In this document: positions 1-34,413 of the stretch, piece after piece
Layout of the letters: each line of letters starts with the position of its first letter
Numbering within the stretch: the first letter of the stretch is position 1
From: a virus
Lineage: Duplodnaviria; Heunggongvirae; Uroviricota; Caudoviricetes
Direction: 5' to 3' (one strand)
Virus record (IMG/VR): IMGVR_UViG_2645728091_000016
DNA length: 34,413 bases
Translations under genes and position numbers: made by a program
The notes under the pieces: generated by a model
Told to the model about the DNA's origin: nothing
The model's database searches: none
Seen by the model: only the letters and a program-made list of their open reading frames with translations

Positions 1-192
1 TTATCGCGAGTTTTTAGTACAGATTTTTTTTGATTTACTAATAGTTCCATCATTGCAAACGAACTTTCCATCGGAGGTACAGTGAGAGACACCTCCCTTT
101 TTCCCAGAACAAGGATAATTTTTAGCATAGGTAGTTAGTGGGTTTAATAACAAAGAGCATGATAAAACCACAAAAAATACCTTACCAAGCAT
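1..192 (-). CDS. small secreted cysteine-rich protein (signal peptide plus about 40-aa mature part with 4 Cys); possible moron downstream of cI
   Basis: Complete 63-aa ORF; N-terminus [23 protein letters not shown] looks like a Sec signal peptide; lies downstream of cI on the same strand. Confidence 0.4.
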
Positions 193-207
193 AGTTTCCT
201 CCCGGTA

Positions 208-777
208 TTACCTAACGTACTTAATTGTTAAACTTATAATTTTCCCAATTATTTCAACATCTTCTATCTTGCACTCGAAGGCTCTGTTTCCACCCTCGAC
301 GAAGATTCTTCCACCGGGTAAACGAGTAATGTCACGGATCGTTATTTCGCCATCAATACTTATTACCCATTTACCATCACGTATATCATCAAATTCCTTA
401 TCACAAATAAATTCAGAATTATTATCTGTGATTACAAAAAGATTCTTGAATGCCGACGGTAGAAATTCTCTATCGAAAATATAAAAACCGTCTTCACACA
501 AGGCCCCATCAGATAATACATATTTAGCAACTTCCATAGTATTTGTATTACCTGAAGTTTGCTTTGAACCATGCCCGGTTGTGAGCCAATTAAGCGAGGT
601 GCCTGTTTCAAGGGCGCACTGGATTACCCATTCTGCTGGGAATGAGTCACGCATGTAGCGTGTGGCGAGTGTACTTTTAGAGATTCCTAAATGATCGCAC
701 AACGCCTGTCGAGTCTTGAATCCATAAGCTTCTACCATGCGCTCTATAGCGCCTCGTCCGCCTTTCTCCAAATTCAT
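208..777 (-). CDS. cI: phage 186-type CI immunity repressor
   Basis: 189 aa from ATG at 777 (track starts at in-frame GTG 783); N-terminal HTH-like segment (QALCDHLGISKSTLATRYMRD); divergent from Apl-like/CII genes as in phage 186. Confidence 0.75.
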   Translation of the reverse strand: MNLEKGGRGAIERMVEAYGFKTRQALCDHLGISKSTLATRYMRDSFPAEWVIQCALETGTSLNWLTTGHGSKQTSGNTNTMEVAKYVLSDGALCEDGFYIFDREFLPSAFKNLFVITDNNSEFICDKEFDDIRDGKWVISIDGEITIRDITRLPGGRIFVEGGNRAFECKIEDVEIIGKIISLTIKYVR

Positions 778-801
778 GGTCACTCCAAGTGAACTTTTAT
801 C

Positions 802-830
802 TTGACGATTTCACTGTGCGATCGTATGTT
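802..830 (+). promoter_or_regulatory. putative sigma70 lytic promoter (pR-like) in the cI/apl switch region: -35 TTGACG (802-807), 17-bp spacer, -10 TATGTT (825-830)
   Basis: Read directly from sequence; sits about 70 bp upstream of the Apl-like ATG at 903. Confidence 0.45.
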
Positions 831-902
831 TATGGTGTTCACAAAATACAAACGATCCGTATTCGTCCTGATTAATCATCATTAAACGAGGAATGTTGCA
901 TC

Positions 903-1124
903 ATGAGACCTAACATTTCAATCACTCTTACCACCCCTCATGTGACTATTGAACGCTATAGCGAGCTGACAGGGCTATCCATCGATACCATCAATGACAT
1001 GTTGGCTGATGGACGCCTTATCCGTCACCGTCTGCGCAAAGATAAAAAACGCGAAAAAGTGATGATCAACATAGCAGCAATGACCGTTGATGCGCTTTCA
1101 GAATGCAATCTAAACCTTAATTAG
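903..1124 (+). CDS. Apl/Cox-like small DNA-binding regulator/excisionase (first gene of the lytic operon)
   Basis: 73-aa basic protein, ATG at 903 with GAGG upstream; position immediately divergent from cI as for 186 apl / P2 cox. Confidence 0.5.
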
Positions 1125-1156
1125 TTCGATTCTGAAATACATCAGAGGCATTGACC

Positions 1157-1666
1157 ATGTTTGATTACCAAGTTTCCAAACATCCACATTTTGATGAAGC
1201 CTGTCGTGCATTCGCATTGCGCCACAACCTGGTGCAACTGGCAGAACGTGCTGGCATGAATGTGCAGATTCTGCGGAACAAGTTGAACCCAGCGCAACCT
1301 CATTTATTAACCGCACCAGAAATCTGGCTGCTTACCGATCTGACTGAAGATTCAACGCTGGTAGATGGTTTTCTGGCTCAGATTCACTGCCTGCCATGCG
1401 TACCGATTAATGAGGTGGCAAAAGAGAAACTGCCACATTACGTCATGAGTGCAACCGCAGAGATCGGGCGTGTTGCTGCAGGTGCGGTATCTGGCGATGT
1501 AAAAACCAGTGCAGGTCGTCGTGATGCTATCAGCAGCATTAACTCTGTAACACGACTGATGGCGTTGGCTGCTGTTTCATTGCAGGCCCGTTTACAGGCT
1601 AACCCTGCGATGGCGAGTGCAGTTGATACCGTGACTGGCCTCGGTGCTTCATTCGGTTTGCTGTGA
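1157..1666 (+). CDS. cII: phage 186-type CII regulatory protein
   Basis: 169 aa from ATG 1157 (AGAGG 8 nt upstream); size and position match 186 CII. Confidence 0.65.
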
Positions 1667-1673
1667 GGTGCTT

Positions 1674-1874
1674 ATGCTGACGAAAGAACCATCATTTGCA
1701 TCGCTGCTGGTAAAGCAAAGCCCGGCAATGCACTACGGTCACGGCTGGATCATGGGTGAGGATGGAAAACGCTGGCATCCGTGCCGTTCACAAGATGAAT
1801 TGCTGGCAGAACTATCTACGAAAAAACGGGGGAACAAATGGCTATTGAAGGCGCTGCGGCGACTGTTCCATTAA
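1674..1874 (+). CDS. small early-region protein of unknown function (possibly Fil-like)
   Basis: ATG 1674 preceded by GAGGTG; 66 aa; in early operon. Confidence 0.4.
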   Translation: MLTKEPSFASLLVKQSPAMHYGHGWIMGEDGKRWHPCRSQDELLAELSTKKRGNKWLLKALRRLFH

Positions 1875-2179
1875 GACCCGGTGAACGCCTGAATGGACTT
1901 AATCATATTGCGGAGTTAAGGGCGAAAGTTTTTGGTTTGAATATTGAGTCAGAGCTTGAGCGGTTTATTAAAGATATGCGTGATCCACGGGATATCAATA
2001 ATGAACAAAATAAACGGGCACTGGCTGCCATATTCTTTATGGCAAAAATTCCAGCTGAACGTCATAGCATCAGCATTAATGAGCTGACCACTGACGAAAA
2101 GCGGGAGTTGATTAAAGCAATGAATCATTTTCGTGCAGTGGTGAGCTTATTTCCCAGACGGCTAACCATGCCGAATTAA
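1838..2179 (+). CDS. hypothetical early-region protein
   Basis: 113-aa ORF, ATG 1838 with GGGGGA upstream; overlaps previous ORF end. Confidence 0.5.
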   Translation: MAIEGAAATVPLRPGERLNGLNHIAELRAKVFGLNIESELERFIKDMRDPRDINNEQNKRALAAIFFMAKIPAERHSISINELTTDEKRELIKAMNHFRAVVSLFPRRLTMPN

Positions 2180-2246
2180 CCAACTAATGAAATTAATGGC
2201 GTAAACCCGCCGGGCATCCCTTTATCTAAATTCAGGAGAATTGCTT

Positions 2247-2480
2247 ATGCGTAATATTGAAACCCTCACGACCAAAACCGGACCGGATGATGCAGGTCTT
2301 AATCTTTTACTGACAGAGGCTCGTCTGGAAGAACGCCGGGCAAGGGCTGAAGCAATGGCTGCTCGCCTCGATAGCCTGGCGTGTCATATCACCTCCCGCC
2401 AGCTAAACCACGTCGAAGCGGCAGAACTGCTGCGTGTGACTGCTGAAGCAATCCAGAACGAAGCGCAGGAGATCCACTGA
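2247..2480 (+). CDS. small early protein (DUF2732-like, by recollection only)
   Basis: ATG 2247 with AGGAG 8 nt upstream; 77 aa, Arg/Ala/Glu-rich helical. Confidence 0.5.
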   Translation: MRNIETLTTKTGPDDAGLNLLLTEARLEERRARAEAMAARLDSLACHITSRQLNHVEAAELLRVTAEAIQNEAQEIH

Positions 2481-2707
2481 TGGCTGATGCAATGGATCTC
2501 GTACAGCAGCGCGTTGAAGAAGAACGCCAACGCCATATCCGTGCTGCTCGTGCCAAAACGCCGGGCGTGTCCCGCGTGCTTTGCGTTGAGTGTGAAGCGC
2601 CAATTCCGCCAGCACGCCGCCGTGCCATTCCTGGAGTGCAGCTTTGCATTACCTGCCAGGAAATCGCAGAGCTGAAAGGCAAACATTACAACGGAGGTGC
2701 TGTATGA
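2480..2707 (+). CDS. TraR/DksA-family C4 zinc-finger protein
   Basis: CVECEAPIP...RRAIPGVQLCITCQ two CxxC pairs, resembling F-plasmid TraR; ATG overlaps upstream stop (TGATG). Confidence 0.7.
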   Translation: MADAMDLVQQRVEEERQRHIRAARAKTPGVSRVLCVECEAPIPPARRRAIPGVQLCITCQEIAELKGKHYNGGAV

Positions 2708-3561
2708 GCACCATCCTGAAATGGGCGGGTAATAAAACCGCCATTATGTCCGAACTGAAAAAATACCTTCCTGCTGGCCCGCGACTGGTTGAACCTTTCG
2801 CGGGTTCTTGTGCTGTGATGATGGCGACGGATTACCCCAGCTATCTGGTTGCGGATATTAATCCTGATTTAATCAACCTCTATAAAAAGATTGCCGCTGA
2901 TTGCGAAGCGTTTATATCTCGTGCCAAAGTTTTATTTGAGGAAGCAAACAGTGAGCTGGCTTATTACAACATAAGACAGGAGTTTAATTACTCAACTGAA
3001 ATTACTGATTTCATGAAGGCGATATATTTCCTATATCTCAATCGTCACGGTTACCGTGGTTTATGTCGCTATAACAAGAGCGGGTATTTCAACATTCCCT
3101 ACGGTAATTATAAAAATCCGTATTTCCCTGAAAAAGAAATTCGCGCATTTGCAGAGAAAGCCCAGCGGGCAACGTTTATCTGCGCGAGCTTTGATGAAAC
3201 GCTGGCGATGCTGCAGGTGGGGGATGTGGTGTATTGCGATCCGCCGTATGACGGTACGTTTTCCGGCTATCACACTGATGGTTTCACTGAAGATGACCAG
3301 TATCACCTGGCATCCATTCTTGAACATCGGTCATCAGAAGGACATCCGGTCATTGTTTCTAACAATGACACATCCCTGATTCGTTCGCTGTATCGCAATT
3401 TTACTCACCACTATATCAAGGCAAAACGCAGCATCGGCGTGTCAGCTGGCGAGGGTAAATCTGCAACAGAAATCATTGCTGTTTCCGGGCCGAGCTGCTG
3501 GTTGGGATTTGATCCTTCGCGTGGCGTGGATAGTTCTGCCGTGTACAGAGTGTGTGTATGA
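2704..3561 (+). CDS. dam: Dam-family DNA adenine-N6 methyltransferase
   Basis: [15 protein letters not shown] (SAM-binding motif I) and DPPY (motif IV); ATGA overlaps with both neighbours. Confidence 0.85.
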
Positions 3562-5972
3562 GTCATGACGATATGAACAATTGCAGCGGCTTTAACGAGG
3601 CCGCCGCAGCATTTTCATGGAACGGCTCGAAAAAGGCCATTAACCCTTATCTGGACCCGGCGGAAGTTGCGCCGGAGTCTGCACTTTCAAACCTGATCAC
3701 TCTGTACGCTGCCGATAACGAGCAGGAACAACTGCGCCGCGAGGCACTGAGTGAGCAGGTCTGGGAGCGTTATTTCTTTAATGAATCCCGTGATCCTGTC
3801 CAGCGCGAAATGGAGCAGGATAAGCTCATTAGCCGGGCAAAGCTGGCGCATGAGCAGCAGCGTTTTAATCCGGACATGGTCATTCTGGCGGACGTAAACG
3901 CCCAGCCTTCCCATATCAGCAAGCCGCTGATGCAACGTATTGAATACTTCAGCAGCCTGGGCAGGCCAAAGGCTTATTCCCGCTATTTGCGTGAGACGAT
4001 TAAGCCATGTCTGGAGCGACTGGATTGTGTACGTGACAGTCAGCTATCTGTTTCTTTCCGTTTTATGGCAAGCCATCAAGGGCTGGAGGGTCTGCTGATC
4101 CTGCCTGAAATGAGCCAGGATCAGGTGAAACGCCTGTCCACCCTGGTAGCAGCGCATATGAGCATGTGTCTTGAGGACGCTTGTGGTGATTTGTATGCCA
4201 CCGATGACGTTAAGCCAGAAGAAATCCGCAAGACATGGGAAAAGGTGGCAGCGGAAACCCTGCGTCTGGATGTTATCCCGCCTGCGTTTGAGAAACTTCG
4301 TCGGAAAAGAAACCGCCGCAAACCAGTGCCCTATGAACTCATCCCGGGTTCGCTGGCGCGTATGTTGTGTGCCGACTGGTGGTATCGGAAATTATGGAAG
4401 ATGCGTTGCGAATGGCGGGAAGAGCAGTTGCGTGCTGTCTGCCTGGTCAGCAAAAAAGCATCCCCCTATGTCAGCTATGAAGCCGTGATGCATAAACGTG
4501 AGCAGCGCCGTAAGTCGCTGGAGTTTTTTCGTTCTCATGAACTGGTGAACGAAGACGGCGACACGCTGGATATGGAAGATGTGGTAAACGCCAGCAGCAG
4601 CAACCCGGCGCATCGCCGCAATGAGATGATGGCCTGTGTTAAAGGTCTGGAGCTTATCGCGGAAATGCGCAGTGACTGTGCCGTTTTCTACACTATCACC
4701 TGTCCGTCGCGTTTCCATTCCACGCTCAATAACGGCAGACCAAACCCGACCTGGACAAACGCGACGGTAAGACAAAGTAGCGATTATCTGGTCGGCATGT
4801 TTGCTGCATTTCGTAAGGCTATGCATAAAGCCGAGTTGCGCTGGTATGGCGTGCGGGTAGCTGAGCCGCATCATGACGGTACTGTGCACTGGCATCTCAT
4901 GTGTTTCATGCGTAAAAAAGACCGCCGCGCCATCACTGCATTACTGCGTAAGTTTGCCATCCGTGAAGACCGCGAGGAGCTGGGCAATAACACGGGACCA
5001 CGCTTTAAGTCTGAGCTGATAAACCCGCGCAAAGGTACGCCAACAAGCTATATCGCGAAATACATCAGTAAGAACATTGACGGGCGTGGTCTGGCTGGGG
5101 AGATCAGCAAGGAAACGGGTAAATCCCTGCGTGATAACGCTGAATACGTTAATGCCTGGGCGTCTCTGCATCGTGTTCAGCAATTCCGCTTCTTTGGCAT
5201 TCCGGGGCGTCAGGCTTACCGTGAACTGCGATTGCTGGCTGGTCAGGCGGCAAGGCAACAGGGTGACAAAAAAGCAGGTGCGCCGGTACTGGATAACCCG
5301 CGCCTTGATGCCATTCTGGCTGCTGCTGATGCTGGTTGTTTTGCCACCTATATCATGAAGCAGGGTGGCGTACTGGTTCCCCGTAAATATCACCTCATCA
5401 GAACCGCTTATGAAATCAACGAAGAGCCAACCGCTTATGGCGATCACGGTATTCGTATTTATGGCATCTGGTCACCCATTGCAGAGGGCAAGATCTGCAC
5501 TCATGCGGTGAAGTGGAAAATGGTTCGTAAGGCCGTTGACGTTCAGGAGGCGGCTGCCGACCAGGGCGCTTGCGCCCCTTGGACTCGTGGCAATAACTGT
5601 CCCCTTGCTGAAAATTTGAACCAACAGGAGAAAGATAAATCAGCTGATGGGGACTCCAGAACGGACATTACCAGCATGGATGACAAGGAGTTGCACGATT
5701 ACCTGCACAGTATGAGCAAAAAAGAGCGCCGGGAACTGGCAGCAAGGTTACGCCTGGTGAAACCGAAACGGCGTAAAGACTACAAACAGCGAATTACAGA
5801 CCATCAGCGACTGCAGCTCGTGTATGAGCTGAAGTCCAGAGGATTTGATGGCAGCGAGAAAGAGGTCGATTTACTCCTTCGCGGAGGCAGTATTCCGTCA
5901 GGAGCAGGCCTGCGTATCTTCTATCGGAACCAGCGTTTGCAGGAAGATGATCAGTGGCGGAACCTGTATTAA
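3558..5972 (+). CDS. A: replication initiation endonuclease (P2 gpA-type rolling-circle initiator)
   Basis: About 805 aa from ATG 3558; HUH-type motif TVHWHLM; position after early operon. Confidence 0.9.
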
Positions 5973-6064
5973 TTCCGCGGGCTAACAATTCGTGCTCTTA
6001 ATAATACCAAGCATATCATGCTGATGAATGTAAAAAAACGTTTTACATCAGTAAGATTATTATA

Positions 6065-6084
6065 TACTGTAAATATAAACAGTG
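6065..6084 (+). promoter_or_regulatory. LexA (SOS) box TACTGTAAATATAAACAGTG
   Basis: CTGT-N8-ACAG with AT-rich spacer at 6067-6082, about 45 bp upstream of ATG 6126. Confidence 0.7.
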
Positions 6085-6125
6085 GTTATGCATACAGTGT
6101 TGCTTGTGGTGTCATAGGAGGAAAA

Positions 6126-6314
6126 ATGCAGGACTATTTTTTGGAGTCTTTGAAGCTCCAGCGCATTGATTTTTTTCTTAAGCTTGTAGCGGCTAGTGAG
6201 TGTAGTGATGAAGAGAAGGGGCTGGCTCTGCAGTGGGTTTCTGAATTGACTGATGAACTCATGGCAAAGATCAGAATCCACGAATACAGCCGCTCAATGG
6301 ATGTCATCAGTTGA
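6126..6314 (+). CDS. small SOS-controlled protein, possible Tum-type antirepressor module
   Basis: 62-aa ORF, ATG 6126 with GGAGG upstream; directly downstream of LexA box; position equals 186 tum. Confidence 0.45.
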   Translation: MQDYFLESLKLQRIDFFLKLVAASECSDEEKGLALQWVSELTDELMAKIRIHEYSRSMDVIS

Positions 6315-6324
6315 GGTGACTTTT

Positions 6325-6558
6325 ATGCGCATTGAAATAATGATCGATAAAGAGCAAAAAATTAGCCAGTCTACCCTGGACGCCCTTGAATCCGAGCTTT
6401 ACCGCAATCTGCGCCCCCTGTATCCCAAAGCGGTAATTCGTATCCGTAAAGGTAGCTCTAATGGTGTGGAACTGACCGGACTGCAACTGGACGAAGAAAG
6501 AAAACAAGTGATGAAAATTATGCAGAAGGTGTGGGAAGACGACAGCTGGCTGCATTAA
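6325..6558 (+). CDS. DinI-family protein
   Basis: MRIEIMIDK...LDALESEL...KIMQKVWEDDSWLH aligns along its length to E. coli DinI as recalled; ATG 6325 with GAGGTGA upstream. Confidence 0.8.
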   Translation: MRIEIMIDKEQKISQSTLDALESELYRNLRPLYPKAVIRIRKGSSNGVELTGLQLDEERKQVMKIMQKVWEDDSWLH

Positions 6559-6560
6559 GA

Positions 6561-6603
6561 AACGTTGCTGGCGTCTGAACTTGCTTCTGACGTCAGCAAC
6601 GTT
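6561..6603. terminator. strong stem-loop (15-bp stem with one G-U pair, 13-nt loop) between convergent DinI-like gene and orf177; putative bidirectional terminator
   Basis: AACGTTGCTGGCGTC...GACGTCAGCAACGTT inverted repeat seen directly; no clean U-tract. Confidence 0.35.
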
Positions 6604-6824
6604 GAACAACTAGTTTAGTGGGGCATTAGTCATGGGGTAAAATACAGTAACCATTATTTTCACTTCCGCTCAGATTTAACCGAACGTTAGTTTTGCTACG
6701 TATGATGGGCTGCAAATTACCTTTTGGGATTTGTGATAGATACGAAAATCCTATTAGATGCTTGTTAGACCGGAAGCGCCACTTCGAACGAAAAGTAATG
6801 GCCACTTATGCCGGTTTAAAAGCC

Positions 6825-7358
6825 TTAACCTTGTATAGTTATTTGAATATTTTCTTCATTAACACCAAAGTATAGGGCTAGCCCTGCTTTTGCCTCCTGA
6901 AGTGTTAACGGCTTAACTACATTTTCTTCTTCTTCTTCTTCGTACTCATCACCCGCTTGATCGACAATCGAATTAGTCGGGGTTAATTTGGGAAGAGCTT
7001 TAAATTCCAACTTGTCAGCCTCAATGCCAATGTCTTTGAGGTTGCGATAAGAAACGGGATTCCGATTGCCATCCCATTGTCCTGGGATGTCAATTTCAGC
7101 ATAAGAATTGATGTTTATGATCCAGCGTTTAGGGTTTTCTGGAGCCCTGCTTACTCCCGAGATTCGACCGATCATAAAAGCATGATGATGTTTTGCTTCT
7201 TGTGATCCCCAGTCCTTTCTCGAATTTTGTACACAAACTAAATATTCGTGCTTAGCTGCATGGCTGGCGTCAAGTCTCCATGCTTGGCTTCCCCCTGTGT
7301 TCAAAATCTCTGTTAAACCACGAGCAGTAAGTACAGTAATACAGTTGGTAGTAGCCAT
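6825..7358 (-). CDS. uncharacterised 177-aa accessory protein (orphan cargo gene; candidate anti-phage function)
   Basis: Clean ORF with ATG at 7358 and TAA stop; AT-rich; opposite strand to flanking phage genes; acidic EYEEEEEEN tract and HHH triplet; no family recognised by eye. Confidence 0.7.
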   Translation of the reverse strand: MATTNCITVLTARGLTEILNTGGSQAWRLDASHAAKHEYLVCVQNSRKDWGSQEAKHHHAFMIGRISGVSRAPENPKRWIININSYAEIDIPGQWDGNRNPVSYRNLKDIGIEADKLEFKALPKLTPTNSIVDQAGDEYEEEEEENVVKPLTLQEAKAGLALYFGVNEENIQITIQG

Positions 7359-7675
7359 TGAATTGTGACCCCGTCTTTTTTAGAAAAATACTGTTGATGA
7401 ATGTAGTTTACGTATTTTTTTATGGAGTAGTCAAGTTAGTATTATGCTCATTATTGGCTGTTTGTTGAGTGTTGTGAGTTGGTACTTTGTGTAGTACCTC
7501 TTGATTTATGATGATTAAATCTAAGTTATGACAAAGGGAGGCAGGGGGAACGCGCAGCGCAAGGTGGACAGGAGGCCATAAGGACTCACTTGAAGTAAGA
7601 AAAGATCGATAAAGCAACAATGCATGTCTATGCCGCATGAATTCGCATGATCGTTTGAGGATCGTTTTAGTTGAG

Positions 7676-7703
7676 GCCCGCCAGGAATGGCGGGCTTTTG
7701 TTT
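7676..7703 (+). terminator. rho-independent terminator GCCCGCC-AGGAAT-GGCGGGC followed by TTTTGTTT
   Basis: 7-bp GC stem plus T-tract read from sequence, inside the 480-bp non-coding stretch. Confidence 0.55.
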
Positions 7704-7744
7704 ATGTCATGCAAGTGCATGAAAACCACTACATAAAGCGGGCA

Positions 7745-7763
7745 GGCGTGGCGGGGATACGAG
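7745..7763. other. putative cos site (cohesive-end sequence) GGCGTGGCGGGGATACGAG
   Basis: First 13 nt match the 186 cohesive end as I recall it (GGCGTGGCGGGGAAAGCAT); GC-rich island in AT-rich DNA, upstream of the Q/P packaging genes. Confidence 0.45.
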
Positions 7764-7864
7764 CGCGCGAAATCCCTCTAATTTGAGCTAATCTGTTGAA
7801 AGTCATCCATTATTAATGATAAAAATTAGATGCGGATAATAAAAGTTAACAAAAGGTTGCAAAA

Positions 7865-8680
7865 TTGAACATTAATTTTGATGTTGTGATCAAGAGCGAT
7901 GATCATCAGGTTGATATGGATTATGGGTTGAAGACCCTGGCAGGAACTTCTAGAGTTGTTTCAACTATGGCTGAGGCAATTTTAAAAAAAGAGGTTTCGG
8001 AAAGAAGAACGAGTGTTAATGATATTAGGACACAGCTAAAGCAGAGTTTTAAAAGCTCTTATGGGCAAAATTTCTGTATTGAAGTTAATGATCCCGTTTT
8101 AAAAAGAAAATTAAAGAAAATGGGACACGATGTTTTTTGCGAAGTTATGTCCTATTATATTTCAGAGTCTATGTTTTTGGAGGCTAATAAATTAAGTTCG
8201 GCTGCTCAGGATGTTGTAAATGATCTTAATGATATAGAAGATAAATTGCTGGAGGTATTACGTCGAGGATTAATTGATATGCATAAAATAACTACAATGA
8301 GTAGTTTTAATGTCGAGCTAAATCATCACCCTCGTGGTAATAGGCAGCGAATTGCAACATTAACTCCGAAGACAGCTAAACATATTACAGAGACCGAAGA
8401 GGGTACTAGTGAATATCAGATTGATGTCATTTTTACTCGTTTTAATTCAATGACAGGTAACGGTCGGCTTATTGTAAGAAATGACGATAAAACAACCGCC
8501 TTTGGTCTTGCAAAAGGATTACGATTTGTTCCTTTGCACTTTAAAAAGAAAATTACTGAGAATCTTCATAAGAACAATGGATTAACTAAGCAAAATTGGC
8601 AATATGTAACGTTAACTGTACATGATTTAAAATTGGCTGGCGGGGAAGTAGTAAAATATTTTATTCATGAGATTTCATAG
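7865..8680 (+). CDS. uncharacterised soluble protein, gene A of a two-gene accessory operon (candidate defence sensor/enzyme)
   Basis: 271-aa ORF from TTG 7865 (AAGG 8 nt upstream); alternative in-frame starts GTG 7886 and ATG 7916; AT-rich; no motif recognised. Confidence 0.65.
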   Translation: MNINFDVVIKSDDHQVDMDYGLKTLAGTSRVVSTMAEAILKKEVSERRTSVNDIRTQLKQSFKSSYGQNFCIEVNDPVLKRKLKKMGHDVFCEVMSYYISESMFLEANKLSSAAQDVVNDLNDIEDKLLEVLRRGLIDMHKITTMSSFNVELNHHPRGNRQRIATLTPKTAKHITETEEGTSEYQIDVIFTRFNSMTGNGRLIVRNDDKTTAFGLAKGLRFVPLHFKKKITENLHKNNGLTKQNWQYVTLTVHDLKLAGGEVVKYFIHEIS

Positions 8681-9383
8681 AATGAAAAGAATAATATATA
8701 TTAGTTTTATCATTATAGTTGTAGTTATATCTATGTATTTTTACAACTTTAATACTGGAAAAGGGTTATCTAAAAGTACTGAGGTTTGGGGACAGTTCGG
8801 AGATTATTTGGGTGGGGTTGTTAATCCCATTCTTACTTTTTTATCAATTGTGTTATTGATTAAATCAATAGATTTACAACGTGATGCTAATGCAAGTATC
8901 ATTAATGAAAATAAGAGGCAGGAAAAGCTCGATTATCTGAAGAATTTTGAAATGCGATTTTATAGTTTGATCGACGCACAACGCACTGCATTCGAAAAGT
9001 TTACATTATTAAATGTTGATGGGGTAAATATAAAAGGAGTTGAAGCTGTAAATAAACTTGAGGATTTTATTTTTAACATGAAGAATGAAGGTAAGAGTAA
9101 GGAGGTTGTTTCTAAATTTATTACAGATTGCGATGTGTCTGAATCAATCTACTCTTCAGTACGGCGCTTTTATTTATTAGTCCGTCTCATAGATGAAAAG
9201 CTGGAACGTGAAGAGCGGGACGAATATTATGAGATACTGATTAATATGACTGATTTTCCGTTGGTTAGATTAATTGTTCTTGCATTATGTGTCTATGATT
9301 GGGATATAATAAAGTATATTGACTCTAGTTCTGTTTTAGCGAAGGATGAGTTGGTACAATATCGTGCATATTTTCAATTGTGA
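8667..9383 (+). CDS. uncharacterised membrane protein with two N-terminal TM helices plus about 170-aa soluble domain, gene B of the operon (candidate abortive-infection effector)
   Basis: ATG 8667 (or in-frame ATG 8682) overlapping gene A stop; hydrophobic segments IIYISFIIIVVVISMYFYNF and VVNPILTFLSIVLLIKSI. Confidence 0.7.
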   Translation: MRFHRMKRIIYISFIIIVVVISMYFYNFNTGKGLSKSTEVWGQFGDYLGGVVNPILTFLSIVLLIKSIDLQRDANASIINENKRQEKLDYLKNFEMRFYSLIDAQRTAFEKFTLLNVDGVNIKGVEAVNKLEDFIFNMKNEGKSKEVVSKFITDCDVSESIYSSVRRFYLLVRLIDEKLEREERDEYYEILINMTDFPLVRLIVLALCVYDWDIIKYIDSSSVLAKDELVQYRAYFQL

Positions 9384-9452
9384 TTTTAATAAGTTCATTG
9401 TTCGAATATGAAGAGGTATAAGGGGAATCTCCCCCCTTATACTTATCTATAG

Positions 9453-10481
9453 TTATGCCAATTGATAATCTATAAAATTAACAACTGTCGCGCCAAGCCA
9501 TTTATTAATCTCTTTTATGCGAATTTGTAATGGAAGAAGTTCATTTATCACAAAAACCTTACTGGCCTTCTCCACATCACCAAACCCGCCAACATTGCTA
9601 GGCATAATTCCCATCATCTGAGGCGGCACGCGGTGCGCTGCCATCATGTCATCGCGACTTACGTTCTTTATGTTCAGAAACTCATCCTTTGCCGCCACTT
9701 CTGACAGCGGGATGATCTGAAGCCCGTCCTTTTTGCCGTTAGGCGAGTACATAAACAGGTTGCGGAAGTTGCCCGGACCTTTGGCGCTTTTCATCGCGTT
9801 GCGGAGGTTGTTCACATCCTCCTGGTTCTGAGCGGCATCGGTCATGTACATTATGAATCCTGCATGGCTGCCATTAATATAATATTTGCGTCGGAACAGC
9901 GTGGCGGACTCGTTGAGCAGGGCTGACGGAATGGCAGAAAGATAACCGGGCAGGCCGTAGATCTCCTGGTTGATATCGGGTTCCATCAGATGAAAGATGC
10001 TGCCTTTCGTGAACTGATACGGCTGGGTTGTCATACCGTATTGCACAAACCAGTAGGTATCCAGGTCTAACCCGCGTCGGGTGTATTTTGCCAGAGCAGG
10101 CTCAAGGGCGATAACTTCACCGAACCGGTTCGTGCGTTTCTCTAGGTAGGCGTTACCAAATACCAGATAGTCCTGCACAAAACGTGAAAAAGCCTGCTGG
10201 CTGAGCAGCGGGTGAGGGATATAGGTGCTGGTCAGAATGTTGCACTTTACTGCAATCGGTGAGCTGTGGTGTACGGCGGCGCGGAATGTTCGCGCCAGGC
10301 CTTCGAAACTCACAGGCGGCTCATACCAGCGGTCCATCTGTACGCATTCCACATAGTCCAGCAGTTCGCGACGGTCCAGAACAGGAACGGGATCGCCGAA
10401 GCTGAATGCTTCGGCTGAAGTCTGGCTTTTATGCTGGATCTGATTCATCGCCGCTGCGCGGTTTTTCTTACTCTTTCCCAT
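9453..10481 (-). CDS. Q: portal protein (P2 gpQ)
   Basis: 342 aa from ATG 10481 (track uses TTG 10484); position and size match P2 Q; overlaps P stop. Confidence 0.9.
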   Translation of the reverse strand: MGKSKKNRAAAMNQIQHKSQTSAEAFSFGDPVPVLDRRELLDYVECVQMDRWYEPPVSFEGLARTFRAAVHHSSPIAVKCNILTSTYIPHPLLSQQAFSRFVQDYLVFGNAYLEKRTNRFGEVIALEPALAKYTRRGLDLDTYWFVQYGMTTQPYQFTKGSIFHLMEPDINQEIYGLPGYLSAIPSALLNESATLFRRKYYINGSHAGFIMYMTDAAQNQEDVNNLRNAMKSAKGPGNFRNLFMYSPNGKKDGLQIIPLSEVAAKDEFLNIKNVSRDDMMAAHRVPPQMMGIMPSNVGGFGDVEKASKVFVINELLPLQIRIKEINKWLGATVVNFIDYQLA

Positions 10482-12247
10482 CAAAAAATCTCCACAATAT
10501 TGCTGGTATTGGCGGATTCGCCCTGCAGCGGTTCGTTAAACAGTGCGTGCATCGTTGCCCAGGCCAGATCGGCGTGGCTGGCTTCTTCGCTGCGGCTGGC
10601 TTCATAGGTCGGGCGGTTGCCACTGGCAGTGGTAGCGCGACGGATTGCCATAAATGACTGCGCAATGTCGGTGTGCCCGGCGTCAAACTCCAGGCGGCGG
10701 TGGCTGATAATGTCGTAGGCCTTGAGTACCAGGGCGTTTTTAACGTTGGGGTTGTAGACAAACTCCCGGACGGCAGGAAAAAACGCTTTCACGTTCTCGT
10801 AAACCCCGTGACCGACGCCGGTCGAGTCGATGCCGATATAGGTCACGTTATACTGTTCGGTCAGTTTTTTGATGGCGTCAGCCTGGGCACGAAAGTCCAT
10901 TCCGCGCCACTGGTGACGCTCAAGAATGCGGAACTTGCCGCCCGGCACGGCTGGCGGAGCCACCACCACGCATCCGGCGCTGTCGCCGTTTTGCGTACCT
11001 TTTGCCGGGTCATAACCGATCCACACTTCGCGCCAGCCAAACGGGCGCAGCGCCAGTGCATGAAAGTCGGTCCTGACTTCCCAGCTGTCCACCATGCACG
11101 CCTGCAGCTCGCTGAGCGGGAACACGGACGCGAGATCGTCCACGAACTCACACATCAGCAGGTTCTGGTATTCGTCCGGGCTGTACTCCATGCGCAACTG
11201 GTCGAGGTCGAACAGGTTACAGCCGCCGCGCACCGCATCTTCCACAGTGACTATCTGGCGGTACTGCCCGTCTGCGCACAGCAGGCCGGGGGCCAGATTG
11301 CTGTGGGACAGGTCGATGTCCACCTTATCGGCTTTGTTGCGCCCTCGGTTGAACAGCGCACCGGACCAGAACGGATAAGCACTGTGTGTCAGGCTGGATG
11401 GCGTGGAAAAATAGGTTTGTCGCCATTTTTTGTGAATAGCCATACCGGAAGCCACTTTGCGCAGCTCCTGGAATTTCGGTATCCAGAAATATTCATCCAG
11501 ATACAGGTTGCCGTGGTAACTCTGGGCCGTGCGGGCATTGGTGCCGAGGAAGTACAGCGTGGCCCCGTTAGGAAGCACCATCGGATCGCCTTTCAGCTCC
11601 ACCTCCACTTCTTTGGCGAAGTCGATGATGTACTGCTTAAAGACGTGGGCCTGAGCCTTGCTGGCGGAAAGGAAAATCTGGTTGCGCCCGGTTAGCAGGG
11701 CGTCAATCAGGGCTTCACGGGCAAAATAGAAGGTCGCGCCGATCTGGCGTGACTTCAGCAGGTTGCGGATGCGGTTGGTTTTTCCGGCTTCCCACCAGTG
11801 GCGCTGGTAGTTGAACATGGAGGAATGGAAGATTTCTTCCAGCTTCTCAATCTGTTCATCGGTGAAAACGTTCTTTTCCGGCTGACGGCGCGGGCCTTTG
11901 TTGCGGTTGGCGACGTTAGGGTTTAAGTCGGCTTCGTTGCCGCCATTGTTAAACTTGCCGATCCGCGCATGGCGCTCCGACTGGCGCGCCAGCAGGTCAA
12001 TCTCTTTGAAATCTTTCCCTTCTTTGTGCTCCTTCATAATGAGCTGGCAGTAGCGTGCGGCGGTGGTGAGCTGCATCTGATCCAGCGGCCCATAGTCACC
12101 CCACTTGTCGCGTTTTTTCCAGCTGTGAACGGTTGCAACTTTCTCGCCCAGCATTTCAGCAATGCGGGCTACGCGGTATCCCTGAAAGTACAGCAGCATG
12201 GCCTGCCGACGGGGATCGAGATCTGCGGGTGTCAGTGTGGTGTTCAT
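10481..12247 (-). CDS. P: terminase large (ATPase) subunit (P2 gpP)
   Basis: 588 aa; N-terminus close to P2 gpP as recalled; divergent from O. Confidence 0.9.
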   Translation of the reverse strand: MNTTLTPADLDPRRQAMLLYFQGYRVARIAEMLGEKVATVHSWKKRDKWGDYGPLDQMQLTTAARYCQLIMKEHKEGKDFKEIDLLARQSERHARIGKFNNGGNEADLNPNVANRNKGPRRQPEKNVFTDEQIEKLEEIFHSSMFNYQRHWWEAGKTNRIRNLLKSRQIGATFYFAREALIDALLTGRNQIFLSASKAQAHVFKQYIIDFAKEVEVELKGDPMVLPNGATLYFLGTNARTAQSYHGNLYLDEYFWIPKFQELRKVASGMAIHKKWRQTYFSTPSSLTHSAYPFWSGALFNRGRNKADKVDIDLSHSNLAPGLLCADGQYRQIVTVEDAVRGGCNLFDLDQLRMEYSPDEYQNLLMCEFVDDLASVFPLSELQACMVDSWEVRTDFHALALRPFGWREVWIGYDPAKGTQNGDSAGCVVVAPPAVPGGKFRILERHQWRGMDFRAQADAIKKLTEQYNVTYIGIDSTGVGHGVYENVKAFFPAVREFVYNPNVKNALVLKAYDIISHRRLEFDAGHTDIAQSFMAIRRATTASGNRPTYEASRSEEASHADLAWATMHALFNEPLQGESANTSNIVEIF

Positions 12248-12293
12248 GGCACAAACCTACAGCCTTGAATGAAGGCTTTCCCCGCCTGCGGTT

Positions 12294-12311
12294 TGTGTGG
12301 TTGTCGGTACA
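12294..12311 (+). promoter_or_regulatory. Ogr/Delta activator site TGT-N12-ACA in the P/O divergent late-promoter region
   Basis: TGTgtggttgtcggtACA read from sequence, about 80-95 bp upstream of O ATG 12390. Confidence 0.55.
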
Positions 12312-12389
12312 AATACCGCGCATTGTTTCACTGCCCCCATCACCGCAACCATAAGGCTCCAGTAAGTTTTTTCTAACGGAGCACGGCTC

Positions 12390-13223
12390 ATGACAGTGAA
12401 AGCAAAGCGTTTTCGCATCGGGGTGGAAGGTGCCACCACCGACGGACGCGAAATCCAGCGTGAATGGCTGGAACAGATGGCAGCCAGCTACAACCCGGCG
12501 GTGTATACCGCTCTGATTAACCTTGAGCACATCAAGTCTTATCTGCCGGACAGCACCTTTAACCGCTACGGCAAGGTGACGGCGCTGTTTGCTGAAGAAA
12601 TCACGGAAGGTCCGCTGGCGGGCAAGATGGCGCTGTATGCCGACGTTGAGCCAACGGAATCCCTGGTGGAGCTGGTGAAAAAAGGCCAGAAATTATTCAC
12701 CTCTATGGAAGTCAGCCCGAAGTTTGCTGATACGGGCAAAGCCTACCTGGTCGGCCTGGCTGCCACTGATGACCCTGCCAGTCTGGGCACTGAAATGCTG
12801 ACATTCAGCGCCAGTGCGGCCCATAACCCGCTGGCAAACCGCAAGCAGAATCCTGCCAATCTCTTTACCGCTGCAGAGGAAACGGTGATCGAACTGGAAG
12901 AAATCCAGGATGACAAACCGTCCCTGTTTGCCCGTGTCACGGCGCTGTTCACCAAAAAAGAGCAGTCCGATGACGCCCGATTCTCTGATGTGCATAAGGC
13001 CGTGGAGCTGGTCGCCACTGAGCAGCAGAACCTGAGCGCACGCACCGAAAAATCCCTGTCTGAGCAGGAAGAACGCCTGTCTGAGCTGGAGATTGCTCTG
13101 CAGGCACAGCAGACCGCCTTTAACGAACTGGTGGACAAGCTGAGCCATGAAGACAGCCGCCAGGACTACCGCCAGCGTGCAACAGGCGGTAACGCCCCCG
13201 CTGACACTCTGACCAATTGCTGA
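12390..13223 (+). CDS. O: capsid scaffolding protein (P2 gpO)
   Basis: 277 aa, ATG 12390 with ACGGAG upstream; synteny. Confidence 0.9.
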   Translation: MTVKAKRFRIGVEGATTDGREIQREWLEQMAASYNPAVYTALINLEHIKSYLPDSTFNRYGKVTALFAEEITEGPLAGKMALYADVEPTESLVELVKKGQKLFTSMEVSPKFADTGKAYLVGLAATDDPASLGTEMLTFSASAAHNPLANRKQNPANLFTAAEETVIELEEIQDDKPSLFARVTALFTKKEQSDDARFSDVHKAVELVATEQQNLSARTEKSLSEQEERLSELEIALQAQQTAFNELVDKLSHEDSRQDYRQRATGGNAPADTLTNC

Positions 13224-13239
13224 TGGAGCACAAAACCTG

Positions 13240-14295
13240 ATGAAGAAGAATACCCGCTTTGCTTTTAACGCTTACCTGCAGCAGCTGGCTCGTCTGAACG
13301 GTGTGGCAGTTGAAGAACTGTCCAGCAAGTTTACTGTAGAGCCGTCTGTGCAGCAGACGCTGGAAGACCAGATCCAGCAGTCCGCCGCATTCCTGACGCT
13401 GATTAACGTCACGCCAGTGACTGAGCAGTCTGGTCAGTTGCTGGGGCTGGGTGTTGGCAGCACCATTGCCGGAACCACTGATACCACCGCAAAAGAGCGT
13501 GAGCCTGTCGATCCGACGCTGATGGTCGATGTGGAATATAAATGCGAGCAGACCAACTTTGACACGGTGCTGACCTACGCGAAGCTGGACCTGTGGGCGA
13601 AGTTTCAGGATTTCCAGGTGCGTATCCGTGACGCCATCGTGAAACGTCAGGCACTGGACCGCATCATGATCGGCTTTAACGGCGTGAAGCGAGCGAAAAC
13701 CTCCAACCGCAGCGAAAACCCGCTGCTGCAGGATGTGAATAAAGGCTGGCTACAGAAAATCCGTGAGGATGCACCGGATCACGTCATGGGCAGCACCACC
13801 ACGGGCGGTGAAACCACACCGGGCGCGGTGAAAGTCGGTAAAGGTGGCGAATATGCCAACCTGGACGCCGTGGTGATGGATGCGGTCAATGAGCTTATCG
13901 ACGTGGTCTACCAGGACGATGACGATCTGGTGGTGATTTGCGGTCGTGAACTGTTGTCTGATAAGTATTTCCCGCTGGTCAACAAAGAGCAGGAAAACAG
14001 TGAAAAACTGGCTGCCGATATGATCATCAGCCAGAAACGCATGGGTGGCCTGCAGGCCGTGCGTGCGCCGTTCTTCCCGCCGAATGCGCTGCTGATCACC
14101 CGTCTGGATAACCTGTCCATCTACTGGCAGGAAGACACCCGCCGCCGTTCAGTTATCGACAACCCGAAACGTGACCGGATTGAAAACTTTGAATCCGTTA
14201 ACGAAGCCTATGTGGTTGAGGACTACCGCTGCGCAGCACTGGTGGAAAACATCCAGATTGGCGACTTCAGCGTCGCCGTAGAAGCCGGAGCATAA
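13240..14295 (+). CDS. N: major capsid protein (P2 gpN)
   Basis: 351 aa, ATG 13240 with GGAG upstream; synteny. Confidence 0.9.
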   Translation: MKKNTRFAFNAYLQQLARLNGVAVEELSSKFTVEPSVQQTLEDQIQQSAAFLTLINVTPVTEQSGQLLGLGVGSTIAGTTDTTAKEREPVDPTLMVDVEYKCEQTNFDTVLTYAKLDLWAKFQDFQVRIRDAIVKRQALDRIMIGFNGVKRAKTSNRSENPLLQDVNKGWLQKIREDAPDHVMGSTTTGGETTPGAVKVGKGGEYANLDAVVMDAVNELIDVVYQDDDDLVVICGRELLSDKYFPLVNKEQENSEKLAADMIISQKRMGGLQAVRAPFFPPNALLITRLDNLSIYWQEDTRRRSVIDNPKRDRIENFESVNEAYVVEDYRCAALVENIQIGDFSVAVEAGA

Positions 14296-14298
14296 ACC

Positions 14299-14949
14299 AT
14301 GAGCCTGAGTCCCGCACGGCAGCATCGCCTGCGCGTTCAGGCTGAACAGGCCGCCCGTGAGGGCGGCAGTGTTCGCCACGCGTCGGGCTATGACCTGATG
14401 CTGCTGCAACTGGCGGAAGACCGCCGCCGTCTTAAGGGCGTTCAGTCCATGGTGAAAAAAGCGGAAATCAAGGTGGAGCTGCTGCCGAAATATGCCGCCT
14501 GGGCGGAGGGCGTCCTGGCTGCCGGAGGCGCTCAACAGGATGACGTGCTGATGTACGTGATGCTGTGGCGCATTGATGCCGGAGATTATGCCGGGGCGCT
14601 GGAGATTGGGCGTCATGCCCTGCGTCATGGCTGGGTGATGCCGCTGGGTAACCGCAACGTGCAGACCGTGCTGGCAGAGGAAATGGCAGATGCGGCGCAG
14701 AGCGCAATGCTTGCCGCCACCGGCTTTGATGCCGATCTGTTGCTGCAGACGCTGGAGCTGACAGACGGTCTGGATATGCCGGACCAGTCACGGGCGCGTC
14801 TGCATAAAGCGATTGGCGCTGTCCTGAGTGAAAGCAACCCGGCTTCCGCCCTTAATCATCTCAACCATGCGTTACAGCTCGATCCCCGCTGTGGCGTGAA
14901 AAAAGACAAACAGCAGCTGGAGCGCAGACTGCGCAATGACAGCCGCTGA
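14299..14949 (+). CDS. M: terminase endonuclease/small subunit (P2 gpM)
   Basis: 216 aa; synteny after N. Confidence 0.85.
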   Translation: MSLSPARQHRLRVQAEQAAREGGSVRHASGYDLMLLQLAEDRRRLKGVQSMVKKAEIKVELLPKYAAWAEGVLAAGGAQQDDVLMYVMLWRIDAGDYAGALEIGRHALRHGWVMPLGNRNVQTVLAEEMADAAQSAMLAATGFDADLLLQTLELTDGLDMPDQSRARLHKAIGAVLSESNPASALNHLNHALQLDPRCGVKKDKQQLERRLRNDSR

Positions 14950-15044
14950 CAGAACGTGCCCCCGCGCACGGGCGGCACGGGGTGGCGAAAGGCACTGCCA
15001 CATCAAAGCCCCGTCCACCGCCCTCTATTTCAGGAGAAAGCAGC

Positions 15045-15509
15045 ATGAAGTTTGTTGCGCCAGAACAGGCACCGGAACAGGCGGAAATCATCAGGAATAC
15101 GCCGTTCTGGCCTAATGTGGACCTGTCGGAGTTTCGCAGCGTGATGCGCACTGACGGCACGGTGACGCAGCCGCGTTTAAAACAGGTTGCCCTGTCGGCA
15201 ATTTCGGAGGTCAACGCAGAGCTGTATGAGTTTCGCAGACGCCAGCAGATGCTGGGATATGCCTCGCTGGCAGAGGTTCCGGCAGAACAGCTGGATGGGA
15301 AAAGTGAGCGTATTCAGCACTATTTCAACGCGGTTTACTGCTGGGCACGCGCCATGCTCAACGAACGTTACCAGGACTATGACGCCACGGCATCCGGTGT
15401 TAAGCGGGGCGAGGAACTGGCGGAAGCCAGCGGTGATTTATGGCGTGACGCCCGCTGGGCCATCAGCCGGGTACAGGACGCGCCGCACTGCACAGTGGAG
15501 CTTATCTGA
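15045..15509 (+). CDS. L: head completion/stabilisation protein (P2 gpL)
   Basis: ATG 15045 with AGGAG upstream (track starts at upstream GTG 14982); synteny. Confidence 0.8.
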   Translation: MKFVAPEQAPEQAEIIRNTPFWPNVDLSEFRSVMRTDGTVTQPRLKQVALSAISEVNAELYEFRRRQQMLGYASLAEVPAEQLDGKSERIQHYFNAVYCWARAMLNERYQDYDATASGVKRGEELAEASGDLWRDARWAISRVQDAPHCTVELI

Positions 15510-15712
15510 TGAAAGTGCGTGCGCATCAGTATGACACGGTGGACGCGCTTTGCTGGCGTCATTACGGGCGCACGCAGGGTGTCACGGAGCAGGTACTGAA
15601 GGCAAATCCGGGGCTTGCCGAATACGGCCCCTTTTTACCTCACGGGCTACAGGTGGAGCTGCCGGACATTCCGACCACCACCACCGTGCAGACCGTCCAG
15701 CTATGGGACTGA
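15509..15712 (+). CDS. X: tail protein X (P2 gpX)
   Basis: 67 aa; ATG overlaps L stop; synteny. Confidence 0.8.
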   Translation: MKVRAHQYDTVDALCWRHYGRTQGVTEQVLKANPGLAEYGPFLPHGLQVELPDIPTTTTVQTVQLWD

Positions 15713-15715
15713 ATT

Positions 15716-15931
15716 ATGACGCTTGAGCGAATCAGCGCCTTTATCACGTATTGCATCGCCGTCGTGCTGGCCTGGCTGGGCGATTTGTCCATCAAGGATG
15801 CCTCAACGCTGGGCGGCCTGATGATTGGTGTGCTGATGCTGGCTATCAACTGGTACTACAAACACAAAGCCTACCAGCTTCTGCGCGACGGGCAGATCTC
15901 GCGGGAGGATTATGAATCCATCAATCGTTAA
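15716..15931 (+). CDS. class II holin, probable pinholin
   Basis: 71 aa with two hydrophobic helices and charged C-terminus; immediately upstream of and overlapping the SAR endolysin. Confidence 0.65.
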   Translation: MTLERISAFITYCIAVVLAWLGDLSIKDASTLGGLMIGVLMLAINWYYKHKAYQLLRDGQISREDYESINR

Positions 15932-16424
15932 ACGCTGCCTTGTCGGGACCGTGCTGGCTATTGCTGCCACGCTGCCGGGTTTTCAGCAGCTTCACACCTC
16001 CGTGGAGGGGCTGAAACTGATTGCCGATTACGAAGGCTGTCGTCTGCAGCCGTATCAGTGCAGCGCGGGTGTCTGGACCGATGGCATTGGTAATACATCG
16101 GGCGTCATTCCCGGCAAAACCATCACGGAACGACAGGCAGCGGAAGGGCTGATCTCCAACGTGCTGCGCATGGAGCGGGCGCTGGAAAGGTGTGTGAAGC
16201 AACAGCCGCCGCAGAAGGTGTATGACGCTACGGTGTCGTTTGCCTTCAACGTGGGGACGGGCAATGCCTGTAGTTCCACGCTGGTGAAATTGCTCAATCA
16301 GCGGCGCTGGGCGGATGCGTGCCGACAGTTGCCGCGCTGGGTTTATGTGAAAGGTGTTTTTAATCAGGGGCTGGATAACCGCCGTGCGCGGGAGATGGCC
16401 TGGTGTTTACAGGGAGCAAACTGA
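15912..16424 (+). CDS. SAR endolysin (GH24 lysozyme with N-terminal signal-anchor-release helix)
   Basis: N-terminal LVGTVLAIAATLPGF hydrophobic segment followed by E-x8-D-x5-T type catalytic region (EGCRLQPYQCSAGVWTDGIGNT). Confidence 0.85.
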   Translation: MNPSIVKRCLVGTVLAIAATLPGFQQLHTSVEGLKLIADYEGCRLQPYQCSAGVWTDGIGNTSGVIPGKTITERQAAEGLISNVLRMERALERCVKQQPPQKVYDATVSFAFNVGTGNACSSTLVKLLNQRRWADACRQLPRWVYVKGVFNQGLDNRRAREMAWCLQGAN

Positions 16425-16425
16425 A

Positions 16426-16803
16426 ATGAAAAAGAAATTAATCAGCGGACTGTTTCTGATGTTATGGATGGCGCTGTTAATCGCAGCAATGGTGTATCCG
16501 CAGGGGATTTTTCCGGTACTGGCAGCGTCCGGCGTTTGGGTAGCCTGTTTGCTGACATGGGCGGTAATTCCGGTAGCACTGGCTGCGTTAATTAAGAATG
16601 GCCCGCTCTGGCAGGAGTTAAGGGCATCTTTGCTGAAGACAATTACCCGAAAAGAAAACGTATTTACCAGTTGGGTGATGCGATTGCTGATTGTTGTAAG
16701 TCTCGCCTGGACGGGGTGGGCTATTACCCTGGTCTTTTATCTACTGACCGTTATTGCCTTCTGGATCACCCGTAATCAGATGGCGCAACAGGTAGCAGCA
16801 TGA
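16426..16803 (+). CDS. multi-TM membrane protein (LysA-like lysis accessory/antiholin)
   Basis: 125 aa from ATG 16426 with AGGGAG upstream; about 4 hydrophobic helices; lysis-cassette position. Confidence 0.55.
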   Translation: MKKKLISGLFLMLWMALLIAAMVYPQGIFPVLAASGVWVACLLTWAVIPVALAALIKNGPLWQELRASLLKTITRKENVFTSWVMRLLIVVSLAWTGWAITLVFYLLTVIAFWITRNQMAQQVAA

Positions 16804-17228
16804 ACCGGTTGCTGCTGGTTGTGCTGACGTTATTACTGGCGGCGCTGGGCTGGCAGACGTGGCGGCTGGCTGATGCCAGCCAGACCATCAGCACGCAGGC
16901 AGACGAGCTGCAGAGCAAAAGCCAGGCACTGGCAAAGAGCAACAGCCAGCTTATCAGCCTGTCCATTCTGACTGAAACCAATAACCGGGAGCAGGCGCGG
17001 CTCTATGCCGAAGCAGAACAGACCAGCACGCTGCTGAGACAACGACAACACCGGATCGAGGAACTGAAACGTGAGAACGAGGATTTACGCCGCTGGGCTG
17101 ATACTCCTTTGCCTGCTGACATTATCCGGCTGCGGAAACGTCCGGCACTCACCGGAGGTATGGCTTACCGTCAGTGGTTGTCCGCGAGTGACGCCGTGTC
17201 GGCTGGATCAGGCAACGCCGCGCACTAA
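16800..17228 (+). CDS. i-spanin (Rz/LysB-like)
   Basis: N-terminal TM (LLLVVLTLLLAALGW) then coiled-coil-like region; overlaps embedded lipoprotein ORF. Confidence 0.7.
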   Translation: MNRLLLVVLTLLLAALGWQTWRLADASQTISTQADELQSKSQALAKSNSQLISLSILTETNNREQARLYAEAEQTSTLLRQRQHRIEELKRENEDLRRWADTPLPADIIRLRKRPALTGGMAYRQWLSASDAVSAGSGNAAH

Positions 17229-17361
17229 CGGTGATCTGAACGCGTTGCTGGATGAAACGGAGGCCGCCTGGGCGGTCTGTGCAGACAAAGTGGACATGAT
17301 TATTGCGTGTCAGGAGCGAAACAGTGAACAAACCACAATCCCTGCGCCACGCCCTCAATAA
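17071..17361 (+). CDS. o-spanin lipoprotein (Rz1/LysC-like), begins embedded in the +1 frame of the i-spanin gene
   Basis: GTG 17071; signal peptide with lipobox LTLSG|C; Pro-rich; overlapping arrangement typical of spanins. Confidence 0.6.
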   Translation: MRTRIYAAGLILLCLLTLSGCGNVRHSPEVWLTVSGCPRVTPCRLDQATPRTNGDLNALLDETEAAWAVCADKVDMIIACQERNSEQTTIPAPRPQ

Positions 17362-17755
17362 AGCGGTGCCTTATGTCCGCAATAACCCGGACAAACTGCA
17401 TCTGTTTGTGGATAACGGTTCGCTGGTTGCCACGGGGGCCAGCTCCATGTCGTGGGAGTACCGTTACACACTGAACGCGGTGATTGAGGATTTCAGCGGC
17501 GACCAGAATCTGCTGATGGCCCCGGTTTTGCTGTGGCTGAGGGATAACCAGCCCGATGCCATCAATAACCCGGCGTTACGGGAAAAGCTATTCACCTTTG
17601 AGGTGGATATTCTGCGCAACGATGTCTGTGATATCAGCCTGAACCTGCAACTGACGGAACGTGTGCTGGTCAGCACTGACGGCAGTGTGTCGAGCGTTGA
17701 AGCTATAGCGGAACCTGATGCACCTGAAGAAATGTGGACGGTGAAACGTGGCTGA
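17324..17755 (+). CDS. R: tail completion protein (P2 gpR)
   Basis: GTG 17324 with AGGAG 7 nt upstream; synteny. Confidence 0.75.
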   Translation: MNKPQSLRHALNKAVPYVRNNPDKLHLFVDNGSLVATGASSMSWEYRYTLNAVIEDFSGDQNLLMAPVLLWLRDNQPDAINNPALREKLFTFEVDILRNDVCDISLNLQLTERVLVSTDGSVSSVEAIAEPDAPEEMWTVKRG

Positions 17756-18194
17756 ACTGCAGAAGGTGGACGACTGGCTGAGTGCCTTGCTGGCGAATCT
17801 GGAACCAGCCTCGAGAAGCCGCATGATGCGCCAGCTGGCGCAGGAACTTCGCCGGACACAGCAGCAGAATATCAGGATGCAGCGCAACCCTGACGGCAGC
17901 AGCTATGAACCGCGACGGGTAACAGCACGCAGTAAAAAAGGCCGTATCAAACGTCAGATGTTTGCAAAGCTGCGCACCACAAAATACCTGAAAACTGCCG
18001 CCAGCACCGACTCTGCCAGCGTGCAGTTTGAAGGCAAGGTGCAGCGCATTGCCCGCGTTCACCATTACGGCCTGCGAGATCGCGTCAGTCGTAAGGGACC
18101 GGAGGTGCGTTACGCAGAGCGTCGCCTTCTGGGTGTAAATGATGATGTTGAGGCAATGACCCGCGACATGATTCTGCAATGGCTGGCGGGGTGA
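17748..18194 (+). CDS. S: tail completion/virion morphogenesis protein (P2 gpS)
   Basis: GTG 17748 overlapping R stop; synteny. Confidence 0.75.
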   Translation: MAELQKVDDWLSALLANLEPASRSRMMRQLAQELRRTQQQNIRMQRNPDGSSYEPRRVTARSKKGRIKRQMFAKLRTTKYLKTAASTDSASVQFEGKVQRIARVHHYGLRDRVSRKGPEVRYAERRLLGVNDDVEAMTRDMILQWLAG

Positions 18195-18198
18195 TCTT

Positions 18199-18216
18199 TG
18201 TATCAGCACTGATACA
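18199..18216 (+). promoter_or_regulatory. Ogr/Delta activator site TGT-N12-ACA (perfect palindrome TTGTATCAGCACTGATACAA) of the V-operon late promoter
   Basis: Read from sequence in the S-V intergenic region upstream of V ATG 18263. Confidence 0.65.
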
Positions 18217-18262
18217 AGTTGCAGCACTGTCGCCTTTCTTCCCCTGATGGCAACCTTTCCCT

Positions 18263-18841
18263 ATGAACGCACAATTAACCGAAATCATGCGCCTTATCAC
18301 CAACCTGATCCGCACAGGGGTAGTCACCGAAGTGGACAGGGAAAACTGGCTTTGCCGGGTGAAAACGGGCGAGCTTGAAACCAACTGGATCAGCTGGCTG
18401 ACGCTGCGTGCCGGGAATGCCCGTACATGGTGGCGACCATCGGAAGGTGAGCAGGTGGTGCTGCTGAGTCTGGGCGGCAGTCTGGAAACCGCCTTTGCGC
18501 TGCCCGCTGTCTATTCGAATCAGTTCGCACCACCGTCGACGTCGGCGGACGCCTGCGTGACAGAACATCCTGACGGTGGCTGGTTTGAATACGAACCCGC
18601 CACCGGGCGCTGGTATGTCAGGGGCATCAAATCAATGGTCATTGAGGCTGCTGACAACATCACCATGAAAACCAGTGAGTTTGTACTGGAGGCTGACCGC
18701 ACGCGCATTAACAGCGAAGTGGTGATCAATGGTGGCGTTACCCAAGGCGGCGGAGCGATGAGTTCTAACGGGATCGTGGTTGATGCGCATCAGCATACTG
18801 GCGTCCTGAAAGGCGGCGATACAACCGGAGGCCCGGTATGA
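18263..18841 (+). CDS. V: baseplate spike/assembly protein (P2 gpV)
   Basis: 192 aa; synteny. Confidence 0.85.
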   Translation: MNAQLTEIMRLITNLIRTGVVTEVDRENWLCRVKTGELETNWISWLTLRAGNARTWWRPSEGEQVVLLSLGGSLETAFALPAVYSNQFAPPSTSADACVTEHPDGGWFEYEPATGRWYVRGIKSMVIEAADNITMKTSEFVLEADRTRINSEVVINGGVTQGGGAMSSNGIVVDAHQHTGVLKGGDTTGGPV

Positions 18842-19197
18842 CGCTTTATAGCGGGATGAACAATACCAGCGGCAAAGTCATTACTGATATTGATCATCTG
18901 CGCCAGTCGGTGCGGGACATTCTGCTGACACCGCAGGGTAGCCGTATTGCCCGCCGGGAATATGGTTCCCTGCTGTCGGCACTGATAGATCAGCCACAAA
19001 ATCCGGCATTACGCCTGCAGGTCATGTCGGCAGTGTATGTGGCGCTGAGTCGCTGGGAGCCACGGTTGACGCTAGATTCCATTACCATCAACAGCAATTT
19101 TGACGGTTCAATGGTGGTGGAGCTGACCGGGCGGCGGAATAACGGTGTGCCTGTGTCCCTTTCCGTATCAACAGGAGCAGAGAATGGCAGTGATTGA
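18838..19197 (+). CDS. W: baseplate protein (P2 gpW)
   Basis: 119 aa; ATGA overlap with V; synteny. Confidence 0.85.
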   Translation: MTLYSGMNNTSGKVITDIDHLRQSVRDILLTPQGSRIARREYGSLLSALIDQPQNPALRLQVMSAVYVALSRWEPRLTLDSITINSNFDGSMVVELTGRRNNGVPVSLSVSTGAENGSD

Positions 19198-20092
19198 CCT
19201 TTCGCAGTTGCCTGCACCGCAGATTGTGGATGTGCCGGACTTTGAGACGCTGCTTGCCGAACGCAAGGCAGAATTTGTGGCGCTTCATCCGAAAGATGAG
19301 CAGGAAGCAGTGATCCGCACGCTGGAACTGGAATCTGAACCCGCCACTAAATTGTTGCAGGAGAACGCTTACCGTGAGTTGCTTCTGCGCCAGCGCATTA
19401 ACGAAGCCGCGCAGGCGGTGATGGTGGCTTACGCGATAGGCGGCGATCTTGACCAGCTCGCTGCCAACTACAACGTGACACGCCTGACGGTGACGCCTGC
19501 TGATAATGATGCTGTGCCGCCCGTTGCAGCTGTGATGGAAAGCGATGAAGCGTTGCGCCTGCGTGTGCCTGCAGCCTTTGAAGGGCTTTCTGTTGCGGGG
19601 CCAACTGCAGCTTATGAATTTCATGCCCGAAGCGCCGACGGTCGGGTGGCGGATGCCAGTGCAACCAGCCCGGCACCTGCAGAGGTGGTGCTGACTGTCC
19701 TTAGCCGCGAAGGCGATGGAACTGCAGAAAAAGACCTGCTGGACGTGGTGGAAAAAGCTCTGAACAGTGAGAACGTCCGCCCGGTGGCTGACCGTCTTAC
19801 GGTTCGCAGCGCAGAAATCATCCCGTATCGCGTGGATGCCACCATTTTTCTCTATCCTGGACCGGAAGCAGAGCCGGTAATGGCAGCGGCAAAAGCCAGC
19901 CTGCAGAAGTACATCGCCAGTCAGACGCGTCTTGGTCGGGATATTCGCCGTAGCGCCATCTTTGCCGCCCTGCATGTTGAGGGGGTGCAGCGTGTGGAGC
20001 TGGCTTCTCCTCTGGCGGATGTGGTCCTGAACAAAACACAGGCGGCATCATGTACGCAGTGGAGCGTAACCAACGGAGGAACGGATGAATAG
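19184..20092 (+). CDS. J: baseplate assembly protein (P2 gpJ)
   Basis: ATG 19184 with AGGAG upstream (track starts earlier at 19145); synteny. Confidence 0.85.
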   Translation: MAVIDLSQLPAPQIVDVPDFETLLAERKAEFVALHPKDEQEAVIRTLELESEPATKLLQENAYRELLLRQRINEAAQAVMVAYAIGGDLDQLAANYNVTRLTVTPADNDAVPPVAAVMESDEALRLRVPAAFEGLSVAGPTAAYEFHARSADGRVADASATSPAPAEVVLTVLSREGDGTAEKDLLDVVEKALNSENVRPVADRLTVRSAEIIPYRVDATIFLYPGPEAEPVMAAAKASLQKYIASQTRLGRDIRRSAIFAALHVEGVQRVELASPLADVVLNKTQAASCTQWSVTNGGTDE

Positions 20093-20690
20093 TCTGCTGC
20101 CACCGGGTTCAACACCACTGGAGCGCCGACTGGCGCAAACCTGCAGCGGGATTTCTGATCTGCAGGTGCCGCTTCGTGACTTGTGGAATCCGGCAACCTG
20201 TCCGGTCAGTTTCCTGCCTTATCTCGCCTGGGCGTTCTCTGTGGATCGCTGGGACGAGGGCTGGACAGAAAGCGTCAAGCGCCAGGTGGTGAAGGATGCT
20301 TTTTATATTCATCAGCATAAAGGGACCACCAGTGCCGTGCGGCGGGTGGTGGAGCCGTTCGGATTCCTGATCCGCATTATTGAGTGGTGGCAGACCGGAG
20401 AAACACCGGGCACGTTTCGCCTGGATATCGGCGTGCAGGACCAGGGCATCACTGAAGATACCTATCTGGAACTTGAGCGACTGATAAGCGATGCCAAACC
20501 ATGTAGCCGCCACATGATCGGCATGTCCATCAATCTGCAGACCAGCGGCCCGCATTGGGTGGGAGCCGCCAGCTATCTTGGCGAAGAAATCACGATCTAT
20601 CCGTATATCAACGAAACGATTATTTCCGGTGGCACCGCGCATGAAGGCGGGGCGGTCCATGTTATTGACACAATGAGAGTGAATCCATGA
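20085..20690 (+). CDS. I: baseplate/tail protein (P2 gpI)
   Basis: 201 aa; synteny. Confidence 0.85.
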   Translation: MNSLLPPGSTPLERRLAQTCSGISDLQVPLRDLWNPATCPVSFLPYLAWAFSVDRWDEGWTESVKRQVVKDAFYIHQHKGTTSAVRRVVEPFGFLIRIIEWWQTGETPGTFRLDIGVQDQGITEDTYLELERLISDAKPCSRHMIGMSINLQTSGPHWVGAASYLGEEITIYPYINETIISGGTAHEGGAVHVIDTMRVNP

Positions 20691-22075
20691 GCACAAAATT
20701 TTATACCCTGCTGACGGATATTGGCGCGGCGAAACTTGCCAGCGCCGCCGCGCTCGGTGTGCCGCTAAAAATTACCCATATGGCGGTGGGCGATGGCAGT
20801 GGAGTATTGCCAACGCCGGACGCAAAGCAGACGGCACTGGTAAATGAGAAACGCCGGGCTGCGCTGAATATGCTTTATATCGACCCGCAGAACAGCAGCC
20901 AGATTATTGCCGAACAGGTGATCCCTGAAAACGAGGGCGGTTGGTGGATACGTGAAGTGGGCTTGTTTGATGAGTCTGGGGCATTGATTGCCGTGGGCAA
21001 CTGCCCGGAAAGCTATAAGCCGCAACTGGCTGAAGGTAGCGGGCGCACTCAGACCGTGCGCATGGTGCTGATTACCAGCAGCACGGACAATATCATCCTG
21101 AAAATCGACCCTGCTGTAGTGCTGGCAACCCGCAAGTATGTGGATGACAAGGCACTGGAGCTGAAGGTGTACGCGGATGATCAGATGGCAAAACATCTTG
21201 CCGCACCGGACCCGCATTCACAGTACGCGCCAAAAGCCAGCCCGACATTTACCGGAACCCCCAAAGCGCCAACGCCAGCGGCGGGGAATAATACCACGCA
21301 GGTTGCGACCACTGCGTTTGTACAGGCGGCACTGACGGCCCTTATTAATGGTGCGCCAGCCACGCTGGACACGCTGAAAGAAATAGCCGCAGCCATTAAC
21401 AATGATCCGAATTTCAGTACCACCATTAACAATGCGCTGGCACTAAAAGCACCGTTGTCGAGTCCGGCACTCACCGGAACGCCAACAGCCCCCACGGCGG
21501 CGCAGTCGATCAACAATACACAGATTGCCACTACGGCTTTTGTGAAATCGGCGATTGCAGGAATGGTGGGTTCTGCACCTGCTGCACTGGATACACTGAA
21601 CGAACTGGCGGCGGCACTGGGGAATGATCCGAACTTTGCCACGACAATGCTTAATGCGCTGGCAGGTAAACAACCGCTGGACAATACGCTTACCAATTTG
21701 AGTGGAAAGGATGTAGCTGGTCTTCTCACATACCTTGGTTTGGGAGAAGCCAGATATGTCATTCAGCGAGGAGCTAATGCCAATGGTGCATGGATACGCT
21801 GGTCAGATGGTGCAATAGAAGTCTTTGGGACGGGTGGTTCTAATAATAATGGACTGGCTAAAGTCGTTTATCCTATTGTGCTTAAGCTTTCACGTTTTAT
21901 CAGCATAGCGGAAAGAATAGGAACGGATTATGGGGGCACATCTAATAACGTTCACGTTTCAATGATCGTGGATGACCAGGTCACTAATACCGGTTTTTAT
22001 GTCCGCTGCCAGATGTACGACGGAACACCATCAACAAGTGCTTTTTCTTGGAGGGTTTATTGTGCGCCTGTTTAA
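20687..22075 (+). CDS. H: tail fibre protein (P2 gpH-type); C-terminal about 113 aa lie inside the invertible segment
   Basis: 462 aa; internal tandem repeats; ATGA overlap with I. Confidence 0.9.
   Translation: MSTKFYTLLTDIGAAKLASAAALGVPLKITHMAVGDGSGVLPTPDAKQTALVNEKRRAALNMLYIDPQNSSQIIAEQVIPENEGGWWIREVGLFDESGALIAVGNCPESYKPQLAEGSGRTQTVRMVLITSSTDNIILKIDPAVVLATRKYVDDKALELKVYADDQMAKHLAAPDPHSQYAPKASPTFTGTPKAPTPAAGNNTTQVATTAFVQAALTALINGAPATLDTLKEIAAAINNDPNFSTTINNALALKAPLSSPALTGTPTAPTAAQSINNTQIATTAFVKSAIAGMVGSAPAALDTLNELAAALGNDPNFATTMLNALAGKQPLDNTLTNLSGKDVAGLLTYLGLGEARYVIQRGANANGAWIRWSDGAIEVFGTGGSNNNGLAKVVYPIVLKLSRFISIAERIGTDYGGTSNNVHVSMIVDDQVTNTGFYVRCQMYDGTPSTSAFSWRVYCAPV
21239..21682 (+). repeat. 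tandem 2 x 222-bp (74-aa) repeat inside the tail-fibre shaft
   Basis: Two protein repeats beginning SPTFTGTPKAPT... and SPALTGTPTAPT... with shared ...TTAFV...DTL.E.AAA...DPNF.TT..NALA motifs. Confidence 0.6.
21723..21748. other. left crossover site (hix/gix-like 26-bp site TTCTCACATACCTTGGTTTGGGAGAA) inside H
   Basis: About 19/26 match to hixL as recalled; inner half plus 9 further bp (21735-21755) repeated in inverted orientation at 23168-23188. Confidence 0.6.
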
Positions 22076-22259
22076 TCCTGTTACTTTGACTGAAGTAATC
22101 CCCGGTCTTCATGACGTGACCGGGGCTGTTGAATTACCAGAAGATAACTGGTTTTTTACTGCATCTGAAATCCCTGAAGGAATGGAAATATCTGTTAACG
22201 AGAAGGGCGAACCCATTCTGATTGAGATTAAACCATCTCAGGTGGAACTGGCCAGATAA
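22062..22259 (+). CDS. small protein downstream of the expressed fibre tip; putative tail-fibre assembly chaperone
   Basis: GTG 22062 with GGAGG 6 nt upstream; 65 aa; overlaps H stop; position equals tfa/gpG/U. Confidence 0.45.
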   Translation: MRLFNPVTLTEVIPGLHDVTGAVELPEDNWFFTASEIPEGMEISVNEKGEPILIEIKPSQVELAR

Positions 22260-22494
22260 CCCCCGGCGCGGTGCTGGTATCTGCTTCCATCACCGCGGCG
22301 ATATTACCAACATCATATTCAGTCATTTCCGGTTCCGGTGGTGCTATAAACTCTCCGTCAGAATAGAACCAACCGACGCCTGCATCTATATGATCAATAT
22401 TTATAATTTCGCAATTAGAGAATAAATCACCCTCTCCATCCCAGATAATAATATTTTTCACCACGCCATGTTCAATCAGAGCAAAATTACTCAT
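22228..22494 (-). CDS. small protein paired with the alternative fibre tip; putative tail-fibre assembly chaperone
   Basis: 88 aa; ATG overlaps stop of the alternative fibre cassette (ATGA). Confidence 0.5.
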   Translation of the reverse strand: MSNFALIEHGVVKNIIIWDGEGDLFSNCEIINIDHIDAGVGWFYSDGEFIAPPEPEMTEYDVGNIAAVMEADTSTAPGVIWPVPPEMV

Positions 22495-23186
22495 CAGGCA
22501 TACTCCTCAACAATAACTATTCCCGGGGCACCGTCACCTCCCGATTGAGCCTCACTTCCAGCAGGTGCGCAGGCTCCGCCTCCGCCAGCACCAAAGCCCT
22601 CAGCTTTACCACCACCACGTCCGCTGAATGATGAAGAACTTGCACCACCTATACCGCCTGAACCTAATGGTGTATCCCCCCCGGTACCACCTGCTACAGC
22701 TTTAACAGAGATAACCATTGCTCCTGGTGTTTTTGCACTACAGCGAAATGCTCTTAGTACAGTCCCGGACGATGTCGGACTGGCACCCCATGAAATACCC
22801 TGAATATATGATGTGTTTGCAGATGCTCCCCCCGCGCCACCGCCTGTACCACCAGGTGCAGTTATCATGGAACCGAAATAAGTTGTGCCACCTTCACTAC
22901 CTGAATTTCTTCCGGCTCCCCCCCCTTTACCTGCAGCACCGATAATAACGTTGACTTCGAAATCATTATCAACCTCGAAAAATGCTTCAATAAATGCGCC
23001 GCTCAATCCAGCTCCGGCTGTTGCCTGTTGATTTTCTGTTGTTTCAGGAACCCCACCGCCGCCGCCACCGCCACCAGAGGCAATGACCCTTATCTTTTTT
23101 GTCCCTGGTGTTGGGATATATTTTCCAGAGCTTTTAAAAATATTCGTGTTTAACAAACGACCAGAGAATCTGGCTTCTCCCAAACC
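22494..23186 (-). CDS. promoterless alternative tail-fibre C-terminal cassette (Gly-rich), expressed only after inversion fuses it to the constant part of H
   Basis: Open frame on minus strand beginning at the right crossover site with GLGEARF; contains SGGGGGGGGV run and many GGxGG repeats. Confidence 0.65.
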   Translation of the reverse strand, partial: GLGEARFSGRLLNTNIFKSSGKYIPTPGTKKIRVIASGGGGGGGGVPETTENQQATAGAGLSGAFIEAFFEVDNDFEVNVIIGAAGKGGGAGRNSGSEGGTTYFGSMITAPGGTGGGAGGASANTSYIQGISWGASPTSSGTVLRAFRCSAKTPGAMVISVKAVAGGTGGDTPLGSGGIGGASSSSFSGRGGGKAEGFGAGGGGACAPAGSEAQSGGDGAPGIVIVEEYA

Positions 23187-23200
23187 AACGTTTAAGAAAA
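23175..23200. other. right crossover site (hix/gix-like, inverted relative to left site)
   Basis: TTCTCCCAAACCAACGTTTAAGAAAA; inner half is the reverse complement of the left site inner half. Confidence 0.6.
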
Positions 23201-23255
23201 TGCAGAGGTAACAGCTAACTGGCATCATCTCCGGTTTTTATTCAGGGGGATGATC

Positions 23256-23822
23256 ATGCTTATTGGCTATGTACGCGTGTCAACAAATGACCAGAACACC
23301 GATTTGCAACGTAATGCACTGAACTGCGCGGGATGTGAGCAGATTTTTGAGGACAAAATCAGTGGCACTAAGTCCGACAGACCGGGGCTGAAAAAACTAC
23401 TCAGGACACTATCGGCAGGAGACACGCTGGTTGTCTGGAAGCTGGACAGGTTGGGGCGCAGTATGCGGCATCTTGTTACGCTGATAGAAGAGTTGCGCCA
23501 GCGTGGTGTGAATTTCAGAAGCCTGACTGACAGTATTGATACCAGTACCCCAATGGGCCGTTTCTTTTTTCATGTCATGGGTGCCCTGGCTGAAATGGAA
23601 CGCGAACTGATAGTTGAACGTACCAGGGCAGGGCTGGCTGCAGCTCGTGCCAAAGGCAGAGTAGGTGGACGCCGTCCTAAGTTGACCACCGAACAGTGGG
23701 CACAGATTGGGCGTTTACTCGAGGCCGGAGAATCAATACAGCGTATTGCACTGATTTTTGATGTAGGCGTTTCTACCATTTATAGAAAATTTCCGGCAAA
23801 TAAGATCAATGAATCCCCCTGA
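23256..23822 (+). CDS. serine-recombinase DNA invertase (Hin/Gin/Cin/Pin family)
   Basis: MLIGYVRVST...DQ...LVVWKLDRLGRS catalytic-domain motifs and C-terminal HTH; ATG 23256 after GGGGGA. Confidence 0.9.
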   Translation: MLIGYVRVSTNDQNTDLQRNALNCAGCEQIFEDKISGTKSDRPGLKKLLRTLSAGDTLVVWKLDRLGRSMRHLVTLIEELRQRGVNFRSLTDSIDTSTPMGRFFFHVMGALAEMERELIVERTRAGLAAARAKGRVGGRRPKLTTEQWAQIGRLLEAGESIQRIALIFDVGVSTIYRKFPANKINESP

Positions 23823-23871
23823 ATCAGCATTATGTTGATTATCCCTGCAAGCAGACAAATACCGTTATTTT

Positions 23872-23889
23872 GTGTGAATAACGACACAA
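23872..23889 (+). promoter_or_regulatory. Ogr/Delta activator site TGT-N12-ACA of the FI-operon late promoter
   Basis: TGTgtgaataacgacACA, about 85 bp upstream of FI ATG 23965. Confidence 0.6.
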
Positions 23890-23964
23890 CTGCGCTTAGC
23901 TGTTTGTCAGGCACAATCACTTCAACATAGGGCGAAGCCTAATCCAATCAGGAGGTTCGCCACT

Positions 23965-25137
23965 ATGGCTCAGGATTACCACCACGGGGTGCGCGTTGTT
24001 GAAGTCAACGAAGGCACCCGATCTATTACCACGGTGAGCACCGCCATCGTGGGTATGGTCTGCACGGGCGATGATGCCGATGCAAAAATGTTTCCTCTTA
24101 ATAAACCCGTGCTGATCACTGATGTGCTGACTGCCAGCGGTAAAGCGGGTGAGTCAGGTACTCTGGCCCGTTCGCTGGATGCCATCGCTGACCAGGCAAA
24201 ACCCGTGACCATTGTTGTGCGTGTGCCGCAGGGTGAAACGGAAGACGAAACCACGACCAATATCATCGGCGCAGTGACTGCTGAAGGTAAAAAAACAGGT
24301 ATGAAAGCCCTGTTATCTGCCCAGTCACAGCTCGGCGTTAAACCGCGCATTCTCGGCGTGCCAGGCCACGACACCAAGGCGGTAGCTACTGAGTTGCTGA
24401 GCGTGGCGCAAAGCCTGCGTGGATTTGCTTACCTGTCAGCGTATGGCTGCAAGACAGTGCAGGAGGCGATCACTTACCGCGAAAACTTCAGCCAGCGCGA
24501 AGGGATGCTGATCTGGCCTGACTTTACTGGCTGGGACACGGTGCTGAATGCCGAAGCAACGGCATATGCCACCGCCCGTGCGCTTGGTCTGCGCGCCAAA
24601 ATTGACGAGCAGACCGGATGGCACAAAAGCCTGTCCAACGTGGGCGTGAACGGTGTCACCGGAATTTCTGCAGATGTGTTCTGGGATCTGCAGAACCCGG
24701 CAACCGATGCAGGTCTGCTGAACCAGAACGACGTCACCACGCTTGTGCGTAAAGACGGTTTCCGCTTCTGGGGTTCCCGTTGCCTGAGTGATGACCCGCT
24801 CTTTGCCTTCGAAAACTACACCCGCACGGCGCAGGTGCTGATGGACACGATGGCAGAAGCACACATGTGGGCGGTGGATAAACCGCTTAACCCGTCGCTG
24901 GCCCGCGACATTATCGAAGGTATCCGCGCCAAAATGCGCAGCCTGGTCAGTCAGGGCTATCTCATTGGTGGTGATTGCTGGCTGGATGAGTCGGTGAACG
25001 ACAAAGACACGCTGAAAGCCGGAAAACTCACCATCGACTACGACTACACGCCAGTGCCGCCACTTGAAAACCTGATGCTGCGTCAGCGCATCACCGATCA
25101 GTACCTGGTGAATTTCGCCAGCCAGGTCAGCGCGTAA
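23965..25137 (+). CDS. FI: contractile tail sheath protein (P2 gpFI)
   Basis: 390 aa; GGAGG upstream; synteny. Confidence 0.9.
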
Positions 25138-25146
25138 GGGGACAAC

Positions 25147-25662
25147 ATGGCTTTACCACGCAAATTAAAACACCTGAACCTGTTTAACGACGGGAACAAC
25201 TGGCAGGGGATCGTTGAGTCGCTGACGCTGCCGAAATTTACCCGCAAATATGAGAAGTATCGCGGCGGCGGAATGCCGGGTGCGGTGGATGTGGATCTGG
25301 GGCTTGATGACAGTGCGCTGGACACAGAATTTTCCATTGGTGGTACTGAATTGCTGCTGTTTAAACAGATGGGTAAAACCACGGTGGATGGCATCCAGCT
25401 GCGCTTTACCGGCTCTATTCAGCGTGACGATACCGGGGAAGTGCAGGCCGTGGAGCTTGTCGTGCGTGGACGTCACAAAGAAGTGGATTCCGGCGAGTGG
25501 AAGACGGGCGAAAGCAACACCACCAAAGTGACCAGTACCAACAGCTACGCGAAGCTGACCATCAATGGTGAGGTGCTCTATGAAGTGGACCTTATCAACA
25601 TGGTGGAAATTGTGGACGGTGTGGACCTGATGGAAGCGCACCGCAACGCCCTCGGCCTCTGA
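25147..25662 (+). CDS. FII: tail tube protein (P2 gpFII)
   Basis: 171 aa; synteny. Confidence 0.9.
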   Translation: MALPRKLKHLNLFNDGNNWQGIVESLTLPKFTRKYEKYRGGGMPGAVDVDLGLDDSALDTEFSIGGTELLLFKQMGKTTVDGIQLRFTGSIQRDDTGEVQAVELVVRGRHKEVDSGEWKTGESNTTKVTSTNSYAKLTINGEVLYEVDLINMVEIVDGVDLMEAHRNALGL

Positions 25663-25716
25663 TATATCTGAACGGCGCGGGATACCGCGCCAGAACCCAA
25701 TTGACAGGACAGCAAA

Positions 25717-26019
25717 ATGAGCGATAAGCAGACTGAAAAGACCATTCAACTGGATACCCCCATCAAGCGCGGTAAAACAGAAATCACCGAAATTGTGCTG
25801 CGTAAACCGCAGTCCGGTGCGCTGCGCGGTACACGCCTGCAGGCCATTATGGATATGGATGTAAACGCGATGATGACCGTGATCCCCCGCATCTCCAGTC
25901 CGGCACTGACTGCACAGGAAATTGCAGAGATGGACCCGGCAGATCTCACTGCCATGTCGGTTGAGGTTGTCACTTTTTTGTTGAAGAAGTCGGTGCTTGC
26001 CGGTTTACCGACAGCCTGA
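25717..26019 (+). CDS. E: tail assembly chaperone E (zero-frame product)
   Basis: 100 aa; precedes tape measure gene. Confidence 0.8.
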   Translation: MSDKQTEKTIQLDTPIKRGKTEITEIVLRKPQSGALRGTRLQAIMDMDVNAMMTVIPRISSPALTAQEIAEMDPADLTAMSVEVVTFLLKKSVLAGLPTA

Positions 26020-26153
26020 CGGTTGACGATCTGGTGGCAGATATCGCCACCATTTTTCACTGGCCGCCATCCGTTACTGACGTTATGCCGCTGACCGAAG
26101 TGCTGGAATGGCGGTATAAAGCGATTCAGAGAAGCGGGGCCAACGATGAGTGA
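25717..26153 (+). CDS. E+E' extended chaperone produced by -1 programmed ribosomal frameshift at TTTTTTG (25974-25980)
   Basis: Heptamer T TTT TTG in X XXY YYZ phasing with E frame; -1 frame open to TGA at 26151-26153, overlapping T start. Confidence 0.6.
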
Positions 26154-29100
26154 TAACAACCTGCGTCTGCAGGTCATTCTTAATGCGGTTGACAAGCTCA
26201 CCCGCCCATTTCGATCTGCGCAGGCCAGTTCAAGAGAACTGGCTGCTGCTGTCAAAAAATCCCGCGATGCAATAAAGCAGCTTGATCAGGCTGGGAGCAG
26301 TCTGGACAGCTTCCGAAAGCTGCAGGCAGAAAATCAGAAATTAGGCGACAGGCTGAACTATGCCCGCCAGAGTGCAAATTTGCTCAGTCAGGAACTGGGA
26401 GCGATGGGGCCGCCTTCGCAACGTCAGGTTGTTGCTCTGGGCCGTCAACGGCTGGCTGTTCAGCGCCTGGAAGAACGCCAGAAAAAGCTGCAGCAGCAGA
26501 CGGCGCTTGTGCGTGCTGAACTGTACCGGGCGGGAATTTCTGCGAAAGACGATGCGGGAGCAACTGCCCGTTTAGCCCGTGAAACATCACGTTATAACCA
26601 GGAACTTTCGAAACAGGAGGCGCGGCTGAAGCGACTGGGGGAAGCTCAGCGCAGGATGAATGCAGCGCGTGCCAGTTATGCCCGTTCGCTGGAGGTGCGT
26701 GATCGTATTGCAGGTGCCGGAGCCACCACCACGGCTGCAGGGCTGGCAATGGGTGCGCCAGTGATGGCGGCAGTAAAAAGCTATACCAGCATGGAAGATG
26801 CCATGAAAGGTGTGGCAAAGCAGGTCAATGGTCTGCGTGACGATAATGGCAACCGCACTGCACGTTTTTATGAAATGCAGGATGCCATCAAGGCTGCCAG
26901 CGAACAGTTGCCGATGGAAAACGGTGCGGTGGACTTCGCTGCACTGGTTGAAGGTGGTGCGCGCATGAACGTCGCAAACCATGACGACAGCTGGGAAGAT
27001 CAGAAACGTGACCTGCTGGCCTTCGCCAGTACGGCAGCAAAGGCGGCAACAGCCTTTGAGCTGCCAGCGGATGAACTGTCAGAAAGTCTGGGGAAAATCG
27101 CCCAGCTCTACAAAATCCCCACCCGCAATATTGAACAGCTCGGTGATGCGCTGAACTATCTGGATGATAACGCCATGTCGAAAGGGGCAGACATCATTGA
27201 TGTGATGCAACGTCTGGGCGGTGTGGCTGACCGTCTGGATTATCGTAAAGCGGCGGCGCTGGGTTCCACCTTCCTGACACTGGGCGCTGCGCCAGAGGTT
27301 GCAGCCAGTGCAGCAAACGCGATGGTGCGTGAATTGTCCATTGCCACCATGCAAAGCAAGAGTTTCTTTGAAGGGATGAATCTGCTGAAACTCAATCCTG
27401 AAGTGATTGAAAAGCAGATGACGAAGGATGCGATGGGAACCATCCAGCGCGTGCTGGAGAAGGTAAACGCGCTGCCGCAGGACAAGCGCCTGTCTGCCAT
27501 GACTATGTTGTTTGGTAAAGAGTTTGGCGATGACGCGGCGAAACTGGCAAACAACCTGCCGGAACTGCAGCGTCAGTTAAAACTGACAGCGGGCAATGAT
27601 GCGCTTGGCTCCATGCAGAAAGAATCCGACATTAACAAGGATTCACTTTCTGCGCAGTGGTTGCTGGTCAAAACCGGAGCGCAGAACACCTTCAGCAGCC
27701 TGGGCGAAACGCTGCGCCAGCCGCTGATGGATATTCTGTACACGGTGAAAAGCGTCACGGGGGCGTTGCGTCGCTGGGTGGAAGCTAACCCGGAACTGAC
27801 AGGCACACTGATGAAAGCATCGGCTGTTGTGGCTGCGGTTACCGTCGGCCTCGGCACCTTAGCGGTGGCGCTGGCTGCAGTGCTGGGGCCGCTGGCAGTG
27901 ATCCGTCTGGGATTCTCTGTGTTGGGTATCAAAACGTTATCTTCCGTTACGGCAGCAGTAACTCGAACCAGCAGCGCGTTGTCCTGGCTGGCTGGCGCAC
28001 CACTGGCACTGCTGCGACGCGGGCTTGCTTCATCGGGCAACGCCGCAGGTTTACTTACTGCGCCGTTGTCGTCTTTGCGCCGCACGGCATCACTGACGGG
28101 AAATGTCCTGAAAACTGTAGCAGGTGCGCCGGTTGCGCTTTTGCGGTCTGGATTATCCGGTTTACGTGCTGTTGCTGTGATGTTTATGAATCCTCTGGCG
28201 GTACTGCGCGGTGGACTGGCCGCCGCAGGCACGGTGCTGCGAGTACTGGCATCTGGTCCACTGGCGATGCTGCGCGTTGCCCTGTATGCCATATCTGGTC
28301 TGTTAGGTGCTCTGCTCAGTCCGATAGGTCTTGTGGTTACTGCACTGGCGGGCGTGGCGCTGGTTGTCTGGAAATACTGGCAACCCATCACCGCATTTCT
28401 CGGTGGCGTGGTGGAAGGATTCAAAGCGGCGGCAGGTCCCATCAGTGCAGCGTTCGAACAGCTTAAGCCCGTGTTCCAGTGGATTGGCGACAAAGTGCAG
28501 GCGCTGTGGGGCTGGTTTACTGATCTGCTGACGCCCGTTAAGTCGACCTCTGCCGAACTGCAGAGCGCAGCGGCAATGGGGCGGCGATTCGGGGAGGCAC
28601 TGGCGGAAGGGCTGAATATGGTCATGCATCCGCTGGACTCCCTGAAATCCGGAGTTTCCTGGTTGCTGGAGAAGCTCGGCATTGTCAGTAAAGAGGCCGC
28701 AAAGGCAAAACTGCCGGAAAGCGTGACGCGTCAGCAACCTGCGACGGTGAATGCAGACGGTAAAGTGATGATGCCATCGGGTGGTTTTCCATCATGGGGA
28801 TATGGCTTTGCGGGGATGTATGACAGCGGCGGGTATATCCCGCGCGGGCAGTTTGGCATCGTCGGTGAAAACGGGCCGGAAATTGTTAACGGCCCGGCAA
28901 ATGTGACCAGCCGGAGAAATACAGCTGCACTGGCTGCCGTTGTTGCCGGAATGATGGGCGTTGCTGCCGCGCCAGCAGAGCTTCCACCGTTGCACCCCTT
29001 GGCACTTCCCGCGAAAGGAGGAGAAGCAATTGTGAGTCGCGCAGCCACTGTGCCGCTCGTTCAACGGATTGAGGCACCGACGCAGATCATCATTCAGACG

Positions 29101-29223
29101 CAGCCAGGACAAAGTGCGCAGGATATTGCGCGGGAGGTGGCACGCCAGCTTGATGAACGTGAACGCAGGCTGAAGGCAAAAGCCAGGAGTAACTACAGCG
29201 ATCAGGGGGGATACGACGCATGA
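26146..29223 (+). CDS. T: tail tape measure protein (P2 gpT)
   Basis: 1025 aa, Ala/Leu-rich with helical N-terminal half; synteny. Confidence 0.9.
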   Translation: MSDNNLRLQVILNAVDKLTRPFRSAQASSRELAAAVKKSRDAIKQLDQAGSSLDSFRKLQAENQKLGDRLNYARQSANLLSQELGAMGPPSQRQVVALGRQRLAVQRLEERQKKLQQQTALVRAELYRAGISAKDDAGATARLARETSRYNQELSKQEARLKRLGEAQRRMNAARASYARSLEVRDRIAGAGATTTAAGLAMGAPVMAAVKSYTSMEDAMKGVAKQVNGLRDDNGNRTARFYEMQDAIKAASEQLPMENGAVDFAALVEGGARMNVANHDDSWEDQKRDLLAFASTAAKAATAFELPADELSESLGKIAQLYKIPTRNIEQLGDALNYLDDNAMSKGADIIDVMQRLGGVADRLDYRKAAALGSTFLTLGAAPEVAASAANAMVRELSIATMQSKSFFEGMNLLKLNPEVIEKQMTKDAMGTIQRVLEKVNALPQDKRLSAMTMLFGKEFGDDAAKLANNLPELQRQLKLTAGNDALGSMQKESDINKDSLSAQWLLVKTGAQNTFSSLGETLRQPLMDILYTVKSVTGALRRWVEANPELTGTLMKASAVVAAVTVGLGTLAVALAAVLGPLAVIRLGFSVLGIKTLSSVTAAVTRTSSALSWLAGAPLALLRRGLASSGNAAGLLTAPLSSLRRTASLTGNVLKTVAGAPVALLRSGLSGLRAVAVMFMNPLAVLRGGLAAAGTVLRVLASGPLAMLRVALYAISGLLGALLSPIGLVVTALAGVALVVWKYWQPITAFLGGVVEGFKAAAGPISAAFEQLKPVFQWIGDKVQALWGWFTDLLTPVKSTSAELQSAAAMGRRFGEALAEGLNMVMHPLDSLKSGVSWLLEKLGIVSKEAAKAKLPESVTRQQPATVNADGKVMMPSGGFPSWGYGFAGMYDSGGYIPRGQFGIVGENGPEIVNGPANVTSRRNTAALAAVVAGMMGVAAAPAELPPLHPLALPAKGGEAIVSRAATVPLVQRIEAPTQIIIQTQPGQSAQDIAREVARQLDERERRLKAKARSNYSDQGGYDA

Positions 29224-29705
29224 TGATGGTGCTGGGATTGTACGTGTTTATGCTGCGCACTGTTCCGTATCAGGAACTGCAGTATCAACGCAGCTGGCGA
29301 CATGCGGCAAACAGTCGGGTAAACCGACGTCCGTCCACGCAGTTTCTGGGACCGGAAAACGACATGCTGACGCTTTCCGGTGTTCTTATGCCGGAGATAA
29401 CAGGCGGCAGGCTGTCGTTGCTGGCACTGGAGCAGATGGCAGAACAGGGGAAAGCATGGCCCCTGATTGAAGGCAGTGGCACGATTTACGGTATGTATGT
29501 GATTGAGGGACTGAATCAGACTAAAACGGAGTTTTTCCGCGATGGTATGCCGCGCCGGATTGAGTTTACCCTGTCGCTCAAACGGGTGGATGAATCCCTG
29601 TCCGATATGTTCGGTGATCTCAGTGCGCAGCTGAATAATTTGCAGGATACGGCAACGTCTGCCTTAAGCGATATCAGTAAAACGGTGGGAGGGCTGCTGT
29701 CGTGA
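29220..29705 (+). CDS. U: tail protein (P2 gpU)
   Basis: 161 aa; ATGA overlap with T. Confidence 0.85.
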   Translation: MMMVLGLYVFMLRTVPYQELQYQRSWRHAANSRVNRRPSTQFLGPENDMLTLSGVLMPEITGGRLSLLALEQMAEQGKAWPLIEGSGTIYGMYVIEGLNQTKTEFFRDGMPRRIEFTLSLKRVDESLSDMFGDLSAQLNNLQDTATSALSDISKTVGGLLS

Positions 29706-30802
29706 ATTTCAGCTCTGAACTGCTTAACAAAGGCAACAAAACTCCGGCATTCAGCATCAGTATTGAAGGCAGGGATATCACTACTGTGCTGGACAACCGC
29801 CTGATGGGGCTTACGCTGACGGATAACCGGGGCTTTGAAGCGGACCAGCTTGATCTGGAGCTGGACGACGCCGATGGAAAAATCGTGCTGCCGCGCCGTG
29901 GTGCGGTCATTACGCTGGCGCTGGGCTGGAAGGGGCAGCCGCTTTTCCCGAAAGGGGCATTCACGGTGGACGAGATTGAACACACTGGCGCACCGGACCG
30001 CCTGACTATCCGGGCGCGAAGTGCTGATTTTCGTGAAACACTGAATACCCGCCGTGAAAAGTCGTGGCACAAGACCACCGTTGGGGAAGTGGTGAAGGAA
30101 ATAGCTGCGCGGCACAAACTGAAGATGGCATTGGGTAAAGACCTGTCAGATAAACCCGTGGAACATATAGATCAGACCAATGAGAGTGACGGCAGTTTTC
30201 TGATGCGGCTGGCGCGCCAGTACGGTGCTATTGCGTCGGTGAAAAATGGCAATCTGTTATTCATCCGACAGGGGCAGGGTAAAAGCGCCAGTGGTAAACC
30301 ACTACCGGTTATCACTATCACACGTAAGGACGGCGACAGTCACCGCTTTACCCTGGCAGATCGCGGAGCTTACACGGGCGTAATTGCCAGCTGGTTGCAT
30401 ACCCGCGAACCCGCGAAGAAAGAAAGCACCGCGGTGAAGCGTAAGCGCAGGACTAAGAAGCAGAAGAAAGAGCCGGAAACGAAGCAGGGCGATTATCTGG
30501 TGGGTACGGATGAAAACGTGCTGGTACTTAATCGCACCTATGCTAATCGGAGTAACGCCGAACGGGCAGCGAAAATGCAGTGGGAACGCCTGCAACGCGG
30601 CGTTGCGTCATTCTCGCTACAACTGGCGGAAGGGCGGGCAGATCTCTACACGGAAATGCCAGTGAAAGTCAGTGGCTTTAAACAGCCGATAGATGATGCG
30701 GAATGGACCATTACGACTCTGACGCATACCGTCAGCCCCGATAACGGTTTTACAACCAGTCTGGAGCTTGAAGTGAGGATTGATGATTTCGAAATGGAAT
30801 GA
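29702..30802 (+). CDS. D: tail protein D (P2 gpD)
   Basis: 366 aa from GTG 29702 with GGGAGG upstream; synteny. Confidence 0.85.
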   Translation: MNFSSELLNKGNKTPAFSISIEGRDITTVLDNRLMGLTLTDNRGFEADQLDLELDDADGKIVLPRRGAVITLALGWKGQPLFPKGAFTVDEIEHTGAPDRLTIRARSADFRETLNTRREKSWHKTTVGEVVKEIAARHKLKMALGKDLSDKPVEHIDQTNESDGSFLMRLARQYGAIASVKNGNLLFIRQGQGKSASGKPLPVITITRKDGDSHRFTLADRGAYTGVIASWLHTREPAKKESTAVKRKRRTKKQKKEPETKQGDYLVGTDENVLVLNRTYANRSNAERAAKMQWERLQRGVASFSLQLAEGRADLYTEMPVKVSGFKQPIDDAEWTITTLTHTVSPDNGFTTSLELEVRIDDFEME

Positions 30803-30892
30803 TTCTTCGCAATGGAGAACTTTTAAGTTTGCAAAATGGAATAATGCGGTATCATTATTGTGAATTTAGCAAAAATGGGGAGAACTCGAAAA

Positions 30893-31111
30893 ATGATGAT
30901 TTGCCCACTGTGTGGAAGTGCCGCCCATACTCGCAGCAGTTTTCAGGTATCTTCATTGACCAAAGAGCGTTACAACCAGTGCCAGAACATTAACTGCAGC
31001 CATACTTTTGTTACCCATGAAACTTTTGTTCGTTCGATTGCAACGCCAAAAGAGTCAAATCCGGTTCAGCCACATCCAATGAAATCAGGACAGGTGGCGC
31101 TCTCTCTTTGA
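30893..31111 (+). CDS. ogr: Ogr/Delta-family zinc-finger late-gene activator
   Basis: 72 aa from ATG 30893; CPLCGS...CQNINCSHTF resembles P2 Ogr as recalled. Confidence 0.85.
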   Translation: MMICPLCGSAAHTRSSFQVSSLTKERYNQCQNINCSHTFVTHETFVRSIATPKESNPVQPHPMKSGQVALSL

Positions 31112-31187
31112 CGCTGCCGCCATTTTGTCGCCATCGTTAAAAAACAGTGTTTCTAACATCATGATTTTAAACAGCTTAAATTTCAGG

Positions 31188-31236
31188 CAACAAAAAACCC
31201 ATCAACCTTGAACCGAAATGGCGGGGTTGATGGGCT
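31188..31236 (-). terminator. rho-independent terminator (10-bp stem CCCATCAACC/GGTTGATGGG, minus-strand T-tract) downstream of ybjL
   Basis: Inverted repeat at 31198-31207 / 31225-31234; on the minus strand it is followed by TTTTTTGTTG. Confidence 0.5.
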
Positions 31237-31346
31237 CCACAAAATGGGGACATCAAAGAAAAGCAGTGGCACTAATTAAGACTGATGCCCTGCGGAAAAG
31301 TTCTGCGGTTGTGCAAAAAAATTTCATTTTCAGGGCAACTTCAGTT

Positions 31347-33032
31347 TTATCCTAATCCTGGCCATACCATGACGATGATTGTCCCTGCCAGCGTCAGCAG
31401 GACGTTGGCGATTGCATAGGTGCCCGCATAGCCCAGCGCCGGGATGTTACTGCGAGCTGTATCACTGATGATCTCCATTGCCGGCGCGCAGGTGCGTGCG
31501 CCCATCATTGCGCCGAACAACAGTGCGCGGTTCATTCGCAATACATAAGCACCGAACAAGAAACAGATAACCACTGGCACAAGACTGACAATCAATCCGG
31601 CAATCAACATCTGACCGCCAATCGCGCCCAGGCCGTTATTAATACCGCTACCGGCGCTCAGACCAACGCCTGCCATAAACACCATTAAGCCGAACTCTTT
31701 CACCATGCTTAATGCACCCTGCGGAATGTAACCGAAGGTCGGGTGGTTAGCGCGCATAAATCCCAGCATAATTCCGGCGAATAACAACCCGGCAGCGTTC
31801 CCCATGCCGAAACTGAATGTGCTGAACTGGAAGGTGATCATCCCGATCATCAGCCCAATAACAAAGAAGGCGCAGAATGCCAGCAAGTCAGTGACCTGGC
31901 TGTGAATCGAGATAAAGCCGATGCGATCGGCGATGGTTTTTACGCGACGGGCATCGCCGCTGACTTGTAAAACGTCACCTTTGTTAAGCACGACGTTGTC
32001 ATCTATCGGCATCTCAATCTGGCTACGAATGACGCGGTTAAGGAAGCAACCGTGATCGGTCAACTTCAGTTGTGCGAGACGTTTGCCAACGGCGTTATGG
32101 TTTTTAACGACCACTTCTTCAGTGACGATACGCATGTCGAGAAGGTCACGATCGAAAACTTCTTTGCCGTTACGGAAGCTGGGATCGAGTCGTGCGTGGG
32201 CGTCGGGATAGCCTACCAACGCTATTTCATCGCCCATTTGTAGCACAGCATCACCGTCTGGATTTGCCAGAATCCCGTTACGTCGAATACGTTCAATGTA
32301 GCAGCCAGTTTGTCGATAAATACCCAGTTCACGCAGATTTTTGCCGTCGGTCCAGGCCACCAGCTCCGGGCCGACGCGGTAGGCGCGGATCACCGGTAAA
32401 TAAACCTTACGGTTGGCATCAGTGTCCAGGCCACGTTCGCGGGCGATTTGCTGGGCGCTGGTCTGTAAGTCCTGATGCTGCAATTTCGGCAAGTAACGCG
32501 CACCAACAATCAAACTCACCAGACCGATTAAATAGGTTAAGGCATACCCGAGGCTCAGATTATCCAGTGCCAGTGAGAGCTGCCTGCTTTCCATGCCGGA
32601 ATGACGCAGTGTATCGCCAGCACCGACCAGAACCGGTGTCGACGTCATAGAGCCAGCTAACATACCGGCCGTCAGGCCAATATCCCAGCCAAACAGCTTA
32701 CCTAACCCTAAGGCGATCACCAGCGCACTGCCAACCATCACCAGTGCTAACATTAGGTAATTTTTCCCATCGCGAAAAAAAATGGAAAAAAAGTTCGGTC
32801 CGGCTTCGACCCCGACGCAGAAAATAAACAGCATAAAGCCAAGATTAAGCGCGTCGGTGTTAATGCTGAAATGTTGTTGGCCTAATAACAGCGATACGAC
32901 TAAAACGCCAATGGAATTACCCAGTTGGATCGAACCAAGTCGTAATTTCCCGAGACATAGCCCAAGCGCGAGGACCACAAATAATAACAGAATGTAATTC
33001 CCATTTAACAATTCGGCGACGTTTATATTCAC
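31347..33032 (-). CDS. ybjL: putative AAE-family transporter YbjL (two TrkA-C/RCK_C domains)
   Basis: 561 aa; sequence recognised as E. coli YbjL. Confidence 0.9.
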
Positions 33033-33301
33033 GGAGGCTAACTTCTTGTTTACTAGTAAGCTGTTGAAAGAAATGGTAATTTACGATAATGTTTTTTACC
33101 AGAATTCAGGGCGCAGATTCATTCAGCGCACCTAAACGATAGTAAAGTAACAATATATTTTACTAGTGTAATCACATTAGGTATCAACGGCTATATGAAT
33201 TGCGTTGGCCTATATTAGCATGGAATGCGAAGCGGCTTTATCTTACTGAACGCCACACTGGCGAAAAATGTGTTCGATAGACGCAGTGTCAGGAGGAACG
33301 A

Positions 33302-33679
33302 GTGAAACATAAACAACGTTGGGCGGGGGCAATCTGCTGTTTTGTCCTCTTCATTGTGGTGTGTCTTTTTCTGGCGACGCACATGAAAGGCGCTTTTCGG
33401 GCTGCCGGACATCCTGAAATCGGTTTGCTATTTTTCATTCTTCCTGGTGCAGTTGCCAGCTTCTTTTCACATCGTAGAGAAGTCCTGAAACCTCTGTTTG
33501 GCGCAATGCTGGCGGCACCCTGTTCGATGCTCATTATGCGGCTGTTTTTTTCACCGACGCGCTCATTCTGGCAAGAGTTGGCATGGTTATTAAGTGCGGT
33601 GTTCTGGTGTGCGCTGGGGGCATTGTGTTTCTTATTTATCAGTAGTTTGTTTAAACCACAGCACAGAAAAAATCAATAA
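33302..33679 (+). CDS. ybjM: inner membrane protein YbjM
   Basis: 125 aa, GTG start; recognised as E. coli YbjM; synteny. Confidence 0.8.
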   Translation: MKHKQRWAGAICCFVLFIVVCLFLATHMKGAFRAAGHPEIGLLFFILPGAVASFFSHRREVLKPLFGAMLAAPCSMLIMRLFFSPTRSFWQELAWLLSAVFWCALGALCFLFISSLFKPQHRKNQ

Positions 33680-33697
33680 AGCCCTCAACGCGAGGGC
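33679..33697. terminator. hairpin AGCCCTC-AACGC-GAGGGCT between convergent ybjM and grxA; T-tract on minus strand (grxA terminator)
   Basis: Read from sequence. Confidence 0.45.
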
Positions 33698-33708
33698 TTG
33701 TCAGACGA

Positions 33709-33966
33709 TCAGGCGTCCAGATTCTCTTTCACCCATGCAGCAAAATCGGTATAGCCGCCGATATGTTGCTGATCGATAAAAATCTGCGGCACGGTTTCTA
33801 CGGGTTTTCCTGCCTTTTGTTGTAGATCTTCTTTAGTGATCCCTTCCGCACGAATATCTACATACTGATACTGGAAATCATCGCGTTCATTGCTCAATTT
33901 CTCAGCCAGATCTTTTGCACGCACACAGTAAGGGCAACCCGGACGACCAAAAATAACGGTTTGCAT
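33709..33966 (-). CDS. grxA: glutaredoxin 1
   Basis: 85 aa with CPYC active site (RPGCPYCVRAK). Confidence 0.9.
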   Translation of the reverse strand: MQTVIFGRPGCPYCVRAKDLAEKLSNERDDFQYQYVDIRAEGITKEDLQQKAGKPVETVPQIFIDQQHIGGYTDFAAWVKENLDA

Positions 33967-34125
33967 TATTTCTCTCCTTATAGATTTATACCTGTAATGA
34001 TCACGCTAAAATGTATTCGCTGAAAGTAGGTTTAACCTGTTGCATTAATTGCTAAAAGCTATAACTGTTAAACACAATACAGTGAAAAGTTTTAGACTGA
34101 AGGCTCACTTTGCAGAGGGAAGCGT

Positions 34126-34413
34126 ATGCGCGCGATCGGTAAATTGCCTAAAAGCGTGTTGATACTGGAATTTATCGGAATGATGTTGCTGGCGGTGGCG
34201 CTGCTGTCGGTAAGCGACTCCCTGTCGCTACCTGAGCCATTTTCTCGGCCAGAAGTGCAGATTCTGATGGTTTTTCTCGGTGTTTTGCTCATGCTTCCCG
34301 CTGCGGTGGTGGTGATTCTTCAGGTGGCAAAACGTCTTGCCCCACAGCTGATGAACCATCCACCGCAATATTCACGTTCAGAAAGAGAAAAAGATAATGA
34401 CGCCAACCATTGA
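34126..34413 (+). CDS. ybjC: small membrane protein YbjC
   Basis: 95 aa; recognised as E. coli YbjC; complete, stop at window end. Confidence 0.8.
   Translation: MRAIGKLPKSVLILEFIGMMLLAVALLSVSDSLSLPEPFSRPEVQILMVFLGVLLMLPAAVVVILQVAKRLAPQLMNHPPQYSRSEREKDNDANH

Follow-up and report, generated by a model that had tools for sequence, protein, structure and literature searches.

Why does a temperate P2/186-like phage carry a DNA adenine methyltransferase gene (dam) directly before its replication gene A, and what is the function of the conserved tail with which this enzyme ends? We asked these questions for a stretch of Caudoviricetes DNA of 34,413 nucleotides (IMG/VR record IMGVR_UViG_2645728091_000016), called the window below. 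The answer that we consider probable is a functional phage orphan Dam, likely directed at GATC and expressed in lytic growth only, which would top up the methylation of phage DNA and hand ribosomes over to gene A.

The dam locus and its gene boundaries

The locus contains the following features (positions in the window).

208-783, minus strand: gene of a 186-type CI repressor (PF07022, PF16452)
802-830, plus strand: promoter-like site TTGACG-17-TATGTT, flanked by the CI repressor gene and the first early gene; presumed early lytic promoter of the dam operon, by the phage 186/P2 layout
2241-2480, plus strand: DUF2732 gene (PF10809, E = 4e-29; phrog_128), homologue of 186 Orf79 and P2 Orf80
2480-2707, plus strand: gene of a TraR/DksA-type C4 zinc-finger protein of 75 aa, CxxC...CxxC (PF01258, TIGR02419, phrog_54)
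2693-2698, plus strand: Shine-Dalgarno sequence GGAGGT for dam, within the 3' end of the TraR-like gene, 5 nt 5' of the ATG at 2704
2704-3561, plus strand: dam, a 285-aa orphan D12-class alpha-type N6-adenine DNA methyltransferase with predicted target GATC (family scores, EcoDam alignment, fold)
2797-2811, plus strand: dam motif I (AdoMet binding), F32-A-G34-S-C36, from alignments
3049-3114, plus strand: dam DNA-recognition beta-hairpin, residues 116-137, from the EcoDam alignment (residue roles from PMC4417163)
3238-3249, plus strand: dam catalytic motif IV, D179-P-P-Y182, from sequence and alignments
3493-3558, plus strand: dam C-terminal extension, residues 264-285, predicted to be disordered (conservation, pN/pS, pLDDT, tail HMM)
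3547-3550, plus strand: weak Shine-Dalgarno-like AGAG for gene A, 7 nt 5' of the ATG at 3558
3558-5972, plus strand: gene A, rolling-circle replication initiator of 804 aa (PF05840)
3581-3616, plus strand: GC-rich hairpin (3581-3609) and, after it, UUUU (3613-3616), at 23-59 nt into gene A; candidate tM1 counterpart

Direct reading shows that dam overlaps both of its neighbours by an ATGA, at 2704-2707 with the TraR-like gene and at 3558-3561 with A. Further upstream, the stop codon TGA of the DUF2732 gene and the ATG of the TraR-like gene share one base (TGATG, 2478-2482). In a 99.8%-identical E. coli locus, RefSeq gives identical boundaries for all three CDS. We do not regard these stop/start overlaps as chance, since the dam stop, as A/G/T-TGA, overlaps a possible start codon in 30 of the 30 tail-bearing related loci examined, and the junction at the traR 3' end (GGAGGT or GGGGGT with ATGA) is widespread, being present in most related loci (junction table).

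The TraR-like protein scores 67.1 bits against TIGR02419 (cut-off 59.7) and 43 bits against PF01258 (cut-off 24.9, E = 4e-11), and its four cysteines form the pattern C-V-E-C ...17... C-I-T-C. It shares both the family cut-off of TIGR02419 and the CxxC...CxxC finger with the TraR/DksA C4 zinc fingers of phages and conjugative plasmids, but stays under the equivalog cut-off for plasmid TraR (NF010268, 40.8 versus 108 bits). The protein is 68% identical to 186 Orf80 and 45% identical to P2 Orf82; according to the phage 186 record (GenBank U32222), Orf80 is of unknown function and not essential. On the other side of dam, the A protein matches PF05840 (Phage_GPA) with 425 bits (cut-off 31.4, E = 1.5e-127) and is about 29% identical to the A proteins of P2 and 186.

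An earlier note on this DNA had described the gene as an orphan methyltransferase of the Dam family, lying in the early operon with ATGA overlaps to a TraR-like zinc finger and to replication gene A. All of this is borne out here. The overlaps are seen in the sequence itself, in the RefSeq boundaries and in the conserved junctions, both neighbours score above the cut-offs of PF01258, TIGR02419 and PF05840, and the gene order is the one found in the early operons of 186, P2 and RE-2010. The enzyme passes the PF02086 and TIGR00571 cut-offs, has the fold of EcoDam and contains DPPY; it is flanked by the genes for the TraR-like protein and gpA with no adjacent nuclease, and its best PADLOC model is 'orphan methyltransferase' (oMTase, E = 1e-109).

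Family, fold and predicted target

Dam reaches 254 bits against PF02086 (cut-off 22, E = 2.4e-75, residues 7-244) and 317 bits against TIGR00571 (cut-off 114.85, residues 1-260). Since its score against NF008152, the equivalog of the host chromosomal Dam, is 284 bits and hence below the cut-off of 441, we treat it as a family member and not as an orthologue of the host Dam; its context is also that of a prophage. Identity to EcoDam is 45.5% over 260 residues that span the whole catalytic and DNA-binding domains. An AlphaFold model built on a 111-sequence alignment has a pLDDT of 85 and a pTM of 0.83 (39 close homologues alone gave a pLDDT of 51), and Foldseek matches it to EcoDam chains with a TM of 0.93-0.95 (0.94-0.95 for 2g1p/4rtm), an rmsd of about 2 Å and E = 1e-31.

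The order of the motifs is that of the alpha class, that is, motif I, then the DNA-binding insert (residues 60-150), then motif IV. Where EcoDam has F-V-G-A-G in motif I, the phage enzyme has F-A-G-S-C; the second glycine is replaced by C36, which is invariant across the tail-bearing clade. Six of the seven DNA contacts of EcoDam (residue roles from PMC4417163) are kept: K6, Y117, L120, R122, P132 and Y136 of the phage protein correspond to K9, Y119, L122, R124, P134 and Y138. The exception is N120, which is R118 in the phage Dam. In the beta-hairpin, Y117, R118, L120, R122, P132 and Y136 are invariant in the clade. The pN/pS of the Dam core over 33 loci is 0.21, indicating functional constraint; evolution is fast in the mosaic stretch of residues 60-105 in the DNA-binding domain (pN/pS 0.56).

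Because six of the seven contact residues are kept, GATC specificity is likely, and by its sequence the enzyme most likely methylates the adenine of this site. A target other than GATC, or broader than it, seems very unlikely to us. The changes of N120 to Arg and of the second motif I glycine to Cys would speak for it, as would the mosaic residues 60-105, and the authors of PMC4659465 state that no recognition site is known for the homologues of a prophage PF02086 methylase. Against this, L120, P132, R122 and Y117, which read base pairs 3 and 4 and intercalate, and K6 and Y136, which belong to base pair 1, are the same as in EcoDam and do not vary within the clade. T4 Dam, too, reportedly differs at the N120 position in its structure papers and is nonetheless GATC-specific. 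The two replacements might alter flanking preference or kinetics. Our literature searches found no experimental work, activity or specificity data specific to this Dam clade.

Orphan status and relation to known systems

We call this Dam an orphan because no nuclease gene adjoins it. Within the window there is no cognate or target nuclease gene, as a type II restriction-modification system would include, and the related loci that reach past dam show a likewise nuclease-free context. Other relatives have C5-cytosine methylases (PF00145) or PAPS-reductase-like proteins (PF01507) between the TraR-like gene and A. This P2/186-type slot, then, collects DNA-modification genes (Dam, C5-methylase, PAPS-reductase-like), and its cargo genes appear to be wired into a translation relay that feeds the replication initiator.

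The dam module as such is already known and annotated: apart from its short conserved tail, it is the ordinary Dam in the early lytic operon of a common 186/Fels-2-type E. coli prophage. A RefSeq 'DNA adenine methylase' of this kind is found in 1245 of 5426 complete E. coli genomes (about a quarter). As a discovery dam matters little, with gene, family and position annotated in sequenced phages and E. coli genomes alike; its use is to illustrate cleanly the slot, the relay and the gain of the tail.

The nucleotide identity of the module to Salmonella phage RE-2010 and Klebsiella phage 4LV2017 is 94.5-95.3%. These Felsduovirus-type phages (the RE-2010 enzyme is gp10, YP_007003503) have the same gene order of DUF2732, DksA/TraR, methyltransferase and A, with the same 4-nt overlaps; the proteins of RE-2010 are 91.6% (Dam), 98.7% (TraR-like) and 96.6% (A) identical to those of the window. 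The copy in the window differs in details only, namely a private G282R (position 3547) and its own variant of the mosaic residues 60-105.

EcoDam (PDB 2G1P/4RTJ) shares the fold, the motif order and DPPY, and is an orphan as well. It has 8 unconserved residues in place of the conserved 22-aa C-terminal extension of the phage enzyme, however, and is found in the host's own dam locus, not in a lytic operon. A closer parallel in position is orf84 of phage 186 (GenBank U32222), which likewise lies directly 5' of A with a 4-nt ATGA overlap and an early terminator-like hairpin. Orf84, on the other hand, is a member of the PAPS-reductase family (PF01507) instead of a methylase and shows no detectable relationship to the Dam tail at its C-terminus; the slot of 186 also contains an RNase_T-like exonuclease gene, orf81, and orf83. 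T4 Dam (PDB 1YFJ) and the cellular relative DpnM have the same D12-class family and fold (E = 6e-17, TM about 0.8) with an identity of only about 21-22%. T4 Dam is also phage-borne and without a nuclease partner, but T4 is a lytic phage, whereas the dam studied here sits in a temperate P2/186-like phage and in another genomic context.

Expression and coupling to gene A

The operon begins with the promoter-like site at 802-830, and dam is its seventh ORF. The site is the only sigma-70-like match on the plus strand in 700-6400; there is no further promoter-like site on this strand between 830 and 6400, and dam has none of its own. Transcription would thus start at the promoter next to the CI gene, pass apl/cII/fil, the genes of DUF5347 and DUF2732 and the TraR-like gene, and reach dam and A. 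As a part of this long early operon, dam would be transcribed only once the prophage has switched to lytic growth.

On the level of translation, the overlapping codons suggest a relay. Ribosomes that end the TraR-like gene would restart at the dam ATG (ATGA with the strong GGAGGT), and those that end dam would restart at the ATG of A through the second ATGA. In this way, translation of dam may bring ribosomes to A, as is noted in the phage 186 record (GenBank U32222) for the unrelated orf84, which apparently has to be translated to its end if the A protein is to be translated. The same record annotates the intragenic terminator tM1 inside A, in the same relative place as the hairpin at 3581-3616. 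By analogy, we infer a translational coupling of dam and A of the 186 orf84-A type and consider this hairpin a candidate counterpart of tM1, which translation of A may in turn mask. The free energy of the hairpin is -16.3 kcal/mol (z -2.6), and a similar hairpin with UUUU occurs in the related loci L008 and L005.

On the other hand, A could initiate independently of dam translation, because many relatives have a good Shine-Dalgarno sequence (GAGGTG) before the next gene. At this site the relatives have GGAG or GAGG(TG), which encodes the E-V of their usual ending ...HEVRA, and in tail-bearing loci GAGGTG lies 7-9 nt before the next start. The A at 3547, which causes G282R and turns GGAG into AGAG, is private to the window. 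RNAalifold on 14 junctions gave no pairs and no conserved structure occluding the A start, and the single-sequence fold of the junction was not more stable than shuffles (z 0.22).

The C-terminal extension

What is the additional sequence at the end of Dam? According to the earlier note, some 40 C-terminal residues reach past the catalytic region and overlap A. An extension does exist, but it is about 22 aa long (residues 264-285) and its overlap with A is 4 nt only. We prefer the shorter length because an end at residue 244 is given by the Pfam envelope alone; the TIGR00571 match continues to 260, the alignment with EcoDam ends at 263, and 253-261 is the last strand that the AlphaFold model places with confidence.

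The same note had proposed an alignment of the tail, and in 36 distinct tail sequences it proves to be conserved in the Dam clade, with the motif W266-x-G268-x-D270-x-[A/S]-x-G274-x-D276-x-S-[V/A]. The Trp is kept in 31 of the 36 sequences, Gly in 33, Asp in 35 and Ala in 31, where both Gly and Ala use all four codons. The pN/pS of the tail is 0.49. Synonymous divergence of codons 266-280 is near saturation (pS 0.68, compared with 0.63 in the core) and is lower in the last five codons (pS 0.50). Judged by these codon statistics, the tail is under selection at the protein level. It is predicted to be disordered, with a pLDDT below 50 for residues 266-285 of the AlphaFold model. The tail is retained also where another gene sits between dam and A, and in the locus table its presence does not apparently follow either the A protein type or an upstream TraR-like gene. 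Prophage Dams that are more distant (about 48-57% identity, several 58-63%) but occupy the same place in the operon have no tail and stop soon after the catalytic domain. The tail was gained by this Dam clade, and apparently nobody has examined it.

We suggest that about the first 15 codons of the tail form a conserved, probably disordered peptide motif, and that the choice of about the last five is restricted by the ribosome-binding site for the next gene. Could the tail as a whole be without a peptide function, a translated spacer that brings ribosomes to the next gene and carries its Shine-Dalgarno sequence? The last codons E-V do coincide, as GAGGTG, with that Shine-Dalgarno sequence and have the lower synonymous divergence, the tail is predicted to be disordered, and the distant prophage Dams in the same position do without it. 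For a spacer, however, one would expect a pN/pS near 1 and not 0.49, and residues 266-279 keep W, G, D, A, G, D and S/T-V in the 36 sequences at a pS of 0.68, with all four codons in use for Gly and Ala and with the motif kept where the downstream gene is not A. We consider a mere spacer rather doubtful.

If the motif does act as a peptide, it might be a short docking peptide that tethers Dam to the A initiator, to the host replisome or to another early phage protein; this specific proposal is speculative, and we hold it to be quite unlikely. If it were true, methylation would be aimed at replicating phage DNA or limited in time, a regulatory layer which the host Dam lacks and which is undescribed for phage Dam enzymes in the literature searched. 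A targeting peptide of this kind would show how a phage steers a promiscuous methylase onto its own DNA.

Two other ideas about the tail were discarded. To the eye, the Dam tail has look-alikes at the C-terminus of 186 Orf84 (...DKTVCSSVYAGVCE) and at that of a Yersinia C5-methylase (...PLWIGTDLAGVTE), as if it were common to different enzymes. An HMM built from 55 Dam tails does not support this: in a search of all 11,532 ORFs from the window and the related loci, it found Dam proteins only and no C-terminus of Orf84 or a C5-methylase at E <= 10. Conservation of the tail as an RNA or DNA signal was rejected as well, except for about the last five codons (Shine-Dalgarno), given that synonymous divergence equals that of the core and no structure was found.

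Proposed role of the enzyme and its alternatives

Apart from bringing ribosomes to A, dam may provide extra methylase capacity that keeps the fast-replicating rolling-circle phage DNA fully GATC-methylated. Full methylation would avoid the hemimethylation-dependent host proteins MutH and SeqA, as well as GATC-directed restriction in a new host. From the position of the gene, such a link between Dam and replication is plausible. The hosts E. coli, Salmonella and Klebsiella methylate GATC by their own Dam, and that a second GATC methylase is of benefit in Dam-positive hosts is an assumption of our proposal. The gene is accessory, since both P2 and 186 lack a dam and still replicate.

Besides an effect on replication, the earlier note had offered two roles, protection of phage DNA from restriction and an effect on host gene expression in the lysogen. 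With restriction as the main target, progeny would be protected from GATC-cutting enzymes of the MboI/DpnII/Sau3AI type, or from defences reading unmethylated GATC, in the next host. The phage genome does retain its GATC sites, and the other DNA-modification genes found in the slot in relatives (PF00145, PF01507) fit a general self-protection cassette. However, the hosts of the closest relatives (E. coli, Salmonella, Klebsiella) are Dam-positive. In such a host the phage DNA is already GATC-methylated, and methylation-sensitive GATC-cutting enzymes would be self-toxic. A cognate or target nuclease is also missing from the window. Protection from restriction is thus possible as an effect, but weak as the primary role, because the hosts already Dam-methylate GATC and the phage, with its 129 sites, does not avoid GATC; as the main role we think it unlikely.

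The second suggestion, lysogenic conversion, fares worse. Here the prophage Dam would be active in the lysogen and would alter host GATC methylation and, hence, gene expression, mismatch repair or the timing of replication. As a general precedent, prophage methylases can influence host phenotypes, for instance in S. aureus (PMC12435837). But dam is placed deep in a CI-repressed lytic operon, has no promoter-like site of its own and would receive its ribosomes from lytic genes, so that a role in the lysogen is very unlikely. M.EcoMIV, a prophage PF02086 Dam homologue of E. coli EC958, is moreover transcribed far below the host dam (PMC4659465). We looked for a link between M.EcoMIV and the clade and dropped it: its prophage was not found in two 50-kb stretches of the EC958 chromosome, and for this reason M.EcoMIV serves as a loose parallel only.

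We therefore keep to methylation top-up in lytic growth, combined with the ribosome relay to A, as the preferred reading. As to the sites themselves, neither avoidance nor clustering of GATC was found in the window, where the ratio of observed to expected sites is 0.8-0.97. The 129 GATC sites are available as substrate for the enzyme.

The dam gene and its prophage setting

A reading of 2100-3800 and the ORF list give four successive genes on the + strand, with stop and start codons overlapping at each junction. These genes, together with the repressor and host genes that frame them, are as follows.

208-783, minus strand: 186-type CI repressor, upstream of the operon genes
2241-2480, + strand: DUF2732 gene (PF10809 profile match)
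2480-2707, + strand: TraR/DksA-type C4 zinc-finger gene, 75 aa (TGATG junction; PF01258 and TIGR02419 above cut-off)
2704-3561, + strand: dam, 285-aa methyltransferase, from ATG to TGA (ATGA junction; GGAGGT at 2693-2698)
3558-5972, + strand: replication gene A, starting with ATG (ATGA junction; PF05840, E 1.5e-127)
31347-33032, minus strand, and 33302-33679, + strand: host genes for an Asp-Al_Ex/TrkA_C transporter and YbjM, at the right end from ~31.3 kb

The Dam protein matches PF02086 (E 2.4e-75) and TIGR00571 (317 bits, cut-off 114.85). Sequence reading and profile searches thus bear out the earlier note on the identity and family of the gene, on what flanks it and on its two ATGA overlaps. 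Its reading of an orphan enzyme is also right: there is no nuclease neighbour, and the best PADLOC match is an orphan-methylase model.

Further genes upstream are a CII/CP76 homologue, Fil and a DUF5347 gene; a DinI-like gene, three cargo ORFs, the portal and terminase genes and the remaining P2-type morphogenetic block follow A. The host genes place the right prophage boundary at ~30.8-31.3 kb. The part of the window to the left of the CI gene (left edge 1-192) has no integrase gene, so the left prophage end is cut off. From the repressor and early genes, the P2-type block and the flanking host genes we conclude that the window is most of a 186/Fels-2-like (Peduoviridae) prophage, with dam in its early lytic operon.

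The cargo ORFs (6825-7358, minus; 7865-8680 and 8667-9383, both +) occupy the stretch from the DinI-like gene (6253-6558) to the portal gene, where P2 has tin and old. They have no functional Pfam or PADLOC match; their hits are limited to the PHROGs 37247, 13337 and 8999, none with an assigned function, and to DUF7946 below threshold. Both + strand ORFs may belong to one operon, as they overlap. All three are candidate accessory or defence genes.

The dam of the window is commonplace and widely annotated. Across the 1.5-kb module (2200-3700), identity to Klebsiella phage 4LV2017, to a series of Klebsiella prophage isolates and to Salmonella phage RE-2010 is 94.5-95.3%, and their records carry the identical four-gene annotation with identical overlaps. 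Of 5426 complete E. coli genomes, 1245 contain the module, with identity reaching 99.8%. Near relatives of the protein number in the thousands and come from Escherichia, Salmonella, Klebsiella, Citrobacter, Enterobacter and other genera. RefSeq labels the genes, in order, 'TraR/DksA family transcriptional regulator', 'DNA adenine methylase' and 'replication endonuclease'. At annotation level the arrangement, an orphan Dam in a prophage with a TraR-like gene before it and A behind it, is already known. The conserved C-terminal tail motif described below is the sole feature that looks undescribed, a modest addition; a literature search found no experimental paper on the tail-bearing Dam clade. 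A PF02086 methylase from an E. coli EC958 prophage, a parallel at family level only, was reported to be poorly transcribed, with its specificity not assigned (PMC4659465).

Enzyme core and predicted specificity

Dam is 45.5% identical to the E. coli chromosomal enzyme (EcoDam) over 260 residues. Its AlphaFold model (pLDDT 85, 111-sequence alignment) matches EcoDam structures in Foldseek at TM 0.93-0.95. Motif IV is DPPY (179-182) and motif I reads F-A-G-S-C. Seven EcoDam residues make GATC-specific contacts, namely K9, Y119, N120, L122, R124, P134 and Y138 (PMC4417163). Six of them are identical in Dam and invariant in its clade, the exception being N120, which is Arg; since these six are kept, GATC would be the expected target. 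The protein misses the cut-off of the host-Dam equivalog (284 vs 441 bits).

Two substitutions are invariant in the tail-bearing clade: R118 (3052-3057) replaces the base-contacting N120 of EcoDam, and C36 (2809-2811) replaces the second Gly of motif I. A broader alignment of mostly tail-less relatives has the consensus F-N-G where this clade has Y-R-G.

The core is under clear purifying selection (pN/pS 0.21, 33 loci). The helical portion of the DNA-binding domain, residues 60-105 (2881-3018), evolves fast (pN/pS 0.56) and is mosaic, with distinct sequence types shuffled among near relatives relative to the remaining protein. This pattern suggests recombination or diversifying pressure on that surface. 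It also explains why Dam is only 91.6% identical to its RE-2010 counterpart, whereas its neighbours reach 98.7% and 96.6%.

A conserved C-terminal tail

The earlier note had described a C-terminal extension of about 40 residues that overlaps the start of A. An extension does exist, but its length was overstated: about 40 is the number of residues past the end of the Pfam envelope (residue 244). The TIGR00571 alignment reaches residue 260, the last confident strand of the model spans 253-261, and the EcoDam alignment reaches 263 (EcoDam 270 of 278), which leaves 22 residues, 264-285. The overlap with A is real and amounts to four nucleotides only.

The tail was surveyed by scanning one genome per species, which returned 80 loci. 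Dams down to ~54% identity carry it; remoter prophage Dams in the equivalent operon position (~48-57% identity, several 58-63%) end soon after the catalytic domain. The alignment that the earlier note had proposed as a check shows conservation: the motif, counted over 36 distinct tail-coding sequences, runs W (31), hydrophobic, G (33), hydrophobic, D (35), x, A (31), x, G (28), x, D (31), x, S/T (30), V/A (32). The first G, the A and the second G each use four codons. Synonymous divergence equals that of the core (0.68 vs 0.63) and pN/pS is 0.49, so the constraint acts on the peptide, though less strongly than on the enzyme core. Loci in which a C5-methylase or PAPS-reductase-like gene separates dam from A keep the tail, which also accompanies both types of A (~80-97% and ~31-35% identical to that of the window).

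The AlphaFold pLDDT of the tail is below 50, so by itself it is probably disordered. It falls outside every Pfam, PHROG and PADLOC model, and a tail HMM run against 11,532 ORFs matched Dam tails and nothing else. That it is a docking peptide targeting or timing the methylase is a speculation to which we give little credence. The final five codons, with the common ending H-E-V-R-A-stop (CAT GAG GTG CGN GCA TGA), are the ribosome-binding site of the downstream gene: GAGGTG stands 7-9 nt before its overlapping start, and synonymous divergence is lower here (0.50).

Two of the GATC sites inside dam fall on conserved codons, one at 3238-3241 (D-P of DPPY, GAT CCG) and one at 3511-3514 (tail D270-P271, GAT CCT); the D270 codon is likewise part of a GATC in roughly half of the related tails. 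Since Asp at both conserved tail positions is GAT whether or not GATC forms, the pattern suggests codon bias and not a signal.

A cassette site and possible coupling to gene A

The layouts of 186 and P2 match the window gene for gene up to the TraR-like gene (homologous to 186 Orf80, 68% identical, and P2 Orf82) and again from A onward. What lies between differs from phage to phage: orf83 in P2; an RNase_T-type exonuclease (orf81), orf83 and a PAPS-reductase-family gene (orf84) in 186; dam in the window; dam with a C5-cytosine methylase or with an Orf84 homologue in other relatives; and a cytosine methylase in Salmonella phage SI7. The slot is therefore a cassette site where DNA-modification genes are enriched. 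Besides Dam, its contents are C5-cytosine methylases (PF00145), PAPS-reductase-family proteins (PF01507, 186 Orf84 homologues), the RNase_T-type exonuclease and genes without an assigned function, which often follow dam directly with ATGA overlaps (related loci L012, L013, L017, L019, L022, L035, L042, L044, L047 and L064, ~4350-5450 in each; L082, phage 186, 1251-3108).

According to the 186 GenBank record, A seems to be translated only if orf84 is translated to its end, and a terminator just inside A, tM1, is expected to act when A is untranslated. The dam gene holds the position of orf84 with an equal 4-nt overlap. A GC-rich hairpin followed by UUUU (3581-3616, 23-59 nt inside A; dG -16.3 kcal/mol, z -2.6) resembles tM1 and recurs in divergent relatives (L008, L005). 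By analogy with orf84, position, overlap and hairpin suggest that dam, besides encoding an enzyme, may be the final step of a ribosome relay that leads into A. The hairpin arms encode Gly-Gly and Ala-Ala, which makes coding constraint and structure inseparable. We found no conserved RNA structure occluding the A start, and a good SD precedes A in many relatives.

A private G-to-A change at 3547 alters Dam by G282R and leaves a weaker SD-like sequence ahead of A, AGAG in place of GGAG. The 61-nt dam-A junction has an exact match in none of the 5426 complete E. coli genomes. Each of the 59 closest junctions departs from it at a single position, and a base-by-base comparison with one of them showed G at 3547. 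Either genuine variation or a sequencing error could account for the change.

Expected expression and proposed role

The only + strand promoter-like site in 700-6400 adjoins the repressor gene, so dam is expected to be expressed only after derepression. This argues against the role in host gene expression in the lysogen that the earlier note had raised as a possibility, which we regard as unlikely. The hosts are Dam-positive. With 129 GATC sites in the window, approximately the expected frequency, the phage DNA offers ample substrate. The simplest role would be a boost in methylase capacity while rolling-circle replication proceeds, which would keep phage DNA from being left hemimethylated or unmethylated; protection in a new host may be a secondary benefit.

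Follow-up and report, generated by a model that had tools for sequence, protein, structure and literature searches.

Phages of the P2/186 family provide the closest described precedents for the locus analysed here. In phage 186, the tum gene forms the SOS operon transcribed from p95, and the record annotates TACTGT as the -10 hexamer of this promoter and as the first 6 nt of the LexA site (positions 3545-3550 and 3545-3564 of the 186 locus, L001). Tum acts as an antirepressor on CI, and 186 Tum is the only member for which biochemistry is described (cited in PMC3121763). In Fels-2 and PSP3 the gene is split, and the antirepressor activity of PSP3 lies in the upstream gene (Lemire et al, PMC3121763), which the PSP3 record annotates as tumA, “similar to 5' end 186 tum; UV induction of prophage”, next to an annotated tumB. 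For the P2-like prophage of E. coli HS, which carries “tum” and a DinI-like gene, a preprint reports that mitomycin C no longer caused lysis once the ATG of “tum” had been joined to its TGA by an in-frame deletion, and that lexA(Ind-) likewise abolished mitomycin C induction (PMC11195241). Further parallels, known from operon layout, are the Gifsy dinI-gfoA/gftA operons and N15 antC, in which a LexA-repressed small antirepressor inactivates a non-cleavable repressor; the Gifsy antirepressor operons also include a DinI homologue, and non-polar dinI deletions had no significant effect on the induction of Gifsy prophages (PMC3121763).

We analysed a stretch of 34,413 nt from a virus of the Caudoviricetes (IMG/VR record IMGVR_UViG_2645728091_000016), referred to as the window, with a focus on positions 6065-6558 (Table 1). 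We read this segment as the SOS operon of a Fels-2-like prophage of the P2/186 family, in which a LexA-repressed promoter drives a tumA-type antirepressor gene and a separate DinI-like gene, and assign this reading a probability of roughly 0.88. The tumA-dinI switch of Fels-2/PSP3-type P2-like prophages is of an ordinary kind that has been described before, and because earlier work had documented both the split layout and the genetic need for it, the locus adds no new principle.

Table 1. Coordinates of the SOS operon, the immunity region and neighbouring features in the window.
Feature	Coordinates	Strand	Basis or remark
CI immunity repressor, 186-type, presumed TumA target	208..783	-	Phage_CI_repr E 2.8e-33, Phage_CI_C E 8.6e-27 (Pfam)
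Apl/Cox-like, CII and Fil homologues			follow CI in the 186-type immunity region, upstream of gpA
gpA replication gene homologue	end at 5972		upstream of the SOS operon
Probable -35, TTTACA	6042..6047	+	17 nt upstream of TACTGT; preceded by A-tract 6032-6038
Probable -10, TACTGT	6065..6070	+	inside LexA box; assigned by position and conservation
LexA operator (SOS box) 1, TACTGTAAATATAAACAGTG	6065..6084		consensus match and conservation
Possible LexA operator 2, degenerate, CAGTGGTTATGCATACAGTG	6080..6099		13/20 to consensus; overlaps box 1
tumA-type gene, 62-aa antirepressor homologue	6126..6314	+	Shine-Dalgarno AGGAGG 6116-6121; Fels-2 STM2728 family, phrog_698
DinI-family gene (tumB type), 77 aa	6325..6558	+	Shine-Dalgarno GAGGTG 6313-6318, overlapping tumA stop codon
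Strong stem-loop closing the conserved module, without U-tract	6561..6603	+	terminator-like role suggested by position of 186 t95a
177-aa gene in inserted segment	6825-7358	-	phrog_37247
Two overlapping cargo genes	7865-8680 and 8667-9383	+	variable region from SOS operon to portal gene

An initial annotation, made from the sequence, had described a near-consensus LexA box, a 62-aa ORF (ORF62) and, 10 nt after its TGA, a separately initiated DinI-family gene in a different frame, and had likened the whole to the LexA-controlled tum of 186. This description is accurate in each element. The box is the 20-mer at 6065-6084, ORF62 runs from its ATG at 6126 to a TGA at 6312-6314, and exactly 10 nt (6315-6324) separate this stop codon from the ATG of the DinI gene. 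The genes do not share a frame (6126 mod 3 = 0, 6325 mod 3 = 1), and the DinI frame stays open upstream to an in-frame ATG at 6253 (ORF 6253..6558), overlapping the end of ORF62 (6253-6314). The proposed nature of the module, an SOS-controlled induction unit related to tum, also stands: ORF62 corresponds by sequence to the Tum N-terminal domain and the DinI gene to the C-terminal part of Tum, and the box keeps the register of 186 p95. As in 186, ORF62 lies just to the right of gene A and the LexA box overlaps the predicted -10 of the promoter.

Of its 20 positions, the box shares 17 with the LexA consensus (TACTGTATATATATACAGTA). Its CTGT-N8-ACAG core (6067-6082) is the sole such site in the whole window; this 8-base CTGT/ACAG core alone is not significant, as chance alone predicts 0.42 sites, and at least one is present in 36 of 100 shuffles. 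A 20-mer with at most three mismatches to the consensus occurred in none of 100 shuffles. In an alignment of eight loci, including 186, PSP3, Yersinia, ESSI-2, Klebsiella, Fels-2 and the window, ACTGT-N8-ACAGT is invariant and the flanks of the diverged phages do not align, and a LexA box precedes the ORF in all 37 loci scanned. When the upstream regions of 37 homologous loci are aligned on the box, the A-tract and TTTACA are kept in register and the sequence of the 17-nt spacer varies. A generic sigma-70 promoter scan called no site at the SOS operon, because TACTGT agrees with TATAAT at just three of six positions. The promoter hexamers are therefore assigned, as probable elements, from homology with 186 p95, whose -10 is identical, and from their conservation.

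Downstream of the box, a second ACAGT arm follows exactly 15 nt past the first, both in the window and in 25 of the 37 homologous loci, where the corresponding 20-mer reaches up to 17 matches out of 20. Phages 186 and PSP3 lack this arm, as do the short-leader Pantoea-type loci. A tandem overlapping LexA operator is a plausible interpretation of the arrangement and would represent a minor new point.

ORF62 matches phrog_698 along its full length (E 7e-37, PHROGs); no Pfam family covers it. Direct BLASTP searches with ORF62 against 186 Tum and against PSP3 TumA gave no match, so that its homology to Tum is based on profiles and on an intermediate sequence. Profile comparison with hhalign, using a 30-sequence ORF62 alignment and a 13-sequence alignment of the Tum N-domain family, placed residues 2-43 on residues 2-43 with a probability of 97.3% (E 2e-11). 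This contradicts the possibility, named in the initial annotation as one that would overturn it, that homologues reveal the upstream ORF to be unrelated to tum. In BLASTP the bridge is a “tum protein” of 60 aa from a Yersinia phage, which ORF62 matches (E 1e-7) and which in turn matches Tum residues 4-42 (E 2e-10). From these profile and bridging matches we conclude that ORF62 is equivalent, as a protein in its own right, to the N-terminal half of Tum and, as far as sequence comparison goes, a homologue of its non-DinI part.

The predicted structure of ORF62 (AlphaFold, pLDDT 90) is a two-helix hairpin with helices at residues 2-23 and 28-61 and a family-conserved Cys26 in the loop. A sequence search of the PDB with the ORF62 family profile returned no match, and Foldseek comparison of the model with the PDB returned generic helical hairpins only, none with E <= 0.001. 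Pairwise comparison of ORF62 homologues gave a median dN/dS of 0.07, synonymous sites being close to saturation, and at the level of codon comparison the gene is under strong purifying selection.

A longer version of the gene, 98 aa from an ATG at 6018, was considered and rejected. Its start lies upstream of the -35, so that it would enclose the LexA box, and close relatives (Fels-2, Cartapus) carry 1-nt indels in the added part. Many database entries of the ORF62 family are 84-101 aa long (e.g. 96-aa forms) and match ORF62 at their C-terminal end. These overlong entries are consistent with gene callers choosing an upstream ATG such as the one at 6018, which places promoter and LexA box inside the “gene”.

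The product of the downstream gene matches Pfam DinI (PF06183) over profile positions 1-63 of 63 with 81.2 bits (cutoff 24.2, E 7e-23), and aligns to residues 71-145 of 186 Tum with 40% identity (E 1e-23), in agreement with the DinI-like C-terminus attributed to Tum beforehand. Likewise, Tum residues 72-142 match the solved structure of E. coli DinI (1GHH). The window protein covers positions 71-148 of the 151 positions of phrog_189, a span from which it follows that this family includes proteins of Tum length. The module is closed by a stem-loop of -27.3 kcal/mol (z = -5.8), which none of 200 shuffles equalled in folding. It occupies the place of the partial terminator t95a in 186 and marks the point where homology with most related phages stops. 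An Rfam search over 5900-8000 gave no credible match.

Among the described systems, Fels-2 of Salmonella LT2 (STM2728 and STM2726.1) and the E. coli HS prophage are nearest to the window. TumA and DinI of Fels-2 are 95% and 99% identical to the window proteins, and in HS the ORF is 97% and CI 98% identical; both prophages share with the window the same LexA 20-mer, the 10 nt between the cistrons and the same +1 frame relation. They differ from it in what follows, since Fels-2 and HS have a 243-aa gene (the length of 186 orf97) directly after dinI, whereas the window carries other cargo on an inserted segment. In addition, Fels-2 CI is only 40% identical to window CI overall; its N-terminal domain reaches about 69%, its C-terminal domain 32%. 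PSP3 resembles the window in its LexA box, its upstream gene of about 60 aa and its 77-aa DinI-like tumB, 77% identical to that of the window. In contrast to the window, PSP3 has tumA and tumB in the same frame, with a stop codon and 3 nt between them, and its TumA is strongly diverged from ORF62 (a weak in-register profile match, E 0.003, probability 10%). Phage 186 shares the position right of gene A, the -10 TACTGT inside the LexA box, the CI type and the order of the two domains, the N-domain resembling ORF62 and the C-domain the DinI gene. Unlike the window, it has both parts fused in one 146-aa protein, from which internal starts also give DinI-only products according to the annotation, and it lacks the second ACAGT arm downstream of the box. 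The Gifsy operons differ more strongly, as dinI comes first and the phages are lambdoid rather than P2-like.

The primer used for the HS deletion, given in the preprint as ATAGGAGGAAAG-ATG-TGA-GGTGACTTTTATGCGCATTG, matches window positions 6312-6334 exactly and 6106-6128 with one mismatch (PMC11195241). The boundaries of this deletion are thus precisely those of ORF62, and dinI is left untouched.

The initial annotation had left two possibilities for the locus, two coupled genes or a frameshifted homologue of tum, and had suggested comparing it with 186 tum and homologous prophages to determine whether the fused or the split form is ancestral. For this comparison, 33 loci were collected from one-genome-per-species contigs (Escherichia, Citrobacter, Klebsiella, Enterobacter, Serratia, Pantoea, Erwinia, Tatumella and others), together with several phages. 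Because the loci were gathered with the single ORF62 protein as query, the sample consists of relatives of at least 71% identity only. The fused form was encountered only near 186, and split genes or TumA alone elsewhere. The two-gene alternative was upheld and the frameshifted-tum alternative was refuted.

If the locus had arisen by frameshift and decay from a fused tum of the 186 type, its ORFs would be pseudogene fragments. The window parts do correspond in order to the two halves of Tum in 186, and they lie in different frames with the DinI frame open back to 6253. Decay, however, disagrees with the state of the homologues. In 29 of the 33 genome loci the ORF has 62 aa and its own stop (the remaining four have 20, 56, 63 and 72 aa, and one of these, L038, is a clear tumA pseudogene), and wherever DinI is present the spacer between the genes measures 9-13 nt and contains a Shine-Dalgarno sequence. 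Relative frames of 0, +1 and +2 are all found, and the length over which the DinI frame stays open upstream ranges from 3 to 75 nt, a variation that marks the extension to 6253 as incidental. The median dN/dS given above, with synonymous sites near saturation, is that of a selected gene rather than of a remnant, and the module is intact in 1,078 complete E. coli genomes. When 1.84 billion representative proteins were searched exhaustively, 62 members of the ORF62 family were recovered, 22-133 aa long, and in none of these 62 representatives does DinI come after the ORF62 domain. In sequenced phages, fusion into one 146-aa protein is limited to genomes at least 94% identical to 186 Tum, and all other lineages have split genes or TumA alone. 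We regard decay of a fused gene as extremely improbable. A programmed +1 frameshift or stop-codon bypass, by which some ribosomes would make a Tum-like fusion besides the two separate proteins, draws on the overlap of the DinI frame with the end of ORF62 (6253-6314) and on the annotation of 186, whose gene yields full-length and DinI-only products. Against it, inspection of 6253-6314 reveals no slippery motif, homologues do not keep the overlap, and the shift needed would be 0, +1 or +2 depending on the homologue. The small, terminator-like junction hairpin (6303-6320), which spans the tumA stop and the dinI Shine-Dalgarno sequence and was also rejected as a translational-coupling device, is no exception among shuffled sequences (z = -1.2) and is not conserved. 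Moreover, 13 of the 33 loci (L010, L022, L023, L029, L031-L038 and L040) have no DinI gene, and recoding of this kind is accordingly very unlikely. Taken together, the separate stops, variable frames, dN/dS and dinI losses identify the locus as a stable two-cistron operon, and the fusion in 186 looks like a lineage-restricted state as far as the sequenced genomes indicate.

A different objection accepts LexA control and concerns function: the 62-aa protein might be some other SOS accessory instead of a CI antirepressor. The absence of a Pfam family for ORF62, the label “unknown function” of phrog_698 and names such as “levan regulatory protein” leave room for this idea, as does the finding that TumA identity does not track the identity of the CI C-terminal domain (rho = -0.06). 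On the other side, ORF62 is profile-homologous to the Tum N-domain, has the same position and the same LexA-controlled promoter as tum and tumA, and is kept in every locus, even in those that lack dinI. Deletion of the 97% identical HS gene furthermore blocks induction, according to the preprint (PMC11195241). An accessory role is thus improbable, and we retain the antirepressor assignment.

In three loci without DinI (L022, L023 and L040), the stem-loop that follows dinI in the window comes directly after the tumA stop, as if dinI were a cassette that had been precisely gained or lost. In L037 ([Erwinia] mediterraneensis, about 8001-8220), a 72-aa ORF runs into a degraded remnant of a dinI start (atgcacattgaaatcatgatcgatgaa), a case of dinI decay beside an intact tumA.

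By analogy with the experiments in close relatives, the switch of the window prophage would work as follows. In an undamaged lysogen, LexA bound to operator 1 would block transcription because this operator contains the -10 of the predicted TTTACA-17-TACTGT promoter, and the weak second site may assist repression. After DNA damage, activated RecA would trigger self-cleavage of LexA, and the promoter would fire. The resulting transcript would comprise two cistrons, each translated separately. The TumA-type two-helix protein most likely binds CI and ends its repression of the lytic promoter, leading to lytic growth. The DinI-like protein, the counterpart of PSP3 TumB and of the C-terminal half of Tum, most likely tunes the SOS signal by acting on RecA filaments, and is probably dispensable for the switch.

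The window CI is 32% identical to 186 CI. Its Peptidase_S24 match remained below the Pfam threshold (16.7 bits against a cutoff of 23.3), and in the absence of an above-threshold match RecA-stimulated self-cleavage is not expected, so that an antirepressor would be needed. In pairwise comparisons of loci L004-L040, TumA reaches a median identity of 84%, as against 65% for the N-terminal and 36% for the C-terminal domain of CI. Between genera, TumA proteins retain 71-97% identity; compared with the window, CI N-terminal domains are 37-91% and C-terminal domains mostly 26-42% identical. Among locus pairs whose TumA is at least 95% identical, identity of the CI C-terminal domains falls to 27%, and near-identical TumA proteins are found with CI C-terminal domains just 27-42% identical. 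TumA identity correlates weakly with that of the CI N-terminal domain (rho 0.23, Mantel p 0.04) and shows no correlation with that of the C-terminal domain. At the level of sequence identity, TumA is far better conserved than its presumed repressor target, which is unexpected for a strictly cognate pair and constitutes a minor new point.

This conservation gap could result from mosaic recombination. Tentatively, and as a proposal that we consider doubtful, Fels-2-type TumA may be a broad-specificity antirepressor whose target is a conserved surface on the N-terminal, DNA-binding domain of CI, and tandem overlapping LexA operators would hold so potent a trigger tightly shut. Given such a broad specificity, one SOS-induced TumA could cross-induce heteroimmune P2-like prophages in the same cell.

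The tumA-dinI module is present in 1,125 of 5,426 complete E. coli genomes, about one in five, where it is annotated as “hypothetical protein | DinI-like family protein”. It marks a P2-like prophage as SOS-inducible through an antirepressor and not through repressor cleavage, and thereby helps to predict prophage mobilisation by DNA-damaging antibiotics. The practical value of the finding is confined to improved annotation. RefSeq, phage and UniRef records label the 62-aa gene “hypothetical protein” or “levan regulatory protein”, and TumA-type antirepressor would be a better name. The names “levan regulatory protein” and “levan regulatory domain protein” occur in a UniRef cluster (P0052) and in two Klebsiella phage records.

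Beyond the module, a segment of about 1 kb (6610-7620) looks like an insertion that separates the dinI stem-loop from a conserved piece some 150 nt long (7621-7772), inside which lies an intrinsic terminator (7673-7698). In Klebsiella phage Kp4845-2, unlike in the window with its insert, the conserved piece follows 26 nt after the module. The 177-aa gene of the inserted segment has no Pfam or PADLOC match, and SOS read-through transcription would be antisense to it. Where the window has its two cargo genes, 186, Fels-2 and HS have an orf97-sized gene. Neither cargo gene has a PADLOC match; the first (7865-8680) matches phrog_13337, and DUF7946 at sub-threshold level only. At the other end of the window, beside cI, a gene at 1-192 (- strand) encodes a protein of 63 aa (phrog_6000) whose N-terminus is hydrophobic and which contains several cysteines. 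The matching place in the prophage of E. coli HS, between cI and int, is taken by a gene for a “YdcA family protein”.

Follow-up and report, generated by a model that had tools for sequence, protein, structure and literature searches.

A probable cos-proximal accessory-gene hotspot with two cargo slots in a Fels-2/186-like member of the P2 family

Layout of the interval and its three cargo genes

The window, a 34,413-nucleotide stretch of viral DNA (IMG/VR record IMGVR_UViG_2645728091_000016), carries an interval of unusual composition at positions 6559-9452, between the gene for the gpA replication endonuclease (3552-5972) and that for the portal protein (9453-10484, minus strand). The terminase gene lies at 10481-12247, and relatives bear the same RefSeq annotations. 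The interval is framed by two conserved anchors, the portal gene (the gpQ homologue) on the right and, on the left, a DinI/Tum-like gene (6328-6558, plus strand; Pfam DinI, E = 6.8e-23) that is 97-100% identical in most related loci. The earlier note had described a sharp fall in G+C between these anchors, and calculation bears this out: the interval has a G+C content of 36.8% (0.368), as against a mean of 0.539 (sd 0.032) and a minimum of 0.459 for 2894-bp windows elsewhere in the window. Comparison with 69 related prophages divides it into five parts, a stub, a left cassette (G+C 0.407), a cos core (0.53), a right cassette (0.326) and the portal stop codon.

The stub (6559-6629, plus strand) is conserved, as judged from the conservation profile and from its alignment to the relative L004, whose left slot is empty, and it contains a hairpin with a 15-bp stem (6561-6603; fold energy -27.3 kcal/mol, z = -6.4). 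The left cassette (6630-7620) fills the slot on the tin/old side (the TO region), which extends from the DinI terminator to position -125 relative to cos, and consists of c1 with its 3' and 5' non-coding DNA. c1 (6825-7358, minus strand, 177 aa) is transcribed away from cos. It has homologues conserved across genera and a confident AlphaFold model, in which this uncharacterised protein is predicted to combine an N-terminal PUA-like (EVE/YTH/ASCH) fold with a conserved C-terminal helix and to lack an effector domain. A 59-aa ORF downstream of c1 (6626-6805, minus strand), weighed as a possible partner gene, was set aside: RefSeq leaves it unannotated, and it is not similar to the small gene behind the c1 homologue of Comamonas.

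The cos core (7621-7769, plus strand, 149 bp) comprises about 125 bp to the left of the cut site, a putative 19-nt cohesive-end sequence, GGCGTGGCGGGGATACGAG (7745-7763, plus strand), and then CGCGCG. The 19-mer matches once in the window (chance expectation 0.02). Inside the core, 47-72 bp upstream of cos, lies an intrinsic-terminator-like hairpin (7673-7698, plus strand; 11 pairs and a T-run, -20.8 kcal/mol, z = -3.8), close to where a plus-strand terminator had been proposed (7676-7703). This hairpin is kept in relatives; in L004, one C-G position of the stem has become a U-G wobble, so that pairing is maintained.

The right cassette (7770-9452, plus strand), running from cos +26 to the portal stop, is made up of a putative promoter region, the c2-c3 operon and a terminator of its own. 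A sigma-70 scan gave no excess over shuffled sequence, and we therefore claim no promoter. c2 (7865-8680, plus strand) encodes a soluble protein of 271 aa whose N-terminal domain resembles DUF7946 and whose C-terminal OB fold resembles DUF7947; its AlphaFold model is confident and its homologues are conserved across genera. The protein itself scores 25.3 bits for DUF7946 and 13.6 bits for DUF7947, against a cut-off of 27 for each. Among 10 distant members of the c2 profile family, DUF7946 was found at an E-value of 0.01 or better in nine (seven above the cut-off) and DUF7947 in six (three above it), and distant members keep the same domain order. All matches in a Foldseek search of viral models were uncharacterised proteins, and the family is rare: in a set of 1.84 billion representative proteins it forms about 175 clusters at 50% identity.

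c3 (8682-9383, plus strand) starts 1 nt past the c2 stop codon and encodes 233 aa, or 238 aa from an alternative ATG at 8667; its RefSeq homologue, 702 nt long, agrees with the start at 8682, and homologues are again conserved across genera. The protein has two N-terminal transmembrane helices, as judged by hydropathy, and a WGQFGDYxGGxxNP motif. Although it does not match the Pfam family putAbiC (PF16872) at the gathering score, alignment to PF16872-bearing proteins with hhalign gave a probability of 99.7% and E = 1.2e-26. The homology is visible at the profile-profile level and through bridging sequences only, suggesting that c3 is a distant relative of putAbiC. A sub-threshold Rfam hit to fstAT inside c3 (31 bits, gathering score 72) was taken as chance. 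Between the c3 stop and the portal stop, a hairpin with a 12-bp stem (9414-9444) likely acts as a bidirectional terminator in place of P2's tQ.

The three cargo genes in two transcription units that the earlier note had proposed are thus real genes, and the two units diverge, both reading outward from cos. Its 480-bp ORF-free core (7380-7864) fared less uniformly. That stretch does hold just mechanical ORFs, of 72 and 49 aa, but it is a composite rather than a single unit: 7359-7864 breaks down into the c1 upstream region (7359-7620), the cos core and the c2 upstream region (7770-7864). Within 7380-7864, conservation among relatives is confined to 7621-7769, and the remainder belongs to the two cassettes.

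Two independently assorting slots in related prophages

We surveyed 69 related loci with portal genes at least 92% identical. In these, the segment from -125 to +25 around cos is 80-100% conserved, and conservation drops abruptly at +26; homology to relatives ends 6-7 nt past the 19-mer and picks up again at the portal stop. The 21 left and 46 right cassette types occur in 61 combinations, showing that the cassettes assort independently and that gene content is not conserved across related phages. Neither of the two outcomes named by the earlier note as counting against it, conserved gene content or a composition like that of the flanks, was therefore obtained. The window's left cassette recurs at about 99% identity in E. 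coli genomes H35-H42 and also in L047, there next to other right cassettes. Its right cassette, in turn, faces an empty left slot in L004, where 203 bp separate DinI from cos, and in H31, and a DUF2971 gene in H32. Among 5,426 complete E. coli genomes, not one has the exact combination present in the window.

At least 524 bp separate cos from the portal gene in each of the 69 loci (median 1694 bp), and in 46 of them the DNA on either side of cos is longer than 400 bp. In the P2 lineage, by contrast, the separation is about 170 bp (159-172 bp in 77 of 79 loci). Two-sided cargo around cos is therefore typical of the window's lineage, the rule rather than an oddity, at a hotspot that has already been described. 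All 105 right-slot ORFs in the survey are directed from cos to portal; Salmonella phage SEN8 is an exception, one of its right-slot genes lying on the other strand. Of the distinct right cassettes, 69% close with a hairpin of their own (stem of at least 8 bp), as opposed to 7% of control segments.

Right slots of relatives carry GmrSD, retron reverse transcriptase, AAA_21/AAA_15, AIPR, PIN_12, Cap4 nuclease, DprA, SieB, TIR, ThsB and HIRAN domains, while left slots carry DarT with Macro and KAP NTPase, and also LysR, ADH and GNAT genes. No ORF family was common to left and right slots among the loci compared. Cargo families of the P2 lineage and the window's lineage likewise showed zero overlap, so the lack of sharing between slots may be an effect of sampling from a very large pool and need not mean that the slots are specific, which weakens any claim that the two slots draw on intrinsically different gene pools. 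We conclude that the interval 6559-9452 most probably represents a hotspot for accessory genes close to cos in a Fels-2/186-like member of the P2 family (Peduoviridae), with two independent slots split by the 149-bp cos core.

Cargo function, cassette exchange and the position of cos

c2 and c3 remain neighbours, with 40-47% identity, in a 186-like prophage (where they sit in the corresponding slot, 114 bp past cos), in a Chromobacterium chromosomal islet and in an Aeromonas prophage. A role of the pair as an abortive-infection module is plausible. The sensor in such a module would be c2, the soluble OB-fold protein, responding to a nucleic acid or protein of the phage and controlling c3, an AbiC-like inner-membrane protein. 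As for c1, it may read modified nucleic acid on its own, in the service of either defence or counter-defence. None of the three cargo genes, all uncharacterised, matches a PADLOC 2.0 model, NCBIfam and PDB sequence searches returned nothing useful for the cargo, and a literature search for DUF7946, DUF7947, putAbiC and the RefSeq accessions of the cargo found no mention.

Another reading is that the cargo serves some other lysogenic-conversion or counter-defence role than anti-phage defence: c1 might mask or read modified DNA and so protect the element, and c2-c3 might be a membrane-acting superinfection-exclusion pair or an addiction (toxin-antitoxin) pair. The missing PADLOC match fits this reading, as do the c1 reader fold devoid of an effector domain and the presence of c1 homologues at prophage edges and inside a conjugative tra operon, where counter-defence or another role fits as well as defence. 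The LysR, ADH and GNAT genes in the left slots of relatives point the same way; moreover, PMC9122126 reports partition systems in about a quarter of P2 hotspots and toxins in about 2%. Against it, known defence domains predominate overwhelmingly in the right slots of relatives, the family to which c3 is homologous owes its name to abortive infection, and c2-c3 travels as a compact two-gene module across unrelated contexts. On balance, we regard a non-defence role as the less probable reading, one that nonetheless deserves serious weight.

All terminase requirements would lie within -125 to +25 of cos, leaving the DNA on either side free to vary, and related phages would exchange cassettes through homologous recombination in the conserved flanks, namely the DinI gene, the cos core and the portal gene. 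Dedicated site-specific insertion, integron-like or driven by the terminase-made end at cos, would instead account for the very sharp right junction, 6-7 nt past the cohesive end in all 69 loci and equally sharp in P4, and for the single orientation of right-slot ORFs; the recombination processes at these hotspots are, according to PMC13586616, still to be elucidated. Yet a sharp junction is equally explained by selection for an intact minimal cos, and identical cassettes with different partners are what crossovers in the 149-bp cos core and flanking genes would be expected to yield. The portal-side ends of the cassettes share no conserved sequence, no repeat is common to the cassettes and no recombinase is encoded in 6559-9452, so that an integron-like or site-specific cassette array was rejected and insertion of this dedicated kind appears improbable. 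Homologous recombination in the flanks is the mechanism that we favour. A bolder synthesis is tentative: c2-c3 could be a new two-gene Abi system, in which an OB-fold sensor gates an AbiC-like effector, and the gpA-gpQ hotspot could consist of two mechanistically separate slots, the portal-side one (junction 7 nt from the cohesive end) being the true counterpart of the P4 hotspot and perhaps exchanged via the terminase-made DNA end.

The assignment of 7745-7763 as a putative functional P2-type cos with 19-nt 5' cohesive ends was made by homology. An exact P2 cos, with up to three mismatches allowed, was not found in the window, and the lineage-specific 19-mer was recognized first by eye and then by pattern search. 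We base the assignment on its homology to the annotated cos of P2, 186 and P4 (its first 13 nt are those of the phage 186 cos, a match of 13/19 nt), on its identity to the 19-mer annotated as cos at the start of the SEN8 record, where two genes precede the portal gene, on the presence of the motif and its left flank of about 125 bp in all 69 loci, and on the fact that no other such motif exists in the window. This assignment supports the earlier note in its GC-rich cos-like motif and its placing of cargo on both sides of cos, here c1 to the left and c2-c3 to the right. That the motif is instead a leftover or a regulatory site that has been conserved, with the functional cos adjoining the portal gene as in P2 and the island lying wholly on one side, is very improbable: the cos sites of P2 and 186 do lie 168-177 bp from the portal stop, and cos in the window's lineage is known from sequence alone (that of SEN8 was identified during annotation), but the c3 stop is only 69 bp from the portal stop, with just a hairpin in between, the DNA next to the portal stop is unconserved among relatives while the motif and its 125-bp left flank are invariant, no second cos-like motif was found in the window even allowing three mismatches, and P4, which is packaged by the P2 terminase, shares the order cos, CGCGCGC, cargo. 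With cos at 7745-7763, packaged DNA should carry c2-c3 near one end and c1 near the other; the linear virion molecule would start about 100 bp before c2 and end about 390 bp past the c1 start codon.

The locus itself is ordinary, a hotspot in textbook position for P2-family phages, and its value is modest. Its interest lies in the cargo, as the compact and rare c2-c3 pair and the stand-alone PUA-like reader c1 are candidates situated exactly where validated defence systems occur. It also lies in a sharper anatomy of the hotspot, with two slots that assort independently, a conserved minimal cos of some 150 bp, strictly oriented portal-side cargo and cassette-borne terminators, which could help explain the rapid gene exchange that PMC13586616 leaves to be elucidated. 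Finally, about 1-3.5 kb of foreign DNA is tolerated within 7 nt of the putative cohesive end, apparently without disturbing packaging, a property useful for P2/P4-based vectors.

Comparison with known hotspots and with AbiC

The gpA-gpQ hotspot of the P2 family has been described (Rousset 2022, PMC9122126; PMC13586616; PMC9519451), and the interval agrees with it in its position between the replication endonuclease and portal genes, next to cos, its hypervariability, its AT-richness and the known defence systems of its relatives. As far as the accessible text of these papers goes, they treat the interval as one hotspot, whereas in the window cos divides it into two independently assorting slots. 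The pair c2 and c3 appears in Table S5A of Rousset 2022 as 'hypothetical + hypothetical', and the window's cargo is not among the systems that the available part of that paper (PMC9122126) reports as tested.

The portal-side slot corresponds to the one between cosL and gpQ proposed by Dodd & Egan (1996) for 186-related prophages with retrons Ec67 and Ec86, and reported for phiCTX (Nakayama 1999), both as cited in PMC5694545. There, everything from cos to the portal-side terminator has given way to foreign DNA; here, likewise, homology is broken from just past the 19-mer to the portal stop, and the cassette brings its own hairpin. The right slots of the window's relatives include retron reverse transcriptases, as do the Dodd & Egan insertions, and slot genes share a single orientation in phiRSY1, according to PMC5694545, as they do in the window's right slot. 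The cargo, c2-c3, differs.

On the other side of cos, c1 occupies the replication-gene-side slot, the tin/old (TO) region of P2, and like old and tin it is read away from cos towards the replication genes. It is unrelated to Tin or Old, however, and the window's lineage has DinI/Tum and orf98 where P2 has orf91. Satellite P4 is organized alike on the small scale, with about 160 conserved bp, then the 19-mer, CGCGCG(C) and AT-rich cargo reading away from cos; its gop-beta-cII cargo directly follows cos and CGCGCGC, in a position that corresponds to the window's right slot. By contrast with the window, P4 is a satellite with an integrase instead of a portal gene on the far side and a different cargo pool.

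Finally, c3 has in common with putAbiC (PF16872) and lactococcal AbiC-type proteins a two-TM N-terminus that includes the WGQFGDYxGG motif, as well as part of its cytoplasmic domain. It is shorter than those proteins (233 aa versus about 280-350 aa) and matches neither the Pfam nor the PADLOC models. AbiC works as a one-gene system, whereas c3 is always accompanied by an upstream DUF7946/7947 partner.

Genome setting and the putative cos site

Within the P2 family, the window falls among the 186/Fels-2-like members; it carries 186-type CI and CII, a Dam-type methylase, gpA (3552-5972) as the replication endonuclease, a conserved small ORF and a DinI/Tum-like gene (6328-6558). This last gene lies directly left of the interval under study (6559-9452), which is bounded on its right by the portal gene (gpQ, 9453-10484, minus strand), with the terminase gene beyond (10481-12247, minus strand). 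A D12-class N6-adenine DNA methyltransferase gene (2644-3561), annotated in relatives as 'DNA adenine methylase', sits directly upstream of the gpA gene, the two overlapping. The tail-fibre gene (20687-22075) is closely followed by a glycine-rich ORF (22494-23228, minus strand) that adjoins a Hin/Gin-type serine invertase gene (23250-23822; Resolvase and HTH_7), and this 22494-23822 segment looks like an invertible tail-fibre (host-range) switch. The gpD tail gene is followed by host genes (31347-33679) that resemble ybjL (Asp-Al_Ex and TrkA_C permease) and ybjM, which places the right end of the prophage and the attachment site at about 30.8-31.3 kb.

The G+C-rich motif that the earlier note had proposed as cos-like, GGCGTGGCGGGGATACGAG at 7745-7763, is the sole such sequence in the window. 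The P2 record starts with GGCGAGGCGGGGAAAGCAC and the 186 record with GGCGTGGCGGGGAAAGCAT, both annotated as cohesive ends, and the window motif matches the 186 cohesive end over its first 13 nt. AAGCGGGC, immediately ahead of the 19-mer, is common to the window and P2, and GCGCG, which follows it, is common to the window, P2, 186 and P4. The record of Salmonella phage SEN8 has an identical 19-mer at position 1, annotated there as putative cos; it was assigned during annotation for the genome announcement, not from end mapping. The 69 bp separating the stop of c3, the last cargo gene, from the portal stop contain one hairpin and no cos-like sequence. Given this gap and the homology to P2, 186 and SEN8, we accept 7745-7763 as the putative cos of the window, an assignment well supported by homology.

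Composition, genes and boundaries of the interval

The G+C content of 6559-9452 is 36.8%, compared with a mean of 53.9% (sd 3.2) for equal-size windows elsewhere, which never fall below 45.9%; the sharp drop reported at first reading is therefore real. The three cargo genes also stand, in two transcription units: c1 (6825-7358, minus strand, 177 aa) on one side, and c2 (7865-8680, plus strand, 271 aa) with c3 (8682-9383, plus strand, 233 aa) on the other, the c3 start codon being one base past the c2 stop, so that c2 and c3 form an operon. The c3 start was chosen from the RefSeq length of a homologue (702 nt), an earlier ATG being present at 8667. The three ORFs are real genes; each has dozens of homologues in several genera, and AlphaFold models of c1 and c2 are confident (pLDDT 83.7 and 88.7, respectively).

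For comparison, 80 IMG/VR loci were collected whose portal shares at least 92% identity with that of the window; 69 of them allowed placement of the DinI gene, the portal and one single cos motif, and these were used. In their cos-anchored conservation profile, identity stays high between about -125 and +25 and drops abruptly at +26, right after CGCGCG(C). About 65 bp past the DinI stop are conserved, and no sequence beside the portal stop codon is. Boundaries were set by alignment to L004, the relative with the minimum DinI-to-cos distance (203 bp), yielding a conserved stub (6559-6629), a left cassette (6630-7620), a conserved cos core of 149 bp (7621-7769) and a right cassette (7770-9452). 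From these boundaries, the '480-bp non-coding core' of the earlier note (7380-7864) does not hold as a single unit: it is a composite of c1 upstream DNA, the 149-bp core with its terminator hairpin and cos, and c2 upstream DNA. The plus-strand terminator noted at 7676-7703 was recovered as a hairpin at 7673-7698 (11 pairs, T-run, -20.8 kcal/mol, z = -3.8). The island is thus confirmed as an observation and its interpretation supported, with the core re-delimited. Directly 3' of the DinI stop, a second, very stable hairpin (6561-6603; 15-bp stem, -27.3 kcal/mol, z = -6.4) is conserved in relatives; as no T-run follows, it may be something other than a simple intrinsic terminator.

Assortment and cargo of the two slots

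The left slot (DinI side of cos) and the right slot (cos-to-portal side) assort independently. The same c2-c3 cassette is found with an empty left slot in L004 and E. coli PM4-5, and with a DUF2971 gene in the left slot of E. coli 82.0312; c1 accompanies other right cassettes, such as HipA-domain plus HIRAN-domain genes, in L047 and about eight complete E. coli genomes. The combination of c1 with c2-c3 seen in the window occurs in none of 5,426 complete E. coli genomes. Clustering of slot DNA from the 69 loci gave 21 left types (the left slot being empty in 23 loci) and 46 right types in 61 distinct combinations, many cassettes having multiple partners, so gene content varies among related phages. 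All 105 right-slot ORFs of these loci are oriented from cos to portal; in the left slot both orientations occur (38 plus, 26 minus). An exception to the right-slot rule is an HNH endonuclease gene in the SEN8 cos-to-portal slot (L087 1183-2142), which reads in the opposite direction to all 105. A terminal hairpin of at least 8 bp by the portal stop is carried by 69% of distinct right cassettes, versus 7% of control segments; that of the window lies at 9414-9444. No ORF family is common to both slots in the 69 loci, an absence of little weight, since none is common to the P2 lineage and the window's lineage either. Insertion sequences do occasionally land in the right slot, an IS421 transposase gene separating the c2-c3 cassette from the portal gene in E. 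coli 82.0312 (L085 6384-7496).

In relatives, right-slot proteins match GmrSD, retron reverse transcriptases, AAA_21/AAA_15 ATPases, AIPR, PIN_12, Cap4 nuclease, DprA, SieB, TIR, ThsB-TIR, HIRAN, KAP NTPase and UvrD-type helicases. Among the left-slot proteins are DarT with Macro, KAP NTPase and DUF4145, as well as LysR, ADH, GNAT and an IS110 transposase. The c3 product has two N-terminal hydrophobic helices and an invariant WGQFGDYxGGxxNP motif; it is homologous to proteins bearing Pfam putAbiC (profile-profile comparison: 99.7%, E = 1.2e-26, 184 columns), and on its own falls below the threshold of the putAbiC model. The c2-c3 adjacency is kept, at 40-47% identity, in three further contexts: a 186-like E. 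coli prophage, where the pair likewise occupies the right slot and lies 114 bp past cos, a two-gene islet beside valS in Chromobacterium, and an Aeromonas prophage. Rousset et al. (PMC9122126, Table S5A) list the pair as 'hypothetical + hypothetical', and it is named by no PADLOC model nor in the literature that we found. Our best guess is that c2-c3 is a candidate abortive-infection-type module, in which c2 would sense or regulate and c3 would be the membrane effector. An Rfam fstAT (Fst antitoxin sRNA) match inside the c3 coding region (8788-8880) reaches 31 bits, where the gathering score is 72, and is probably due to chance. In a Pseudomonas conjugative element, a homologue of c1 (L101/L102 5001-5648; 215 aa, 42% identical) is flanked by TraC-family and TraU genes, an odd site for a defence gene that hints at a function in the protection or escort of DNA during transfer.

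Lineage contrast and published hotspots

Cos and the portal stop are at least 524 bp apart in 69/69 relatives (median 1694 bp), and in 46 of them each side of cos exceeds 400 bp; cargo on both sides is therefore the normal state of the window's lineage. Among 79 P2-lineage loci (portal at least 99% identical to P2 gpQ), 77 have 159-172 bp from cos to portal and all cargo on the gpA side, in line with the position of tin and old in P2 itself. The remaining two (among L103-L182), with 1442 and 1878 bp versus about 170 bp, are rare insertions into the portal-side slot. The satellite P4 is organized like the right slot, with psu, about 160 bp, the 19-mer, CGCGCGC and AT-rich gop-beta-cII cargo, and the portal-side slot corresponds in position to the P4 hotspot.

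As a defence hotspot 'adjacent to the cos site', the gpA-gpQ interval has already been published (PMC9122126, PMC9519451, PMC13586616, bioRxiv 10.1101/2024.10.15.618418), the exchange mechanism at such hotspots still awaiting elucidation (PMC13586616). Cos-to-portal insertions were reported previously (Dodd & Egan 1996; Nakayama 1999, as cited in PMC5694545), and in phiRSY1 four ORFs, all reading the same way, separate cosL from the gpQ homologue (PMC5694545). The architecture is thus already known, and the value of the present analysis is modest, residing in c2-c3 and c1 as candidates and in a cleaner hotspot anatomy. Independent assortment of the slots, a junction 6-7 nt from the cohesive end, strict orientation and cassette-borne terminators are not set out in the accessible parts of the cited papers; these four points are refinements of the known hotspot, not a new kind of element.

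Follow-up and report, generated by a model that had tools for sequence, protein, structure and literature searches.

The 19-nt sequence GGCGTGGCGGGGATACGAG, read at exactly positions 7745-7763 (plus strand) of the 34,413-nt stretch of viral DNA analysed here (hereafter, the window), is very probably the cos nicking site of an apparently intact P2-like prophage (Peduoviridae, Fels-2/E. coli HS type) located beside rybB-ybjL in an E. coli-type chromosome. A preliminary description had already proposed a putative cos site at these positions, and this proposal is supported by an ungapped alignment of the flanking DNA, by the ends of related phage records, and by the publication of the identical 19-mer as the cos of phage SEN8 and of the prophage of E. 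coli HS (hereafter, HS). The feature is already known, since its exact sequence is found in the literature and in GenBank annotation, and the call, while right, is ordinary. Knowledge of packaging in the P2 family is left unchanged by the site, which defines where the virion chromosome of this prophage begins and ends and is thereby of use for annotation, for the genome start coordinate, and for cosmid or transduction design. The coordinates of the site, of the elements around it, and of the genes discussed below are collected in Table 1.

Table 1. Features of the cos region and packaging genes in the window; offsets are counted from the first base of the 19-mer
Feature	Position	Strand	Details
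gpA	3552-5972		Expected Pfam family
Whole conserved cos block, phage backbone between two variable cargo regions	7622-7773	+	152 nt
Three distal GCATG boxes	7622-7626, 7635-7639, 7645-7649	+	-123, -110, -100
Tandem 11-nt repeat, GATCGTTTGAG / GATCGTTTTAG	7649-7670	+	-96 to -75; one GATC per copy
Intrinsic-terminator-like hairpin	7673-7698	+	11-bp stem, T-run
55-bp cos core, TGCATG-AAAACC-...-AAAGCGGGCA, 19-mer, CGCGCGA	7716-7770	+	-29 to +26; ungapped alignment
Proximal GCATG box, then AAAACC (7722-7727)	7717-7727	+	Box at -28; alignment
Left nick-flanking half-site, GCGGGCA (CGGGC-N, then predicted nick)	7738-7744	+	Read from sequence
19-nt cohesive-end sequence, GGCGTGGCGGGGATACGAG	7745-7763	+	Identical to SEN8 cos and to read-terminus-mapped HS cos
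Right nick-flanking half-site, 5'-TCGCGCG (CGCGC-N, then predicted nick)	7764-7770	-	Bottom strand
Portal protein, P2 gpQ homologue, 343 aa	9453-10484	-	Pfam Phage_portal; 93.5% to HS
Large terminase subunit, P2 gpP homologue, 588 aa	10481-12247	-	Pfam Terminase_5, Terminase_6N, Terminase_6C; 99.8% to HS
Small terminase subunit, P2 gpM homologue, 216 aa	14299-14949	+	Pfam Phage_term_smal; 99.1% to HS

Prophage context and packaging genes

Over most of its length, the window is ~96% identical to Peduoviridae of Klebsiella and Escherichia (such as 4LV2017, KP12, and vB_EcoM-813R9), and it is colinear at 96-98% identity with the HS prophage, including the host flank ybjL-ybjM-grxA-ybjC and the same rybB/ybjL site. 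It departs from HS only in three regions (6557-7621, 7774-9540, and 21151-23838), the last of which corresponds to the distal region for the tail fibre and its assembly, where a swap of host range has presumably taken place. The cos block is surrounded by a full P2-like gene set, which comprises a gpM/gpP-type terminase encoded on the same element as cos as well as the scaffold gpO and the capsid protein gpN, both with the expected Pfam families. The site lies between the gpA side and the 3' end of the gpQ gene, in the same order as in P2, 186, and HS, and 1.7 kb of cargo is inserted in the window between cos and the portal gene, unlike in 186, where no cargo separates the two. The preliminary description had placed the site upstream of the packaging genes, as expected in P2-family phages, a wording that is imprecise in that the portal and large terminase genes (9453-12247) are encoded on the minus strand and cos lies beyond their 3' end, although the arrangement itself is indeed that of P2 and 186.

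The host small RNA gene RybB (Rfam, 105 bits) is found at 31189-31267 on the minus strand, at the right prophage boundary. The published end of the HS prophage (948289) maps to ~31202 in the window, within the 3' end of rybB, so that the apparent integration site of the phage is in or at the rybB terminator, adjoining ybjL (31347-33032). This cos core is also present in the corresponding part of the chromosomes of the common laboratory strains E. coli BL21, C43(DE3), and W.

In P2, gpM and gpP cut cos on replicated circular DNA by staggered nicks 19 nt apart, and the resulting overhangs reanneal after injection. For the prophage in the window, the phage DNA would be circular after induction and excision, and the terminase made of its gpM and gpP would recognise the ~150-bp cos block, nicking at 7744/7745 on the top strand and at 7763/7764 on the bottom strand to leave 5' overhangs. 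The product would be a linear chromosome with 19-nt 5' overhangs, 5'-GGCGTGGCGGGGATACGAG at the left end and its complement at the right end, which would be packaged into gpN proheads through the gpQ portal and whose ends would, after injection, anneal and be ligated back to a circle.

The site could instead be a cos by descent only, a functionally dead relic in a defective prophage. Cryptic P2-like prophages are common, the integrase falls outside the window, and the base at +26 is off consensus (A in the window, C in most relatives, with other natural variants also occurring at this position). However, the packaging and morphogenetic reading frames are full length and carry the expected Pfam domains, the element is colinear with the HS phage, which is inducible, and its cos core is identical to that of HS at all but one of 55 positions, all of which makes a dead relic quite improbable.

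Predicted position of the cohesive ends

The 186 cohesive-end sequence on which the initial identification relied proves to be correct: bases 1-19 of NC_001317, annotated as "cos; cohesive end", read GGCGTGGCGGGGAAAGCAT. Compared in register with published cos sequences, the 19-mer of the window is identical to that of 186 at 15/19 positions, including all of the first 13 nt as had been stated, and to that of P2 (NC_001895, cosL 1-19, GGCGAGGCGGGGAAAGCAC) at 13/19. The shared 13-mer, GGCGTGGCGGGGA, has a single exact occurrence in the window, where ~0.001 would be expected by chance (2 x 34,413 / 4^13); when up to two mismatches are allowed, three matches are found against an average of 1.0 in shuffled sequences, the two extra matches being at chance level. 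More generally, the 19-mer has the form GGCG(A/T)GGCGGGGA followed by 6 nt, as do the annotated cos sequences of P2, 186, PSP3, EtG, and SEN8. The downstream 6 nt had been noted to differ from 186, and they do so at positions 14, 16, 17, and 19, but the uncertainty about the overhang that had been drawn from this difference does not hold: the differing last six bases belong to a separate cos variant, common and published before, that of Fels-2 and HS.

Most decisive is the experimental evidence from reads of the HS prophage. After mitomycin C induction of E. coli HS, Zünd et al. (PMC8008629) located the prophage "E. coli HS phage 1" at 916812-948289, and their Supplementary Table 4 gives as its cos the identical 19-mer at 926016-926034, obtained by "StartSite analysis/phageTerm", a call that rests on total DNA of induced cultures and not on purified virion DNA ends. 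We checked these positions in NC_009800, which read the same 19-mer. HS thus shares with the window the 19-mer, 54/55 positions of the core, a nearly identical terminase (Table 1), and the integration site, and differs from it in the cargo on either side of cos, in the base at +26, and in a few substitutions located distally in the block, whose 152 nt are 89.5% identical in the two. Because the terminase, the core, and the 19-mer are the same as in HS, the overhang is very probably 7745-7763.

The linear ends of several phage records coincide with this position. The record of Salmonella phage SEN8 (KT630647) has the equivalent of 7744 as its last base and opens with the identical 19-mer, labelled "putative cos site", and the SEN8 genome announcement (PMC5427200) gives the same sequence as the cos site; in a full-text search, this paper was the only one whose text contains the 19-mer, the HS instance being in a supplement. 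The records of PSP3 and EtG end at the equivalent of 7744/7745, and both start with the 186 sequence, with bases 1-19 annotated as cos. The Smp131 record starts at the equivalent of 7745 with GGCGTGGCGGGGAGACGAG.

Could the cos region be genuine and the nicks nevertheless displaced, so that the overhang is not exactly 7745-7763? Positions 14-20 are unlike those of P2 and 186, so the context of the bottom-strand nick differs, and the ends of the SEN8, Smp131, and Cartapus records were set by analogy, not by experiment. Against this, PhageTerm and the analysis of read starts yielded exactly GGCGTGGCGGGGATACGAG for HS, and the GCGCG motif at +21..+25 keeps its register in all cos variants. Displacement of the nicks is accordingly very improbable, still more so than a dead relic, and the cohesive ends predicted by comparison with these phages almost certainly coincide with 7745-7763.

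Architecture of the conserved cos block

The 152-nt block around the 19-mer is conserved at 88-95% in 94 phage records, among them Fels-2, SopEPhi, RE-2010, SEN8, Cartapus, many Klebsiella prophages, and Yersinia and E. coli phages. It was found by megablast in 1272/5426 complete E. coli genomes, compared with 1263 for a 40-nt core; as megablast seeds on the core for both queries, the two counts do not single out genomes with the core alone, as expected for satellites. Fels-2, SopEPhi, RE-2010, Cartapus, and the Klebsiella 4LV2017-like prophages have the same cos type, located between DinI/cargo genes and the portal gene. The 19-mer and the CGCGCG that follows it are invariant in Fels-2, SopEPhi, and Yersinia MLG42, and the record of Escherichia 500465-1 shows only a one-base gap. 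In 48 IMG/VR loci with the TACGAG cos type, columns are conserved between -124 and +26, counting from where the 19-mer starts, and no conservation is seen beyond +26.

This limit also bears on the proposal that the conservation is due to a small coding gene and not to a DNA site. A 49-aa ORF (7637-7786) does span the site, and several records annotate a "hypothetical protein" there, but conservation ends inside the ORF, whose C-terminus differs in every cargo context; moreover, the same DNA motifs occur in register in P2, P4, and 186 despite different intervening sequence, and five phage records have an annotated cos at the equivalent position. We therefore rejected the ORF as the cause of conservation, a coding explanation being the least probable of those considered.

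The site had also been described as a GC-rich island within AT-rich DNA. The surrounding DNA is AT-rich, with 41% GC on the left (6557-7621) and 33% on the right (7774-9452), and a short stretch around the site is indeed GC-rich (72% for 7735-7770, 74% for the 19-mer); nevertheless, the conserved 152-nt block has 52% GC, like the whole window (51.4%). The island-like appearance arises because AT-rich cargo flanks the cos block and reflects no special property of cos.

We aligned the window with HS, 186, P2, and P4 without gaps, anchoring the alignment at the annotated cut and extending it 130 nt leftwards and 60 nt rightwards. The architecture is in register in all five sequences, with GCAT boxes at approximately -123, -110, -100, and -28, AAAACC at -23, AAG-N-GGGC-N directly adjoining the cut, the 19-mer, and then N-GCGCG. 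Over the 55-bp core, identity to the window is 54/55 for HS, 43/55 for 186, 41/55 for P2, and 42/55 for P4. The window thus has the conserved core of the family (TGCAT-AAAACC...AAGNGGGCN, the 19-mer, and NGCGCG, ~55 bp); a 55-bp core shared by P2 and P4 is described in three papers (PMC3931495, PMC5694545, and PMC9594776), all of them crediting Ziermann & Calendar 1990. The cos of 186 and PSP3 resembles that of the window in its first 13 nt, in the AAAACC...AAAG(C/T)GGGCA left flank, in the GCGCG right flank, in the spacing of the GCAT boxes, and in genomic position, and is unlike it at +20 in addition to the four positions of the 19-mer given above. The cos of P2 and P4 is likewise a 19-nt GC-rich 5' overhang site with similar architecture and spacing, whereas it differs at 6/19 positions and belongs with another terminase lineage.

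The three distal GCATG boxes form the densest GCATG cluster in the window, and GCAT is present at equal distances from the cut in P2, P4, and 186. GCAT boxes occur at those distances in nearly all of 119 listed IMG/VR cos loci, which represent nine 19-mer variants, compared with 0.6% at control offsets. These phased boxes to the left of the nick are candidate binding sites of the terminase, probably of its small subunit. The proximal box is the right arm of a palindrome, CATGCA-AG-TGCATG (7708-7721). Since only 7 nt are conserved on the right, with unrelated cargo directly after them, the elements for recognition (GCAT boxes and AAAACC) would be confined almost entirely to the left side of the nicks.

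A CG(G/C)GC pentamer is found one base outside each predicted nick, CGGGC-A on the top strand and CGCGC-G on the bottom strand, making a partial dyad. On the right side, GCGCG occurs at +21..+25 in 118/120 listed IMG/VR cos loci, a position that was not imposed by the search pattern. These CG(G/C)GC-N half-sites may guide the nuclease.

Two further elements of the block are less widely shared. The tandem repeat at 7649-7670, of the form GATCGTTT(G/T)AG, is specific to the TACGAG cos type, in most of which it is kept, and is missing from P2 and 186. The hairpin at 7673-7698 is present at an equal distance in HS, 186, and P4, absent in P2, and often weak in P2-type loci. We rejected it as a structural part of cos, and it is not required for cos function because P2 is without one; it probably stops the rightward DinI/cargo transcript ahead of cos.

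Cos variants, satellites, and flanking cargo

To the left-flank pattern used to sample IMG/VR, which left positions 5 and 14-19 free, 120 matches were listed, a non-random sample. Nine different 19-mers occur among these 120 loci: ..ATACGAG, as in the window, is the commonest (47/120), followed by the P2 type (39), the 186 type (16), ..ATAGCAT (8), and five rarer ones. The TACGAG/TACGAT loci encode gpP 92-99.8% and gpM at least 81% identical to those of the window, while all the other cos types in the sample have gpP only 61-64% and gpM 48-52% identical, the gpM range in the 186-type lineage being ~49-52%. As TACGAG-type cos goes with gpP of at least 92% identity and the other types with 61-64%, the six differing bases constitute a lineage-specific cos variant. 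The window belongs to the Fels-2/HS variant (..ATACGAG then C), with the exact 19-mer, CGCGCG, and a gpP well above 92% identity to that of HS. That cos variant and terminase lineage go together may be due to simple co-inheritance and not to a functional match.

IMG/VR contains a dozen or more discrete variants of the cos 19-mer, nine in the pattern sample and others beside psu. Intermediate variants include ..ATAGCAT, also present in Pectobacterium zantedeschiae, and ..AGAGCAT, which is frequent among diverged Psu-type satellites. The base at +20 varies together with that at position 19 (..GAG then C versus ..CA(C/T) then T). A contig scan with GGGCNGGCGNGGCGGGGA was dominated by chance matches in high-GC genomes (118 of the 120 listed) because this pattern is very GC-rich; the only real cos among these 120 were those of Lelliottia, with the same 19-mer, and Pectobacterium, with ..ATAGCAT.

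The cos of a P4-like satellite lies less than ~170 nt downstream of psu on an 11-kb element without capsid genes, a description that the site in the window does not fit. Among the matches listed, a non-random sample, the TACGAG variant was found in 0/76 Psu-encoding (P4-like) loci, of which 58 have the P2-type cos and the remainder ..AGCAT or ..AGCAC variants; all Psu-linked cos sites are ~165 nt after psu. By comparison, the TACGAG/TACGAT type accounts for 49/120 of the listed loci found by pattern, with phage genes beside cos in 47 of those 49 (49/120 versus 0/76, Fisher p ~4e-13, both samples being non-random). The papers on P4-like satellites that we examined do not discuss cos variants. 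We regard it as doubtful that the TACGAG variant and its terminase, diverged from the P2/186 lineages (gpP ~63% and gpM ~49% identity), represent a separate packaging-specificity class unused by P4-like satellites. If this were true, divergence of cos would serve against piracy by satellites, either as an escape or as a barrier. A catalogue of cos variants, with their strict linkage to terminase, would make the packaging specificity between helper and satellite testable.

The cos block is a conserved anchor between two P2-like cargo hotspots known to hold anti-phage genes, which explains the local composition. Rousset et al. (PMC9122126) described a hotspot where anti-phage genes of P2-like phages are located, namely the cos-proximal region from gpA to gpQ. 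In the window, the right cargo (7774-9452) contains two plus-strand genes between cos and the portal gene (ORFs 7865-8680 and 8667-9383), which correspond to PHROGs 13337 and 8999, both of unknown function, with a sub-threshold Pfam match to DUF7946. The same pair is found in E. coli PM4-5, and the supplementary table of PMC9122126 lists it as "hypothetical + hypothetical" (WP_113440963 + WP_001405613). The left cargo (6557-7621) contains a minus-strand ORF (6825-7358) encoding a 177-aa protein (phrog_37247) that has no Pfam match. PADLOC gave no match for the cargo proteins on either side of cos, including this one; the right-hand module is a candidate anti-phage system, as yet uncharacterised.

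The left cargo is missing from HS, which has another hypothetical ORF of 678 nt there, and PM4-5 has no insertion at this place, while eight E. coli genomes have the left cargo together with the cos block, at 98.6-99.6% identity. From one genome to another, the left and right cargoes are combined independently, and homology to the genomes with the same left cargo stops at 7769 (+25), the edge of the cos core; this edge and the independent assortment agree with the proposal, made before (PMC9122126), that the exchange of cargo is promoted by cos ends.

What the first reader, a model, noticed from the sequence alone, without database searches (positions are those of the whole stretch)
7865..9383. 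Uncharacterised two-gene operon (soluble protein + 2-TM membrane protein) in the P2-family defence hotspot between cos and the portal gene
Two overlapping ORFs (271 aa and 238 aa, 14-nt overlap) form a compact AT-rich operon, by eye roughly one third G+C against over half in the flanking structural genes. It is inserted between the putative cos site and the 3' end of portal gene Q. In P2-like phages this slot carries old/tin and many other anti-phage systems. Gene A has no catalytic motif I recognise. Gene B has two N-terminal transmembrane helices and a soluble C-terminal domain. A soluble partner plus small membrane effector is the layout of many abortive-infection systems. I cannot place either protein in a named family from sequence alone.
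Basis: partly seen in the sequence, partly recalled or inferred. Interest (0 to 1): 0.85.

Follow-up and report, generated by a model that had tools for sequence, protein, structure and literature searches.

The report
Untested two-gene AbiC-like phage-defence candidate
A P2-like prophage carries, in its known defence-gene slot, a rare mobile pair of genes that is very probably a phage-defence module nobody has tested: a soluble protein ending in a small beta-barrel, plus a short membrane protein distantly related to the lactococcal abortive-infection proteins AbiC/AbiP.

Summary
Two real, conserved genes (A 7865-8680; B most likely 8682-9383, so a 1-nt gap, not a 14-nt overlap) form a 33% G+C cassette between the P2 cos site (7739-7770) and the portal gene stop (9453).

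The cassette is rare cargo: 4 of 5,426 complete E. coli genomes carry it, while about 1,270 share the cos flank. Rousset et al. 2022 list it as P2-hotspot system #77, with no domain name, and did not test it.

Gene B is a short, divergent member of the AbiC/AbiP (putAbiC) superfamily. This shows only by profile-profile comparison (99.7%). It misses the Pfam and PADLOC models.

Gene A belongs to the uncharacterised DUF7946+DUF7947 family. Its basic C-terminal domain is an OB/cold-shock-like barrel.

The A-then-B pair moves as a unit down to about 22-28% identity, on P2 hotspots, IncX4 and tiny ColE1 plasmids, and chromosomal islands. More remote gene A relatives pair with two other, unrelated membrane proteins.

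Best reading (about 0.55): an abortive-infection-type module with a soluble sensor/regulator and a membrane effector. No function has been shown. It is a new variant of a known kind and of moderate interest.

The parts
7673..7698 (+). Intrinsic-terminator-like hairpin closing the upstream (DinI-side) transcription unit, just before cos
   Evidence: 11-bp stem with 7 G-C pairs, followed by a T run. It is conserved in other alleles.
7739..7770 (.). P2-type cos core; left boundary of the variable cassette
   Evidence: The sequence is read and is invariant across four P2-like prophage alleles, with homology ending just after it. The same motif occurs in Rousset's cloned P4 sequences. About 1,270 E. 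coli genomes match only up to about 7770-7777.
7772..7864 (+). AT-rich upstream region that must hold the cassette's own promoter and ribosome-binding site (inferred)
   Evidence: The consensus scan found no plus-strand promoter at its threshold. By eye there is a weak candidate: TTAATG (7813-7818), 16 nt, GATAAT (7835-7840), then AAGG at 7853-7856, eight nt before the TTG start. This is inference only.
7865..8680 (+). Gene A: 271-aa soluble DUF7946+DUF7947-family protein (TTG start)
   Evidence: ORF. The start position is conserved (GTG in the HZ13 allele) and RefSeq makes the same call. PHROG 13337 at 4e-71. Sub-threshold Pfam DUF7946 (25.3 bits against a cut-off of 27), linked by profile to members above threshold. 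AF2 pLDDT 88.6. No TM segment.
8393..8677 (+). Gene A C-terminal OB/cold-shock-like beta-barrel (residues about 177-271; pI 9.3; invariant R192, T197-G-N-G-R201, N233, N237, K264)
8682..9383 (+). Gene B: 233-aa 2-TM AbiC/AbiP-like membrane protein (alternative, less likely start at 8667)
   Evidence: Start codon. PHROG 8999 at 1.6e-50. hhalign to putAbiC-bearing proteins gives 98.9-99.7% probability. AF2 pLDDT 88.9.
8691..8861 (+). Gene B membrane hairpin: TM1 (aa 4-22), loop with the invariant W36-G-Q-F-G-D-Y-x-G-G-V-x-N-P49 motif, and TM2 (aa 42-60)
   Evidence: Hydropathy, helices, invariant columns. The motif is shared with solo putAbiC proteins.
9407..9451 (.). Hairpin (19-nt arms) between the gene B stop and the portal stop; probably a bidirectional terminator; right boundary of the cassette
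   Evidence: Inverted repeat I4 and a terminator-like core at 9422-9434. Each allele carries a different hairpin at this position.
9453..10484 (-). Portal gene (gpQ homolog); conserved right flank
   Evidence: Pfam Phage_portal at 2.3e-16. RefSeq annotation of matching loci.

Best explanation
The cassette is a self-contained, horizontally mobile, two-gene anti-phage module of the abortive-infection type. The P2-like prophage carries it as hotspot cargo.

Gene B is the membrane-anchored effector. It is an inner-membrane protein with an N-terminal two-helix hairpin bearing the WGQFGDYxGGVxNP motif, and an acidic helical domain that probably faces the cytoplasm. It is a shortened, divergent relative of the single-gene lactococcal Abi proteins AbiC/AbiP.

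Gene A is its dedicated soluble partner. I propose that A senses infection or gates B through its basic OB/cold-shock-like C-terminal barrel, binding a phage nucleic acid or protein. It would then release or activate B, and B would stop phage development at the membrane at the cost of the infected cell.

Shown here:
- the anatomy and the conservation of both genes;
- obligate A-then-B linkage and mobility as a unit;
- remote homology of B to AbiC/AbiP;
- the OB-like fold of A;
- swapping of membrane partners in remote relatives of A.

Inferred:
- anti-phage function;
- which protein senses and which acts;
- the membrane topology;
- the abortive outcome.
For: Position:
- The cassette sits exactly in the cos-to-portal slot that Rousset et al. 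showed to be a defence hotspot.
- It is variable cargo there: 4 of 5,426 genomes against about 1,270 with the same cos flank.
- Its G+C is foreign, 0.33 against 0.51-0.57.
- Two alleles only about 43% identical occupy the same slot.

Gene B:
- Its family aligns to PF16872 (putAbiC) proteins at 99.7% probability, E 2.6e-26, over 205 columns.
- Those proteins hit PADLOC AbiC and AbiP and stand alone in phage genomes.
- AbiC and AbiP are proven membrane-anchored Abi proteins (PMC13064643).

Linkage:
- A and B are adjacent in the same order, with a gap of 2 nt or less or an overlap of 4-14 nt, in 10 loci down to 22-28% identity. Their divergences track each other: Pearson 0.95, Spearman 0.80.

Mobility:
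- The pair occurs in P2 hotspots, in the P4 hotspot and on IncX4 conjugative plasmids.
- It is essentially the only cargo of a 4.65-kb ColE1 plasmid.
- It lies on a Rep3 plasmid beside YefM/YoeB and in chromosomal islands.

Modularity:
- All four contexts sampled of remote, genuine DUF7946+DUF7947 proteins have a membrane-protein gene immediately downstream. Those partners fall into two further classes unrelated to B.
- Their neighbours include Mrr-like nuclease, PLD, Abi_alpha and QueC genes.

Gene A:
- It has a confident model whose basic C-terminal barrel matches OB/CSD folds. Its invariant polar residues cluster there.

Prior:
- 35-75% of untested hotspot loci proved protective when assayed.
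Against: - No experiment exists for this pair or for any homolog.
- Gene B hits neither Pfam putAbiC nor PADLOC AbiC/AbiP directly. The link is transitive and strongest in the N-terminal 105 residues.
- The mechanism of AbiC/AbiP is itself unknown, so 'membrane effector' is argued by analogy.
- The OB-like barrel also resembles metal-binding (SilF/CusF) and sugar-binding (AB5 B-subunit) domains. It shows no profile similarity to cold-shock domains (0.24%).
- Rousset et al. note that P2 hotspots also carry non-defence cargo, such as partition systems and a cytolethal distending toxin.
- Being the sole cargo of a tiny plasmid, and sitting next to toxin-antitoxin genes, fits an addiction module equally well.
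- No promoter reached the scan threshold upstream of A.
Confidence: 0.55

Rival explanations
1. The pair is a toxin-antitoxin-like addiction or stabilisation module. B would be a membrane toxin held in check by A. Its main role would be to keep the prophage or plasmid in the lineage, with any phage defence secondary.
For: It is the only cargo besides Rop and an HTH gene on a 4.65-kb ColE1 plasmid. It lies next to YefM/YoeB on a Rep3 plasmid and near RelE on IncX4 plasmids. The two genes are tightly coupled and co-diverge.
Against: A (271 aa) is larger than B and is not a typical small labile antitoxin. It comes first and carries a conserved ligand-binding-type barrel. Solo AbiC-like relatives of B exist without any antitoxin. 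The P2 and P4 slots are enriched for defence rather than maintenance genes. Many Abi systems are also TA-like, so this rival overlaps the main reading rather than excluding it.
Confidence: 0.15
2. The pair is a non-abortive superinfection-exclusion device. B, in the inner membrane and helped by A, would block DNA entry or another early envelope step of incoming phages without killing the cell.
For: B is a prophage-encoded small inner-membrane protein whose most conserved motif lies in the loop and TM2 interface. Classical Sie proteins are membrane proteins of temperate phages (established knowledge). The hotspot cargo of phage AC1 protects against P2 relatives.
Against: Known Sie systems are usually single membrane or lipoproteins and need no cytoplasmic OB-fold partner. 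B's characterised relatives act after DNA entry: AbiC lowers capsid protein production and AbiP perturbs early transcripts. A has no signal peptide or TM segment, so it should be cytoplasmic.
Confidence: 0.12
3. The pair is lysogenic-conversion or other accessory cargo unrelated to phages, for example an envelope-stress, metal-handling or host-interaction function. Alternatively only B matters, as a self-sufficient AbiC-like protein, and A is an unrelated passenger.
Against: A has no signal peptide, whereas SilF/CusF and AB5 B subunits are periplasmic or secreted. A and B are never seen apart in the 10 loci examined, and they co-diverge. Remote A relatives always keep a membrane partner and sit among nuclease and Abi genes. 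Spread across phages, satellites and plasmids is typical of defence cargo.
Confidence: 0.1

Closest known systems
AbiC / AbiP (lactococcal abortive-infection proteins; Pfam PF16872 putAbiC; PADLOC AbiC and AbiP)
   Same: Gene B shares the N-terminal transmembrane anchor (two helices, as in AbiC), the WGQFGDYxGGVxNP motif, the long helix after TM2 and the start of the C-terminal helical domain with putAbiC-bearing proteins (hhalign 99.7%). Those proteins in turn match PADLOC AbiC/AbiP. It is also carried on mobile elements.
   Different: B is shorter: 233 aa against about 280-350 in the sampled putAbiC proteins. It fails the Pfam and PADLOC models. It always comes with a dedicated upstream partner, whereas AbiC, AbiP and the bridging proteins are single-gene systems. 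It is found in Gammaproteobacteria rather than Lactococcus.
Pfam DUF7946 + DUF7947 proteins (uncharacterised)
   Same: Gene A has the same two-part architecture and length (about 270 aa). It connects by profile search to members above the Pfam threshold.
   Different: The window protein is itself sub-threshold: 25.3 bits against 27, and E 0.07 for DUF7947. No function is recorded for the family, and no paper in the searched library mentions it.
Rousset et al. 2022 catalogue: P2-hotspot system #77 and P4-hotspot system #31
   Same: System #77 is this cassette. Gene B is identical and gene A differs by one residue; the number beside it in the table is 50, which I read as occurrences. System #31 is a homologous pair in P4 satellites.
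   Different: It is only listed, with no domain name and the comment '2 TM in protein 1'. It was not cloned or tested in Table S2.
Two-gene 'soluble protein + transmembrane protein' defence systems from the same hotspots (e.g. HAD-like hydrolase + 3TM; RT-nitrilase + 1TM; TIR + TM proteins of phage AC1)
   Same: The layout and genomic slot are the same. In those systems the TM proteins are read as suicide effectors.
   Different: There is no sequence relationship. The soluble partner here has no enzymatic domain that could make a signal, only an OB-like barrel and an unassigned alpha/beta plus helical N-terminal part.

Membership tests
AbiC/AbiP superfamily (putAbiC, PF16872) | N-terminal transmembrane anchor (two helices in AbiC, one in AbiP) followed by a helical soluble domain | tested here: met
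   Hydrophobic segments at residues 4-22 and 42-60, then an all-helical domain. The architecture of AbiC/AbiP is described in PMC13064643.
AbiC/AbiP superfamily (putAbiC, PF16872) | Match to the Pfam PF16872 model at or above its gathering score | tested here: not met
   No putAbiC hit at E up to 1 for gene B. None of 67 family members hits it at E up to 0.01.
AbiC/AbiP superfamily (putAbiC, PF16872) | Match to the PADLOC AbiC or AbiP HMMs | tested here: not met
   No PADLOC hit for gene B or for six homologs. The bridging proteins P0139, P0140 and P0143 do hit AbiC/AbiP, at E-values from 6e-4 to 1.5e-6.
AbiC/AbiP superfamily (putAbiC, PF16872) | Profile-profile homology to proteins that carry PF16872 | tested here: met
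   hhalign gives 98.9% over 93 columns. With permissive settings it gives 99.7%, E 2.6e-26, over 205 columns reaching the start of the putAbiC domain. Confidence is low in the last 50 or so columns.
AbiC/AbiP superfamily (putAbiC, PF16872) | Single gene sufficient for an abortive-infection phenotype | not testable with these tools
   The architecture differs: an A partner is present in all 10 loci. The phenotype needs experiments.
Pfam DUF7946 + DUF7947 | N-terminal DUF7946 and C-terminal DUF7947 matches above the gathering score | tested here: inconclusive
   The window protein scores 25.3 bits for DUF7946 (cut-off 27) and 13.6 bits for DUF7947. Of 61 family members, 9 and 14 hit at E up to 0.01. 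The family profile retrieves proteins above cut-off, e.g. P0334 at 65.1 and 32.5 bits and P0329 at 44.1 and 34.6 bits.
P2 cos-proximal defence-hotspot cargo (Rousset et al. 2022) | Located between gpA and gpQ next to cos, and variable among otherwise related P2-like prophages | tested here: met
   The order is gpA 3552-5972, cos 7739-7770, cassette, portal 9453-10484. It is in 4 of 5,426 genomes against about 1,270 with the flank. It is listed as system #77.
OB-fold / cold-shock-domain nucleic-acid binders (gene A C-terminus) | Five-stranded beta-barrel of OB/CSD topology | tested here: met
OB-fold / cold-shock-domain nucleic-acid binders (gene A C-terminus) | Sequence-profile similarity to CSD (RNP1/RNP2 motifs), or demonstrated nucleic-acid binding | tested here: not met
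   hhalign of A1 against CspA (sequence from memory) gives 0.24% probability, although the best local alignment pairs TRFNSMTGNGRL with KWFNADKGFGFI. The PDB profile search found nothing. Binding was not testable.
Known or candidate defence systems in PADLOC-DB v2.0.0 (includes Kiwa, Zorya, the Rousset-2022 hotspot systems and the PDC candidate systems) | Any HMM hit to either protein | tested here: not met
   No hit for A, B, plasmid homologs, remote A relatives or the alternative partners. The only entries are noise-level, such as PDC-S42 at E 0.005 and ZorB at 3e-4 on a TM stretch.

The most novel reading that the evidence does not exclude
DUF7946+DUF7947 proteins are the conserved sensor or adaptor of a previously unrecognised family of two-gene defence systems. 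This sensor would plug into at least three unrelated membrane effectors: an AbiC/P-like 2-TM protein, a 188-aa 1-TM helical protein, and a protein of about 255 aa with one N-terminal and two C-terminal TM helices. The window's cassette would be the enterobacterial P2/P4/plasmid-borne representative. It would also give the first handle on how AbiC/AbiP-type membrane proteins are triggered, which has been unknown since 1992.
Probability: 0.4. Interest if true: 0.65.

Novelty: new variant of a known kind. Interest (0 to 1): 0.5.

Why it matters
AbiC and AbiP were described decades ago, yet the trigger and mode of action of this membrane-anchored family are still unknown (PMC13064643). A version in which the function is split between a soluble, probably ligand-binding partner and a minimal membrane protein would help. 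It occurs in genetically tractable E. coli, on a 1.7-kb cassette that can be cloned with its own promoter region, so sensing and execution could be separated experimentally.

The finding that the soluble partner family pairs with three unrelated membrane proteins is a concrete, testable example of effector swapping.

In practice, the pair is missed by the PADLOC-DB v2.0.0 models. That would under-count defence in P2/P4 prophages and in IncX4 and ColE1 plasmids of clinical Enterobacteriaceae.

Tried and rejected
- Direct family scans of both proteins found nothing usable: PADLOC and NCBIfam gave no hits, Pfam only sub-threshold DUFs, and PHROGs only 'unknown function' families.
- Scanning all 67 gene B homologs against Pfam gave no putAbiC hit. 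The AbiC link needed profile-profile comparison.
- PDB sequence-profile searches for both families returned nothing.
- The AFDB50 library was unavailable.
- I suspected a cold-shock-domain relationship from the TRFNSxTGNGRL motif. hhalign rejected it at 0.24%, so I keep it as fold resemblance only.
- I checked whether the pair had already been tested or named. It is absent from Rousset Table S2 and from the held supplements of Vassallo 2022. It does not match the domain-centric screen, the Domainator paper, or the 2026 preprint that named Crouga, Bandua, Aernus, Toga, Reve and Hailong. Searches for DUF names, Pfam accessions, protein accessions, PHROG ids and motifs in 8 million papers found nothing.
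- The consensus scan found no plus-strand promoter upstream of gene A.
- Repeats inside the cassette look like chance matches in AT-rich DNA, apart from the terminal hairpin.
- AB5-toxin-like and metal-chaperone readings of gene A were rejected because it has no signal peptide or TM segment.
Full report
**1. What is there**

The window is a nearly complete P2/186-like prophage. Its order is CI repressor, CII, Dam-type methylase, gpA, DinI, cos, cassette, portal, terminase, capsid and tail genes, with a host permease gene at the right end.

The cos core, GCGGGCAGGCGTGGCGGGGATACGAGCGCGCG, lies at 7739-7770. It is invariant in three other P2-like prophage alleles, and the same motif occurs in the P4 sequences cloned by Rousset et al.. 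Homology to other prophages stops immediately after it.

Between cos and the portal stop (9453) lie exactly two ORFs, both on the plus strand. No ORF of 40 aa or more is found on either strand besides them. Cassette G+C is 0.327, against 0.505 for portal, 0.572 for terminase and 0.514 for the whole window.

A terminator-like hairpin at 7673-7698 closes the upstream unit. A 19-nt-arm hairpin at 9407-9451 separates gene B from the convergent portal gene. Each allele of the cassette brings a different hairpin to that position.

**2. Gene models**

Gene A (7865-8680) starts with TTG. A 75%-identical allele has GTG at the same position, RefSeq calls the same 271-aa product, and residues 1-17 are conserved and modelled as a confident strand.

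That codon sits inside A's last codons and is missing from a divergent allele. The ATG at 8682 is invariant and is the start used by RefSeq and by Rousset's table. So B is most likely 233 aa and lies 1 nt after A's stop. Other family members overlap by 4 or 14 nt.

Both genes are under purifying selection. B has dN/dS 0.146, and 143 of A's 205 differences fall at third codon positions.

**3. Rarity and mobility**

The cassette is in 4 of 5,426 complete E. coli genomes: three at 98.6% identity or more and one at 75%. About 1,270 genomes share the adjacent cos flank.

Rousset et al. 2022 list it in Table S5B as P2 system #77. The table shows no domain name, the number 50 (probably the occurrence count) and the comment '2 TM in protein 1'. 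A homologous pair is P4-hotspot system #31. Neither is in their table of cloned systems.

A second allele, only about 43% identical, occupies the same slot in many more E. coli contigs.

Homologous A-then-B pairs also occur:
- on IncX4 conjugative plasmids;
- as essentially the only cargo of a 4.65-kb ColE1 plasmid;
- on a Rep3 plasmid beside YefM/YoeB;
- in chromosomal islands of Chromobacterium, Aeromonas and an unidentified organism.

Across 10 loci the order is constant and the junction is a gap of 2 nt or less or an overlap of 4-14 nt. Divergence of A tracks divergence of B, with Pearson 0.95 and Spearman 0.80. The pairs are not phylogenetically independent.

**4. Gene B**

B has two hydrophobic segments (4-22 and 42-60). 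The invariant motif W36-GQFGDYxGGVxNP-49 lies in the loop and at the start of TM2. A 70-residue helix follows, then an acidic helical bundle. From the positive-inside rule I infer that both termini face the cytoplasm.

Direct scans fail. There is no Pfam putAbiC hit for B or any of 67 homologs, and no PADLOC hit.

The weakest hits of the homology search are proteins carrying PF16872 (putAbiC). Profile-profile comparison to them gives 98.9% probability over the first 105 or so residues. With permissive settings it gives 99.7% (E 2.6e-26) over 205 columns, reaching the start of the putAbiC domain, where RRFYLLVRLID aligns with rTlxxiikwID.

Those bridging proteins match PADLOC AbiC and AbiP and are single genes in phage contexts.

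AbiC (two TM helices) and AbiP (one TM helix, with a nucleic-acid-binding domain) are grouped as AbiC/P in a 2026 review. The review reports no functional prediction for either.

B is therefore a short, divergent branch of the AbiC/P superfamily. It fails the family's operational models and differs in always having a partner. No solved structure resembles it.

**5. Gene A**

A has no TM segment. PHROG 13337 is of unknown function. Pfam gives sub-threshold DUF7946 for the N-terminal part and DUF7947 for the C-terminal part.

An exhaustive HMMER search of 1.84 billion representatives with the family profile finds only 189 clusters. Nearly all are standalone proteins of 260-285 aa, and the remote ones pass the Pfam thresholds for both DUFs.

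The AlphaFold model is confident (pLDDT 88.6, pTM 0.85). It shows an alpha/beta N-terminal part, a helical middle and a C-terminal beta-barrel. The barrel matches OB folds:
- about 7 to AB5-toxin B subunits;
- about 6 to SSB, PriB, RPA and HIN domains.

Foldseek gives probability 0.95-0.98 to CspA and SilF, and 0.75-0.80 to the YB-1 cold-shock domain bound to RNA.

The barrel is basic (pI 9.3-9.7) and holds most of the invariant polar residues: R192, T197-G-N-G-R201, N233, N237 and K264.

Profile similarity to cold-shock domains is not supported (0.24%). Nothing in the PDB resembles the whole protein or its N-terminal part.

**6. Partner swapping**

I looked at the genomic context of five remote gene A relatives:
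- One has a B-family partner (99.7%).
- Two have a 188-189-aa partner with one TM helix plus a helical domain. These two are 57% identical to each other.
- Two have a 255-260-aa partner with one N-terminal and two C-terminal TM helices around a beta-rich middle. These two are 58% identical to each other.

Neither of the last two classes is detectably related to B.

Neighbouring genes include an Mrr-like nuclease, PLD, Abi_alpha, QueC with a deoxyribosyltransferase, and an NYN/OST-HTH protein.

So the rule 'DUF7946/7947 protein followed at once by a small membrane protein' holds in every locus sampled, while the identity of the membrane protein changes. That is the pattern expected of a conserved sensor or adaptor with exchangeable effectors. 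Five remote loci is a small sample.

**7. Interpretation**

The best-supported reading is a two-gene abortive-infection-type defence module. A would be the cytoplasmic sensor or regulator, with its OB-like barrel as the probable ligand-binding site. B would be the membrane effector of AbiC/P ancestry.

I put this at about 0.55. The hotspot position, foreign composition, mobility as a unit, AbiC/P ancestry and partner swapping all point the same way. Untested cargo from these hotspots proved protective in roughly 35-75% of trials.

The rivals are a TA-like addiction module (0.15), non-abortive superinfection exclusion (0.12) and a non-phage accessory function or a passenger A (0.10). None is excluded, because no experiment exists.

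**8. Novelty**

No paper in the searched library mentions the DUFs, the accessions, the PHROGs or the motifs. The studies that tested hotspot cargo did not include this pair.

It is catalogued but uncharacterised. One component comes from a known Abi superfamily and the other has no known function. I rate it a new variant of a known kind, of moderate interest, and a good, cheap candidate for experimental validation.

Noticed in passing
window 6600-7600 (ORF 6825-7358, minus strand): A second piece of rare variable cargo sits on the other (gpA/DinI) side of cos. It is a 177-aa protein (PHROG 37247, unknown function) with an acidic EYEEEEEENV stretch and no Pfam, NCBIfam or PADLOC hit. The segment is in 8 of 5,426 complete E. 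coli genomes, and none of those 8 carries the A/B cassette. The window is therefore a mosaic joined at cos, a combination not seen in the complete-genome set. Rousset Table S5A appears to list one draft genome with it.
   Followed up: partly
window 8393-8677 (gene A residues 187-203): The invariant TRFNSxTGNGRL stretch lines up with the cold-shock-domain RNP1 region KWFNADKGFGFI of CspA, with the aromatic residues replaced by Arg and Asn. hhalign picks exactly this local alignment but scores it as noise (0.24%).
   Followed up: yes
L023:5803-6585, L030:4815-5582; L026:916-1482, L029:4858-5427: These are two further classes of small membrane protein encoded immediately downstream of remote DUF7946+DUF7947 genes. 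They have no Pfam or PADLOC hit. The 188-aa class has a TEFFLAQHRRLF segment after its TM helix that resembles FEMRFYSLIDAQRTAF in gene B, but hhalign does not support homology.
   Followed up: partly
L029 and L030 (metagenomic contigs): Remote A-family pairs sit beside an Mrr_cat/Zn-ribbon nuclease and a PLD-like gene (L029), and beside Abi_alpha plus QueC and a PfkB/nucleoside-deoxyribosyltransferase gene (L030). Both look like defence-island neighbourhoods.
   Followed up: no
window 2644-3561 (+): A Dam-like D12-class orphan adenine methyltransferase sits just upstream of gpA (PADLOC oMTase 1e-109; Pfam MethyltransfD12). It is probably a prophage anti-restriction or regulatory methylase.
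   Followed up: no
window 6018-6558 (+): A PHROG-698 small ORF and a DinI-family gene (Pfam DinI 1.4e-22) overlap in the listed reading frames (6018-6314 and 6253-6558). RefSeq relatives annotate shorter products, so the listed long starts are probably not the real ones.
   Followed up: no
Rousset et al. 2022 Table S5B, row 86: The same P2 hotspot also carries a genuine putAbiC protein (WGQFGDYIGGVLNP motif) in a different four-gene arrangement with AAA_17/18, acetyltransferase and ASCH genes. AbiC-like proteins therefore recur in this slot with different partners.
   Followed up: no
window 31347-33032 (-): This is a host-type Asp-Al_Ex/TrkA_C permease (YidE/YbjL-like). It marks the right end of the prophage inside the window.
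   Followed up: no

Follow-up and report, generated by a model that had tools for sequence, protein, structure and literature searches.

A very probable Pin-type inversion switch for tail-fibre tips in a P2/186-type prophage

We argue that a 1.45-kb segment carrying the 3' end of a tail-fibre gene is very probably a functional inversion switch of the Din family (Pin/Gin/Cin type), which provides a prophage with two alternative tail-fibre tips. The constant part of the fibre lies outside the segment. Inside it are the two alternative 3' parts, one on each strand, and both join the constant part in frame at the crossover point. Homologous segments in relatives have inverted at exactly these sites. 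The switch is of a known, textbook kind with the layout of the Mu G and e14 P segments, and inversion in P2-like prophages has already been published (PMC4272514). The mechanism is nothing new, and the module adds to the known Pin-type modules that invert tail-fibre tips. Its less ordinary features are the very short helper genes and the fold predicted for the silent tip. P2-like and e14-like elements share this 1.45-kb module, which moves between them, and their invertases have a protein identity of only 75-84%.

The window is the whole stretch of DNA that was analysed (34,413 nucleotides). It holds a P2/186-type prophage that runs from CI/CII to ogr-D and adjoins ybjL/ybjM. PADLOC gave no hits on the cargo ORFs at 6018-9383. 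The features of the switch are as follows.

20687-22075, plus strand: H, tail fibre, 462 aa, with the left site inside the gene
20687-21736, plus strand: constant part of H (N-terminal collar/baseplate-attachment domain, then shaft), ending at the crossover dinucleotide
21723-21748, no strand: left 26-bp recombination site, within the H frame, core 21735-21736
21735-21755, no strand: left arm of the 21-bp inverted repeat
21737-22075, plus strand: tip A of H, variable, about 110 aa, in the currently expressed orientation
22062-22259, plus strand: 65-aa ORF, overlapping the H stop codon
22228-22494, minus strand: 88-aa ORF, its start overlapping the stop of the Gly-rich cassette (ATGA)
22494-23186, minus strand: silent Gly-rich tip cassette, about 230 aa, adjoining the right site, which inversion would join to H
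23168-23188, no strand: right arm of the 21-bp inverted repeat
23175-23200, no strand: right 26-bp recombination site, core 23187-23188
23256-23822, plus strand: serine DNA invertase of the Pin/Gin/Cin type, 188 aa, just outside the segment and transcribed away from it
23274-23341, plus strand: putative Fis-dependent recombinational enhancer, at the 5' end of the invertase gene

The recombination sites

The first-pass annotation, made from the sequence alone, claimed a 21-bp perfect inverted repeat within hix/gix-like sites. Its coordinates are all correct and the repeat is confirmed. By our own arithmetic the chance expectation for a 21-bp repeat in 34 kb is about 1e-4. When extended to 33 nt the arms are 85% complementary. 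The perfect repeat lies inside two 26-bp sequences that both fit the Din-family recombination site (hix/gix/cix/pix). The left site reads TTCTCACATACC TT GGTTTGGGAGAA and the right site reads TTCTCCCAAACC AA CGTTTAAGAAAA, so the core dinucleotides are identical once inverted. The window was scanned for the Din consensus TTCTCNNAAACCNNGGTTTNNGAGAA at up to 3 mismatches, with 100 shuffles as a control. Only these two sites were found in the whole window (1 mismatch in the left, 2 in the right), and the shuffles gave none. The right site shares 25 of 26 bases with e14 pixR as listed in PMC3241671, while the left site shares 22 of 26 with pixL and as many with pixR. A shufflon or other multiple-inversion system (Min of p15B, the Rci shufflons) needs more than two sites. 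There are two sites only, so we reject that reading.

The fibre gene and its two tips

H is preceded by gene I (PF09684). Its residues 1-150 are a Phage_tail_fib domain (PF12571, E 2e-63), and PHROG tail-fibre families match the constant part. Tip A (YVIQRGANANGAWIRW...) is in frame with H. Its pN/pS against relatives is about 0.2. Tips that are 58-59% identical to it are found in P2-like prophages of Kosakonia and Cronobacter. Its match to PF21882 (Gp53-like_C) is below threshold at E 0.014.

H was said to cross the left site, with an alternative C-terminal cassette at the right site on the opposite strand, and both are present. Inversion was also said to keep the frame. An in-silico flip does give an in-frame H of 580 aa, reading ...LTYLGLGEARFSGRLLN..., and RefSeq annotates a protein of this same length in relatives in the flipped state. 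A further claim, that both orientations encode LGLGEAR at the junction, is right for H but not for the cassette. H reads LGLGEAR in both orientations because its Leu codon, CTT, takes the first base from the outer flank and the other two from the TT core. The silent cassette as it stands reads VGLGEAR.

The formal Gly-rich ORF (22494-23228, minus strand) crosses the right site, and its ATG at 23228 is outside the segment. The cassette matches PF21722 (Gly_rich_2) at E 1e-7, with 32.6 bits against a cut-off of 24.3. It also matches the C-terminal end of phrog_6202 tail fibres. A sequence search of the PDB with the cassette gave nothing meaningful, and a search of NCBIfam with H, both small ORFs and the cassette gave no match. 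Structure is more informative here. The AF2 model of the cassette (pLDDT 89.6) matches the Pam3 fibre 7ypx in Foldseek with E 5.5e-8 and TM 0.62. Matches to Pam3 7ypx/7yfw and to the Bxb1 tail tip 9d93 have E values of 1e-7 to 1e-8, and the model also matches the Gly-rich domains of ALK/LTK. The silent tip is predicted from this model to be a TNF-like/polyglycine domain like that of the cyanophage Pam3 fibre.

The invertase and its putative enhancer

The serine invertase that was expected immediately outside the segment is there. It has the domains PF00239 (E 2.9e-53) and PF02796 (HTH_7, E 6.4e-16) and belongs to phrog_125, DNA invertase (E 1.5e-101). It aligns end to end with the Gin structure 3uj3 (E 4e-92; motif MLIGYVRVSTNDQ), and its catalytic Ser is intact in MLIGYVRVST. 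Amino acid identity is 74% to Mu Gin, 76% to Cin and 84% to a PinE-annotated protein. The match to 3uj3 and these identities place it in the Gin/Cin/Pin group. The helix-1 stretch of its DNA-binding domain has a Gln and an Arg-Leu pair that it shares with Gin. We tentatively equate these residues with Hin Gln151, Arg154 and Leu155, which are named as conserved among invertases (PMC3798978).

The 5' end of the invertase gene may hold an enhancer. The stretch 23274-23341 corresponds to nt 19-86 of cin, a 'putative' enhancer in the P7 record, and is 81% identical to it. It holds two 15-mers that fit the loose pattern G-N13-C (23277-23291 and 23326-23340), at gene positions equal to those in Mu gin. 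The proximal 15-mer is about 97 bp from the centre of the right site, and the reported enhancer-to-site distance for hin is about 100 bp. Across 8 diverged invertase genes the identity at synonymous codons is 0.57 in the putative enhancer stretch and 0.41 downstream, a difference that could also come from constraints on the 5' gene end or from mosaic ancestry. We infer from these sequence likenesses that the stretch may act as a Fis-dependent enhancer. A 12-bp inverted repeat that brackets the invertase gene was considered and rejected. It is at chance level for the 5.5-kb region, and several relatives have one arm only.

If the switch works as its relatives do, invertase dimers would bind both inverted 26-bp sites. 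The sites would be synapsed, probably on the Fis-bound enhancer in the 5' end of the invertase's own gene. Cutting at the matching central TT/AA dinucleotide and strand rotation would then flip the 1.45-kb segment. In the window orientation the late operon reads from the constant part of H to tip A and the 65-aa ORF. In the other orientation it reads from the constant part to the TNF-like/polyglycine tip and the 88-aa ORF. Each tip travels with its own small accessory protein. The virions from a lysogen population would then be of two kinds that differ in receptor specificity, with a probable effect on host range.

Inversion in relatives

The relatives provide direct evidence that segments of this kind flip. 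UC4315 is a laboratory mutant of E. coli UC4224. UC4224 and UC4316 are identical to it over 7.7 kb bar the flip, and the flip between UC4224 and UC4315 is an exact inversion of the 1457-bp repeat-bounded interval. The clonal isolates DG341-1 and DG342-2 carry a sister module, and their sole difference is an exact inversion of 1613 bp from the TT core. In these relatives the inverted interval starts exactly at the TT of the left site. Among complete E. coli genomes, 12 records have the window orientation and 16 are flipped, counting records that cover at least 80% of the query in one orientation or the other. The first-pass annotation named a single orientation as the observation that would count against a switch. 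What we find is exact inversion in one laboratory lineage and one clonal lineage, and two orientations that are about equally common in complete E. coli genomes. Inversion would also be expected in the window's own strain, judging from relatives that are 96-99% identical.

Assembly 214-4 has the same locus twice, with one copy per orientation. We considered a tandem double lysogen and rejected it, as the copies carry duplicated, frameshifted host genes at both record ends. Because of these genes we take the doubling to be an untrimmed assembly overlap.

One can ask whether the window holds a fossil, with a segment that has ceased to flip or a cryptic prophage, so that the arrangement is fixed without current effect. 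There is visible decay among the related copies, with frameshifts in one (L015) and a stop codon in the Gly-rich cassette of another (L017), so not every copy is functional. However, in the window all five ORFs and both sites are intact, and the invertase retains its catalytic motif. The gene set of the prophage is complete for the P2/186 type, with everything between CI/CII and ogr-D. Moreover, segments that are 96.7% and 95.8% identical to the window across a 2.7-kb region have flipped within laboratory or clonal lineages. We consider the fossil improbable.

A slightly less probable alternative still is that the switch serves the host instead of, or besides, the phage. A chimeric fibre made in the lysogen would block adsorption of other phages. 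After PinQ-driven inversion of the P segment, e14 StfE2 is reported to do this, and PMC12529663 describes a block of T2 adsorption that comes from the e14 P segment and is activated by a recombinase. The same invertible module adjoins pinE in e14-like elements, which fits such a role. Yet H lies in the late structural operon of an apparently intact prophage. In P2/186 a lysogen would not be expected to express this operon. On the minus strand upstream of the silent cassette a sigma-70-like promoter was not found, and counts in the promoter/terminator scan were at chance level.

It is highly improbable that the orientations in the databases come from RecA recombination between short inverted repeats or from assembly artefacts: the inversion endpoints can be placed only within 15-21-bp repeats and the one record with both orientations is an untrimmed overlap, but repeats of that size are very poor RecA substrates, the boundary of identity falls exactly at the central dinucleotide of a consensus Din site, exchange of cassettes leaves the sites on either side in place, an intact Pin-type invertase always adjoins these invertible loci, and independent finished assemblies agree.

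The small ORFs

The 65-aa and 88-aa ORFs converge, and each overlaps the stop of its own tip. They were first read as cognate chaperones. Homology and conserved gene order support this, but only for an N-terminal domain. With the E cut-off relaxed to 10, the Caudo_TAP model (PF02413) still matches neither ORF, whereas it matches their full-length relatives Goslar gp089 and JK004 gene_1 at about E 1e-20. What the small ORFs share with tail-fibre assembly proteins is confined to the N-terminal, fibre-binding domains of those proteins.

The 65-aa family has 141 protein clusters across the Enterobacterales, most of 57-65 aa. Its profile matches the N-terminal 59 aa of JK004 gene_1, a Caudo_TAP protein, with a probability of 97.9%. 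A tip-A-type end always precedes a member of this family. Between H and the sheath gene of a Kosakonia P2-like prophage there is a single gene, a 61-aa member, at the position of P2 gene G. The AF2 model of the 65-aa ORF (pLDDT 89) has no fold match in the PDB. The 65-aa ORF looks like a stand-alone N-terminal domain, of the fibre-binding type, of a tail-fibre assembly protein.

The 88-aa ORF and the N-terminal 63 aa of phage Goslar gp089, also a Caudo_TAP protein, share 53% identity. About 57 aa at the start of the ORF align to the N-terminus of this chaperone, which comes after a fibre with a homologous Gly-rich end. The family is rare, with 5 clusters, and both of those with an organism name are from E. 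coli. The 88-aa ORF resembles the N-terminal domain of an assembly protein whose cognate tail-fibre tips are Gly-rich. PDB sequence searches with the 88-aa ORF and the 65-aa family profile gave nothing meaningful. Since there are 1-3 substitutions per comparison, pN/pS is uninformative for the small ORFs. Tips and small ORFs are swapped as pairs among relatives, and the pairing is conserved across genera. We infer a chaperone role from this.

In current models the helical Caudo_TAP domain is held to trimerise the fibre (Mu Tfa, Pam3 gp25). We tentatively suggest, at somewhat under even odds, that the two ORFs are a minimal accessory class, made of stand-alone fibre-binding N-domains that work without the helical domain. 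If they suffice for tip folding, or stay on the tip in the adhesin, the two-domain chaperone model needs an exception. Short derivatives of assembly proteins bear on the folding of fibre tips, a question of use for engineering the host range of phages and tailocins. A close structural parallel is Pam3, where the chaperone gp25 binds the tip of gp24 through a 55-aa N-terminal beta-sandwich (PDB 7YPX/7YFW; PMC9608196). This domain is similar in size to the part of the 88-aa ORF that aligns to the Goslar chaperone. However, gp25 has a helical trimerisation domain of about 100 aa, and the 88-aa ORF is without most of it. The Pam3 fibre gp24 has the same predicted fold as the silent tip, TNF-like with a glycine-rich domain, at a sequence identity of about 24%. 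Pam3 has no inversion switch.

Comparison with known systems

The nearest system is the P segment of e14 with Pin in E. coli K-12, to which the sites and the invertase are related as given above. In e14-like elements of other E. coli the same module is found next to pinE, at 93.5% identity over the matched stretch (98-99% for the cassette ORFs and about 92% for tip A). The carriers differ. Here the module is in a P2/186-type myovirus prophage and is joined to the constant part of H, while e14 has stfP/stfE. In place of the tfaP/tfaE-type genes of the K-12 P segment there are tip A with the 65-aa ORF and the Gly-rich tip with the 88-aa ORF.

The Mu G segment with Gin has the same layout: constant fibre part, site, tip, accessory gene, then a converging accessory gene and tip, and the second site. 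Its invertase is likewise transcribed outward, and the enhancer-like region sits equally far into the gene and about 95-97 bp from the nearer site. In Mu the segment is 3 kb long, and U and U' are full-length assembly proteins of about 175 aa, whereas here the segment is 1.45 kb and the small ORFs lack Caudo_TAP. The core dinucleotide is AA/TT here and GA in Mu gix. The C segment of P1/P7 with Cin is similar in its invertase, in the stretch annotated as the cin enhancer and in its related 26-bp sites. In P1/P7, however, cin reads toward the segment, with cixL overlapping the 3' end of the gene, while the invertase here points away.

The P2 record has fun(Z) between the V-operon terminator and the F-operon promoter and no invertase there, which agrees with the earlier statement that this position in P2 holds no inversion switch. 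P2-like prophages of EPEC E2348/69 do have phase-variable invertible loci with an invertase and inverted repeats, and coexisting orientations were seen by sequencing and PCR (Goldberg et al. 2014, PMC4272514). By the published description these loci have the same parts as ours and give alternative tail-fibre C-termini. By the same description, three repeats give four variants at one of them, while our window has two sites. For Fels-2 a passage of PMC7953296 gives a 'likely programmed inversion'.

The module also has practical value. In pipeline annotations the silent cassette appears as a separate gene product, under the name 'phage tail protein' or 'glycine-rich domain-containing protein'. 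A strain and mutants engineered from it have different orientations, which may confuse variant calling.

The invertible segment and its prophage

The roughly 1.45-kb tail-fibre tip segment, which lies between two inverted 26-bp sites, belongs to the Din-family invertible tail-fibre switches. Its closest relative in sequence is e14 P/Pin, and its closest relative in layout is Mu G/Gin. The first-pass annotation had proposed such a switch with a Hin/Gin-family invertase. That finding is real and was correctly interpreted, yet it is ordinary. Modest novelty is confined to what the cassettes contain, namely a glycine-rich tip like that of Pam3 and two apparent minimal derivatives of assembly proteins.

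The window is a prophage that belongs to the P2 family and has the 186/Fels-2 type of regulation. Its early genes include a CI repressor, CII, a Dam-type methylase and replication protein A, and its late genes follow the P2-type order (V, W, J, I, H ... FI, FII, E, T, U, D). It adjoins the host genes ybjL and ybjM. Klebsiella and Escherichia peduoviruses share about 96% identity with the backbone, and Escherichia phage 500465-1 shares 99.8% with the segment's flanks. In P2, fun(Z) is what separates the V-operon terminator from the F-operon promoter, and there is no invertase there. The segment has a GC content of 44-47% (window 21600-23250). GC is higher on both sides, at 54-59% in the flank upstream and for the most part 51-59% downstream. 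The drop is consistent with a foreign origin of the module.

Features of the tail-fibre region
20085-20690, gene I
20687-22075, gene H, 462 aa with a PF12571 N-terminus
21723-21748, left 26-bp site, TTCTCACATACC TT GGTTTGGGAGAA
22062-22259, plus strand, 65-aa ORF overlapping the H stop codon
22228-22494, minus strand, 88-aa ORF converging on the 65-aa ORF
22494-23228, minus strand, Gly-rich ORF reading through the right site
23175-23200, right 26-bp site, TTCTCCCAAACC AA CGTTTAAGAAAA
23256-23822, serine recombinase
23965, start of the sheath gene

The ORF map agrees with the earlier reading that H crosses the left site while the Gly-rich cassette lies on the opposite strand at the right site. 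Elsewhere in the prophage there are three cargo ORFs (6825-7358 on the minus strand, 7865-8680 and 8667-9383 on the plus strand; window 6825-9383). Replication gene A lies on one side of them and the portal gene on the other; this is the variable region of P2-like phages. Pfam gave no match above threshold for them (DUF7946 reaches 25.3 bits against a cut-off of 27) and PADLOC gave none. Together they may form an as yet uncharacterised module, accessory or defensive.

Recombination sites and invertase

A 21-bp perfect inverted repeat (21735-21755 and 23168-23188) had been reported within hix/gix-like sites, and it is present there; the enclosing 33-nt arms are 85% complementary. The Din-type pattern TTCTCNNAAACCNNGGTTTNNGAGAA, allowing up to 3 mismatches, matches the whole window only at the left and right sites, and 100 shuffles gave 0 sites at the same threshold. 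The central dinucleotide of each site is the exact start of the perfect identity, which runs inward. The sites were compared with the Din-family sites in Table 3 of PMC3241671. The right site equals e14 pixR at 25 of 26 positions, and the left site equals pixL and pixR at 22 of 26 each. The gix, cix and hix sites match more poorly than pix. Productive religation needs matching core dinucleotides, and those of the two sites are equal when read in inverted orientation. Since pix is the best match and the cores agree, the switch is Pin-type in sequence.

The serine invertase gene was correctly placed immediately outside the segment. Its 188-aa product has resolvase and HTH_7 domains and aligns over its full length with the Mu Gin crystal-structure sequence (E 4e-92), catalytic serine motif included. 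Amino-acid identity is 74% with Gin, 76% with Cin and 84% with a protein annotated as PinE. As in Mu, the gene is transcribed away from the segment. A 12-bp perfect inverted repeat brackets this ORF (23240-23251, ATTCAGGGGGAT; 23813-23824, ATCCCCCTGAAT). It is probably coincidental: chance alone predicts one such repeat in 5.5 kb, and in several relatives the upstream arm is the only one kept.

The invertase gene likely contains a recombinational enhancer, which we regard as putative. Nucleotides 19-86 of cin carry a putative enhancer annotation in the P7 record. The equivalent stretch here (23274-23341) is 81% identical to them. Within it are two G-N13-C 15-mers whose positions in the gene equal those in Mu gin. 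Measured centre to centre, the nearer 15-mer is about 97 bp from the right site; the equivalent distance in the native hin arrangement is about 100 bp. In pairwise comparisons of 8 diverged invertase genes, synonymous-codon identity is 57% across this stretch versus 41% downstream, and the best 23-codon window begins at codon 9. The raised identity would fit an overlapping DNA element, although other constraints at the 5' gene end may contribute.

Evidence for inversion

Flipping the segment in silico keeps the frame, as had been predicted. H becomes 580 aa and reads ...LTYLGLGEARFSGRLLN... Homologues of this flipped form exist in public genomes. In E. coli UC4224 and its derivative UC4316 the homologous region (96.7% identity) is flipped and the 580-aa H is annotated, while UC4315, another laboratory mutant of UC4224, has the window orientation. 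Over 7.7 kb the three records are identical save for an exact 1457-bp inversion between the 21-bp repeats. The clonal chicken isolates DG341-1 and DG342-2 have equal chromosome lengths, and their sole difference in the region is an exact 1613-bp inversion from the TT core. Their segment is a sister module that has tip A (the end of H currently in frame) and the 65-aa ORF in common with the window's. Among complete E. coli genomes with at least 80% query coverage, 12 records have the window orientation and 16 the flipped one. A single fixed orientation would speak against a working switch; what relatives show instead is direct inversion, in both strain pairs and across public genomes.

It must be noted that E. 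coli 214-4 (NZ_CP025840.1) carries the locus twice, in opposite orientations (L023, 17572-20275; L022, record 5121210-5123913). Both record ends carry the potFGH...ybjM...prophage region, and the host genes are frameshifted in one copy. This implies an untrimmed circular overlap rather than two loci, and it suggests that both orientations were present in the sequenced culture. Phase variation driven by inversion has been shown experimentally for P2-like prophages of EPEC (PMC4272514).

One can imagine that the switch also has an anti-phage role, as published for the inversion product of the e14 P segment (PMC12529663). We keep this at low probability because H is placed in the late structural operon. 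A tail-fibre switch is the reading we prefer.

The two tips

Tip A is about 110 aa long. Its pN/pS of about 0.2 versus relatives indicates purifying selection. Kosakonia and Cronobacter prophages have tips 58-59% identical to it, and its resemblance to a Gp53-like C-terminal domain is sub-threshold.

The silent Gly-rich cassette matches PF21722 and has a confident AlphaFold model (pLDDT 89.6). The model matches the cyanophage Pam3 fibre 7ypx (E 5.5e-8, TM 0.62) and the tail tip of mycobacteriophage Bxb1; matches to the glycine-rich domains of ALK and LTK are weaker. In Pam3 this TNF-like plus polyglycine unit is the proposed receptor-binding fibre end (PMC9608196). Pipelines annotate the cassette as a free-standing 244-aa protein (22494-23228, minus strand; e.g. 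WP_251124369.1, L001). That ORF has its start codon outside the segment, and its first 14 residues come from reading through the recombination site. The free-standing protein is probably an annotation artefact with no real product.

The small ORFs

The two convergent ORFs had been called cognate chaperones. Homology and gene order favour this, but the ORFs are atypical, and Pfam, Caudo_TAP included, gave neither an above-threshold match. The 88-aa ORF resembles the start of phage Goslar gp089, a Caudo_TAP assembly protein of 138 aa, with 53% identity to residues 1-63 of gp089. The gp089 gene comes after a fibre with a homologous Gly-rich tip. The family of the 65-aa ORF has 141 protein clusters, mostly 57-65 aa, with members in Escherichia, Enterobacter, Salmonella, Cronobacter, Yersinia, Hafnia, Citrobacter and Kosakonia. 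The family profile matches a Caudo_TAP protein of 128 aa from Cronobacter phage JK004 over the first 59 residues of that protein (probability 97.9%). The JK004 gene comes after a cassette with a tip-A-like N-terminal motif; BLAST found no significant match between tip A and the JK004 tip.

The pairing of a tip-A-type end with a mini ORF is kept in Cronobacter invertible segments and in a Kosakonia P2-like prophage (L020/L021, Logan contigs, 2351-3686). In the latter a 61-aa family member is the sole gene between H and the sheath gene, the invertase is absent, and one recombination site is left as a degenerate remnant. The 65-aa model is confident (pLDDT 89), and comparison with the PDB gave no significant match. 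In published chaperone structures the variable N-terminal domain binds the fibre and the conserved C-terminal helices trimerise. Given where the homology falls, both ORFs look like atypical derivatives of assembly proteins with the N-domain only.

Modularity and decay

Both 26-bp sites are kept in every invertible relative examined, and the cassettes between them differ. Phage 500465-1 has classical tip and Tfa pairs in place of both cassettes, strain 20Y000092 keeps the Gly-rich side alone, and DG341-1 keeps the tip A side alone. The module itself is found in other backbones, namely e14-like elements and a different P2-like prophage.

Copies of the module in other backbones
L009 (NZ_CP196312.1), 2992-4472
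L014 (NZ_CP062811.1), 1492-2972
L017 (NZ_CP168214.1), 1501-2981

In these copies the cassette ORFs are 98-99% identical to the window's and tip A about 92%, while the adjoining invertases have 75-84% protein identity and 73-82% DNA identity. A near-identical module beside diverged invertases implies that the whole module is transferred between phage backbones in one piece. Din invertases cross-react, and the arrangement fits this. Judging from their sequences, some copies are decaying: L015 (NZ_CP148578.1) has tip A and the small ORFs frameshifted and H split, and in L017 a stop codon interrupts the Gly-rich cassette.

Follow-up and report, generated by a model that had tools for sequence, protein, structure and literature searches.

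The sequence at 22494-23186 on the minus strand of the window, by which we mean the whole stretch of 34,413 nucleotides analysed here, is very probably (roughly 0.85) the unexpressed second 3' cassette of a two-state invertible fibre gene in a P2-like prophage, and it encodes a fibre tip of the Gly_rich_2 type. The original prediction, made from the letters of the DNA, had called this sequence an alternative fibre tip. That description is borne out by the position of the cassette between inverted 26-bp sites, by the Gin-like invertase gene adjacent to it, and by other E. coli in which the cassette is fused to the fibre shaft (hereafter the ON state).

The Fibre Locus and the Invertible Segment

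The window comes from a P2-like E. coli prophage and covers its tail module, in which baseplate and fibre genes are followed by those for the sheath, the tube and the tape measure. This module looks complete, and the flanks of the invertible segment match P2-family phages. In its present state the tail-fibre gene (20687-22075, plus strand), flanked by baseplate genes on its upstream side and by tail sheath and tube genes on the other, encodes 462 residues made up of a constant N-terminal shaft and a non-glycine tip, here called tip A. Residues 1-150 match PF12571 (Phage_tail_fib; E 2e-63), and there are further matches to the tail-fibre families phrog_327 and phrog_6202. Tip A (21749-22075, plus strand), which is the tip currently expressed, comprises about 107 residues after the shared GLGEAR. 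Downstream of it is a 65-residue ORF (22062-22259, plus strand; WP_001236016.1 in RefSeq) that matches phrog_5400 (E 4.7e-23) and, weakly, the tail fibre assembly family phrog_188; it is presumed to be the partner of tip A. Identity between loci is only ~92% for tip A and 98.5-99.6% for the Gly cassette.

The left 26-bp crossover site (TTCTCACATACC-TT-GGTTTGGGAGAA, 21723-21748) lies in the fibre frame, at the codons for LLTYLGLGE, and the right site (TTCTCCCAAACC-AA-CGTTTAAGAAAA) is found at 23175-23200. They belong to a 33-nt inverted repeat in which 21723-21755 pairs with 23168-23200, and the segment between the sites is 1.45 kb long. Adjoining this segment is the gene for a serine DNA invertase of 190 residues (23250-23822, plus strand) with PF00239 (Resolvase) and PF02796 (HTH_7) domains. 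It matches a PDB chain named 'DNA-invertase' (3UJ3; E 4.2e-92 over 184 residues), which we take to be Mu Gin. The core of the crossover sites, TTGGTTTGGGAGAAG, occurs in exactly two copies in the window against a chance expectation of 0.06, and differs only slightly from TTGGTTTGGGAGAAGG, the repeat that bounds the P segment of e14 (PMC12529663).

Both orientations of the segment are found in nature. The whole segment is present in 27 of 5,426 complete E. coli genomes and, judged by the extents of their alignments, 10 of these have the collinear arrangement of the window and the other 17 match between the crossover sites only; megablast matches to the inverted-state genomes start at 21735. E. 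coli UC4224 carries the ON form, in which shaft and cassette make up a 580-residue 'phage tail protein', and in UC4315, a laboratory derivative of UC4224, the segment has the orientation of the window (OFF) and the locus differs in that orientation only. The fused ON state was verified in the loci L001, L003, L004, L005 and L015, was recognised in L025, L026 and L028 from the sequence that precedes the cassette, and was read from RefSeq gene order in L022-L024. IMG/VR and metagenome contigs likewise include both orientations. PF12571 and PF21722 (Gly_rich_2) are both recognised in the ON product, the latter at 29.2 bits in the ON protein of L001. The locus thus has the marks of a Gin/Cin/Pin/Hin-type switch, namely an adjacent Gin-family invertase, inverted 26-bp sites and the natural occurrence of both orientations.

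In the mechanism that these features suggest, a Gin/Pin-family invertase would recombine the two inverted 26-bp sites and flip the 1.45-kb segment, such that a constant shaft of ~350 codons would be joined either to tip A, as in the window, or to a glycine-rich tip of 225 residues. Because the left site lies within the fibre frame, the flip swaps YVIQRG for FSGRLL immediately after GLGEAR, and the flipped state would yield a 580-residue fibre in which LLTYLGLGEAR runs directly into FSGRLLNTN. No promoter-like site was found upstream of the cassette on the minus strand, and in the OFF orientation the cassette is likely to be silent.

Composition, Family and Predicted Fold of the Tip

The cassette translates to 230 residues followed by a stop codon, starting with GLGEARFSGRLL (in a longer form, GLGEARFSGRLLNTNIF) and ending in IVIVEEYA. 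Glycine makes up 61 of the 230 residues (26.5%), compared with 11% in the expressed tip A and 6% in the constant shaft, and the cassette is therefore rightly described as glycine-rich and unlike the expressed tip. The eight-residue polyglycine run for which it was singled out (hereafter Gly8) is equally real: within SGGGGGGGGV it occupies residues 38-45, after the beta-strand KIRVIAS, and is encoded on the minus strand at 23052-23075 (GGT GGC GGT GGC GGC GGC GGT GGG), slightly displaced from the position of about 23056-23080 first given for it. Thirteen glycine runs of two or more residues are present in the cassette. GGxGG motifs also occur as claimed, but with four outside Gly8 (at residues 112, 116, 166 and 177) the word 'many' was generous. 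A glycine run of at least eight residues arose in 0.27% of 200,000 composition-preserving shuffles of the cassette, and, since other members of the family have kept the run as well, Gly8 is not a chance feature.

To what family does this tip belong? The cassette matches PF21722 (Gly_rich_2) at 32.6 bits, above the gathering cut-off of 24.3 and over model positions 9-224 of 226, as well as the tail-fibre family phrog_6202 over the C-terminal third of the latter (E 3.6e-54). An exhaustive HMMER search returned 3,212 cluster representatives at E<=1e-3, in which the domain is nearly always C-terminal and the N-terminal parts are of widely differing lengths. A profile of 76 homologues matched the solved fibre protein gp24 of cyanophage Pam3 (7YPX and 7YFW; E 1.7e-16, 7YPX_A residues 66-284) and Flavobacterium RemZ (8GL8; E 1.3e-7). 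Pam3 was reached by this profile search only, single-sequence phmmer of the tip against the PDB giving no match. NCBIfam contained no model matching the tip, no paper on PF21722 came up in a search of the literature, and, compared as DNA, the cassette was absent from deposited phage genomes. Nor did BLAST in protein mode pick up the tip in phage and plasmid collections, a negative that is almost certainly due to low-complexity masking of the glycine-rich query and so is uninformative.

An AlphaFold2 monomer model of the cassette was obtained with a pLDDT of 93.6 and a pTM of 0.89. Foldseek comparison of this model with solved structures gave its best matches to the tail tip of mycobacteriophage Bxb1 (E 3e-8) and to Pam3 7YPX (E 3.2e-7, probability 1.00, TM 0.59), the latter a loose superposition with an rmsd of 6.2 A; similarity to solved structures was moderate overall, with TM values of 0.46-0.59 and rmsd of 6-9 A. 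Predicted viral structures yielded 247 matches (E<=1e-3; highest TM 0.85), annotated tail fibres of the phages Goslar, FoX6 and Mano among them. Structure prediction had been named as a check on the original claim, with the lack of a fibre-like fold to count against it; the fold predicted is of the fibre type.

Given homology to Pam3 gp24 across both sub-domains, the same fold and GGGGxGG central loops, the tip is an ordinary member of the known Gly_rich_2 fibre-tip family. Modelled on its relatives, it would consist of a TNF-like beta-sandwich and a Gly_rich_2 lattice domain; glycine-rich strands would leave the sandwich in pairs along the fibre axis and pack in the lattice through main-chain hydrogen bonds, as solved for Pam3 gp24. 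The tip probably forms trimers.

The Polyglycine Run

What part might Gly8 play in such a tip? In Pam3 the strands of the TNF-like sandwich extend into six loops; of these L1 and L6 lie at the centre of the lattice, hold the longest glycine stretches and carry a conserved GGGGxGG, and the variable distal tips have been proposed as receptor binders (PMC9608196). The profile alignment places Pam3 VGGGGAGG, the L1 motif, on Gly8 and Pam3 WGGGGPGG on FGAGGGGA near the C-terminus of the cassette, where GAGGGGA occupies residues 199-205. Gly8 would be the first, central lattice strand (loop L1) and FGAGGGGA the other central strand (L6). Across the 76 homologues, G40, G41 and G44 vary hardly or not at all. 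When 227 diverse homologues were aligned with MAFFT, the Gly8 site read GGGGGGGG in 56 and GGGGAGGG in 35, with a single run of nine glycines and none longer. The family consensus at this position is GGGG[GA]GGG, and 7 to ~11 small residues are tolerated there. Judged from these alignments Gly8 is a structural core element of the family, and its glycine composition and constant length may be explained by side chains that would not fit in the lattice core.

The coding DNA of the run had been described as a GC-rich, repeat-like stretch that might be prone to slippage. The repeat-like character is genuine but weak. Tandem Repeats Finder reports a period of 6, 3.8 copies, 88% matches and a score of 39, which falls below the usual threshold of 50, and the stretch, two copies of GGTGGC and then two of GGC, is an imperfect repeat of period 6 rather than the series of uninterrupted identical tandem units that characterises a slipped-strand tract. 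Gly8 is found in 31 of 31 close protein clusters and at 25 of 27 DNA loci, the other two carrying one Gly7 and one Gly10. A flank-anchored pattern search, in which the run was allowed 3-13 codons, recovered 11 IMG/VR contigs, all with a run of 24 nt, plus six metagenome contigs. One GGC has been lost from the Gly7 allele, that of E. coli TK3888 (L024); the Gly10 allele, from a short-read metagenome contig (L026), has gained GGTGGC and is part of a fused ON-state fibre. The comparison among homologues that had been proposed does therefore reveal some length variation, confined to 2 of 27 loci, each of which varies in frame by exactly one repeat unit. Unit slippage occurs but is rare, and the tract does not look hypervariable.

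A stronger view would hold that the Gly8-coding stretch is slippage-prone and that its expansions and contractions tune the tip. The imperfect period-6 repeat, the difference of exactly one unit in both L024 and L026, the occurrence of both alleles in ON-state fibres and the tolerance of the family for 7 to ~11 small residues would all accord with it. The repeat is however short as well as imperfect, the run is a conserved structural strand, and its length is exactly eight nearly throughout the loci and clusters just described. Synonymous GGC/GGT swaps within the run, unaccompanied by any change in length, suggest that length is under selection. In addition, the invertase of the prophage with the Gly7 allele is a pseudogene, and that allele may reflect decay. 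We consider such tuning unlikely: two rare unit-length alleles lend the slippage claim some substance, but the stretch is probably not a hotspot. It is still less likely that unit slippage between Gly7, Gly8 and Gly10 lengthens or shortens the first lattice strand and its distal loop and thereby retunes receptor binding. If it did, slippage of the Gly run would add to the inversion switch a second, finer level at which the fibre varies.

Length changes are commoner at three homopolymers of the cassette than in the Gly8 run. These are a G8 tract in the coding strand (AAA GGG GGG GGA; 22918-22925, minus strand), a G6 tract (22828-22833) and a G7 tract (22676-22682). Single-base deletions at these tracts were seen in complete genomes (L003, L005, L022 and L023), frameshifted protein fragments in the databases (P0029, P0121, P0031, P0122, P0126 and P0127) break exactly at them, and in five loci the G8 tract is interrupted by a synonymous GGT. 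Such observations could be taken to mean that the G8, G7 and G6 tracts are frameshift on/off switches layered over the inversion. The frameshifted complete genomes are however a biased sample, having been chosen for their anomalous lengths, and the G tracts are intact in six of six metagenome contigs; the 11 IMG/VR contigs likewise showed no altered tract, one of them (L007) stopping short of the G7 tract. All four deletions in L005 lie in G runs, G3 and G4 included, as fits the pattern of long-read homopolymer error. Long-read sequencing error is the simpler explanation of these changes, and a switching role for the tracts seems very improbable.

The Downstream ORFs

The Gly cassette is followed directly by an 88-residue ORF (22228-22494, minus strand), the stop of the cassette and the start of the ORF overlapping in ATGA. 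This ORF can be aligned with the N-terminal half of a Caudo_TAP protein that comes after a Gly_rich_2 fibre in another prophage, L017 (36% identity over 64 residues, pairwise E 2e-11); the C-terminal D..TAP.I.WP motif is kept and ~45 central residues are missing. The ORF gave no Pfam match, a PDB search with it was empty, and a word-indexed search recovered five near-identical clusters only. Its AF2 model, with a pLDDT of 40.7, is unusable. The genes for the homologous fibres of L017 and L018 come right after those for the baseplate wedge, with a Caudo_TAP chaperone gene next in line in each case. The homologous fibre of L020 has the same position, but the next gene is a 62-residue ORF without a family match. 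In the window, the partner ORFs of both tips (65 and 88 residues) are unusually short and their 3' ends overlap. The resemblance to Caudo_TAP suggests that the 88-residue ORF is probably a minimal or shortened tail-fibre assembly chaperone for the Gly tip, to which it would be translationally coupled.

Probable Receptor Binding and Relation to Known Systems

In a Klebsiella phage, LPS is recognised by a fibre with homology to Pam3 gp24 and triggers DNA ejection, and host-range mutations in this fibre map in its Gly-rich domain (PMC12671077). The suggestion that the glycine-rich tip is a receptor-binding type of module is supported by homology, through the PF21722 match, the profile match to Pam3 (E 1.7e-16), the tail-structure matches and the Klebsiella fibre. 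By analogy, the tip probably binds a receptor. From the LPS data for the Klebsiella fibre, a surface glycan is the best guess for this receptor.

RefSeq annotates a 244-residue ORF at 22494-23228, and PGAP calls a separate 'glycine-rich domain-containing protein', but it is extremely unlikely that the cassette is expressed alone in this form, or serves the host (e.g., in phage blocking) rather than the virion as a tip, even though inversion of the e14 P segment makes a chimeric StfE2 that blocks T2 adsorption (PMC12529663): the 14 extra N-terminal codons read through the crossover site, ON-state genomes read from the fibre shaft into the cassette in one unbroken frame, the tail module of the prophage looks complete, and independent expression was judged unlikely given that the minus strand shows no promoter-like site ahead of the cassette.

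As the presumably silent tip of an invertible fibre gene, the cassette has likenesses to two kinds of phage system. With Pam3 gp24 it shares the C-terminal TNF-like sandwich and glycine lattice, the GGGGxGG in the first and last central loops, and a gene directly downstream of the fibre, which in Pam3 encodes the chaperone gp25 and here is the candidate 88-residue ORF. Identity between gp24 and the cassette is ~24%. However, gp24 is in itself an entire short fibre, its N-terminal part a helical bundle, whereas the cassette is a swappable, inversion-switched tip on a PF12571 shaft, and gp25 has 162 residues whereas the downstream ORF has 88 (with an AF2 model of low pLDDT, as noted above). With Mu (G/Gin), P1 (C/Cin) and e14 (P/Pin) the locus shares a Gin-like serine invertase, 26-bp inverted sites of which one lies within the fibre gene, and two convergent cassettes, each of a tip with its chaperone, the latter putative here. 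It differs from them in that one tip is a Gly_rich_2 domain and in the unusually short partner ORFs with overlapping 3' ends.

Other resemblances are more distant. The gp38 adhesin of Salmonella phage S16 and the T-even phages (6F45) gave no sequence match and was absent among the top 50 Foldseek matches listed. The resemblance of the tip to the polyglycine sandwich of gp38 is architectural only. Unlike the cassette, gp38 of S16 and T-even phages is a separate monomeric adhesin that caps gp37 and lies outside the fibre chain. The receptors ALK and LTK, whose extracellular parts also have a TNF-like sandwich and a glycine-helix lattice, rank directly after the phage structures in Foldseek, but the match is weak (E ~1e-2, TM ~0.3) and these are eukaryotic cytokine-binding receptor kinases. 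The N-terminal domain of Flavobacterium RemZ (8GL8) is matched by the profile over ~195 residues of glycine-rich domain, but RemZ is a cellular protein, unlike a phage fibre.

Implications

The cassette occurs in nature on at least two different fibre shafts, via the conserved crossover site. With 230 residues and an 88-residue partner, it is a compact and self-contained predicted receptor-binding cassette, and modules of this type are used to retarget P2-type particles or tailocins; the practical value of the result is modest. Stand-alone 'glycine-rich domain-containing protein' calls made by RefSeq at such loci would be the silent halves of invertible fibre genes. The polyglycine run itself would be neither a linker nor a mutational hotspot, but a core strand of the lattice in a widespread phage tip fold.

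Activity of the Switch and Annotation of its Silent Half

The 1.45-kb invertible segment lies in opposite orientations in Escherichia coli UC4224 (locus L001) and in UC4315 (locus L002), a strain described as a UC4224 mutant. Since parent and derivative differ in this way, the switch is active on laboratory time scales. Its crossover core, TTGGTTTGGGAGAAGCC, is found at 21735-21751 and 23172-23188, and is almost identical to the repeat TTGGTTTGGGAGAAGG of the P segment of the E. coli element e14, which is inverted by PinE, PinQ and PinR alike (PMC12529663). Resident host Pin recombinases might flip the prophage segment in trans.

In the OFF state, RefSeq presents the silent glycine-rich cassette as a separate 244-aa “glycine-rich domain-containing protein” (22494-23228, minus strand; 3348-4082 in L002). 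The initial 14 codons of this ORF run through the recombination site, so the stand-alone call is probably an artefact of annotating that orientation. Among the cassette homologs, proteins P0037 and P0042 are wrongly named “carbohydrate kinase.” Each tip is followed by an unusually short ORF, of 65 aa after the expressed tip A (22062-22259, plus strand) and 88 aa after the glycine-rich cassette (22228-22494, minus strand), and their convergent 3′ ends share a 32-nt overlap. The 88-aa product looks like a Caudo_TAP tail-fiber assembly chaperone without the central helical part.

Homopolymer Tracts in the Glycine-Rich Cassette

The original prediction held that the poly-Gly coding stretch might be prone to slippage. 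Outside that stretch, on the minus strand, the cassette carries coding G8, G6 and G7 tracts (22918-22925, 22828-22833 and 22676-22682, respectively) built from GGG glycine codons, and single-base deletions occur at these tracts in four complete E. coli genomes (L003, L005, L022, and L023). Six database proteins (P0029, P0121, P0031, P0122, P0126, and P0127) are frameshifted fragments whose break points fall exactly at these G tracts. No tract changes were seen among 17 contigs from metagenomes and IMG/VR, and at five loci a synonymous GGT interrupts the G8 tract. The deletions may be either sequencing error or real slippage.

Sharing and Distribution of the Cassette

Across L001-L016, tip A (21749-22075) is only ~92% identical between loci and has a 3-nt indel, whereas the glycine-rich cassette (22494-23174) is 98.5-99.6% identical among the same loci, so the two halves of the segment have separate histories. 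The fold itself is not limited to phages: the N-terminal domain of Flavobacterium RemZ (PDB 8GL8 chain D, residues 3-197) matches the Gly_rich_2 profile (E 1.3e-7), so cellular proteins use it too. In L007, L027, and L029 the cassette is ~98-99% identical, but its partner across the crossover site is a short fiber shaft of a different kind (e.g., L029:3560-4609), the junction reading ...KNPFGDIKSDGTVKTALENL/GLGEA.... The L029 phage has another baseplate set (xxxxx_N spike, Baseplate_J, and DUF2612) and its own invertase. With the same cassette joined to a different shaft at this site, the cassette is thus common to different myophage lineages via the conserved recombination site.
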